34,485 nucleotides of DNA from assembly GCA_964499315.1 (NCBI GenBank), contig CAZCKQ010000001.1, forward strand, positions 1-34,485, read 5' to 3'. Of this stretch, positions 1 to 34,485 are shown piece after piece. Source of the DNA: an uncultured Eubacteriales bacterium. Its GTDB lineage: Bacteria; Bacillota; Clostridia; Acetivibrionales; CAYWGM01. The position numbers were made by a program, and so were the translations under genes. Below the pieces are notes generated by a model, which had not been told where the DNA came from, did no database searches, and saw only the letters and a program-made list of their open reading frames with translations. Every line of letters starts with the position of its first letter. The first letter of the stretch is position 1.

Positions 1-771
1 ACCCGCTTCGTTGCAAATATACAAAGGCTTCATCACTTTCAGCGCGCTCCCGCCACCTTTTCTTGATTTGACAAGCACCAGGCTTGGATCCGAATCGGGC
101 GAAGAGTGGACAAAGCGCATGAATTTAGGTTCGAGCTTGTACTCACGTAACAAACTCAGCAAGTCTACCAGACGGGATGGCTTATATACAACTGAAAAAA
201 GCCCGCCGAAACGTAAAAGCTCCGATGCCGCGTTAATAACATCTTCAAGCCTGCAAAGCAGTTCATGCCGTGAAACAGCCTTGATATCCGATGGATTGAG
301 GATGCCGCCATTTTGCTTAATATATGGAGGATTGCATGTCACAGAGTCGAAAATGCCCTGACCGATATGTTTCCAGCAGTCTTTCATATCGCAGTTGCAG
401 ATGGTTATCCTGTCTTCAAGACCATTTAAAATGACGTTCCTCCGCGCCAGTTCCGAAACCGGCTGTTGTATCTCAACACCGGTAATCAGACTGGCTTCGG
501 TCTTGCCTGCAAGCAAAATGGGAATAATACCTGAACCGGTCCCAAGATCGGCTACCTTGTCGCCTTTACGCACACCGGCAAAATCGGCAAGAATAACAGA
601 ATCAATACCAAAACAGAACCAGTCGACCCTCTGTATAATTTTCAAACCCTTGAGCTGAAGGTCATCCAGCCTTTCATTCTCTCCGAGTTCAACTTCCGGT
701 ACTATTCCTATATTCTTTCCTATTCCTTTTCTTTTTTTCTTGGGGCATCGACGGGACAAACGCCGGAACAT
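1..771 (-). CDS. SAM-dependent N6-adenine methyltransferase, YabB/TrmN6-like (tRNA1(Val) m6A37 MTase family); C-terminus cut by the window edge, 5' end uncertain
   Basis: Absent from the ORF track because its stop lies left of base 1. My reverse-complement translation reads ...ENERLDDLQLKGLKIIQRVDWFCFGIDSVILADFAGVRKGDKVADLGTGSGIIPILLAGK... (SAM motif I) and ...DSVTCNPPYIKQNGG (NPPY motif, about 322-333), ending ...KPLYICNEAG at base 1. Similarity starts near 690. The only canonical in-frame ATG is at 771, inside the ferredoxin gene. Confidence 0.75.
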   Translation of the reverse strand, partial: MFRRLSRRCPKKKRKGIGKNIGIVPEVELGENERLDDLQLKGLKIIQRVDWFCFGIDSVILADFAGVRKGDKVADLGTGSGIIPILLAGKTEASLITGVEIQQPVSELARRNVILNGLEDRITICNCDMKDCWKHIGQGIFDSVTCNPPYIKQNGGILNPSDIKAVSRHELLCRLEDVINAASELLRFGGLFSVVYKPSRLVDLLSLLREYKLEPKFMRFVHSSPDSDPSLVLVKSRKGGGSALKVMKPLYICNEAG

Positions 772-908
772 GCGCCGCACTCAGTGCAGCAGTCTTCATC
801 GATCACGAATTTCGAGTCTCCGGATTTGATACACGCAACCGGGCATTCTGCCTCGCATGCCCCGCAATTGATGCATTCATCATATATAAAATATGCCATT
901 TCCTGCAC
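720..908 (-). CDS. 2x[4Fe-4S] ferredoxin (62 aa)
   Basis: Two CxxCxxCxxxCP clusters: CINCGACEAECP and CTECGACSGVCP. Confidence 0.9.
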   Translation of the reverse strand: MQEMAYFIYDECINCGACEAECPVACIKSGDSKFVIDEDCCTECGACSGVCPVDAPRKKEKE

Positions 909-986
909 CTCCTAAAAATTGAACTCACTTATTCTACCACCAAAAGCGCTATTTGAAAAGACCCGTACCTTATCCTGCGTCAAGGC

Positions 987-1856
987 CTAATCCTCCAGCT
1001 GCTTCAACTCTTCCAGGTCAGGCACTGTTTCCTCCACTGCCGCGACATCCTTGATCACTTTAAGATCGGCAACCGCATAACTCTTAAGGTCAGTTTCATT
1101 CTCCTTATCAAGTTTAACTCTCACTGTCTCTTTCAAAACGCTGGCGTCCACCACTACACCGGGACCATCGGGCGTCTCCACTATCGCGCCTGCCTTGGGG
1201 ATATTCTTCAGAAGCTCCTCGTATGCCTCCTGCTCATATTTCAGGCAACACATCAGTCTTCCGCATGTGCCGGATATCTTGGAAGGGTTCAATGAAAGGC
1301 CTTGTTCCTTTGCCATTTTAATGGATACCGGCTGGAAGTCGGCAAGGAAAGACCTGCAGCACAGGATTCTTCCGCAAACGCCGATGCCTCCCATCATTTT
1401 TGACTCATCCCTTACCCCGATCTGCCTTAACTCGATCCTTGTCTTGAATACCGAAGCAAGGTCCTTTACCAATTCCCTGAAGTCTATCCTGCCGTCGGCG
1501 GAAAAATAGAACAATATCTTGTTGTTATCGAAGGTGTACTCCACATCGATCAATTTCATATCCAGGTTATGATCCTTGATCTTCTGTAAACATATTCCGA
1601 AGGCTTCCTTTTCTTTTTCCCTGTTTTCTTCCAAATGCTTAACGTCTTCTTCGGTGGCTATCCTGATCACGGTTTTCAGTGGATTCACAATATATTCTTC
1701 CGGTACTTCCTTGCTGATCATGACAACATTGCCGAATTCGATACCCCTGGCGGTCTCTACTATCACCGGGGTATCAAGCTCCGTCGCCAGGTCTCCCGGA
1801 TCAAAATAATATATCCTGCCTGCTTTTTTAAACCTTACGCCTACTACCTTAACCAT
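987..1856 (-). CDS. ricT: PSP1-domain protein RicT/YaaT (stage 0 sporulation / RNase Y regulator family)
   Basis: The Cys-rich core GVCGRILCCRSF...GTCGRLMCCLKYE is typical of PSP1/YaaT. Position directly after holB is conserved. Confidence 0.85.
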   Translation of the reverse strand: MVKVVGVRFKKAGRIYYFDPGDLATELDTPVIVETARGIEFGNVVMISKEVPEEYIVNPLKTVIRIATEEDVKHLEENREKEKEAFGICLQKIKDHNLDMKLIDVEYTFDNNKILFYFSADGRIDFRELVKDLASVFKTRIELRQIGVRDESKMMGGIGVCGRILCCRSFLADFQPVSIKMAKEQGLSLNPSKISGTCGRLMCCLKYEQEAYEELLKNIPKAGAIVETPDGPGVVVDASVLKETVRVKLDKENETDLKSYAVADLKVIKDVAAVEETVPDLEELKQLED

Positions 1857-2845
1857 ATATCACAGTCCTCCTGTAATTTCATAACCAATACGTCCATAAC
1901 TGTTGCGAAATTGGCATTATGCCTCAGGCTTGCCCTTGCCGACCCGATCGCGTCAATATCGCGCACAAATTTGCAGCAGGGCGCTTTGGCCGCAACACTT
2001 GTAATGATACCGCTCTTGTCGGAATTTATCAACCGCATCCCATCGATGCCGTTTGCCGTTAAGAGCATGTCCCTTATGAACGATTCGATAAAATCCAATA
2101 TATATCCAATGTCGTTTTTGTTATTTTCAAAGAAAGACAACGCCGATAATGCCTTGGAAAGGGATCCGTCATATATCCTGAGCAGCGATTCCAGCGCGCC
2201 TTCCCTCAGCTCCATGTATCGCGGCGAAGAGGCGATTCCTGCCGCCGCCCCTATCAATCCGTCCGAATACGATGCCGCAAAAGCATGCTCCGCTTCCGTT
2301 CCTTCGCAATTGGCCGCAAGAAAACCGATGACCTCCTCATCAGTATTCCGCCGGAAATCCAGTCTCGAAAGCCTGGACCTGACAGTCGGAAGGAGAGCGT
2401 CATAATTGGATACGGTAAGGATCATCACGCAGTAGGATGGCGGCTCTTCAAGTATTTTCAGCATGCTGTTCTGGGCTTGCATGGTCATTTTACCGGCATT
2501 CTCGATTAACACTACTTTTTTACCGGAATTTACCGGCTTTTTGATAATGGATTCATGGAGCAGTCTGACGGAATCGACACCGATATTTCCATCCGCAGGT
2601 GAAACAACCAAAAAATCAGGGTTTGTACCTGCGTCATATGATCTGCATGAGAGGCACGAGCCGCAGCCCCCAGCAGGATCGTTAGCCGTGCACAGGACGG
2701 CGCGGGCAAAAATCCTGGCCATTGTCCTTTTACCTATGCCTTCCGGACCGCAGAACGCATAGCAATGATTTATAAAACCACTCGTCAGGGAATGCTGCAG
2801 GCGACTGATAACGTCTTTTTGTCCATATATATCGCTGAAGACCAT
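1844..2845 (-). CDS. holB: DNA polymerase III subunit delta'
   Basis: P-loop-like GPEGIGKRT and zinc module CGSCLSCRSYDAGTNPDF. Sits between darA and ricT as in Bacillus. Overlaps ricT by 13 nt. Confidence 0.85.
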   Translation of the reverse strand: MVFSDIYGQKDVISRLQHSLTSGFINHCYAFCGPEGIGKRTMARIFARAVLCTANDPAGGCGSCLSCRSYDAGTNPDFLVVSPADGNIGVDSVRLLHESIIKKPVNSGKKVVLIENAGKMTMQAQNSMLKILEEPPSYCVMILTVSNYDALLPTVRSRLSRLDFRRNTDEEVIGFLAANCEGTEAEHAFAASYSDGLIGAAAGIASSPRYMELREGALESLLRIYDGSLSKALSALSFFENNKNDIGYILDFIESFIRDMLLTANGIDGMRLINSDKSGIITSVAAKAPCCKFVRDIDAIGSARASLRHNANFATVMDVLVMKLQEDCDIWLR

Positions 2846-2850
2846 TTTGA

Positions 2851-3180
2851 TTATACTTTTTCGAACCTTGCCACATCAATTACAAAGATAGTGGCGCCGC
2901 CGACGACGACCTCGACCGGATACGGCATGAACATTCCGCCCATACCGTTCGGTGTCATCGAAGAATTGATGACCTGTTTCCGGCTCTTTGACTTTCTCTT
3001 GATTATCTCAATCACCGAGTCAAGCTTATCTTCCTCTATACCGACAAGCAGAGTAGTATTGCCGGCCCTGAGGAAACCGCCGGTCGAACACAATTTGGTT
3101 ACGCTGAATCCGTTTTTATTCAATTCATCCGTGACCTTGTGCCCGTCTTCATCATGGACAACCGCGAAAACAAGTTTCAT
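2851..3180 (-). CDS. darA: PII-like cyclic-di-AMP receptor DarA (YaaQ family)
   Basis: 109 aa, MKLVFAVVHDEDGHKVTDELNKNGFSVTKLCSTGGFLRAGNTTLLVG matches the YaaQ/DarA family. Lies downstream of tmk. Confidence 0.8.
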   Translation of the reverse strand: MKLVFAVVHDEDGHKVTDELNKNGFSVTKLCSTGGFLRAGNTTLLVGIEEDKLDSVIEIIKRKSKSRKQVINSSMTPNGMGGMFMPYPVEVVVGGATIFVIDVARFEKV

Positions 3181-3205
3181 ACCGACCTCCGCAAAAATAT
3201 TTCAT

Positions 3206-3835
3206 TTATCGGCATCTGCGGGCAAGAAACGTATCAAGTTCCCGCCTTACCGATTCAAATACCTTCATCTTATCCACATCCGCATTAATAATCTTAATCC
3301 GGGAAGGGAACTTTTGTGCCAACTCCCTGAATCCGTTGAGGACCCGTATGTGGAACTCCATCTTTTCATTCTCTATCCTGTCAAAGGTGTCGGTCTTTCT
3401 GGCAAAAGCGTTCTCCGGCTCAATATCAAAAATAAAGGTTATATCAGGAAGGAGGCCTCCAAGCGCCGGTTCATTGACCGAACATACGACATCGGCTCCG
3501 AGGCCTCTGCCATAACCCTGGTAGGCAAGGCTCGAATCAACGAACCTGTCGCATATGACAGCTTTCCCGTCAGAGAGCGCAGGCCTTAAGACCTCATCAA
3601 CCAATTGCGCCCTGGACGCGGCATACAAAAGCATTTCAGCCACAGGCGACATGGCCGTGTTCTCCCGGTCAAGCAATAACTCCCTGATCTTCTCACAGAT
3701 GGGCGGTCCGCCGGGTTCCCTCAAGACAAGCACATCAAAGCCTTTTTGCCGCAGATATGCCTCTATTAATTCCAACTGCGTCGATTTACCGCAGCCATCA
3801 ATCCCTTCGACAGAAATGAAGATGCCTTTCCCCAT
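3206..3835 (-). CDS. tmk: thymidylate kinase
   Basis: P-loop VEGIDGCGKSTQ, REPGG, DRFVDSSLAYQG. Confidence 0.95.
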   Translation of the reverse strand: MGKGIFISVEGIDGCGKSTQLELIEAYLRQKGFDVLVLREPGGPPICEKIRELLLDRENTAMSPVAEMLLYAASRAQLVDEVLRPALSDGKAVICDRFVDSSLAYQGYGRGLGADVVCSVNEPALGGLLPDITFIFDIEPENAFARKTDTFDRIENEKMEFHIRVLNGFRELAQKFPSRIKIINADVDKMKVFESVRRELDTFLARRCR

Positions 3836-3874
3836 CCGGCGGATATTCCTTTCTTCGCTCAGATATCAGTTAAA

Positions 3875-5368
3875 TTATATCATGACGTCAACATAATAAG
3901 CATCATTAATTTTTTTCAGACCTTCGACTGCGCCGCCCGCGTCCAATATCAACCCGATATACTCCACTGTTTGGGCAGAAATCTCCTCACCGGGCATTAC
4001 CGCCGGAATTCCCGGAGGATACGGAACTATCATGCCGCGGCTGATGCGTCCCGCAGCCCTCCTGAACCCAATTGACTCTCCGGGCATATGGAAAGCCTCT
4101 TTTAACCGGAGCGCCGCACGCGGCAACGGTTGTCTGAAAAATCTGTCCGAACACTCCCTTAGCTTGTCAAAATCAGCCGGCGCCTTGTTTTGTGGCAATA
4201 ATCCATGGTTATCGCGATTATCCGATATATATGTCAAAGCCCTCCTGAGCCTTGCAAAATCCTTCTTCGTATTTGACACAGCCGATAAGATAACGACATT
4301 GAACAGGTCGGCCATCTCAGTCTGAATCCCGAATCTGTGTTTGAGCGCATACGTCGTGGTGAATCCATCCAATCCCGCCGCAGCGGCGTGCATCACCATC
4401 CGGGAGGGGTCGTATTTTCTGCCGGCGCCAATATCGTTCCGGCCAAGCCATTCTATATTATGTATATTTGTGATGCCGCCGATATTATGCAGCAGCTGTT
4501 CCAGCAGCGCCTCCCCGTCTCTTTCCATCACGGCGCGCGCGGCGTCAAGATACATCATCAGTATGTATGAAGGACTGGAGGTTTGAAGCATCCTGAGCGC
4601 ATTTTCCAGCTTCGGGATATCTATTCCCCGAGCCGCTCCGGAATCAATGCCGGCCTGTGCGGACCCTACATGAAGCAGCGCGCTCTGAGTCGGAGCCGGA
4701 AGGGTTTTGTGCGCGCTCTGGATCACGATATCGGCCCCGCCCTCCAAAGCACAAATGGGTAATTTGCGGTTGAATGCAAGATGAGCCCCGTGCGCCTCAT
4801 CTACACATAGTATTTTACCGTATGAGTGCACCACATCGGCTATGGAGGATATATCAGTGCAGACGCCATAATAATTGGGCCGCGTCACAACAACGCATGC
4901 GGCGTCAGGGTGTTCATCGAGCGACTTTTTAACTGATCCGGCATCAATCCCCGTTGTAATGCAAAAACGATCATTATACCCAGGTATGATGTATACCGGA
5001 TCGGCATCTGCCAGTATAAGCCCCGTAATGACTGACTTATGGCAATCCCTGCCGATAAGCGCCTTGTCCCCGGGTTTGCACAGACTCATCAGCGCCGCCT
5101 GCAACCCGCAGCTCGATCCGTTTACGAGAAAATACGTCCTTGCGGCGCCAAAGGCCTTTGCAGCAAGCTGCTGCGCCTCCATGACAACTCCCTCGGGGCA
5201 ATGCAGGTTATCGAGGCCGGGAATCTCCGTCAGGTCGCATGCGGGAAATACTCTTTGAAATGCCCGCGGAATCCCGCTGCCCATCCTATGCCCGGGCATA
5301 TGGAAAGGTACAGGTTTCGTCCTGATATATGACTTGATCGCATCGTAAATCGGCGTCCTCATCCGCAT
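3875..5368 (-). CDS. PLP-dependent Orn/Lys/Arg decarboxylase family protein
   Basis: 497 aa with PFHMPGH N-terminus and the PLP-lysine motif SAHKTLP. Same position as yaaO in Bacillus. Confidence 0.85.
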   Translation of the reverse strand: MRMRTPIYDAIKSYIRTKPVPFHMPGHRMGSGIPRAFQRVFPACDLTEIPGLDNLHCPEGVVMEAQQLAAKAFGAARTYFLVNGSSCGLQAALMSLCKPGDKALIGRDCHKSVITGLILADADPVYIIPGYNDRFCITTGIDAGSVKKSLDEHPDAACVVVTRPNYYGVCTDISSIADVVHSYGKILCVDEAHGAHLAFNRKLPICALEGGADIVIQSAHKTLPAPTQSALLHVGSAQAGIDSGAARGIDIPKLENALRMLQTSSPSYILMMYLDAARAVMERDGEALLEQLLHNIGGITNIHNIEWLGRNDIGAGRKYDPSRMVMHAAAAGLDGFTTTYALKHRFGIQTEMADLFNVVILSAVSNTKKDFARLRRALTYISDNRDNHGLLPQNKAPADFDKLRECSDRFFRQPLPRAALRLKEAFHMPGESIGFRRAAGRISRGMIVPYPPGIPAVMPGEEISAQTVEYIGLILDAGGAVEGLKKINDAYYVDVMI

Positions 5369-5413
5369 ATCGTCACACTCATATCTACGCCCAGACCCCT
5401 CCGGTAAAAACGT

Positions 5414-5442
5414 TTAACACATTACCATATATATTATATAAT
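5414..5442 (+). promoter_or_regulatory. putative sigma-A promoter of the HAD gene (TTAACA-17-TATAAT), near-leaderless
   Basis: -35 ttaaca at 5414-5419, a 17-nt spacer, -10 tataat at 5437-5442. The ATG at 5452 is 9 nt after the -10 and has no Shine-Dalgarno. Confidence 0.35.
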
Positions 5443-5451
5443 AATAAGCCT

Positions 5452-6144
5452 ATGGAAAAGTATTTGCTTATCTGGGATATTGACGGTACGTTAATACGCA
5501 CGGGAGGCACAGGCAGAAACTCGATGGAAATGGCCTTCCGCGAAGCGTACGGTATCAAGGATGCGTTAAAAAACTATGATATGGCCGGCATGCTCGACAT
5601 GGTCATTTATGAGCAGATAATGGACAGATTCGGGATTCCCGGACACCGGAGAGACCCCAATGCATTTTTCGGCATTTACTGTACCATACTTGAAAATGAG
5701 ATAAAAAAACACGGTAATATACGGGCTCTACCCGGCATCAAGCAAATCCTGGCGACTCTCGATCAAAATGAACGTTTCTGCAACTCGCTCGGCACCGGCA
5801 ATATTAAGAACGGAGCAAGGCTTAAACTTGGGGCCGTGGACCTCAACGGATATTTCCCCACAGGCGGTTTCTCAGATGGTAATGTTAAAGAAAGATGGCT
5901 GGTGATAAAAAAAGCGGTAGAAAATGCAAAACAGCACTATTCTACGGCATTTGACCCCGAAATGACCTATGTAATCGGCGATACGCCAAGAGACATAGAA
6001 TGCGGAAAACGCGCCGGTTTGCGTACTATCGCCGTGGCAACGGGTTACTTTTCGGAAGAGGTCCTTAAAGCATACGGCCCTGACCATCATTTTGCGGATC
6101 TCAGCAATGTACAGCAATTCCTTTCCATATTCAATCAGGCATGA
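5452..6144 (+). CDS. HAD-superfamily hydrolase (phosphatase-like)
   Basis: Motif I WDIDGTL (DxDxT) at residues 8-14 and motif III IGDTPRDIECGKRAG. Confidence 0.8.
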   Translation: MEKYLLIWDIDGTLIRTGGTGRNSMEMAFREAYGIKDALKNYDMAGMLDMVIYEQIMDRFGIPGHRRDPNAFFGIYCTILENEIKKHGNIRALPGIKQILATLDQNERFCNSLGTGNIKNGARLKLGAVDLNGYFPTGGFSDGNVKERWLVIKKAVENAKQHYSTAFDPEMTYVIGDTPRDIECGKRAGLRTIAVATGYFSEEVLKAYGPDHHFADLSNVQQFLSIFNQA

Positions 6145-6761
6145 TCAATCAGTTGTAAGAGGCCGATGAATCCTGAACAGCTCATAGCCGCATTCATAAA
6201 GGAGATCCGGTATCAGGCGCACATTTACCCTGTCGTATTCCTTGATTTGTTCAGGAAGATCATCATAAGGCACCATATCGGATCTATTATCCCTGATTTA
6301 TCATGCATCGACAGGCTTTTGGGTCTCTGGATGATGACGCTGCCGAAGGCCGCCGCAATGATGCCCTCATAAATCTCCAATCCGCCAAGCATATGTTGGC
6401 GTAAGGCCTAGCGGGATACAGTATTCCCGGTGACATCAGGTACTTTCCGGCATAACAGGGAGGCCTCTGAAATGACGATCTCTTCGTTTTCAAGTAATCC
6501 CGCATCCTTATTCAGGACCGGGCCCGATACCTCGGCAGATCCGCCGGATGACCCGCCGGATCCGACAAGCCGGGCTAAAAGCAGAGCCCCGCTTTCCGTA
6601 TAATACCTGTTCAGGCTCATGTGCTGCTTCCAACTATGTGAGGCGCTGTCTTTTACAGATATGATCGGAGGATCCTGGACTTCAAACCAATTGAGGTACA
6701 AGTCCCCTGTAACTGCAATCTTTTTCACCGATGCGTTTGCTTCCATCAATTCAAACCCCAC
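6145..6761 (-). pseudogene. decayed gene of unknown function (in-frame TAG plus a frame change)
   Basis: The 117-aa ORF (6408-6761) ends at TAG 6408-6410. The same frame stays open to 6228 (ALRQHMLGGLEIYEGIIAAAFGSVIIQRPKSL...). A protein-like C-terminal piece (MVPYDDLPEQIKEYDRVNVRLIPDLLYECGYELFRIHRPLTTD, 6145-6276) lies in another frame. I recognise no family. Confidence 0.35.
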
Positions 6762-7007
6762 AACATCTGCGTCCTTTCGCTCCCGTTTACCTTTATCTTA
6801 TACAAGCGGCACCCGTCGGAGGCGTTCTGGTATCCCGTTGCTTTCGATAAAAGAACACACGGCAAAAGCAGAAGATTTGTCTTTTGAGGAATAAGAGATA
6901 AATACATCTCGGGCCAAGCGGAACACCCCCCTGTCAGAAAGCCGATACACAGAATCTTAACAATATCTGGCAGATAATTCAATATTCATTATCCATTTCC
7001 GATAGAA

Positions 7008-7036
7008 TTGTCCAAAATGTCATGCTATGCTATACT
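7008..7036 (+). promoter_or_regulatory. putative sigma-A promoter of prfA (TTGTCC-17-TGcTATACT), leaderless configuration
   Basis: -35 at 7008-7013, a 17-nt spacer, extended -10 tgc-tatact with the hexamer at 7031-7036. The ATG at 7044 is 7 nt after the -10 and has no SD. Confidence 0.45.
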
Positions 7037-7043
7037 GTGATTT

Positions 7044-8114
7044 ATGTTCAATAAACTTAAAGCGGCTGAAGACCGCTATGAAGAAATAAACTCCAAGCTC
7101 AGCGAGCCTGGCGTCATTGCTGATCAGGATGCATACAGGAAGCTTATGAAAGAGCATGCCGAACTCGACGGCATAGTAATGAAGTTCAGGGAGTATAAAA
7201 AGTACATCGCTGAAGCCGAAGATACCCGAAATCTTCTGGACGAAAAGCTGGAAAAGGATTTCAGGGAATTGGCTGAAGCAGAATATGAGAATATCAGGTT
7301 TAACCTTGAGAAAGTCAAGAACGAGCTGCAGATATTACTGCTGCCAAAAGACCCCAATGACGAAAGAAGCGTCATCATGGAGATCAGAGGCGGAGCCGGA
7401 GGCGAGGAAGCTGCCTTGTTCGTCGGCGACCTTTTCAGGATGTACTCCAGATATGCCGAGAATAAACGGTGGAAAACCGACATACTTGATTCAAACCCTA
7501 CGGAAATAGGCGGTTTCAAAGAGATAATATTTGCTATTGAGGCAAAAGGGGCATACTCCAGACTGAAATACGAAAGCGGTGTGCACAGGGTCCAGAGGGT
7601 GCCTGAAACAGAAGCCGGCGGGCGCATACATACTTCCACGGTAACGGTTGCCGTACTCCCCGAAGCTGATGAAATCGAGGTTGACATCAATCCCGCCGAC
7701 CTGCAGGTCGATACATACAGGGCGGGAGGCGCAGGGGGCCAGCATATCAACAAGACAGAATCCGCGATAAGGATCACGCATCTTCCGACCGGGATAGTGG
7801 TGACATGTCAGGATGAAAGGTCCCAGCACAAGAACAGGGATAAGGCCATGAAGGTCCTGAGGTCTAGACTTTTTGAGATCGCATCCGAGCAGAAGAACAG
7901 CGAGATAGCCCAGGAAAGAAAAAGCCAGGTCGGCACGGGAGACCGCAGCGAAAGAATCAGGACATATAACTTCCCGCAGAGCCGCATTACGGACCATCGC
8001 ATCGGACTGACACTATACAAGCTGGAATACGTACTTGAAGGACAGCTCGATGAATTGATCGACGCGCTGATAATGGAAGACCAGGCAAAAAAACTTGCGG
8101 GCAACAGCCTGTGA
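7044..8114 (+). CDS. prfA: peptide chain release factor 1
   Basis: RF1-type tripeptide region [17 protein letters not shown] (PxT) and GGQ motif [15 protein letters not shown]. Confidence 0.97.
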
Positions 8115-8221
8115 AACATATCATATAAAACATATAATTGATACATGTTATTGTTCCGATATGAATACAATTAACAGAGCATCTCAAGGCAGATACTGCC
8201 CGGATAAGGTTGCCGGCATTA

Positions 8222-8965
8222 ATGCCCGAACTTCTGATAGTGACGTTAATAGGCCTTGCCTCAGGCATTTTAGGAACCGGTATCGGCGGATTGTCCGCAT
8301 TCTTGATCAAAGACATTTCGAACCGTTATCTCAGTTTCATCCTTGAGTTTTCCGCCGGGCTCATGACGGCGGTAGTATGCACCGAACTCATTCCCGAAGC
8401 CTTTGAAAGCGGCGGTATGCTGACTGCTGTCGGAGGCGCGTTATCCGGTATCATCGCCATCATGGCTATTGAAAAATGGCTGAAGGATTCAAAAATGATT
8501 AAACGGCATAACCATCGCTCCGGCAGGTCCCAGCTTATGAAAGCGGGAATCATGGTGGCCATCGGACTGGCGCTTCACAACCTGCCGGAAGGTTTTGCGG
8601 TGGGGTCGGGATTCAAGGTGTCAACCGGGTTGGGCATAACGGTCACCACCATCATCATGATCCATGACATCCCCGAAGGGATAGCCATGGCCGTCCCCAT
8701 GAGAGCCGGCGGCCTCCCTGGGATCAAGGCCTTCGCATATACCATCCTTTCCGGTGTCCCCATGGGTTTGGGAGCGCTGATCGGGGCGGCGCTCGGCAGC
8801 ATATCCGAGTATTTCATATCGGTATGCCTCGGCTTTGCGGCAGGCGCAATGCTCTACATAGTATTCGCCGAGCTCGTGCCGGAATCGAAAAGGCTGCATT
8901 TCGGCAGGCTTTCTTCTATTGGAAATATAATGGGCATAATCTGTGGTATAATAATTTCGTTATGA
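8222..8965 (+). CDS. ZIP-family divalent metal (zinc) transporter, ZupT-like
   Basis: Multi-TM protein with the ZIP signatures HNLPEGFAVG and IHDIPEGIAMAVP. The start is either ATG 8222 or TTG 8210. Confidence 0.85.
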   Translation: MPELLIVTLIGLASGILGTGIGGLSAFLIKDISNRYLSFILEFSAGLMTAVVCTELIPEAFESGGMLTAVGGALSGIIAIMAIEKWLKDSKMIKRHNHRSGRSQLMKAGIMVAIGLALHNLPEGFAVGSGFKVSTGLGITVTTIIMIHDIPEGIAMAVPMRAGGLPGIKAFAYTILSGVPMGLGALIGAALGSISEYFISVCLGFAAGAMLYIVFAELVPESKRLHFGRLSSIGNIMGIICGIIISL

Positions 8966-10032
8966 CCATTTTAATAAAAATCGATCCGGACGCGATTGAT
9001 GCGGACAAGCTCAGGACTGCGGCGGATATAATAACGGGCGGAGGTATCGTCGCATTCCCTACGGAAACGGTCTACGGGCTGGGCGCAAATGCCTTTGACA
9101 CCAAGGCCGTCGAGAAGATATTCAAGGCTAAAGGACGTCCACAGGATAATCCATTGATACTCCACATATCGGAATTTGAAGACATCGGCAAGTTGACAGA
9201 GGAGATCCCGCAGATCGCCGAAAAACTGGCAGCAGCTTTCTGGCCGGGTCCCATGACGCTTGTCATGAAGAAAAGCCGATTGGTACCTTATAATGCTACA
9301 GCCGGGCTTGACACGGTGGCAATCCGTATGCCCGCGCATCCTGTGGCCGCAGCGCTTATCAAACTTGCAGGCGTTCCGATCGCAGCGCCAAGCGCCAATA
9401 TTTCAGGCGCCCCCAGTCCTACGAACGCCGATCATGTGCTGCGCGACCTGGACGGCAGGATCGATGCGGTCATAGATTCCGGAAGCACACATATCGGCCT
9501 TGAGTCGACAGTCATAGATATTACGTCAAATCGCCCCATAATCCTGAGACCGGGCGCAGTTACCCGGGAACAAGTTGAGGAATTGACGGCAAGCTTCATT
9601 GAAGAAGATACCGGAGAAGAAGATGCCGGACCCTTGTCCACGGGCCGGTCGGACGGCGCGCCGCGCTCGCCGGGAGTCAAACACAGGCACTATTCCCCTA
9701 AAGCCTCATTAATGGTAATCGATGGTAAAGCAGGCAAAGCCGCGGATGTAGCAGCCACGATCGCTTCCAAATTCATATCGGCAGGCAGGAAAACGGCTGT
9801 AATGGCAACTGATGAGACGTTGGACATGTATGGCGGTATTCCGGACGTATATTCAATGGGCGCCCGCTCCGACCCATCGACTATCGCAGCCGGTATCTAT
9901 TCGCTGCTCAGAAAGCTCGACAGCCTGGAGTATGAGGTTATAATCGCCGAATCCATCGAAGATAAAGGGTTGGGCGCCGCCATAATGAACAGACTGAACA
10001 AGGCTTCCGGGTATAATATAATCAAGGTGTGA
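8962..10032 (+). CDS. tsaC: L-threonylcarbamoyladenylate synthase, long Sua5/YwlC form
   Basis: GGIVAFPTETVYGLGANAF, APSANISG, and SPGVKHRHYSP in the C-terminal Sua5 domain. I chose ATG 8962 (ATGA overlap with the ZIP stop). The ORF-track start 8824 would overlap ZIP by 140 nt. Confidence 0.9.
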   Translation: MTILIKIDPDAIDADKLRTAADIITGGGIVAFPTETVYGLGANAFDTKAVEKIFKAKGRPQDNPLILHISEFEDIGKLTEEIPQIAEKLAAAFWPGPMTLVMKKSRLVPYNATAGLDTVAIRMPAHPVAAALIKLAGVPIAAPSANISGAPSPTNADHVLRDLDGRIDAVIDSGSTHIGLESTVIDITSNRPIILRPGAVTREQVEELTASFIEEDTGEEDAGPLSTGRSDGAPRSPGVKHRHYSPKASLMVIDGKAGKAADVAATIASKFISAGRKTAVMATDETLDMYGGIPDVYSMGARSDPSTIAAGIYSLLRKLDSLEYEVIIAESIEDKGLGAAIMNRLNKASGYNIIKV

Positions 10033-10034
10033 TT

Positions 10035-10514
10035 ATGAAAAAGATTTTGTTCGTTTGTACCGGCAACACCTGCAGGAGCATCATGGCAGAAGCTTTATTC
10101 ATGAATATCATAAAAAAGGATGCGGACATCGCCGGCGAGTATACGGCGGGTTCGGCGGGCATATCGGCTGCCGCAGGCCAGCCGCCGAGCGGCGGTGCGG
10201 TCAGGGTGCTGCGAAACAGATGGGGTATCGAAATATCGCATTTGGGGTCGAAACAATTAACCCAATCCGATATTGATGAGTCATGGCTCATATTGGCAAT
10301 GACAGAGGCGCATCGCGATTTCATCGTGAGTAAATGGAAAAACGCTGCCGATAAGACGTATACACTCGGCCAAGATATCGCAGATCCGTTCGGCATGCCC
10401 GACGACTATTATGAAAAATGCTCCGAAGATATCATGGAAGCGGCCGAATCGCTCGTGTCCCGTCTTAAGTCTGAAGGGGCAAGTTTTTTTGACAGCAGTG
10501 GACCGTTGCTATAA
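10035..10514 (+). CDS. low-molecular-weight protein phosphatase (YwlE-like arginine/tyrosine phosphatase)
   Basis: CX5R(S) P-loop VCTGNTCRS near the N-terminus and a DP loop DIADPFG. AAGGTG SD 6 nt before ATG 10035. Confidence 0.8.
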   Translation: MKKILFVCTGNTCRSIMAEALFMNIIKKDADIAGEYTAGSAGISAAAGQPPSGGAVRVLRNRWGIEISHLGSKQLTQSDIDESWLILAMTEAHRDFIVSKWKNAADKTYTLGQDIADPFGMPDDYYEKCSEDIMEAAESLVSRLKSEGASFFDSSGPLL

Positions 10515-10546
10515 AATATTTATAATATCCGTCCACGGAGGTTATT

Positions 10547-10993
10547 ATGATTGCAATAGGAAGCGACCACGGAGGATATGCGTTAAAAAACGATATCATA
10601 CGCCATTTTAAGGATAAAGGAATCAGCTATAAGGATTTTGGCACATTCGACGACGGGGCATCCGTCGATTACCCCGACTTCACAAGGATAGTAGCGCTTG
10701 CAGTTATAAGCGGCGAGTGTGAATCAGGGATAATAGTTTGCGGCACGGGTATCGGCGTTGCGATAGCGGCCAACAAATTCCGGGGTATCCGCGCGGCGCT
10801 CTGCACAAACTGCTACATGGCCAAGATGGCCAGACAGCATAACGACGCCAATATCCTTACCCTCGGGGGAAGAGTGTTGGGCGCCGGCCTCGCTTTGGAC
10901 ATAGTCGATACATTTCTAGGCACATCCTTCTCAGGCGGCCATCATATCAAGCGTCTGGACAAGATTGCAGAAATTGAAAACGGGACGGAATGA
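10547..10993 (+). CDS. rpiB: ribose-5-phosphate isomerase B
   Basis: [11 protein letters not shown] and [20 protein letters not shown] upstream. Confidence 0.92.
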
Positions 10994-11013
10994 GGAGAAT
11001 CGTGGAGGATCGT

Positions 11014-11484
11014 ATGGACAATCTGTTAAGCTCAATTGATAAAACGCGGCCTTCCTGGGATGAATACTTCATGCAGATAGTAGAATTAATCAAAACAAGG
11101 TCAACCTGTCTGAGAAGGCAGGTCGGGGCTCTGATTGTAAAGGACAGGCGGATACTGGCCACAGGTTATAACGGCGCTCCGACAGGGTGCAAGCACTGTA
11201 CCGGACTCGGCTGCCTGCGCGAAGAGCTTGACGTGCCGTCAGGACAACGCCATGAGCTTTGCAGGGGCATACATGCCGAGCAGAATGCCATAGTACAGGC
11301 GGCATTTTCCGGTACGAGCGTCAAAGAAGGGACCATGTATGTGACATGCCAGCCATGCGTGTTATGCGCAAAAATGGCAATAAACGCAGGAATAAAAAAG
11401 ATAGTATTTAAGGGGTCGTACCCTGACGACCTGTCGATGAACCTTCTTAAAGAAGCAGGTGTCAGGATCGTCAAATATGATTAA
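11014..11484 (+). CDS. comEB: dCMP deaminase (ComEB family)
   Basis: Zinc motifs HAEQNA and [11 protein letters not shown] 11014 has a GGAGGA SD 4-5 nt upstream. The track start 10990 lacks one. Confidence 0.85.
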
Positions 11485-12568
11485 CTATGTAATGTCGTTC
11501 CTTATTGCGCTGATAATATCCTTCATGGCCACGCCGATAGCCAGGAAGGTCGGATTCAGCATCGGCGCCGTTGACATGCCCGGCGAAAAAAGGCGCATGC
11601 ACAGCAGGCCGATAACACGGTTCGGCGGGGCGTCCATCTTAACAGGTTTTCTATTATCATTCGTCTTCCAGATAATATCAGACGCAGCCGGCGGCAACCA
11701 GCCATTCGCATCCTCACGGCAGATACTCGGATTGCTTGCCGGGATAGTTATAGTGGCGGCTGTAGGGGTCATGGACGATGTCAGACACCTCAGGGCGGGA
11801 GTGAAATTCCTGTGCCATCTCGCCGCGGCGACCGCGTTCGTATTCATATCGGGCACACGTATAACGAGCATAACCAATCCGTTTTCACCTTTGGGATATT
11901 CAACATTGCCTGATTTCATCACCTACCCGCTTTCTATTTTATGGATCATCGGCATTACAAACGCCATAAACCTGATCGACGGACTGGATGGACTTGCGGC
12001 AGGCGTTACGGCGATATCTTCTCTTTCGCTTTTTTTCGTTTCAATACTAAGCCCGAACATCGATGTTTTTACGGCGACAGTAACCGCGGCCATCGCTGGC
12101 TGCACCCTTGGCTTTCTGCCGTTTAATTTCAACCCCGCCAAGATCATCATGGGCGATACGGGAGCATACTTCCTCGGGTTTACACTCGGAGCCATTTCCA
12201 TCCAGGGTGCGCTGAAGACATACGCCACCATCTCGATCGTCATTCCGCTCCTTATCCTTGGATTACCGCTAATTGACACATTCTTCGCAATACTGCGCAG
12301 GATCATCACCAGAAAGCCGATAATGGCCCCTGACAGAGGCCACCTGCATCATAAACTCATCGATATGGGACTGAGCCACAGGCAATCGGTGATTGTGATG
12401 TATATAGTAAGCGCGGTCTTGGGATTGTGCGCCATCGTCCTTGCAAATAAAGGCATCCTGCCCGCGATAATACTCCTTATTGCAGTATCCGTCTTTGTGA
12501 TCGGCGGAGCCAGGTATATGGCCGAAATCAACAACGAAGAAGATATTATCGATAAAAAGGAGAAGTAA
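11477..12568 (+). CDS. polyprenyl-phosphate N-acetylhexosamine-1-phosphate transferase (MraY/WecA/TagO family)
   Basis: About 10 TM segments and the motif [15 protein letters not shown]. Start ATG 11477 overlaps the comEB stop by 8 nt. The alternative is ATG 11459. Confidence 0.85.
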
Positions 12569-12575
12569 AATACAG

Positions 12576-13730
12576 ATGAAGAGACTGAGAGCCGCAGTCG
12601 TTTTCGGCACAAGGCCCGACGCCATCAAAATGGCGCCTCTTATCAGGAAAATGCAGGCTGATCCAAAGATCGAAACCCTTGTCTGTTCGACAGGGCAGCA
12701 CCGTGAGATGCTGGATCAGGTCCTTGAAATATTCGATATAAAACCTGATTTTGATTTGAATATAATGCAGGAAAGCCAGTCGCTGGAACATATCACAACG
12801 AAGGCGCTCGGAGGATTGTGCAACATTTTTGACACGCATAAGCCGGATGTCGTTCTGGTGCACGGCGACACCACGACATGCTTTGCCGCAAGTCTGGCGG
12901 CATTCTACAGGAAGATACCGGTAGGGCATGTCGAGGCGGGCCTGCGTACATTTGACAAGTATTATCCCTACCCTGAGGAAATGAACAGAAGACTTGCCGA
13001 TATGCTTGCCGATTATCATTTCGCGCCGACCCGGTCAAACAGGTCGAACCTGGTCAATGAGGGCGTTAATCCTGACAGGATTTATATCACGGGTAATACG
13101 GTCATAGATGCGCTCAGTATTACAGTAAAAGAGAATTATGTATTTAGAAGCGAGGTCATCCGAAATCTGGACTTTTCATCAAATAAGAGATACATTCTTG
13201 TTACGGCGCATAGGCGTGAGAATATCGGAGAGCCTTTGATGAACATATGCAAGGCTTTCGTAAGAATAACGAAGCTATTTGACGATGTCGAATTCATTTA
13301 TCCGGTGCATATGAACCCGTCAGTCAAAGACACCGTCAAAAGTATGCTCGGTTCGATACCCCGTATCCATTTGACCGATCCGATCGATGTGCTCGATTTG
13401 CACAATCTTATTAATAGATCGTATTTTGTCATGACCGATTCCGGGGGCATGCAGGAGGAAGCTCCGGCGCTCGGCAAACCCGTTCTGGTGCTCAGGAACG
13501 AAACCGAAAGGCCCGAAGCTGTTGCAGCAGGGACGGTCAAGCTTGCCGGAACCGACGAAGAAAAGGTATTTCAGGCCGCATATCGACTTTTAAGCGATAA
13601 GGAAGAATTCCATAAAATGGCTAAGGCAGTCAATCCATACGGCGACGGCCATGCGTCTGAACGAATTATCGGAACCTTGCTGCATGAACTCGGTTTAAGT
13701 AGCAAAAAGCCTGTGTATTTCGATAATTAA
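12576..13730 (+). CDS. mnaA: UDP-N-acetylglucosamine 2-epimerase (non-hydrolysing)
   Basis: FGTRPDAIKMAP, HVEAGLRT, DSGGMQEEAP. Confidence 0.92.
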   Translation: MKRLRAAVVFGTRPDAIKMAPLIRKMQADPKIETLVCSTGQHREMLDQVLEIFDIKPDFDLNIMQESQSLEHITTKALGGLCNIFDTHKPDVVLVHGDTTTCFAASLAAFYRKIPVGHVEAGLRTFDKYYPYPEEMNRRLADMLADYHFAPTRSNRSNLVNEGVNPDRIYITGNTVIDALSITVKENYVFRSEVIRNLDFSSNKRYILVTAHRRENIGEPLMNICKAFVRITKLFDDVEFIYPVHMNPSVKDTVKSMLGSIPRIHLTDPIDVLDLHNLINRSYFVMTDSGGMQEEAPALGKPVLVLRNETERPEAVAAGTVKLAGTDEEKVFQAAYRLLSDKEEFHKMAKAVNPYGDGHASERIIGTLLHELGLSSKKPVYFDN

Positions 13731-13733
13731 TTA

Positions 13734-13745
13734 TGGTATTATACT
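13734..13745 (+). promoter_or_regulatory. possible extended -10 promoter for atpI (TGgTATTATACT)
   Basis: tgg-tattat (13734-13742) overlaps tatact (13740-13745). ATG 13752 follows within 6-9 nt and has no SD. The -35 is poor. Confidence 0.3.
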
Positions 13746-13751
13746 CATGAC

Positions 13752-14159
13752 ATGAACGGCAAAATTTTGAGTTTTTTATACAAAAGAATCCTGTTGTGTT
13801 ATGTTTTCCTATCAATAATCGATATATTGTTTATGAAGGACAGATGGCTCATACTCGCAGGCCTTACTATCGGAGGGGCGGCGGCGGTATTCAGGCTGAA
13901 CTATACGGCATCGATGCTGCTCAGCCTTTTTGGATCGGGCGGCGATAAAGCCGGGCAGCCGGCCTGCACGTTAAAGTATACCATCAGCCTTCTTTCACTG
14001 GTTGCGATGCTTGCGGCATCAGTTATATATGATCCATGGCTTTTCGCCGGCGCAGCGGCCGGTATTCTTATAAGCCCGATGGTAATAATGATAAACGGCT
14101 TGACAGAAGGCTTTGGGATCACCCATAACGGCTTTGGATGCGGTGGTGATGAAAATTGA
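13752..14159 (+). CDS. atpI: ATP synthase protein I-like small membrane protein
   Basis: 135-aa hydrophobic protein immediately upstream of atpB and overlapping it by 4 nt. Assigned by position and hydrophobicity only. Confidence 0.55.
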   Translation: MNGKILSFLYKRILLCYVFLSIIDILFMKDRWLILAGLTIGGAAAVFRLNYTASMLLSLFGSGGDKAGQPACTLKYTISLLSLVAMLAASVIYDPWLFAGAAAGILISPMVIMINGLTEGFGITHNGFGCGGDEN

Positions 14160-14905
14160 GTGATGAGCTTGTACACTCGCTCAATCCGGGTGAGATTTTT
14201 AATATTACATTATTCGGCCAAAAGATAACCATAACCGATACGGTCGTGGTTATGTGGATTATCATGGCCGCAATAATCATTCTCGCGCATGTCCTGACGA
14301 GGAATTTGCAGACAATACCAAAAGGGAAACAGAACTTTATCGAGGTTGTGGTGGAATTCATAAACTCACTGGCCAAAAACAATATCGGCCATTTAGGCCG
14401 GCATTTCGTCCCATACCTTGGAACGGTCCTCATATTCCTGATCATGGCTAATACAGTCTCCATTTTCAATATCCTGCCGAATGGCGAACAGCTTTACGAA
14501 CTCACTCATATAGAGTTCTTCAAGCATCTTCCGTCAATCAGTATGAGGCCTCCTACGCGCGATGTGAATGCAACCGCCGCAATGGCCTTGATGTCTATTG
14601 TGCTGGTCCTTGCCGCAGGTATCCGGTACAAGAAGTTTTCCGGATGGCTCAGGAGTTTCGTACAGCCAGTTCCGGTCGTATTGCCATTCAAGGTGCTTGA
14701 TTACTTCATCAGGCCGGTATCCTTATGCTTCCGGCTTTTTGGCAATATACTCGGGGCCTTTCTGGTTATGGAACTGCTTTATGCGGCTATACCGCTGATT
14801 TTACCCGCTGCGGTAAGTATTTACTTCGACTTGTTTGATGGTATATTACAGGCATATATATTTGTTTTTTTGACATCTTTATATATTTCAGAAGCGGTTG
14901 AGTGA
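14156..14905 (+). CDS. atpB: F0 ATP synthase subunit a
   Basis: Conserved arginine motif FRLFGNILG; multi-TM. Confidence 0.93.
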   Translation: MSDELVHSLNPGEIFNITLFGQKITITDTVVVMWIIMAAIIILAHVLTRNLQTIPKGKQNFIEVVVEFINSLAKNNIGHLGRHFVPYLGTVLIFLIMANTVSIFNILPNGEQLYELTHIEFFKHLPSISMRPPTRDVNATAAMALMSIVLVLAAGIRYKKFSGWLRSFVQPVPVVLPFKVLDYFIRPVSLCFRLFGNILGAFLVMELLYAAIPLILPAAVSIYFDLFDGILQAYIFVFLTSLYISEAVE

Positions 14906-14917
14906 GGAGGTGAAGTC

Positions 14918-15151
14918 ATGGACGTCAACATTTACATCGCGATATCGGCGGCAATTGCCGTGTTCGTGGGTATTGGCGCCGGAGTCGGAATCAGCTTTGC
15001 TACTGCAAGAGCGGCGGAATCGGTTGCAAGACAGCCTGAAGCAGCAAGCAAGATAATGAGCGTAACATTGCTGGGTACGGCTTTGGCAGAAGCAACTGCA
15101 ATATACGGTTTTGTTATCGCAATCATCCTGCTCATGTTGAAGTGGGCATAA
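14918..15151 (+). CDS. atpE: F0 ATP synthase subunit c
   Basis: 77 aa with loop ARQPE and carboxylate helix [20 protein letters not shown] upstream. Confidence 0.95.
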
Positions 15152-15180
15152 TTGCGGACAGATGAAGAAAGGCGGAGAAT

Positions 15181-15666
15181 ATGTTTAAATTTCACCTGCC
15201 TACGTTTATCTTTGTAATAATAAACCTGCTCGTCCTTTATTTTATACTGAAAAGGATGCTGTTTAAACCTGTTTCTCAGTATATGGAAAACAGGTCCAGG
15301 TCCATCAGCGAAGCCATTGAAGACGCAAACAGAAAAAGGGCGGAGGCGGATGAACTGCTGCAAAGATATGAGTCCGTTATCAGGCGATCCGAAGAGGAAG
15401 CCGAACGTATAATCGCGGAATCAAGGGAAAAAGCGGCAAAGGATTATGATTCAATGATAAGCAAGGCAAAAAATGAATATGAAGCAATGCTGGCTAAAGC
15501 CGGAGAAGAAATCGAGATACAGAGGGCGGAGATGCTCAAAAGCGTGAGGAACGAAGCTGCCAGCCTTGCTTTGGCGGCGGCATCGCGCCTGCTTGAGTAT
15601 AACATCGATAATGAGGCCAACAGACGGCTTGCAGAAAGCTTCATCAGCCAGGAGGGGGTCGCCTGA
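15181..15666 (+). CDS. atpF: F0 ATP synthase subunit b
   Basis: One N-terminal TM followed by a long charged helix. Operon position supports the call. Confidence 0.85.
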   Translation: MFKFHLPTFIFVIINLLVLYFILKRMLFKPVSQYMENRSRSISEAIEDANRKRAEADELLQRYESVIRRSEEEAERIIAESREKAAKDYDSMISKAKNEYEAMLAKAGEEIEIQRAEMLKSVRNEAASLALAAASRLLEYNIDNEANRRLAESFISQEGVA

Positions 15667-16214
15667 TGCCGGCAGTCGATAAAAGGTATGCCGAGGCGCT
15701 GGCGGATATAGCATCGGCGCAGGATTCGACGGAGCAATACAGGGAAGACCTCGGTTCGATAAACCAAATAATCAGTTCGAATCCTGACTTTGCGCGGCTG
15801 CTACGTAACCCTGTAATTCCATTGCAACAAAAGCGTGAAATGATCAAAAAAGTTTTCTCGGCGGATTACAGGCCGGAATTAGTGAATTTGCTGCTTCTGC
15901 TCATTGAAAAAGGCCGGATATCCAACCTCGGCTACATCCTTGCGGAATACGGCAAAATAGTCGACGCAAGGGCAAAAACGCTCGATATTAAGATATTTTC
16001 GGCAACCCCTCTCGATGACGGATATGTCGGCAACCTCAGTGAAATATACAGGAAAAAGTACGGCGCGTCTTCGGCCAGGGCCACAGTCGTAGTGGACAGA
16101 GACCTGATCGGAGGGATTAAGGTAATGATAGGCGGCAAGATGATTGACGGCTCAATAAGCGGAAGGTTGAATGATTTAAAAAAGACAGTTTTGCAGGCGG
16201 GGTGGAGACAATGA
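15666..16214 (+). CDS. atpH: F1 ATP synthase subunit delta (OSCP)
   Basis: [11 protein letters not shown]-terminus and IGGIKV...[10 protein letters not shown]-terminus. TGATG overlap with atpF. Confidence 0.85.
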
Positions 16215-17734
16215 AATTAAGACCGGATGAAATAAGCTCGATTATCCGGCAGCAGATCGAGAATTACAACGTGCATATCACGACCGAAGACATTGGACGC
16301 GTACTTTCGGCAGGAGACGGCATCGCAAGATTATATGGGCTCGAAAGCTGCATGTTCGGAGAACTGCTGGAGTTTGAGAACGGCGCTTTCGGTATGGCGC
16401 TAAATCTTGAGGAAGATAATATCGGGTGCGTCCTGTTGGGTAACAGCACGGAGATAAAAGAAGGGTCCCAGGTCAGAAGGACTGGAAAAACAGTCGAAGT
16501 ACCGGTCGGAAGAGAATTGACAGGCCGCGTTGTTGATCCCCTCGGAAAACCACTGGACGGAAAAGGAGATATTGCGGCAAACAAATACAGGCCCATAGAA
16601 TTTCTGGCGCCAGGCGTCATCGAACGTAAATCAGTCGACAGGCCGCTGCAGACGGGGATAATGGCCATCGATTCGATGATACCTATCGGAAGGGGCCAGC
16701 GCGAATTGATAATCGGCGACAGACAGACCGGGAAGACAGCCATCGCTGTCGATACGATAATAAATCAACGCGGCAAGGACGTCATCTGCATTTATGTGGC
16801 CATAGGGCAAAAGGCCTCTACTGTGGCTTCCATCGTAGATACGCTGCATAAATACGGCGCAATGGATTATTCAATAGTAGTCTCGTCGACTGCCAGCGAG
16901 CCGTCGACCGTGCAATACATCGCGCCGTACGCCGGATGCGCGATGGCGGAATACTTTATGTATGATGAACATAAAGACGTACTTATAGTATACGACGACC
17001 TGTCAAAACACGCCGTGGCATACAGGGCTATGTCGTTGCTCCTCAGGAGGCCTCCGGGAAGGGAAGCCTATCCGGGTGATGTCTTCTACCTCCACTCCAG
17101 ACTTCTGGAAAGGGCCGCAAGGCTCAGCGACGACCTCGGAGGAGGGTCCATAACTGCTTTGCCGATCATAGAAACACTGGCAGGAGATGTTACCGCATAT
17201 ATACCGACAAACGTCATTTCAATCACCGACGGACAGATATACCTTGAGACACAGTTATTCTTTTCAGGCATAAGACCTGCGATAAATGTAGGATTGTCGG
17301 TATCAAGGGTCGGCAGGGCTGCGCAGATAAAAGCCATGAAAGACGTTGCCGGCTCATTGAGGATCAATTTGGCCCAATACAGGGAGCTCGCCATTTTTGC
17401 CCAGTTCGGTTCAGACCTTGACAAAGCCACGCAGAACAAGCTCGAGCAGGGAAAGAGACTGGTTGAGACTCTGAAGCAGCCGCAATATGAGACAATGCCG
17501 GTCGAGGACCAGGTAATTGTACTTTATGCGGCGATAAATAACTATCTGGCAGATATAGAGGTCAAAAAAGTCACGGATTTCAACAAGCAATTCGTTGAAT
17601 TCATGAAGGAAGCATATCCTGATGCAGGCGGGATGATTGCCAGGACAGGAGAACTGCGACCAGAAACGATAGATATTATCAAGAAAGGCATCGAAGAGTT
17701 CAAGAGTAAAAAATGGAGAACACAAGGGAAATAA
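16211..17734 (+). CDS. atpA: F1 ATP synthase subunit alpha
   Basis: Walker [12 protein letters not shown] 16211 forms an ATGA overlap with the atpH stop. GTG 16202 is also possible. Confidence 0.97.
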
Positions 17735-18633
17735 GGTCCAGGATAAAGAGCATAAATGATACCAGACAGATAACGAAGGCTATGAAGCTGATTTCGGTTG
17801 CAAAGCTGAGAAAGGCAAGGCAGCAGCTGGAGTCCACTCTGCCGTACTTTAATAAGATAAAGTCTGTAATCGCCGATATCCTGACCCATAGCGGCAATAT
17901 CAGCAATATCTATGTGTCTGAAAGCGCCGCAATAAACGATGATATTTTCGGAGAAAATGCAAAACAACCAAAAAAGCCGGGCTATCTGGTGTTGACCGGC
18001 GACAAAGGGCTTGCGGGAGGATACAACAATAATATATTGAAACTGGCGGAAAGGCACATAAATGGCGATGAAGGCACACCTGCGCTTTTTATTGCAGGAC
18101 AGACCGGAAGGAGTTACTTCAGGAAAAAGGGGTATGCCATGCATCCCGATTTCGACTATCCGGTGCAGGATCCGACCATCATGAGAGCCCGGGAGATGGC
18201 CGAAACCATACTGGATTTATACAATAAAGGCGAACTCAACGAGATTTTTCTTATATACACCATGACACTATCAACGATCAACCTCAAAACGACAGTTACA
18301 AAACTGCTTCCCCTTGACCTCGAAATGCTCAGGAAGGAATTGAAGATCGATGAGACCGGACCGGGGAAACAGGATGAATCGCTTGTATACGAACCATCGG
18401 CCCAGTCGGTTTTCGATATTCTGATACGCCAATACCTGAAAGGCGTTATTTACGGAGCGCTGGTCGAGGCATTCACAAGCGAGCAGAGCGCGAGGATGAC
18501 GGCAATGGACAATGCGACCCATAGCGCCGATGATATGCTTCAGAGGCTGAACCTGCAGTATAACAGGGCGCGGCAGGCATCCATAACACGTGAGATATCG
18601 GAGATTGTAGGCGGGGCGGCAGTCCTCCATTGA
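17713..18633 (+). CDS. atpG: F1 ATP synthase subunit gamma
   Basis: [23 protein letters not shown]-terminus and [13 protein letters not shown]-terminus. Confidence 0.93.
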
Positions 18634-18637
18634 ATAA

Positions 18638-20047
<1,410 letters not shown>

Positions 20048-20051
20048 ATCG

Positions 20052-20459
20052 GTGGCATCGGAATTCTTCCTTGAAATCATTACGCCCGAAAGGAAATTCT
20101 TCGCCGGACAGGTCGGGATGGTCGTCCTCAAGACGCCCAACGGTGAAATGGGAATCCTTAAAGACCATCTCCCTATGGTTGTCGCCGTGTCGATAGGCCC
20201 CCTCAGGATGCTTGTCGACGGCGCATGGCAGCACGCGGTCGTGGGTGAAGGGTTTATGGAGATCACACATGATAAAACGACAATCATGGCGGATACCGCC
20301 GAATGGCCGCATGAAATCGATGAAAACAGGGCGCGCGCCGCTGCAGAAAGGGCAAAGGAAAGGCTGACCAGACAACTGAGCCATATAGAATATATGCGTT
20401 CTCAGGCAGCCCTGTCAAAAGCCCTTGCCCGGCTTAAAGTCAAGAGGGATTATAAATAG
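20052..20459 (+). CDS. atpC: F1 ATP synthase subunit epsilon
   Basis: 135 aa at the last operon position, with a typical beta-sandwich plus helical hairpin pattern. GTG start. Confidence 0.9.
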   Translation: MASEFFLEIITPERKFFAGQVGMVVLKTPNGEMGILKDHLPMVVAVSIGPLRMLVDGAWQHAVVGEGFMEITHDKTTIMADTAEWPHEIDENRARAAAERAKERLTRQLSHIEYMRSQAALSKALARLKVKRDYK

Positions 20460-21585
20460 GCGCTGTTTCTGAAAAGATGTATTCCTGGTTTGCGAAAACC
20501 AGTCTATCGCCGTCTTTTACCCTGTAACCCTTACCCTCTTCTATCCTTACTCCGTTCAACATTGTTCCGTTCAGCGAATCCAGGTCCTTTATGAGATAAC
20601 CCGTTTCATCCCTGAATAGCTCCGCATGACGGCGTCCGACGACATTGCAGTTGATCAATCCGTCAGCTTGACTTTTTGAGCGGCCGATAACGAACACAGG
20701 CTTGTCGATCTGGATTCTGCCGCTGCATGCATACGAGCCTACAGGTAAAAGAGCAGGCCCGACGTACCGCGAAGGAAAGGTAATGCTCTCCGTGTTGTTA
20801 ACCGTCTTCCTCCTCTCCGAAGCCGCCGCCGTCTTTTCAGGACCTGACCCCGCACCCGTCCTTACAAGTCCTGCCTCAAACCTTTTCAATATACTCCTGA
20901 GACGGCCCTTAAGCTTATTTCCATTATCCGCATTCACCGGTTCATATCCCGGAATGGCACCGCAATTATCCGCTGACAGGCTTTTGCCTGTCTCCCGGCC
21001 CTCAAACTGCTCCGACCATAACTCAAGCTCATTCATAAAAGCTTTTATATTGAACGTAGACGCCTGTATACTTCGGATAAGCCGATGCAGCATCCCGCTT
21101 TCATACAGTATGCGTCCGTCCCCGACAAAGGCCGCAAGGCTCACAAGTACATTGCGGAAGCAATCCTGGAACGATTCAACAAAAGGATTATCCGGGATGC
21201 AAATTAATAAAATATCGAATACTTCCGGTTTAATGAAAATATACTTATCGCTGATCAAAAAACAGCTCTGATCAATAAGGTAGCTGGACGAACGGATAAC
21301 AACACCGGCAATCTGCCTCATTATGCCGATAAAAAGCTTTGCGGATACAGCCTCGCGCTTGACAAACTCATTTAGGGACAACATGGACGAGACATTATAA
21401 TACAGCCTTGCATGTCCATCCTCATGCTTGACACTTAGTTGCGCAATCCCCTGTATTTCATTATGAAGCAGCATATTATACCGGTAATTGTCGCATGGAC
21501 TGCTACCGGCGTTGAAAACAACATACCTTGAACCGCTGATCTCTTTCAATTCCAATAATTCATCCATCTGCATTTTCTGCAGCAT
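20440..21585 (-). CDS. FHA-domain protein with a large uncharacterised N-terminal domain, last gene of the Tad-like operon
   Basis: C-terminal FHA: VFVIGRS...VVGRRHAELF...YLIKDLDSLNGTMLNG...DGDRLVF. I place the start at ATG 21585 (GGAAAGGGGG SD 6 nt upstream). The track start 21717 reads through the intergenic repeat. Confidence 0.8.
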   Translation of the reverse strand: MLQKMQMDELLELKEISGSRYVVFNAGSSPCDNYRYNMLLHNEIQGIAQLSVKHEDGHARLYYNVSSMLSLNEFVKREAVSAKLFIGIMRQIAGVVIRSSSYLIDQSCFLISDKYIFIKPEVFDILLICIPDNPFVESFQDCFRNVLVSLAAFVGDGRILYESGMLHRLIRSIQASTFNIKAFMNELELWSEQFEGRETGKSLSADNCGAIPGYEPVNADNGNKLKGRLRSILKRFEAGLVRTGAGSGPEKTAAASERRKTVNNTESITFPSRYVGPALLPVGSYACSGRIQIDKPVFVIGRSKSQADGLINCNVVGRRHAELFRDETGYLIKDLDSLNGTMLNGVRIEEGKGYRVKDGDRLVFANQEYIFSETAPIYNPS

Positions 21586-21605
21586 ACGAACCCCCTTTCC
21601 TATTA

Positions 21606-21702
21606 CTGACGCCGCAATCCAACGCGCAAAAGACGGAGCGTATATTGATACGTGAGCACTTTTGCGACCGATGGCTGACGCCGCAATCCGACGCTTATCA
21701 CC
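21606..21702. repeat. intergenic element copy 1: A box (21606-21625), hairpin module B (21625-21674), A box (21675-21694), tail ttatcacc
   Basis: Bases 21625-21702 are 70/78 identical to 21769-21846. The A box ctgacgccgcaatcc(a/g)acgc occurs three times (21606, 21675, 21819). Confidence 0.9.
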
Positions 21703-21727
21703 CCTTACATCCTCCACCGCTTTCCCC

Positions 21728-21855
21728 GCTGCAAACGGTCAGAAGCGAGGAGTGCAAGGAAGCCAAGGCGCAAAAACCGGAGCATATAAAGATATGTGAG
21801 GATTTTTGCGACCGATGGCTGACGCCGCAATCCGACGCTTATCACCGTTTGCAGC
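21728..21855. repeat. perfect 12-bp inverted repeat (gctgcaaacggt 21728-21739 / accgtttgcagc 21844-21855) enclosing copy 2
   Basis: The two arms are exact reverse complements, read directly from the sequence. The distal arm ends 1 nt from the flp stop codon (21856-21858). A further 5-bp pairing, aagcg 21743-21747 with cgctt 21836-21840, follows a 3x3 internal loop. Confidence 0.9.
21769..21846. repeat. intergenic element copy 2 (hairpin module B, A box, tail)
   Basis: See copy 1. Outer helix 21769-21776/21803-21810; inner hairpin 21783-21787/21792-21796. Confidence 0.9.
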
Positions 21856-22074
21856 CTAGTCGATGCGGTAGGAATCCCTAATCCCTCCGCTCCTGATATC
21901 CTTGCTTATGGAATCGTCTCCGAAGACGGTTTGCATTATGCTGACCGCGAATTTGATGACTGCGTCCCTGAATATCAAGGCTATTCCTACTAAGACCGCT
22001 ATGATCAGCACTATTTCCACGGTTCCGAATCCTTCTTCATCTTTTGCCAGGTCCTTTAATTCATTTAGCAACAT
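21856..22074 (-). CDS. flp: Flp-type (type IVb, class III signal) pilin, Gram-positive Flp1-like
   Basis: 72 aa, MLLNELKDLAKDEEG|FGTVEIVLIIAVLVGIALIF. A Gly is followed by Glu at +5 and a hydrophobic helix. AGGAGG SD. Lies directly after tadC. Confidence 0.75.
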   Translation of the reverse strand: MLLNELKDLAKDEEGFGTVEIVLIIAVLVGIALIFRDAVIKFAVSIMQTVFGDDSISKDIRSGGIRDSYRID

Positions 22075-22777
22075 TGAGGCCTCCTAATGAGAGTAATGCA
22101 GGTGATATGACCATCAGCATTATCCCTATGAAGATGAGAATCATGGGTATGAGCATTTTTGTCGAGGCTTCCTCTCCGAGCTTCCTTACGGTCGTTTTAC
22201 GCTTTTCCCAACACTCTGCGGCATGCAGCTTCAGGAGAGGGACAAGCTCGAAACTGCCTTTTTTCCTATATTGAATGATTATCGAGACAAACCTTGTTAT
22301 TTCACTTATCCTGCACCGCTTGGCGAAATCTTCAAATGCTTTCATATCCGGTTTGCCGGAGTCCATCTCAGATAGAGTTACACGAAGCTCTCTGTACAGA
22401 AAGCGGTCGGCGGGACCTTCCGAGGCGACACGTCTCCATGCTCTTGTCAGGCTCATTCCCGTACTTGCAAGCAGACCGAGTTTTGTTATGAATGCGGGAA
22501 AATCAATCATGATTTGCTGCTTTCTGGCCTTTACCATCTTATTCAGCCTGTAATCGGGCAGATATGACATGATCGCCGGAAAACCCGCGGCAAATATTGC
22601 GCTTAACAAATCGGGGCCTGCCGCTGTCAGGACAATGACTGAAAAAACTCCTGAAACCGCACCATAGGCGATCCTCCGCGCCAGATGCTTCTTCAGATAT
22701 TCCAACGAGCATGCGTGTCCATATATCTCCGCATACTTCTGCCTTGTCTTCATGGCATATAACGTGTCGTAATTCAT
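22061..22777 (-). CDS. tadC: TadC-like inner-membrane platform protein (T2SS-F domain)
   Basis: 238 aa with TM segments flanking a cytoplasmic helical domain. ATGA overlap with tadB. Position is downstream of cpaF-tadB. Confidence 0.8.
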   Translation of the reverse strand: MNYDTLYAMKTRQKYAEIYGHACSLEYLKKHLARRIAYGAVSGVFSVIVLTAAGPDLLSAIFAAGFPAIMSYLPDYRLNKMVKARKQQIMIDFPAFITKLGLLASTGMSLTRAWRRVASEGPADRFLYRELRVTLSEMDSGKPDMKAFEDFAKRCRISEITRFVSIIIQYRKKGSFELVPLLKLHAAECWEKRKTTVRKLGEEASTKMLIPMILIFIGIMLMVISPALLSLGGLNVAK

Positions 22778-23514
22778 ATGCGTATATCCATCAGCTTTCT
22801 TGATATGAAAAAAGCAGCGGTAAAAAGCAATAATGAAAAACTCGTAATTATCCGGCCCTGAATAGTTTGAAATAATGGCTCCATGAAATCCCCTGCCGCA
22901 AGAGTAAGCACTGCAACCAGAAAGACGGGCAGTACCGTAAGGAGTTTGTACTCGAGAGCCCTCTCAGCAAGCAAGACATCGATTTCCTGTGAGATCTCGA
23001 TCTTGTCGCTGATTAGTGAGACTGTATTTCTCAAGATATCCGGTATGTTGCTGCCGGCTCTCTTGCAAACCGATATGGTATCCGAAAGGCTTTTTATATC
23101 ATCGATTCCCGTCCTTTCCGCCAATTCTGTAAGGACACACTCTATCGGCTCATTCATCCTTATCCGGTTCACGATAGTTCTTACCTCTTTTATTATCTGG
23201 GTCTCAGGATTTCCATAAATTATCGAGAGGTCTTTCAGCGATTCACTAAATGCTGTTTCCAGAGGGTTGCCCGCCGAAACGGACGAAGAAAGCGAATAAA
23301 GAAGATCTTTGAACTGTATGGTCAACTCTTTCCGCTTCTGCTTGATTTTCTGCCTTTTCCTGACAACCGGATAAATCAGGCCTGGCAGTATTGCAATGAT
23401 GCATATAACAGCACTGTGATAAAAAACATAACATATTCCGGCGGAAACAAGCGTAGCTTTGATAAATTCCACCGTTTTCTCCGCAAACCGCGTTTTATAA
23501 ACCCTGTAATCCAT
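22774..23514 (-). CDS. tadB: TadB-like inner-membrane platform protein (T2SS-F domain)
   Basis: Start chosen at ATG 23514 (TGATG overlap with the tadA stop). The track start 23589 would overlap tadA by 76 nt. Confidence 0.8.
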   Translation of the reverse strand: MDYRVYKTRFAEKTVEFIKATLVSAGICYVFYHSAVICIIAILPGLIYPVVRKRQKIKQKRKELTIQFKDLLYSLSSSVSAGNPLETAFSESLKDLSIIYGNPETQIIKEVRTIVNRIRMNEPIECVLTELAERTGIDDIKSLSDTISVCKRAGSNIPDILRNTVSLISDKIEISQEIDVLLAERALEYKLLTVLPVFLVAVLTLAAGDFMEPLFQTIQGRIITSFSLLLFTAAFFISRKLMDIRI

Positions 23515-24773
23515 CAATTCGTACCCCTGTCTTGAAGTTGAATAGTCAAACCGGCCATTTGAAGCTTTTTTACCCTTGTGAGCGCACAACCGGTCCCGGC
23601 TAGTGTCCCGTTCACACCGGCAACCCCGGTATCCCCACTCTCGCGATAGACATAAAGAGGGTTCAATTCGATAGTTCCTTCCTTCAGACCGGCCACCTCC
23701 GTTATTTCAATAATTTTTCGGCTCCGGTCGCGCATCCTTGATATGAAGACGATAACCTCGACGGCAGATGATATATACTGCCTGACTGCTTGCAGCGGCA
23801 ACGGCGCAGCAGAAATCACCATAGTCTCCAGCCTGCTTAAAATATCGGCCGCGGAATTTGAGTGCCCCGTCGACATTGAACCGTCATGGCCGGTATTCAT
23901 GGCCTGAAGCATATCAAGCGCTTCAGGACCCCTTACTTCACCGACAATTATCCGTTCCGGCCTCATGCGCAGAGATGTCCTGATAAGGTCGCCTATTGTT
24001 ATCTTGCCTTTACCTTCATAATTTGCATTACGTGTCTCAAGCCTCACGATGTTTTGTATACAGTCAAGCCGGAGCTCGGCTGAGTCTTCAATAGTGACGA
24101 TCCTTTCTTCGGGAGGGATGCAGTTCGCAAGGCAATTCAGGAATGTAGTCTTCCCCGAACCCGTACCCCCGCAGATAAAGATATTGTACTTCGCACGCAC
24201 CAGCGTCTTAAGGAATTCCGCAGCCTCTGTACTGATAAAATCGAGAGACACAAGATCTTCCATATTCATCGGAGCTTCCGGAAACTTGCGGATTGTCAGG
24301 ATCGGTCCGTTAATCGCTACCGGCGGCAGGACGACATTTATCCGCGAACCATCCTCAAGCCGTGCATCCACTATAGGCGACGCTTCGCTGACCGACCTGT
24401 TCACTTTGGAAACAATGATCTGTATGATATCCTCAAGATTGCCTTCATCCGGAAAAGACATGTCTATACGCCTGATAAAACCGTTTTTTTCAATGAAGAT
24501 ATCTTTAAAACCGTTTACCATGATTTCGGTTATTTCGGCATCATCCATCAAAGGCTGCAGTATCCCCATACGTCTCATGGAATTGAATACTTTTCTGGAT
24601 ATATCGGATTTCTCATCCAGTGTCAGGCAATAACCGGCTGACTTTTCGATCACCACATCCTCAATCATCGAGATCAACGCGGGATCATTGATGTCATCCC
24701 CCATTTCCAGTCTGCCGCCGACAATAGACCTGATTTCCCTGACGATATTGTCTGTAGAAGACATTGCCGGCAT
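23514..24773 (-). CDS. tadA: CpaF/TadA secretion ATPase (VirB11/T2SS-E superfamily)
   Basis: Walker A GGTGSGKTT, Asp box RIVTIEDSAEL, Walker B PERIIVGEVRG and His box GHDGSMSTGHSNS. Start ATG 24773 has a GGGGAGG SD. ATG 24800 is the alternative. Confidence 0.92.
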   Translation of the reverse strand: MPAMSSTDNIVREIRSIVGGRLEMGDDINDPALISMIEDVVIEKSAGYCLTLDEKSDISRKVFNSMRRMGILQPLMDDAEITEIMVNGFKDIFIEKNGFIRRIDMSFPDEGNLEDIIQIIVSKVNRSVSEASPIVDARLEDGSRINVVLPPVAINGPILTIRKFPEAPMNMEDLVSLDFISTEAAEFLKTLVRAKYNIFICGGTGSGKTTFLNCLANCIPPEERIVTIEDSAELRLDCIQNIVRLETRNANYEGKGKITIGDLIRTSLRMRPERIIVGEVRGPEALDMLQAMNTGHDGSMSTGHSNSAADILSRLETMVISAAPLPLQAVRQYISSAVEVIVFISRMRDRSRKIIEITEVAGLKEGTIELNPLYVYRESGDTGVAGVNGTLAGTGCALTRVKKLQMAGLTIQLQDRGTN

Positions 24774-24777
24774 GGTT

Positions 24778-25902
24778 CTAAAACCTCCCCTGCCCTTCAT
24801 CCATTATAAGCTTGCAAATACGCCGGATGCCGCTGAGCATGCCATTGTCGGAAAAATCCCTGTCGGCAGTCATGCCTTTGGGACCAAGACCCGGGACATA
24901 TGGAATGACTTCATAGGCTCCGCATATTTCCGGCAGGACAAACCTGCTATCGGAATCACTTTGACCATATTTATTAATGATGAACTTCATTTTATCCATG
25001 ATGCGGAAATCATACCTTGATTCGGCTTTTTTTATTGAATCCAGCCATAAAGGTATCCTTACCTTATTTATTTCATCCTGTACGGTAATACTGAGCGTAC
25101 AATCGCAAAACGACATGATAACCGCATTTCTGAAGGTGAAGCCCGACTGCGTATCGGCAACGGCAAAATCAAAAGACCCGGATTTTTTGATGCTTTTTAA
25201 CAGATGCTCCATACCTGCGGGATCCAGCTCTTCCATGTCCATATTGTTCTCAGCCGGCGAAAAATAACAGACGTCTGATTGGCAATCCTGCAGCGAATAT
25301 TTTTTCACACGTTCAGCAAGGTCCGCGGCGCCGCATTTAATACCCATTAACACATGTGTTATGCTGTTTTCCCCATTCACACGGAAAAAGGCGGGGGTTG
25401 ACGGCATGTTCTCCAGATTGATATACAGGACTTTTTTTCCGATATGTGTCAGATAGAGGCAGATACCCAGCGAAATGACTGTCTTCCCAACCCCTCCTGA
25501 AGGCGAGGCGACACAGAAGAAGCATGTTTGTCTCCGTATGTCGCCATCTGCCCGCTGATTATCCTCAAAAAAGCATTTTGCAATGATATCCTTGACCATC
25601 TGATCAGCCCGCCGGTATTTGTGTATTCTCAAAACATCATCAGTTATGGCAGCCCTCCCATCATCAAGCAATATACATATTGCGCCCATCGATTCCAGGC
25701 TGGACTTGAATTCATAGAATTCTTTGGATAAAATGAAAACATTTACAGGTCTATAATGGGTTGATACAAACAATTCAAGACTCTGCCTGCTGCTGAATGT
25801 CAGTATTTTATACTCGGTAAGTCCGCCTTCCATAAAGAAACCGGATAAGGCCTTAAGATATTCCTCTTCCGTATCGGCTATTGCTATCACTGCTTTTTGC
25901 AT
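24778..25902 (-). CDS. CpaE/TadZ-like protein: N-terminal pseudo-receiver plus ParA/MinD-type ATPase
   Basis: Deviant Walker A VASPSGGVGKT. The N-terminal roughly 120 aa have a CheY-like beta/alpha pattern, but Ser (VFILSKE) sits where the phospho-Asp is expected. Start ATG 25902 has a GAGAGGTG SD. Confidence 0.75.
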   Translation of the reverse strand: MQKAVIAIADTEEEYLKALSGFFMEGGLTEYKILTFSSRQSLELFVSTHYRPVNVFILSKEFYEFKSSLESMGAICILLDDGRAAITDDVLRIHKYRRADQMVKDIIAKCFFEDNQRADGDIRRQTCFFCVASPSGGVGKTVISLGICLYLTHIGKKVLYINLENMPSTPAFFRVNGENSITHVLMGIKCGAADLAERVKKYSLQDCQSDVCYFSPAENNMDMEELDPAGMEHLLKSIKKSGSFDFAVADTQSGFTFRNAVIMSFCDCTLSITVQDEINKVRIPLWLDSIKKAESRYDFRIMDKMKFIINKYGQSDSDSRFVLPEICGAYEVIPYVPGLGPKGMTADRDFSDNGMLSGIRRICKLIMDEGQGRF

Positions 25903-25943
25903 TAAAGCACCTCTCGAACTCACATGGTAAGCATTACCTGTCT

Positions 25944-25972
25944 ATTATACCATATATTGTAAACAATGTAAA
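25944..25972 (-). promoter_or_regulatory. sigma-A promoter of the Tad-like operon (TTTACA-17-TGgTATAAT)
   Basis: On the minus strand, -35 tttaca is at 25972-25967, the spacer is 17 nt, and the extended -10 tgg-tataat has its hexamer at 25949-25944. This lies about 40 nt upstream of ATG 25902. Confidence 0.5.
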
Positions 25973-26113
25973 TATGAAGAAGATTGATTGACACAATACA
26001 TTTTATATGATATTTTATATATAAACAAAATCTTAATAATTCCTAATGATAAAAATAATATGAACTGATTTCTCTGATTAAGTTAACTTTTAGGAACGAC
26101 AGGAGTGTATTAA

Positions 26114-26329
26114 ATGCACGATCTGAAATTTCTAACAGAGATATGTCTGAAGGAGCTGGCGAGATTGTACAGAAAGGGCGAAATAAGCCTTGACGAGTTC
26201 GACTCGCATAGCAGTCTGAAAATAGCCTTTCTAAAGGAAGCATATAAATCACTGATAATTAAAAATTTCAGCGGGAACCTTAAGAAGATTATTGATGAAA
26301 GCGACAAAATCATCCATCATAGACGATAA
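26114..26329 (+). CDS. hypothetical 71-aa helical protein
   Basis: AGGAG SD 9 nt upstream of the ATG. No family recognised. Confidence 0.5.
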   Translation: MHDLKFLTEICLKELARLYRKGEISLDEFDSHSSLKIAFLKEAYKSLIIKNFSGNLKKIIDESDKIIHHRR

Positions 26330-26349
26330 CCATATGAACTTTAATACAA

Positions 26350-26547
26350 TTATTTCTTGCCTTTTTTAGCGACTTGTTTCTTAAGCTCAAAATGTCTGGC
26401 GATTAGTGTATCCAACTTTTTGCTGATCTCCAATATAATAGTGCTGTTGACAGCATTTTTTGAACTCTTGCCAATCTTTTTATTCAATTTTTGCTTCAAC
26501 AAATCGATTTCGGCTTCTAGTCCTTTTATCTCTTCGCGCTTATTCAT
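26350..26547 (-). CDS. Spo0E-like aspartyl-phosphate phosphatase family protein
   Basis: 65 aa, two helices. IDLLKQKLNKKIG...IILEISKKLDTLIARH resembles the Spo0E pattern with an SxxLD core. AAGGA SD. Confidence 0.55.
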   Translation of the reverse strand: MNKREEIKGLEAEIDLLKQKLNKKIGKSSKNAVNSTIILEISKKLDTLIARHFELKKQVAKKGKK

Positions 26548-26636
26548 AAAGTCCTTAAATTAAAGTAGCAAGTATTTTACAAAATCAAACAAATTATCAC
26601 AAATACTCCCTTCGACAGTAATAATATAACAAAATC

Positions 26637-26667
26637 CATCATTCATCAACGACATAAGTCAATGATG
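26637..26667 (-). terminator. weak candidate intrinsic terminator after the membrane-protein gene
   Basis: 7-bp stem catcatt/aatgatg with a 17-nt loop. On the minus strand it is followed by GATTTTGTTATATT. The stem is AU-rich, so this is weak. Confidence 0.25.
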
Positions 26668-26679
26668 ACTAAAATGGCT

Positions 26680-27024
26680 TCAATAGACAGCATCAACAGG
26701 GATCGCTATTCCGCTCATGAACTGGCTAATTATATCCATTACAATGCTATAGAAAATGATGCCGGCTACCATACCCAATACAGCTAACACTATCCACGAG
26801 ATCAGGACACCCCTTGCATAATTCCTGGTATTCAAGTTTTTTGCCCCGCCAAAAGCCAGTATTATCAATACTACCAGATTCACAACCGGAACGCATTGCA
26901 GGATTTGAAGCCAAAATACTTTGGCGGTGCTCAGCGGCTTAGTATCGTATACGTTATAGGAAGGCTGCGGAGGTTGAAAATCATACTTCGGTTGATAATT
27001 TTCCTGATTGACCTGCTGTTCCAT
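26680..27024 (-). CDS. hypothetical membrane protein (Q/P/Y-rich N-terminus plus 2 TM)
   Basis: Start moved to ATG 27024 (AAGGGGA SD). Two clear hydrophobic helices. Confidence 0.6.
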   Translation of the reverse strand: MEQQVNQENYQPKYDFQPPQPSYNVYDTKPLSTAKVFWLQILQCVPVVNLVVLIILAFGGAKNLNTRNYARGVLISWIVLAVLGMVAGIIFYSIVMDIISQFMSGIAIPVDAVY

Positions 27025-27160
27025 TTGAATATCCCCTTTCAAAAAGTTTGTCGTTATAGCAACAATTATATCAGCAAAAAGCCTTGAATATCTATACACA
27101 TGCTGTGATTTGTAATAGAATTATCGTTAACACAGAGGCGCGCTTAAAAAGGAGGCCGGC

Positions 27161-28090
27161 ATGAATCACCTTTTTATAGTGAATCCGTTGGCGGGAAAGG
27201 GCAAACCACTTAAACTGATTCCTGTCATTGAGGATGTCTTCAGATCAAGACCCAATGAAAAATACACAATCGAGTTGGTAAAAGGCCCCGGGCATGCGTC
27301 TTCAATCGCAGGCGAATACATGGACAAGGGCATCGACAGGATTTATTCCGTCGGAGGCGACGGCACATTGAATACAATCGTGAACGGCATAATGCGCAAC
27401 CGTCATAGGGAATCCTGCACACTTGCAGCCATACCCGCAGGCTCGGGGAACGATTTCATCAAGAGCCTGCAGACCGGGGATTCACTATACAGGAGCGACA
27501 GCCCGGACGAATTGCTGATAAGGACGATGGACGGCCGGGAGAAGACGATTGATGTTGCAAAAGTCAACGAGGATTTCTATATAAATATCGCTTCCTTAGG
27601 TTTTGACGGCGAGGTCGCGGATATGACCAACAAGCTCAAAAGGATCCCTCTTTACGCAGGAAAATTCGCATACCTCTCCGGGGTTTTTTTTACACTGGTA
27701 AAGTGCACGCGGCACAGGCTCAGTATCAATATCGACGGACATGTCATGGATGAAGAGGTTTTGCTGACCGCCGTAGCCAATGGAAAATACTACGGCGGAG
27801 GGATGAAAGCCGCCCCGAACGCGGACATCAGCGACGGTTTGCTTGAAATATGCCTGATTAAAAGGATAGGAAGACTGAAAATAATCATGCTGCTCCCTAA
27901 ATTCATTAAAGGACTGCATGGAAGTATCCCCGAGGTGTCCTTCCACAAGGCCGCACGGGTGGAAGTGACATGTCATGACAAAACACCGGTGAATATAGAC
28001 GGCGAGGTGAAATTCGCCAAAAAAGCGGTATTTGAAATAATCCCGGCAGCGATCAGGTTTGTAGTGCCGGCACCGCGTCATCAAGCGTGA
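27161..28090 (+). CDS. diacylglycerol/lipid kinase family protein (DagK/YegS-like)
   Basis: N-terminal FIVNPLAGKG, GGDGTLN and PAGSGNDF motifs. AGGAGG SD. Confidence 0.88.
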   Translation: MNHLFIVNPLAGKGKPLKLIPVIEDVFRSRPNEKYTIELVKGPGHASSIAGEYMDKGIDRIYSVGGDGTLNTIVNGIMRNRHRESCTLAAIPAGSGNDFIKSLQTGDSLYRSDSPDELLIRTMDGREKTIDVAKVNEDFYINIASLGFDGEVADMTNKLKRIPLYAGKFAYLSGVFFTLVKCTRHRLSINIDGHVMDEEVLLTAVANGKYYGGGMKAAPNADISDGLLEICLIKRIGRLKIIMLLPKFIKGLHGSIPEVSFHKAARVEVTCHDKTPVNIDGEVKFAKKAVFEIIPAAIRFVVPAPRHQA

Positions 28091-29849
28091 ACTGCGACAT
28101 ATACAGGTCGTAATAGGCGCCTTTCATCTTCAACAATTCATTATGTGTGCCCTGTTCGACGATCCTTCCTTCGTCGATGTACAATATCCTTGATGAGTTC
28201 TTTATTGTGGAAAGCCTGTGTGCAATGATAAAGGACGTCCGGCCTTTAAGAAGTTTGTTCAATCCTTCCTGCAACGCCCTCTCGGTCTCGGAATCTATGC
28301 TTGACGTCGCCTCGTCAAGTATGAGTATCCGAGGGTCGGCAAGCAATGCCCTCGCAAACGACAACAGCTGCCTCTGTCCCGTAGACAGTCTGGAACCCCG
28401 TTCATTGACCTCCGTCTTGTACTTGTCTTTCAGCCTGTTGATAAAAATATCCGCCATGACCGCCCTGGATGCTGCGATCACTTCTTCATCCGTGGCGTCA
28501 AGCTTGCCGTACCTGATATTGTCCAGTATGGTGCCCGAAAAGATGAATGTGTCCTGCATCATGATACCCATCTGCTTTCGGAGCGAATCAAGCGTGACAT
28601 CTTTTACATCGATGCCGTCGATAAGCACCGCGCCTGAACTGACATCGTAAAAGCGGCTTATAAGATTGACTATAGTCGACTTGCCCGCCCCCGTCGGTCC
28701 GACGAGCGCAATCGTCTCGCCAGGTTCGACCTTGAAGTTGATTTCATGCAGGACCTCCTGCCCGTCTTCATAGTTGAACGAAACATCCCTGAATTCGACC
28801 GCTCCCCTGATGGCAGGCATGATGCCGGCGCCAGGCAGGTTATCCACATCGACTTTCTCGTCGATGGTCTCATAGATTCTTTCAAGGTATGCGATAGCCT
28901 GGATTATTGAATTATAGAAATTTCCGATATTGGATATCGGCGCCCAGAAACGCATGATATACCAGATGAAGGCGATGATGACACCGATTGTAACACCCTC
29001 GGCCAGCAGGGAGATACCGTACACATAAACAAGGCATATACAAATCGTTGAAACATTGCCAAATAACGGTTCGAGCAAAAATTGCAGCTTAACAGCTTTC
29101 ATCCAGGAATCGAAATAATTCCGGTTGAGTTTGCCGAATATCCCCGCATTGACTTCTTCACGCGAGAAAGATTGCGTTATCTTGATACCGCAGATGCTCT
29201 CATGGATATATGCATTCATATTGGACAATTTCCTGCTTACCGACTGCCATGCCTTACGCTGGGCATTCTTGAGAATGAATATCGCCAATATTACAACAGG
29301 CAGACCGGACATACTGACCAGGGCAAGTTTGGTATTGACTACCAGCATAAATACAACGATAAGAATCAATGTAAAGAGATCCGTAAGCAAATTCACTATA
29401 CCGTTTGAAAGCAAATCGCTCAACGAGTTGACATAATTGACCACCCTGACAAGTATTTTACCGTGAGGACGGCTGTCATAATAGGAAAAAGGCAGCTTCT
29501 GCAGGTGTTTGAACAGATCGAGCCGTATATCCAGCAGCACGCTCTGGCCGATCTGGGACATGGTATACATCCTGAAGCGCTGACATAATCCGCTGAATAC
29601 GATACTGGCCGCAAATAACACCGATAGCAGCACCAGGCCTGTTATGTCGGCTGCCGGTATACTTGAATCCAGAGCAATCTTCGCGATAAAAGGCCCTAAA
29701 AGCGCAGAAACGCTGGAAAAAAGCATCAGACAAACGGTGAAGATGACTTTGTTCCGATATGGGCGGATATATCCGAAAAGCCTGTATAAATGCCTTATAT
29801 TGAATTGGCTGTTTAATTCTTCGTCTATATCGTATTTATTCCTGGCCAT
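28053..29849 (-). CDS. ABC exporter half-transporter (TMD-NBD), consensus catalytic subunit with a degenerate signature motif
   Basis: Walker A GPTGAGKST, signature LSTGQRQ (not LSGGQ), Walker B ILILDEATS, H-loop IAHR. Confidence 0.92.
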   Translation of the reverse strand: MARNKYDIDEELNSQFNIRHLYRLFGYIRPYRNKVIFTVCLMLFSSVSALLGPFIAKIALDSSIPAADITGLVLLSVLFAASIVFSGLCQRFRMYTMSQIGQSVLLDIRLDLFKHLQKLPFSYYDSRPHGKILVRVVNYVNSLSDLLSNGIVNLLTDLFTLILIVVFMLVVNTKLALVSMSGLPVVILAIFILKNAQRKAWQSVSRKLSNMNAYIHESICGIKITQSFSREEVNAGIFGKLNRNYFDSWMKAVKLQFLLEPLFGNVSTICICLVYVYGISLLAEGVTIGVIIAFIWYIMRFWAPISNIGNFYNSIIQAIAYLERIYETIDEKVDVDNLPGAGIMPAIRGAVEFRDVSFNYEDGQEVLHEINFKVEPGETIALVGPTGAGKSTIVNLISRFYDVSSGAVLIDGIDVKDVTLDSLRKQMGIMMQDTFIFSGTILDNIRYGKLDATDEEVIAASRAVMADIFINRLKDKYKTEVNERGSRLSTGQRQLLSFARALLADPRILILDEATSSIDSETERALQEGLNKLLKGRTSFIIAHRLSTIKNSSRILYIDEGRIVEQGTHNELLKMKGAYYDLYMSQFTLDDAVPALQT

Positions 29850-29852
29850 ATG

Positions 29853-31616
29853 TCACTCTTCACCGCCCCCGTCGTCAAAATCGCCGGATTGGTTCCTGTA
29901 AACACTGTAATAGTAGCCTCCGGCCGATATCAGTTCTTTATGGGAACCTTCTTCGACAATCCTCCCTCTATCCAGTACATAGATCCTGTCCGCATCCTTT
30001 ACGGAAGATATGCGGTGAGCAATGATGAACGTGGTCCTGCTCCTGATCGTCGTCCCCAGCATAGACTGTATCTTTTTCTCTGTCTCGATGTCGACGCTGG
30101 AGGTAGTATCATCAAGTATTAAAATGGACGGATCTGTGAGAAGCGCCCTCGCAAGCGCGATTCTCTGTTTTTGCCCACCGGAGAGTCCTACGCCGCGTTC
30201 CCCGATTATCGTGTCATATTTTTCACCGAAGCTATCGATAAACTCGCTTGCACCCGCAATACCGGCGGCTTTCCCGATGTCTTCCATCGGCGCGTCAGGC
30301 ACGCCGTAAGCAATGTTGCCTTCGATCGTATCCGAAAAAAGGAAGATATCCTGCATCGCAATGCCGATATTCGAGCGCAGCGTACCCAAGTCATATTCCC
30401 TGACATTGCATCCGTCGATCAGCACTTCGCCTTCGGTGCAATCGTAAAATCTTCCGATGAGGTTCATCAGCGTCGTCTTGCCCGAACCTGTCGGGCCGAT
30501 TAATGCCACCGTCTGTCCGGGATGTACCTTGATGCTGATATTTTCCAGCACTTTCCCGTCACCATAAGTGAATCCGACGTTCCTGAACTCAACGGCGCCG
30601 GATATTTTAACGCCAACGTCGGATTCTGGATCCTTAACCGTACTATTAATCGTGCTCTTAATCGAAGGCTCAGTCGCAAGCAGGCCCATGATCTTATCTG
30701 CGGAAGCCGCAAAACGCTGTATGTCGTTAATGAGCCATCCCGACATACGCATGGGACCGTTCAATGACCAGATATATCCGTTGAACGCTATCAGTCCGCC
30801 GACCGTCAACGAGCCGCCTATCACCATGATGCCGCCTGCAAGTATGACCGTCACCGACAGCATCCCCGCGATAGCTTCGAGTAGCGGTATGTATTTACGC
30901 CATATCCTTGCGGCATTAACATTTTTCATTTTGAATTCGGTATTTTGCTCAGAAAATTTCTCTATTTCATGGTCTTCACGCGCAAAGGCTTTGACTACGC
31001 GATTTCCGCTGATATTCTCCTGCACTACGCTGTTGAGCCGCGAGAATTGCTCCCTTATTTCAGAAAAAGCAGGTTTGACGGTTTTGGCAAACTTTATCGT
31101 ATAGTAAGCGGTGAACGGTATAATCGCCAGCAGGATCAGAGTGAGAGGCACGTTCATTGTCAAAAGCACGACAAGTGAAAACACAAGCAATAACAGGTTT
31201 TCGTAAACCCCATAGATCACAAAGGCCACGAAGTGCCTCACAGCCTCTATATCGCCTGTCATCCTCGCCATTATGTCGCCGGTTCTGGTCCTGTCAAAGA
31301 AGCTGAAATCAAGTGACTGTATCTTATCATAGATGTCTTTCCTTATCCTGAAGACCGTGCTCTGAGAAATAAATTCAAATATCAGCAAATAGGCATATCT
31401 GATGATCGTCCTTATAAACATGCCACCAATCAGTATGGCTATATATAACGGCAAAAGCTCGAGCTTTCCGCCTATTATGCAATTATCCACAAGGACGCCC
31501 GAAACATACGGAAAGACCATCATAAGCGCGCCGCCGGCCAGCACAAGTACGAATCCGATTATCCACCTGGCTTTATGTATCTTCAGATAATCCCAGATCC
31601 ATCTGAAAACTTCCAT
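29853..31616 (-). CDS. ABC exporter half-transporter (TMD-NBD), subunit lacking the catalytic glutamate
   Basis: Walker A GPTGSGKTT, signature LSGGQKQ, Walker B ILILDDTTS (Asp in place of the catalytic Glu), H-loop IAHR. Confidence 0.92.
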   Translation of the reverse strand: MEVFRWIWDYLKIHKARWIIGFVLVLAGGALMMVFPYVSGVLVDNCIIGGKLELLPLYIAILIGGMFIRTIIRYAYLLIFEFISQSTVFRIRKDIYDKIQSLDFSFFDRTRTGDIMARMTGDIEAVRHFVAFVIYGVYENLLLLVFSLVVLLTMNVPLTLILLAIIPFTAYYTIKFAKTVKPAFSEIREQFSRLNSVVQENISGNRVVKAFAREDHEIEKFSEQNTEFKMKNVNAARIWRKYIPLLEAIAGMLSVTVILAGGIMVIGGSLTVGGLIAFNGYIWSLNGPMRMSGWLINDIQRFAASADKIMGLLATEPSIKSTINSTVKDPESDVGVKISGAVEFRNVGFTYGDGKVLENISIKVHPGQTVALIGPTGSGKTTLMNLIGRFYDCTEGEVLIDGCNVREYDLGTLRSNIGIAMQDIFLFSDTIEGNIAYGVPDAPMEDIGKAAGIAGASEFIDSFGEKYDTIIGERGVGLSGGQKQRIALARALLTDPSILILDDTTSSVDIETEKKIQSMLGTTIRSRTTFIIAHRISSVKDADRIYVLDRGRIVEEGSHKELISAGGYYYSVYRNQSGDFDDGGGEE

Positions 31617-31697
31617 CTGTTTTCTTACGTATACCTCATCATATTATAATTGTGCAATTCTTAACATTATAAGCTATAATACCTGAATTGCATATGC

Positions 31698-31713
31698 TTT
31701 TTTCATGAAAAAA
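31698..31713. promoter_or_regulatory. perfect 16-bp palindrome TTTTTTCATGAAAAAA in the divergent ABC / rdgB intergenic region
   Basis: Read directly from the sequence. Whether it is an operator is unknown. Confidence 0.25.
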
Positions 31714-31745
31714 TACTCAATTTTTATTGAAAAATTTTATGCATA

Positions 31746-31774
31746 TTTACATTTCTTATAATCGCGTATATATT
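31746..31774 (+). promoter_or_regulatory. putative sigma-A promoter of rdgB (TTTACA-17-TATATT), leaderless configuration
   Basis: -35 at 31746-31751, a 17-nt spacer, -10 at 31769-31774. ATG 31781 is the 7th nt after the -10 and has no SD. Confidence 0.45.
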
Positions 31775-31780
31775 GGACAC

Positions 31781-32488
31781 ATGAAGTTGATAGCAGCAAC
31801 AAAAAACAAAGGGAAGATTGACGAGATCCGCAGCATCCTCAGCGAAGCGCCCTACGGTACGCGTATCGGTAAACCTGGCGCCGCCGGACTTCAGGTGGTA
31901 TCGGCTAAAGATGCGTGTAACGGCAATTACGCAGGAGTCGTCGAATGCGGTTCAACATACGCCGAGAATGCATTGATCAAGGCCTGGAGCATATTTCGCG
32001 GGATCGGGGCAGCAGAAAGCGCGGCTGTAGAAAGCACGGCTGTAGAAAGCACAGCTGCAGCAGGAGATATTTCGACGGCGATGGTTATAGCCGATGATTC
32101 CGGGCTTGAAGTCGATTATCTGAAAGGATGGCCGGGCATATTTTCGTCACGGTTTGGCGGCGGGAACGCCTCAGATGATGAAAAGGTGCGAAAACTCCTT
32201 AATCTCCTGAAGAATTTACCGGCCGAACGGCGCAAGGCGCGCTTCGTCTGCGCAGTAGCGGCATATCTGCCGGGCGGGTATTATATAACAGCGCAAGCAA
32301 CCTGGAATGGGCTTATCGCATTCGAGCCTAAGGGTGATAATGGTTTCGGGTATGATCCGGTCTTTGTCGATCCGGAGTATGGCATGACCGCCGCGCAATT
32401 ACCGCCGGAGCTGAAGAATTCCATAAGCCACAGAGGTAAGGCTTTGCGGCTGATCCTACACAAAATCCCAGATATATACCTTAAATAA
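31781..32488 (+). CDS. rdgB: non-canonical purine NTP pyrophosphatase (RdgB/HAM1 family) with a low-complexity insertion
   Basis: MKLIAATKNKGKIDE, ADDSGLEVD, FGYDPVF, SHRGKA. The track start 31727 (TTG) adds 18 non-homologous residues. Confidence 0.9.
   Translation: MKLIAATKNKGKIDEIRSILSEAPYGTRIGKPGAAGLQVVSAKDACNGNYAGVVECGSTYAENALIKAWSIFRGIGAAESAAVESTAVESTAAAGDISTAMVIADDSGLEVDYLKGWPGIFSSRFGGGNASDDEKVRKLLNLLKNLPAERRKARFVCAVAAYLPGGYYITAQATWNGLIAFEPKGDNGFGYDPVFVDPEYGMTAAQLPPELKNSISHRGKALRLILHKIPDIYLK
32009..32053 (+). repeat. in-frame 15-bp tandem repeat x3 inside rdgB
   Basis: gcagcagaaagcgcg / gctgtagaaagcacg / gctgtagaaagcaca, encoding AAESA-AVEST-AVEST. Confidence 0.9.
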
Positions 32489-32577
32489 AATCCTGTTCAA
32501 TACCCATCAACTCCGCACCGATTTATTTACATAATCATATTTTAGTAATATGAGATAAATATGAAGAAGTGATTTTT

Positions 32578-33359
32578 ATGCCCGGATACCCTACGGAAAC
32601 AATGCTTTACACGATACAACCATATGATACGTTATGGAACATAGCACAAAGGTTCAATACCACAGTCTATGAAATAATGGCGGCAAATCCCGGAATGACA
32701 CCTAATTTTCTGCGGGTGGGACAGATCATAAGTATACACCCGGGTAACCCGGGTATGGGATGTTACCCGAAAGCCGGGTTCCAATGCCCGGACATGGTTC
32801 AAAGCGCCATGTGCTTCAATCGCCGCCAAGTCGGCCTTATGAACGAAATGCGCAGATTGTGGGTGGAACACGCTATCTGGACCTGGTCCGCAATATTGGG
32901 GATAGTTGAAAGTCTCCCTGAAACTGATGCGATAGTAAACAGGTTGCTGAGAAATCCCACAGATTTTGGGGCGGCTCTCCGGCCTCTCTATGGCGAAGAA
33001 AGGGCCTCCACATTTGCCACTCTGCTAGGGACCACCTCGTAATCGCCGCCGATCTGGTGAAAGCGGCCAAAGCCGGTAACACCAATGCCGCTGCAGAAGC
33101 CGAAAGGAAATGGTATGAAAATGCCGATGACATCGCTGCATTCTTAGGCAGTATAAATCCTTTCTGGTCCGCCGAAGAATGGAGGGAAATGCTGCATGAG
33201 CACCTGAGGCTGGTAAAAGAGCAAGCTGTCCAGTTGCTGGCAAAGAATTACCCGGCAGCTATTGCCGCATTTGACCAGAACGAAGCGCATGTGCTTGCGA
33301 TGGGCGATATGCTGGCCGACGGCATCATGAAGCAGTTCCCGCGGATGTTTGCAGGATAG
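32578..33359 (+). pseudogene. LysM-domain protein, reading frame interrupted by a 1-nt frameshift near 33027
   Basis: N-terminal LysM (YTIQPYDTLWNIAQRFNTTVYEIMAANPG...VGQIISI). ORF 32569-33042 ends ...TFATLLGTTS*. Frame -1 reads ...RDHLVIAADLVKAAKAGN and continues into ORF 33057-33359, so the two ORFs form one protein. The start is ambiguous (GTG 32569, ATG 32578 or ATG 32602). Confidence 0.65.
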
Positions 33360-33571
33360 ACGGGTAGACGACCGGAGAAGAATAATAAAGTTGGACGCAG
33401 CATGAATTTAGCATGAATGTGCATTTTTTTGACTAATGTGTAATATTGCGACCAAAATATGCCCTTGAATGTATTATTATGCAGCAATTATATGGTTTTT
33501 ATAATATTTATTCATTATTTAGCCATAATGGTGCGCATTACTTCAAGAATTGAGCATTCGCGTATACTGAT

Positions 33572-33949
33572 TCATAGCAATACTGCAATGGCATTTTGAA
33601 TTATATAGTAATATACGCCGAACAATCCATAACCGGCAAGAATACCCGTTATGAATCTTCTTAAATTTGTTGACAGGATGATTTTCAAGTATTGAAGAAA
33701 CCAATCTAAGAACATAATGGCTATGAATACTAAGCACAAAATGATATCAGGATTTCCAAAAATAAATGTGTATAATATCATTATTAACTCACCTGTCAGA
33801 ATCCCTATACACCGCGAGCAAACAGGAAGTTGATAGCTGCCGATCGAAAAACTTCTCTCGGGCAACTGATGGCACCCACTATAAAAACCAAGCTTCATAA
33901 GGGCTATCCATATATTAATTTTTAGATCATTATTTAAATTTGTACCCAC
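33572..33949 (-). CDS. DUF2085-like membrane protein
   Basis: CHQLPERSF...PVCSRCIGILTGE motif and 3-4 TM. The start is uncertain (GTG 33949 or ATG 33898). Confidence 0.7.
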   Translation of the reverse strand: MGTNLNNDLKINIWIALMKLGFYSGCHQLPERSFSIGSYQLPVCSRCIGILTGELIMILYTFIFGNPDIILCLVFIAIMFLDWFLQYLKIILSTNLRRFITGILAGYGLFGVYYYIIQNAIAVLL

Positions 33950-34127
33950 AGTCTATGCACATTCTTAATATTTCAGTTTTGGTTTTCCCCATTCCGCATA
34001 GACCGCAAAGCCATCCAAACGGACCAAAGATAAGAGTTCCAAGGCATCCTTTTCCAGCACCAAAACCTTTGCCTTTGACATTTGATACTGCCTGAATGTT
34101 ATTTCCCCCGCATCTTGGGCATGCCAT
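33930..34127 (-). CDS. small zinc-ribbon protein (65 aa) with a central hydrophobic segment
   Basis: CPRCGG...CIDCG pairs flank GCLGTLIFGPFGWLCGLCG. Start ATG 34127 has an AGGGGGAG SD. The track start 34346 runs into the upstream repeat. Confidence 0.6.
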   Translation of the reverse strand: MACPRCGGNNIQAVSNVKGKGFGAGKGCLGTLIFGPFGWLCGLCGMGKTKTEILRMCIDCGYKFK

Positions 34128-34152
34128 ATGTCGATACTCCCCCTTTGCGGGT

Positions 34153-34181
34153 ATTATATAATAAACAATAAGCATAAACAA
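34153..34181 (-). promoter_or_regulatory. putative sigma-A promoter (TTGTTT-17-TATAAT) for the zinc-ribbon / DUF2085 pair
   Basis: On the minus strand, -35 is at 34181-34176, the spacer is 17 nt and -10 is at 34158-34153. Confidence 0.4.
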
Positions 34182-34217
34182 TAGATATTCATGGGATATG
34201 AACAGATTCTCCTGAGT

Positions 34218-34283
34218 CTTACGGTTCCCGATACTTGATATGCTTAAAAATGTGGCGTGCCTGAAGGGATCGCCGTCTGCTTC
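34218..34283 (+). repeat. direct repeat copy 1 (66 nt compared)
   Basis: 64/66 identical to 34420-34485, giving a period of 202 bp. Copy 2 is cut by the window end. Confidence 0.9.
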
Positions 34284-34369
34284 GCTCCGCTCGCATACTC
34301 CCGCCTCGCCTTGACTCGGCACACTCGCCTGAAAAATGCTGCGCATTTTTCTATACGGCTCGTGCCCTC

Positions 34370-34396
34370 GCGGGTTCGAATCCCTTCCCTGCTACC
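34370..34396 (+). other. tRNA-like 3' fragment (T-arm plus acceptor 3' strand), not a complete tRNA
   Basis: gcggg-TTCGAAT-ccctt-ccctgct-a-cc contains the GGTTCGAATCC T-loop signature and ends in discriminator-plus-CC. One T-stem mismatch. No matching 5' acceptor strand upstream. Confidence 0.3.
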
Positions 34397-34419
34397 TGCT
34401 TGCTTGATTCACTTAAATG

Positions 34420-34485
34420 CTTAGGGTTCACGATACTTGATATGCTTAAAAATGTGGCGTGCCTGAAGGGATCGCCGTCTGCTTC
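34420..34485 (+). repeat. direct repeat copy 2 (truncated by the window end)
   Basis: See copy 1. Confidence 0.9.

Follow-up and report, generated by a model that had tools for sequence, protein, structure and literature searches.

A Tad/Flp-type pilus operon of an uncultured Clostridia bacterium that ends in a DUF6382-FHA gene

Gene content of the operon

The DNA analysed here (the window) is a stretch of 34,485 nucleotides from contig C1 of an uncultured Clostridia bacterium (GCA_964499315.1, CAZCKQ010000001.1:1-34485), whose assembly consists of 341 contigs and is 91% complete. An ORF check recovered the six minus-strand genes of the first-pass annotation between positions 20440 and 25923, in the order tadZ-like, cpaF/tadA, tadB, tadC, Flp1_like pilin, spacer and FHA gene. 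A sigma-70-type promoter-like site (minus strand, 25944..25972; TTTACA-17-TATAAT with a TG ahead of the -10 hexamer) lies 5' of the tadZ-like gene; this near-consensus site at 25972-25944 has 11 of 12 matches and is among the two best between 20200 and 26700. A site scan of the region found no terminator-like site inside the operon. The tadZ and cpaF genes have 23 nt in common, the stop codon of cpaF shares one base with the ATG of tadB at 23514, and the tadB/tadC and tadC/flp overlaps are 4 and 14 nt, respectively. The 11/12 promoter-like site and the overlapping or abutting junctions agree with the earlier description of a strong promoter driving coupled or overlapping genes. The operon is flanked by housekeeping genes, namely the atp operon and a lipid kinase (family match), and by two long ORFs that we take to be putative ABC exporters. 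The 3' end of the DUF6382-FHA gene overlaps the convergent atpC by 20 bp.

The first gene (24778..25923, minus strand, as are all those below) encodes a TadZ/CpaE-like protein of 381 aa with a receiver-like domain at its N-terminus and a domain of the ParA/MinD type (Walker A, SGGVGKT), matched by the Pfam models CbiA (34.7 bits) and AAA_31 (33.8 bits). Residues 10-325 of this product, 316 in all, align with the TadZ of Eubacterium rectale (PDB 3FKQ; E 9.5e-23), covering both domains. E. rectale belongs to the Lachnospiraceae, the group that gave most of the related loci described below, and Xu et al. (2012) reportedly studied only TadZ in that organism. The second gene (23514..24800) encodes a CpaF/TadA-type motor ATPase of 428 aa (T2SSE, 199.1 bits, cut-off 24.9), whose best NCBIfam match is TIGR03819, 'TadA family conjugal transfer-associated ATPase', at 298.6 bits and below the equivalog cut-off of 373; orthologues with 55-63% identity occur in 34 related genomes. 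The TadB-like platform protein (22774..23589, with a likely start at the ATG at 23514) and the 238-aa TadC-like platform protein (22061..22777) match T2SSF with 27.5 and 47.2 bits (cut-off 25.2). These are followed by a Flp-type prepilin of 72 aa (21856..22074; Flp1_like, PF16982, 52.7 bits, cut-off 33.5). Together, the Pfam, NCBIfam and PDB matches uphold the assignment to a Tad/Flp-type operon, and the locus is shown by homology to encode a predicted TadZ-like hub, CpaF motor ATPase, TadB/TadC membrane platform and short Flp-type prepilin.

The leader of the prepilin ends in ...KDEEG and its mature end is FGTVEIVLIIAVLVG, with Glu at +5 and Ile rather than Tyr at +6. The predicted processing site follows the G/XXXXEY motif as far as Glu +5 (G then FGTVE), and Flp-like pilins of Gram-positive bacteria have been described with Ile where the motif has Tyr (PMC3244431). 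The flp gene is the sole Flp1_like match above cut-off in the whole genome, and a regular-expression scan found its product to be the only credible prepilin-like N-terminus on contig C1.

The 270-nt spacer between flp and the FHA gene (21586..21855) contains two internal repeat copies, 89% identical over 84 nt, and related units are present on contigs C11 and C121. A long hairpin begins beside the flp stop codon, and the spacer folds with a minimum free energy of -101.8 kcal/mol (z -2.07). The spacer had no Rfam match, and the site scan found no promoter-like or terminator-like site within it. It had been described as structured, which the hairpin agrees with, and to this must be added that it holds a repeat found elsewhere in the genome.

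The DUF6382-FHA protein

The last gene (20440..21585) is preceded by a ribosome binding site, GGAAAGGGGG, 5 nt 5' of its ATG, and encodes a protein of 381 aa with an N-terminal DUF6382 domain (PF19909, residues 19-147, 83.7 bits, cut-off 26.7) and an FHA domain (PF00498, 59.5 bits, cut-off 20.7). A profile search found DUF6382 as a single copy in the genome. With a helical extension, DUF6382 forms a domain of residues ~11-195 (21001..21555). Around 9,900 clusters at 50% identity match the profile of this domain, and in all 150 matches listed the match begins within the first 20 residues. The AF2 model of the domain (pLDDT 91.3, pTM 0.87) has a protein-kinase fold, and Foldseek aligned this predicted structure to kinase domains with probability 1.00 and TMq of 0.5-0.65. 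The matches included protein kinases, the pseudokinase domain of Rv3910 (TMq 0.61-0.65) and the N-terminal domain of TraF from the pIP501 type IV secretion system. A search for the catalytic Lys, HRD Asp, Asn and DFG Asp found no invariant Lys, Asp or Asn across the homologues, in which only Y63, L104 and P131 are nearly invariant. The N-terminal domain of the model therefore looks like a pseudokinase, and the N-terminal part of some 230 aa, previously thought to be unrecognisable, is in fact a Pfam family with a kinase-like predicted fold.

The C-terminal FHA domain (residues ~292-372, 20470..20712), which had been recognised from the start, is secured by its profile score and by Foldseek matches to many FHA structures, including FhaA (3OUN), at E ~1e-7 and TM to target of 0.8-0.88. 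Four of the five residues of the phosphothreonine pocket are kept: G301-R302, H320 and N339 are present, and the canonical phosphate-contacting Ser is Gly317. This position is Gly in 23 of 25 relatives from the same order. Homologues of the Lachnospiraceae type have Ser in 31 of 38 cases, but mostly Lys where the GR motif has Arg. With Gly at the phosphate-contacting position here and Lys for Arg in the Lachnospiraceae type, the FHA domain may therefore bind phosphothreonine weakly or not at all.

Approximately 30 residues ahead of the FHA core, the linker carries a family-wide motif, [D/E]-T-[V/I]-x-L, which takes the form T265-E-S-I268 in the window (20782..20793). The Thr is kept in 24 of 25 and in 32 of 38 homologues, and position +3 is Leu, Ile, Met or Val in most. 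Linker residues 251-270 around T265 were modelled with low confidence (pLDDT 44-48). Between the two domains, most homologues carry a hydrophobic hairpin that the protein of the window lacks.

Components encoded elsewhere in the genome

The first-pass annotation saw no prepilin peptidase or pseudopilin gene in or near the locus, and this was found to be the case. Profile searches gave no A24 peptidase match on contig C1; the only matches in the genome are at C8:11872-12591 and C17:1489-2157, and each of them is similar to one of the two kinds of peptidase that related loci contain. TadE matched above the family cut-off on contig C106 only, with one weak match on C189. C106 carries a trio of genes encoding a TadE-like fragment, a large DUF5702 protein and a protein combining TadE with PF21111 (nuclease-like), homologous to three genes that lie between flp and the FHA gene in the loci of relatives. 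In genome-wide searches Flp1_like thus scored above cut-off only at the locus, and the A24 and TadE-type parts are present on other contigs. The locus is accordingly no longer described as a minimal system, as the C106 trio of homologues and two A24 genes exist elsewhere in the genome. As predicted from gene content, the system is dispersed over several contigs of a fragmented assembly and the locus is not self-sufficient.

A second tad locus, on contig C179, carries a putative CpaB-like gene, read from sequence alone. From homology we infer that the C106 trio belongs with the operon of the window rather than with this second locus. A type IVa pilus locus on C14 needs a peptidase as well.

Conservation of the FHA gene in related loci

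Relatives were sampled as 41 genomes, almost all from the same order. DUF6382 was found in 36 of these, and in 28 of the 36 the gene follows the CpaF orthologue at a distance of 1-8 kb, sharing its contig and strand; one further relative has both on the same contig in convergent orientation. A second sample, of 53 loci from named genomes, covered Lachnospiraceae, Paenibacillus, Oscillibacter, Butyricicoccaceae and other Bacillota. The typical order in these is [A24] TadZ CpaF TadB TadC Flp (TadE) DUF5702 (TadE-nuclease) A24 DUF6382-FHA. The DUF6382 gene closes 37 of the 53 loci, and most of the other 16 stop at contig ends within 2-7 kb downstream of cpaF; one (L104) extends ~10 kb past cpaF and has no DUF6382 gene. 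The six-gene order of the window recurs in two loci (L053 and L102), and many genomes of the order have a similarly short spacing from cpaF to DUF6382 (G003, G014 and G029, for example). Of 26 loci that are more distant (L107-L132), most of them canonical Tad loci from other phyla, 25 do not have a DUF6382-FHA gene.

The FHA gene stays with Tad parts through rearrangements. The order in L065 is TadZ, DUF6382-FHA, PP2C, CpaF; one operon (G010) lacks cpaF and retains the FHA gene; and in two genomes (G021, G033) pairs of DUF6382-FHA and A24 genes stand away from the main operon. A PP2C phosphatase gene lies directly 3' of the FHA gene in G017, G035, L064 and L065. The neighbourhoods of the FHA-protein orthologues thus confirm co-conservation with tad genes in several dozen genomes from several orders, and gene order indicates that the FHA gene, taken earlier as part of the locus, is the conserved last gene of this Gram-positive pilus locus type. 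In a genus-mate (G001), the cpaF orthologue contains an in-frame TGA.

Comparison with known systems

The operon resembles the canonical tad and cpa loci of Aggregatibacter and Caulobacter in its TadZ/CpaE, CpaF/TadA, TadB and TadC proteins and in a short Flp with Glu at +5, and the genome also has TadE-like pseudopilins and A24 peptidase. In contrast to the canonical systems, no secretin (RcpA), RcpC/CpaB or TadD ORF was seen in the operon, which is what a monoderm should show; the pilin, a member of PF16982, does not have Tyr at +6; the pseudopilins are TadE-like, DUF5702 and TadE with nuclease-like domain proteins; and the locus type is closed by the predicted pseudokinase-FHA gene that nearly all the distant loci lack. 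The tad2003 locus of Bifidobacterium breve is a monoderm version of Tad, and its peptidase, TadV, is encoded away from the tad operon. Similarly, in Bdellovibrio Flp1 is processed by PilD, encoded away from the tad operon (bioRxiv 2026.07.08.737194).

Proteins with DUF6382 and FHA domains have been named TseJ and TsfJ and predicted to be components of the T7SSe and T7SSf (Garrett and Palmer 2024, PMC11217815). Their architecture is identical, with N-terminal DUF6382 and C-terminal FHA, and like the protein of the window they sit beside an envelope-spanning ATPase machine of Bacillota. TseJ is soluble, as is the protein of the window, and TsfJ has two transmembrane helices, as do most Tad-linked homologues. 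A kinase and a phosphatase are always encoded alongside TseJ in T7SSe, and Tad genes adjoining T7SSg/h were noted in the same work, which describes neither a kinase-like DUF6382 fold nor a Tad link for TseJ/TsfJ (PMC11217815). The architecture is therefore less novel than was supposed, having been catalogued already, although by prediction only and with no connection to Tad. The neighbours in the window, unlike those of TseJ/TsfJ, are tad genes. In the 91%-complete genome profile searches found no WXG100 gene and no EssC-like multi-domain FtsK ATPase, and FtsK_SpoIIIE gave a single match above cut-off besides a weak one; with no WXG100 gene, a single FtsK-type match above cut-off and tad and atp genes as neighbours, the protein is therefore not assigned to a T7SS in this genome. 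The assembly yielded one Hanks-type kinase, which is unlinked to the locus.

Kinase-fold domains that are catalytically dead cooperate with FHA domains at membrane machines in EssB/YukC with EssC (T7SSb) and in MviN (Rv3910) with FhaA, and Rv3910 structures are among the best fold matches of the N-domain (3OTV, TMq 0.65). In the window, by contrast, the two domains are in one polypeptide. For this comparison, sequence searches against solved structures detected no similarity, and EssB is absent among the 50 fold matches listed. The T6SS protein Fha1/TagH with PpkA-PppA, an FHA protein gating machine assembly via threonine phosphorylation, serves as a working analogy; membership of that family was rejected, as TIGR03354 gave 25.2 bits against a cut-off of 120.25 and the domain partner is different.

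FHA proteins have been met beside Tad-like machines in diderm predators. In the Kil apparatus of Myxococcus xanthus (PMC8460266) and the Tad system of Bdellovibrio (bioRxiv 2026.07.08.737194) they are encoded with Tad-like genes and were proposed to signal assembly. In those cases, however, FHA is fused to the ATPase (KilF) or lies in unrelated proteins, and DUF6382 is lacking. A KilF-like FHA-ATPase fusion also occurs in L115 and L128. The searchable literature yielded no report linking DUF6382-FHA to Tad, in agreement with the first-pass annotation, and no experimental study of any member of the family; the broader statement that FHA is not a core Tad part stands for this protein, with Kil and Bdellovibrio as precedents for FHA beside Tad-like machines.

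Possible role of the DUF6382-FHA protein

We place the probability at about 0.7 that the locus is a real Tad/Flp (type IVc) pilus operon, encoding the core of a monoderm machine to which the DUF6382-FHA adaptor belongs. The remaining parts of the pilus would be supplied by the C106 trio and the A24 genes on C8 and C17, one of whose products would have to process Flp and the TadE-like proteins. By analogy, DUF6382-FHA is most likely a scaffold or adaptor of this machine. Its anatomy would suit a cytoplasmic protein in which a kinase-fold domain is joined to FHA by a flexible linker, and the models are EssB pseudokinase/EssC FHA, MviN pseudokinase/FhaA, self-binding GarA/OdhI and T6SS Fha1. The FHA domain could bind phosphothreonine or a non-phosphorylated surface, on a machine component or on its own T-x-x-[I/L] linker motif, and such binding might couple pilus assembly or activity to Ser/Thr phosphorylation. 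That the adaptor acts in a phosphorylation-dependent way is a tentative suggestion, to which we give somewhat less than even odds. More speculative still is a portable pseudokinase-FHA adaptor that ties Ser/Thr phosphorylation to both Tad pili and T7SSe/f, two unrelated envelope machines of Gram-positive bacteria, and that switches by self-binding of the phosphorylated T-x-x-[I/L] linker in the manner of GarA/OdhI, releasing or engaging the pseudokinase at the motor or platform.

A lesser possibility, though one to be taken seriously, is a structural subunit that does not depend on phosphorylation. Its degenerate FHA domain would bind a non-phosphorylated surface, either on the machine or on the pseudokinase domain of the same protein, and the subunit would act only as stator or assembly scaffold. 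The pocket changes, Ser to Gly in the lineage of the window and Arg to Lys in the other, are what would be expected of such a subunit, as are the hairpin that anchors most homologues in the membrane like a structural part, the single, unlinked Hanks kinase found in the genome and the fact that only a minority of loci have adjacent kinase or phosphatase genes; phosphorylation-independent binding of the EssC FHA domain to the EssB pseudokinase is a precedent (PMC11217815). The strong conservation of the pocket G, R (or K), H and N, and of the linker Thr with its hydrophobic +3 residue, argues against it, as do the PP2C genes directly 3' in several loci and the constant company of a kinase and phosphatase kept by the T7SSe homologue TseJ (PMC11217815).

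Two further explanations would remove the pilus or the adaptor altogether. The locus might be a decaying remnant from which the pseudopilin and peptidase genes have gone and which has stopped making a pilus; components that are present in cis in most related loci are absent here, a dispersed repeat has inserted between flp and the FHA gene, and the G001 cpaF orthologue has its in-frame TGA. We consider this improbable, given six intact ORFs with family scores above cut-offs, the tight gene coupling, near-consensus promoter and good ribosome binding site that have been retained, the recurrence of the six-gene layout (L053, L102) and of the short cpaF-to-DUF6382 spacing (G003, G014, G029), and the intact homologues of the absent parts on C106, C8 and C17. 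Even less credence is given to an FHA gene that is an unrelated Ser/Thr-signalling neighbour, or to a cluster that encodes an apparatus for conjugation or type VII secretion instead of a pilus. The long spacer, the 'conjugal transfer' name of the best NCBIfam model and the publication of DUF6382-FHA proteins as T7SSe/f parts (PMC11217815) speak for these. Against them, the ATPase scores 298.6 where that model demands 373, DUF6382 is single-copy in the genome, searches found neither WXG100 nor an EssC-like multi-domain FtsK ATPase, housekeeping genes and the putative ABC exporter ORFs flank the cluster, and the gene keeps its place among tad genes in several dozen genomes from several orders, also after rearrangement.

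Tad pili serve in adhesion and colonisation and, in some bacteria, in DNA uptake or predation; to our knowledge, next to nothing is known of how Gram-positive bacteria control them. Where an assembly is fragmented, a tad operon that looks 'minimal' should not be taken for a self-sufficient machine. If the adaptor reading is true, the predicted pseudokinase-FHA subunit would provide a handle on pilus switching in Clostridia of the gut, rumen and digesters and in Paenibacillus, and would tie Tad pilus regulation to the regulation of type VII secretion variants.

Gene content and organisation of the operon

The six-gene Tad/Flp-like operon with a terminal FHA gene that was proposed in the first-pass annotation stands, as six intact open reading frames (ORFs) lie on the minus strand of 20440-25972. 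A 381-aa TadZ-like protein (24778-25923) has a ParA/MinD domain, and 316 of its residues align with the solved Eubacterium rectale TadZ (3FKQ, E 9.5e-23). It is followed by a 428-aa CpaF/TadA ATPase (23514-24800; T2SSE, 199 bits, with the TadA family as best NCBIfam), TadB (271 aa, 22774-23589; T2SSF, 27.5 bits), TadC (238 aa, 22061-22777; T2SSF, 47.2 bits), a 72-aa Flp prepilin (21856-22074; Flp1_like PF16982, 52.7 bits, cut-off 33.5) and the 381-aa FHA protein (20440-21585), which matches DUF6382 (PF19909) at residues 19-147 (83.7 bits) and FHA at residues 299-364 (59.5 bits). In the prepilin, Gly is the last leader residue and the mature end reads FGTVEIV, which places Glu at +5 and Ile at +6 instead of the usual Tyr; an Ile-for-Tyr-type +6 variant is known in Gram-positive Flp-like pilins (Imam et al., PMC3244431). 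A reading of the CpaF-type ATPase as a conjugation protein was dropped, given housekeeping genes on the flanks and an NCBIfam score short of the cut-off.

Neighbouring genes of the tad operon overlap or abut at their junctions, no terminator-like site was found within the operon, and a strong ribosome-binding site precedes the FHA gene. A promoter-like TTTACA-17-TATAAT (25972-25944, 11/12, with TG before the -10 hexamer) is among the two best matches in the region. The 3' end of the FHA gene overlaps the convergent atpC by 20 bp (20440-20459) with no terminator-like site between them, and no Rfam match was obtained across 20300-26700.

A 270-nt spacer (21586-21855) containing two repeat copies, 89% identical over 84 nt, separates flp from the FHA gene; the gap is 39-102 nt in relatives with this short layout (three loci with both ends read). 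The repeat is a dispersed element of a small family and is not particular to the tad locus, with two further units at the very end of contig C11 (C11:16653-16809) and a 24-nt core on C121 (C121:4025-4048). The spacer RNA is predicted to form a possible 128-nt hairpin from the flp stop codon (z -2.07), with no U-tract after it and no Rfam match, which may either stabilise the pilin transcript or attenuate it.

The window makes up the opening 34.5 kb of a contig of 53.9 kb; the assembly comprises 341 contigs and 1.98 Mb and is 91% complete. AtpD is 80-84% identical to proteins of Acetivibrionales bacterium, Anaerobacterium chartisolvens and Acetivibrio (Hungateiclostridium) thermocellus. Of sporulation-type genes, a Spo0E-like one lies near (Pfam match), and spoIIIA-like ORFs were recognised on C8 by sequence reading only. 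The host belongs to the Clostridia, and its order is probably Acetivibrionales.

Conservation of the FHA gene with tad genes

The first-pass annotation placed the FHA gene in the tad operon, and its synteny with tad genes in relatives, in named loci and in rearranged loci shows that it is co-conserved with them. DUF6382 was present in 36 of the 41 sampled relatives, nearly all of the same order, mostly as one copy per genome, and a CpaF orthologue (55-63% identity) was mapped in those same genomes. In 28 genomes cpaF is followed, 1-8 kb downstream and with no change of contig or strand, by the DUF6382 gene; the two genes are convergent on one contig in G015 and on separate contigs in the other relatives having DUF6382. 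A genome of the same genus, G001, has a cpaF orthologue of 90% identity with one in-frame TGA (C91:1289-2539), and no DUF6382 match was found in this 90%-complete assembly.

A word-indexed homologue search gave only two matches with the FHA protein alone and eight with an alignment of its homologues (A1), because the window's protein is very divergent. Among named genomes, eighty loci were retrieved with a CpaF alignment and annotated by profiles and by BLAST queries made from relatives. Fifty-three of these (CpaF 48-58% identity), from Lachnospiraceae, Paenibacillus, Oscillibacter, Butyricicoccaceae and Clostridiaceae-type MAGs, typically have the order [A24] TadZ CpaF TadB TadC Flp (TadE) DUF5702 (TadE-nuclease-like) A24 DUF6382-FHA, where A24 is the prepilin peptidase family. 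The DUF6382 gene occurs in 37 of the 53, and most of the other 16 stop 2-7 kb downstream of cpaF; it is absent from L104, where about 10 kb downstream of cpaF is available. The window's six-gene order is also found in L053 and L102. The DUF6382-FHA gene is missing from 25 of the 26 loci that are more distant (L107-L132), most of them canonical Tad loci from other phyla. Two loci, L115 and L128, have an FHA domain within the ATPase ORF itself, as does the Myxococcus ATPase KilF.

In rearranged loci the FHA gene remains beside Tad parts. The order in L065 is TadZ, DUF6382-FHA, PP2C, CpaF; G010 keeps TadZ, TadB, TadC, Flp and DUF6382-FHA together, with cpaF and a peptidase gene elsewhere; and in G021 and G033 the DUF6382-FHA gene adjoins an A24 peptidase gene away from the main operon. 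G019 goes against this pattern: its full operon closes with a peptidase gene, and DUF6382-FHA lies on a different contig.

Pseudopilins, peptidases and other machines of the genome

The operon had been described as a minimal Tad system, but its missing parts appear to be dispersed. The long loci of relatives have three genes between flp and the FHA gene. One product is TadE-like and about 220 aa long, another (700-1100 aa) combines a DUF5702 domain with a pilin-like N-terminus, and the third (330-430 aa) has TadE at its N-terminus and, in most of those tested, PF21111 at its C-terminus. Homologues of all three, with order kept, are on C106 of the window's genome. Related loci contain two kinds of short A24 peptidase, and the only two A24 genes of the window's genome, one adjoining aroE (C8:11872-12591) and one adjoining murA (C17:1489-2157), each resemble one of these kinds. 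Besides these genes, the genome encodes a type IVa pilus (locus on C14), another tad locus (C179) and a third ATPase of the CpaF/VirB11-like kind (C141), so it is by homology that the peptidases and pseudopilins on C8, C17 and C106 are given to this operon, as probable parts of it. In Bdellovibrio the peptidase is likewise encoded apart from the tad genes (bioRxiv 2026.07.08.737194).

PF21111 (CDI_toxin_EC869_like) is a restriction-endonuclease-like domain and scored above the Pfam cut-off in five of seven TadE-type proteins tested. TadE genes with PF21111 lie at C106:2811-3875 in the window's genome, outside the window, and at L043:4978-6084, L046:3315-4544, L048:10840-12129 and L052:9836-11062. 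Such a nuclease-like domain in a minor pilin might indicate DNA binding or contact-dependent antagonism.

The second tad locus (C179:496-4140, outside the window) is of the more usual Clostridia kind, comprising genes for a CpaB-like protein, a TadZ with a receiver domain and a CpaF that shares 47% identity with the window's, plus the first part of tadB, truncated by the contig end; the ATPase was labelled by family match and the remainder from sequence reading. C181:228-4084, also outside the window, encodes a membrane-anchored PP2C, an FHA protein that is a trypsin-like protease and has a TM segment, another PP2C and an FHA-bearing membrane protein of the RDD type (PP2C and FHA by family matches, others from sequence reading). 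C141:92-3021, again outside the window, encodes the one Ser/Thr kinase of Hanks type that the assembly yielded (559 aa), and the CpaF/VirB11-like ATPase gene (419 aa) lies directly after it. A reading of this kinase as a kinase-ParA/TadZ fusion was dropped, as its C-terminal 282 residues have no TadZ similarity (BLASTP; hhalign against a TadZ alignment, probability 0.3%).

Domains of the FHA protein

The N-terminal part, thought unrecognisable in the first-pass annotation, is the Pfam domain DUF6382 with a predicted kinase-like fold. An AlphaFold2 model of the whole protein, made with 38 homologues, was confident for residues 11-195 and the FHA domain and of low confidence for the linker. A fold search with the whole protein returned FHA matches only, and the N-terminal domain was therefore modelled (N-terminal 200 residues; pLDDT 91.3, pTM 0.87) and searched separately. 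In Foldseek against the PDB this model matched protein kinase domains with probability 1.00. The top match was the TraF N-terminal domain of the pIP501 type IV secretion system (8CBA), and TM-scores were highest (0.61-0.65) for the pseudokinase domain that Mycobacterium Rv3910/MviN has inside the cell and that partners the FHA domain of FhaA. Among PDB sequences, a domain profile had no meaningful match (best E 0.56). Because a kinase fold is predicted and no Lys, Asp or Asn is conserved, Y63, L104 and P131 being the sole near-invariant residues, the domain is best called pseudokinase-like. In a profile search the domain matches about 9,900 clusters at 50% identity; in 150 of the 150 matches listed the domain begins in the first 20 residues, and these proteins are 181-700 aa long, most 300-600 aa.

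The FHA pocket keeps G301-R302 (Arg302, 20680-20682, minus strand), H320 and N339, and has Gly317 (20635-20637, minus strand) in place of the phosphate-contacting Ser. Gly occupies this position in 23 of 25 relatives of the same order, whereas Lachnospiraceae-type homologues keep Ser (31/38) and mostly have Lys for Arg, so that two pocket flavours co-vary, GR...G[K/R]xH in the window's order and GK...SRxH in the Lachnospiraceae type. About 30 residues ahead of the FHA core, within the low-confidence linker, is a conserved [D/E]-T-[V/I]-x-L motif, with Thr kept in 24 of 25 and 32 of 38 FHA-containing homologues; the window's version is T265-E-S-I268 (20782-20793, minus strand). FHA domains usually prefer pT-x-x-[I/L/V], a preference that the Thr-x-x-[Ile/Leu] linker motif fits. 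The motif is a candidate self-ligand. A hydrophobic hairpin found between the two domains in most homologues is absent from the window's protein.

Relation to known systems

The DUF6382-FHA architecture has been catalogued already, as TseJ and TsfJ, predicted components of the type VII secretion systems T7SSe and T7SSf (Garrett and Palmer 2024, PMC11217815). In Acetivibrio and Paenibacillus that study noted Tad genes adjoining T7SSg/h, but it gave neither a Tad link nor a fold for the DUF6382-FHA protein. In the literature searched, DUF6382 appeared only there, with no Tad link, and nothing was found on DUF5702, PF19909, PF16982 or Flp1-like. A T7SS reading of the FHA protein was dropped, since no WXG100 gene and no EssC-like ATPase were found in the 91%-complete assembly of the window's genome. 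FHA proteins also occur beside Tad-like machines in Myxococcus (PMC8460266) and Bdellovibrio (bioRxiv 2026.07.08.737194), but they differ from the window's FHA protein. From these comparisons and literature negatives, the locus is a member of an uncharacterised Gram-positive Tad subtype, the signature accessory of which, DUF6382-FHA, is catalogued yet is not known to have been studied in a Tad context.

Proposed role of the DUF6382-FHA protein

The operon encodes the motor, platform, hub and pilin of a Tad system, and its conserved sixth gene combines a predicted kinase-like fold with FHA; pseudopilin and peptidase genes are dispersed. The sixth protein is probably a cytoplasmic scaffold or adaptor of the pilus machine, for which EssB-EssC, MviN-FhaA, GarA/OdhI and T6SS Fha1 offer models by analogy.

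Phosphorylation of a threonine, in a partner or in the adaptor's own linker motif, may act as a switch. Such a switch is favoured by the PP2C genes that directly follow the FHA gene in G017, G035, L064 and L065, and by the T7SSe homologues, which always have a kinase and phosphatase alongside (Garrett and Palmer 2024, PMC11217815). Against it are the altered FHA pocket, the unlinked position of the assembly's sole Hanks kinase on C141, and the presence of three other FHA genes, two on C181, where two PP2C genes also lie, and one on C307. We regard phosphorylation dependence as tentative, with the balance tipped slightly against it. We estimate a probability of roughly 0.7-0.8 that the locus is identified correctly and that the adaptor belongs to the Tad machine.

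Follow-up and report, generated by a model that had tools for sequence, protein, structure and literature searches.

Tandem copies of a probable new family of small dispersed palindromic repeats between the flp pilin and FHA genes of an uncultured Eubacteriales bacterium

The stretch of DNA analysed here (34,485 nucleotides, hereafter the window) originates from an uncultured Eubacteriales bacterium and carries a Tad-like operon. The operon encodes a CpaE/TadZ-like ATPase, CpaF, two T2SSF proteins, an Flp pilin, and a protein with DUF6382 and FHA domains, the last two separated by a non-coding spacer (Table 1). The operon transcript and the genes around the spacer are on the minus strand. Elsewhere, the window consists of chromosomal DNA with housekeeping genes (ATP synthase, RF-1, Sua5, thymidylate kinase, and ABC exporters), and no transposase genes are encoded within its 34.5 kb. 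Upstream of the first tad gene, at positions 26001-27000, the G+C content is 0.35, compared to about 0.47-0.50 elsewhere. This low-G+C stretch may be the promoter or regulatory region of the operon, or it may contain small unannotated genes.

The ATG codon of the FHA gene is preceded by a strong Shine-Dalgarno sequence, AGGAAAGGGGG (about 21591-21601). The public protein for this gene (P0001) has 381 amino acids, which matches the start at ATG 21585. The repeat copy nearest to the FHA gene, referred to below as copy 1, is open in the FHA-gene frame (21586-21717, minus strand) and forms with the gene a 425-aa ORF from GTG 21717; a gene caller that takes the longest ORF would give the FHA protein 44 extra residues of repeat sequence. 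The credible start of the FHA gene is ATG 21585 with its Shine-Dalgarno sequence. No close relatives of the DUF6382 + FHA protein beyond itself were found among 5.8 billion clustered proteins; the next match had 35% identity, was confined to the FHA domain, and came from a non-tad locus. At its 3' end, the FHA gene (minus strand, 20440-21585) overlaps convergently with the 3' end of atpC (plus strand, 20052-20459) by 20 nt (20440-20459), and no terminator consensus was found between the two genes.

A scan of the flp-FHA spacer revealed no promoter or terminator consensus, and there were no terminator-like sites in the region 20300-22300. Neither of the two hairpins of the spacer is followed by a T run on either strand, so that neither has the form of an intrinsic (Rho-independent) terminator. 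With no site resembling a promoter or terminator in the spacer, transcription probably continues from flp into the FHA gene.

Table 1. Genes of the Tad-like operon and elements of the flp-FHA spacer, with positions in the window.
Feature	Position	Strand	Remarks
CpaE/TadZ-like ATPase	25923-24778	minus	
CpaF	24800-23514	minus	
Two T2SSF proteins	23589-22774, 22777-22061	minus	
flp pilin gene	21856-22074	minus	72 aa, Flp1_like; TAG stop 21856-21858
flp-FHA spacer	21855-21586	minus	270 nt
Copy 2, complete element	21728-21855	minus	128-nt imperfect palindrome; one long predicted hairpin
A arm of copy 2	21811-21846	minus	minus-strand sequence GGTGATAAGCGTCGGATTGCGGCGTCAGCCATCGGT; includes A box 21819-21838
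Apical stem-loop of copy 2	21769-21810	minus	A-T/A-T variant; shared with L018
Right arm of copy 2	21728-21768	minus	degenerate inverted copy of A arm
Linker between copies	21703-21727	minus	purine-rich on minus strand; has GGAGG-ATG-TAA
A arm of copy 1	21667-21702	minus	identical to A arm of copy 2
Apical stem-loop of copy 1	21625-21666	minus	G-C/G-C variant; shared with L008
Third A box	21606-21625	minus	20-nt fragment, direct orientation, 1 mismatch; replaces inverted right arm in copy 1
DUF6382 + FHA gene	20440-21585	minus	381 aa; start ATG 21585-21583

The spacer is built around a direct repeat of 98 nt (21616-21713 and 21760-21857) with 86% identity. It includes both 78-nt copies (21625-21702 and 21769-21846, identical at 70 of the 78 positions) on which the original prediction was based, and the 3' half that was described as the same in both copies is indeed so, the A arms of copy 1 and copy 2 being identical. 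The 20-nt A box occurs three times, at 21606, 21675, and 21819, with none expected from 100 shuffles. The first of these occurrences, already reported to lie before the Shine-Dalgarno sequence of the FHA gene, is present with one mismatch.

The earlier description did not include the 128-nt palindrome around copy 2. This complete element begins at 21855, directly after the TAG stop codon of flp, and is bounded by a terminal inverted repeat, GCTGCAAACGGT/ACCGTTTGCAGC, which is perfect over 12 nt and 90% identical over 20 nt. The predicted energy of the long hairpin is -62.4 kcal/mol for the sense strand and -65.7 kcal/mol for the antisense strand, with z-scores of -9.4 and -9.75, respectively. 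A covariance model comprising the A arm and the hairpin matched the right arm of copy 2 on the opposite strand (26 bits, E = 3e-6); therefore, the right arm is a degenerate inverted A arm. Copy 1 consists of an A arm and a stem-loop and has no inverted right arm. Because this arm is replaced only by the direct 20-nt A-box fragment, copy 1 is probably rearranged or truncated. No further copies were detected in the 34.5-kb window with nhmmer, blastn, or the covariance model with filters off. The GGAGG-ATG-TAA sequence of the linker (21705-21715, minus strand) is a start-stop mini-ORF fused to a Shine-Dalgarno-like motif, with a spacing too short for normal initiation.

Each of the 42-nt hairpins folded alone gives a predicted 8-bp outer helix and a 5-bp inner helix with a tetraloop, and the z-scores are -4.2 for 21625-21666 and -5.2 for 21769-21810. 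The fold initially drawn for the two copies (8-bp outer helix, internal loop, and 5-bp inner hairpin with a tetraloop) is thus adopted by each core unaided. In the predicted fold of the sense strand, the outer helix of copy 2 has 10 bp. The claim that all eight differences between the copies fit the fold also holds, as they comprise two double compensations and four loop changes, and no pair is broken. The outer-helix pair G21632/C21659 of copy 1 corresponds to A21776/T21803 in copy 2, and the inner-helix pair G21640/C21651 to A21784/T21795; the loop differences are at 21633, 21645, 21646, and 21657. When eight random substitutions per 42-nt hairpin were simulated, the combination of no broken pair with at least two double compensations appeared in about 7 of 10,000 trials, a figure that is post hoc.

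Between copy 2 and a third full copy, found in contig L018 of a different assembly, there are seven differences among the 42 hairpin positions, none of them at a paired position. The chance that seven of seven differences fall in the 16 unpaired positions is C(16,7)/C(42,7) = 4e-4 (hand calculation). All 13 stem pairs are intact in each of the three full copies (copy 1, copy 2, and L018), with two double compensations. The stem variants recur as well: G-C/G-C is present at L008, the flp locus of a related MAG, and A-T/A-T in L018, and no intermediate form was seen. The long hairpin of L018 has a z-score of -5.1. Because the pairs are intact and the variants recur, the stem-loop is constrained family-wide and not only at the flp locus. 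Selection on structure, as first suggested from the two copies, is therefore supported, and the third full copy with its seven unpaired differences strengthens it. Some G·U pairs form only when the sense strand is read, and the overall energies favour neither strand. As the replacement of G-C by A-T works on either strand and both strands fold equally, the pairing does not establish action at the RNA level.

The spacer was previously regarded as ORF-free. Strictly, this is not the case, since it contains ORFs of 32, 46, and 78 aa, none with a coding signal. According to one alternative explanation, the element encodes small proteins, either from the two minus-strand ORFs (32 and 46 aa) or from the plus-strand ORF (78 aa). 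The element is traversed by three open frames, and one copy lies within a public gene call (P0006). However, the eight differences between the copies result in five amino-acid changes in the frame of the minus-strand ORFs, and therefore there is no synonymous bias. The P0006 protein (151 aa) continues into unrelated, probably artefactual sequence, and the gene call is probably spurious; moreover, an exhaustive search with the open plus-strand frame among 1.84 billion representative proteins yielded only P0006. The GTG starts lack a properly spaced Shine-Dalgarno sequence. We consider it extremely unlikely that the element codes for proteins.

Copies of the element outside the window were found by two routes. 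The first was an A-box scan of 185,579 species-representative genomes, which gave eight matches. Five of them were chance matches in high-GC genomes, and three belonged to contigs of a single MAG of uncultured Eubacteriales (CAYWGM01), designated L003, L004, and L008, each of which ends inside the element. L008 represents the orthologous tad locus, 85.5% identical to the window over 4.2 kb, and the element is again located right after flp. At the end of the 40-kb contig L003, the A arm follows a YebC-like C-terminus, and at the end of the 32-kb contig L004 it follows a metallophosphoesterase-like gene; in both cases, the stop codon of the upstream gene falls within the shared GTGAATGCGTGATAAGCG. 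The second route was a comparison of six-frame translations of the element with the protein collection. It yielded one gene call, P0006, which led to L018, where a full palindromic copy lies approximately 600 nt downstream of a sodium:solute symporter gene, past an apparent terminator. The search for dispersed copies proposed along with the original prediction was thus positive at the YebC-like, metallophosphoesterase-like, and symporter loci, an outcome that had been named there as a sign of a mobile repeat instead of a locus-specific regulator. At all loci, the A arm comes first after the upstream gene, i.e., the orientation is constant, and at three loci the element starts at the stop codon or within a few bases of it.

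Other searches gave no additional copies. Scanning of JGI metagenomes with the A box resulted in eight matches, all of them due to chance and with unrelated flanks. Two patterns searched in viral contigs gave zero matches and one chance match in a coding region, respectively, and no blastn match was found in plasmids and phages. Homologues of the FHA protein, used as a route to orthologous spacers, comprised the protein itself and one distant FHA-domain protein from a non-tad locus. Homologues of the protein flanking the element in L004, used as a route to filled and empty sites, were all at most 56% identical. The flanks of copy 1, copy 2, L003, L004, and L018 showed no clear shared direct duplication, these copies being too few to fix the ends of the element.

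Altogether, six copies from three assemblies were compared, three of which are complete through the hairpin. The A arm is 100% identical over 33-39 nt in five of the six copies (those of the window and the related MAG), and in L018 it carries two changes. For the right arm, the identity of copy 2 and L018 is only about 78%. Conservation of the A arm far exceeds that of the flanking genes, in which the two species are approximately 15% apart. The element family is dispersed, and its stems are under constraint.

These data bear on the functional options that had been left side by side in the original prediction. Since the A arm occurs after unrelated genes in other assemblies, the REP/MITE-like option is supported by the dispersed copies and a regulator specific for the Tad operon is not. 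A locus-specific cis-regulatory or processing RNA, acting for example as a structured leader of the FHA gene or as a 3' element of flp, would have evolved in place and been duplicated locally. The sense orientation inside the operon, the hairpin directly after the flp stop codon, the A box just ahead of the Shine-Dalgarno sequence of the FHA gene, the presence of the element after flp in the related species too, and the constrained stems are all in line with such an RNA. Nevertheless, on two contigs of the related MAG (40 kb and 32 kb) the same A arm of 33-41 nt follows unrelated genes, a third assembly has a full copy near the symporter gene, and the element belongs to no Rfam family, so we regard this explanation as very unlikely. 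With respect to Rfam, no matches at the gathering threshold were obtained for the window, L008, L017 (a Logan contig carrying the window's own flp), or L018, and the E-value mode applied to the spacer gave two chance-level matches (E = 2-3), far below gathering. The covariance-model search therefore agrees with the initial impression that no named RNA family is involved.

The invariance of the A arm could also be read as a sign of host function. In that case, the element would be a multi-locus motif recruited by the host and kept for its function, not as selfish DNA; its A arm would be bound by a protein or would pair with an sRNA, in many 3' UTRs or regions between cistrons. Two species that are 15% apart in the flanks share an invariant A arm, and the right arm drifts (78%, copy 2 vs. 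L018). The constant orientation to the upstream gene and the position adjacent to stop codons at three loci point in the same direction. However, a bias in orientation cannot be established from three or four loci, where chance alone gives a constant orientation with a probability of about 1/4 to 1/8. The identity of the A arms is accounted for equally well by recent transposition or gene conversion, and selfish repeats typically include truncated and tandem copies. Recruitment of the motif by the host is, in our opinion, unlikely. A bolder proposal is that the element is a domesticated RNA module that follows stop codons directly and in a fixed orientation. A dedicated RNA-binding protein, RNase, or sRNA would recognise its invariant 35-nt A arm, and the A arm and the compensated stem-loop together would govern what becomes of upstream messages, among them the pilin mRNA. 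We offer this as a speculation of low probability; if true, it would mean a regulon-wide system of 3'-end control in an uncultured lineage of Clostridia.

The behaviour of the element in assemblies was also considered. The Logan contig L017 matches the window at 100% identity as far as 21841 and stops at the edge of the element. Thus, four contigs (L003, L004, L008, and L017) stop at or inside it, which makes the repeat or its hairpin a systematic breakpoint of short-read assembly in this lineage. L018 contains an inverted repeat (1-134 / 225-358) of 134 nt with 99% identity, which reaches the contig start and has the element at its centre. The hairpin probably gave rise to the left flank of L018 as a fold-back artefact of assembly, and this flank was therefore left out of the evidence for terminal pairing. 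For the same reason, both true ends of the element are visible only in copy 2. The tandem arrangement in the window could itself be an artefact, produced by collapse or expansion of a repeat during assembly, and the independent contigs breaking at the element (L003, L004, L008, and L017), as well as the probable fold-back in L018, make such errors conceivable. On the other hand, the two copies differ at eight positions and have different flanks and right arms, which a collapse or duplication artefact would not yield, and L017 agrees completely with the window up to 21841. An artefactual origin of the tandem is therefore highly improbable.

The combination of a long imperfect hairpin, arms better conserved than the centre, compensated pairs, tandem as well as truncated copies, a place between genes close to their ends, and interrupted short-read assemblies is characteristic of small dispersed palindromic repeats. 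We conclude that the flp-FHA spacer most likely consists of tandem copies of palindromic repeats, small (about 115-130 nt) and dispersed, that form an undescribed family of the MITE/REPIN/ERIC kind in an uncultured lineage of Eubacteriales, with hairpin-dependent spread and a local effect on mRNA as presumed properties. According to this model, a complete element comprises a highly conserved left A arm, an apical stem-loop in which pairing is kept and the loops are free to vary, and a degenerate inverted A arm. Such elements could have spread by a hairpin-dependent copy mechanism that either passes through single-stranded DNA or relies on the terminal inverted repeats being recognised. Because the elements lie within the operon in sense orientation, the 128-nt hairpin would form in the polycistronic RNA after the flp stop codon. 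There it may stabilise the pilin message from its 3' side and/or be cut by an RNase specific for double strands, and such a cut would uncouple flp from the downstream FHA gene. By analogy with Correia elements, ERIC elements, and pilin stem-loops, the co-transcribed hairpin probably affects mRNA processing or stability, and it may have a local effect on the flp-FHA transcript.

These observations matter, as an apparent covarying structured RNA in a pilus operon turned out to be a copy of a dispersed repeat, and recognition of this fact guards against the description of a false Tad-specific riboregulator. In addition, they provide a candidate new repeat family from a poorly sampled lineage. To our knowledge, small REP/MITE-like repeats are little documented in this group of Eubacteriales.

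With regard to class assignment, the element is small (116-128 nt, i.e., <300 nt) and non-coding, as MITEs are. It has terminal inverted repeats, verified on one copy with trustworthy ends (copy 2), and is dispersed over at least three loci in the CAYWGM01 MAG, the flp locus of the window, and L018. Two inverted arms and a spacer that form a hairpin with compensatory changes are features that it shares with REPINs. The A arm is not itself palindromic and has no GTAG, as would be required for a REP sequence. CGTC is present in the A arm but is not adjacent to an 8-9-bp stem with a 4-5-nt loop, as defined for CGTC-REPs (PMC3733652). Since the arms are not REP palindromes and have no GTAG or proper CGTC tag, the element was placed as a MITE/REPIN-like new family and not as a REP. 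The survey of GTAG and CGTC repeats reports neither type from Firmicutes (PMC3733652); the host of the present element belongs to Eubacteriales. Two further candidates were rejected, namely an attC-like site, for which there was no integron context, and a DNA-uptake sequence, as only three A boxes are present in 34 kb.

A close structural parallel may be drawn with REPINs, in which REP doublets are mobilised by RAYT transposases and both compensatory changes in the hairpin and tandem clusters occur (PMC3116915). Like REPINs, the element is an extragenic sequence of roughly 100 nt with two inverted arms around a spacer, forming one long hairpin; arms more conserved than the middle, compensations, tandem clusters, and truncated singlets as remnants are further common features (PMC3116915). 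Unlike in REPINs, only one arm is strongly conserved here, and the arms are not short REP palindromes. Correia elements (CREE/NEMIS) of Neisseria are likewise MITE-like, 100-150 nt long, with terminal inverted repeats, and often co-transcribed with their neighbours, and their RNA hairpin is bound and either cleaved or protected by RNase III, which changes the expression of adjacent genes (PMC2649163). The TA target duplication, IHF site, and promoter-forming ends of Correia elements were not recognised in the flp-FHA element. The sequences are unrelated, and the hosts belong to different phyla.

ERIC/IRU elements of enterobacteria, as well as BOX and RUP elements of Streptococcus pneumoniae, are imperfect palindromes of approximately 107-127 nt in transcribed intergenic regions. 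The effects of ERIC elements on mRNA stability depend on their orientation. BOX elements are modular, with repeated sub-modules, and the order of A box, hairpin, and A box in the flp-FHA spacer recalls this modularity. These repeats come from different taxa, and no sequence similarity to them was expected or found.

Pilin genes offer a parallel of a different kind. In Aggregatibacter, flp-1 is followed by a 'termination cascade', and stem-loops or terminators of pilin genes would allow more pilin than downstream products to be made. Unlike flp-1, the flp gene described here is not the first gene of the operon, and its hairpin has no U tract and is a copy of a dispersed repeat that did not evolve at the locus. 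The likeness to Aggregatibacter consists in a strong hairpin directly 3' of the pilin gene, inside the operon, and if this hairpin shifts the ratio of flp to downstream expression, it would be another example of genes inside an operon being differentially expressed by means of a recruited mobile repeat.
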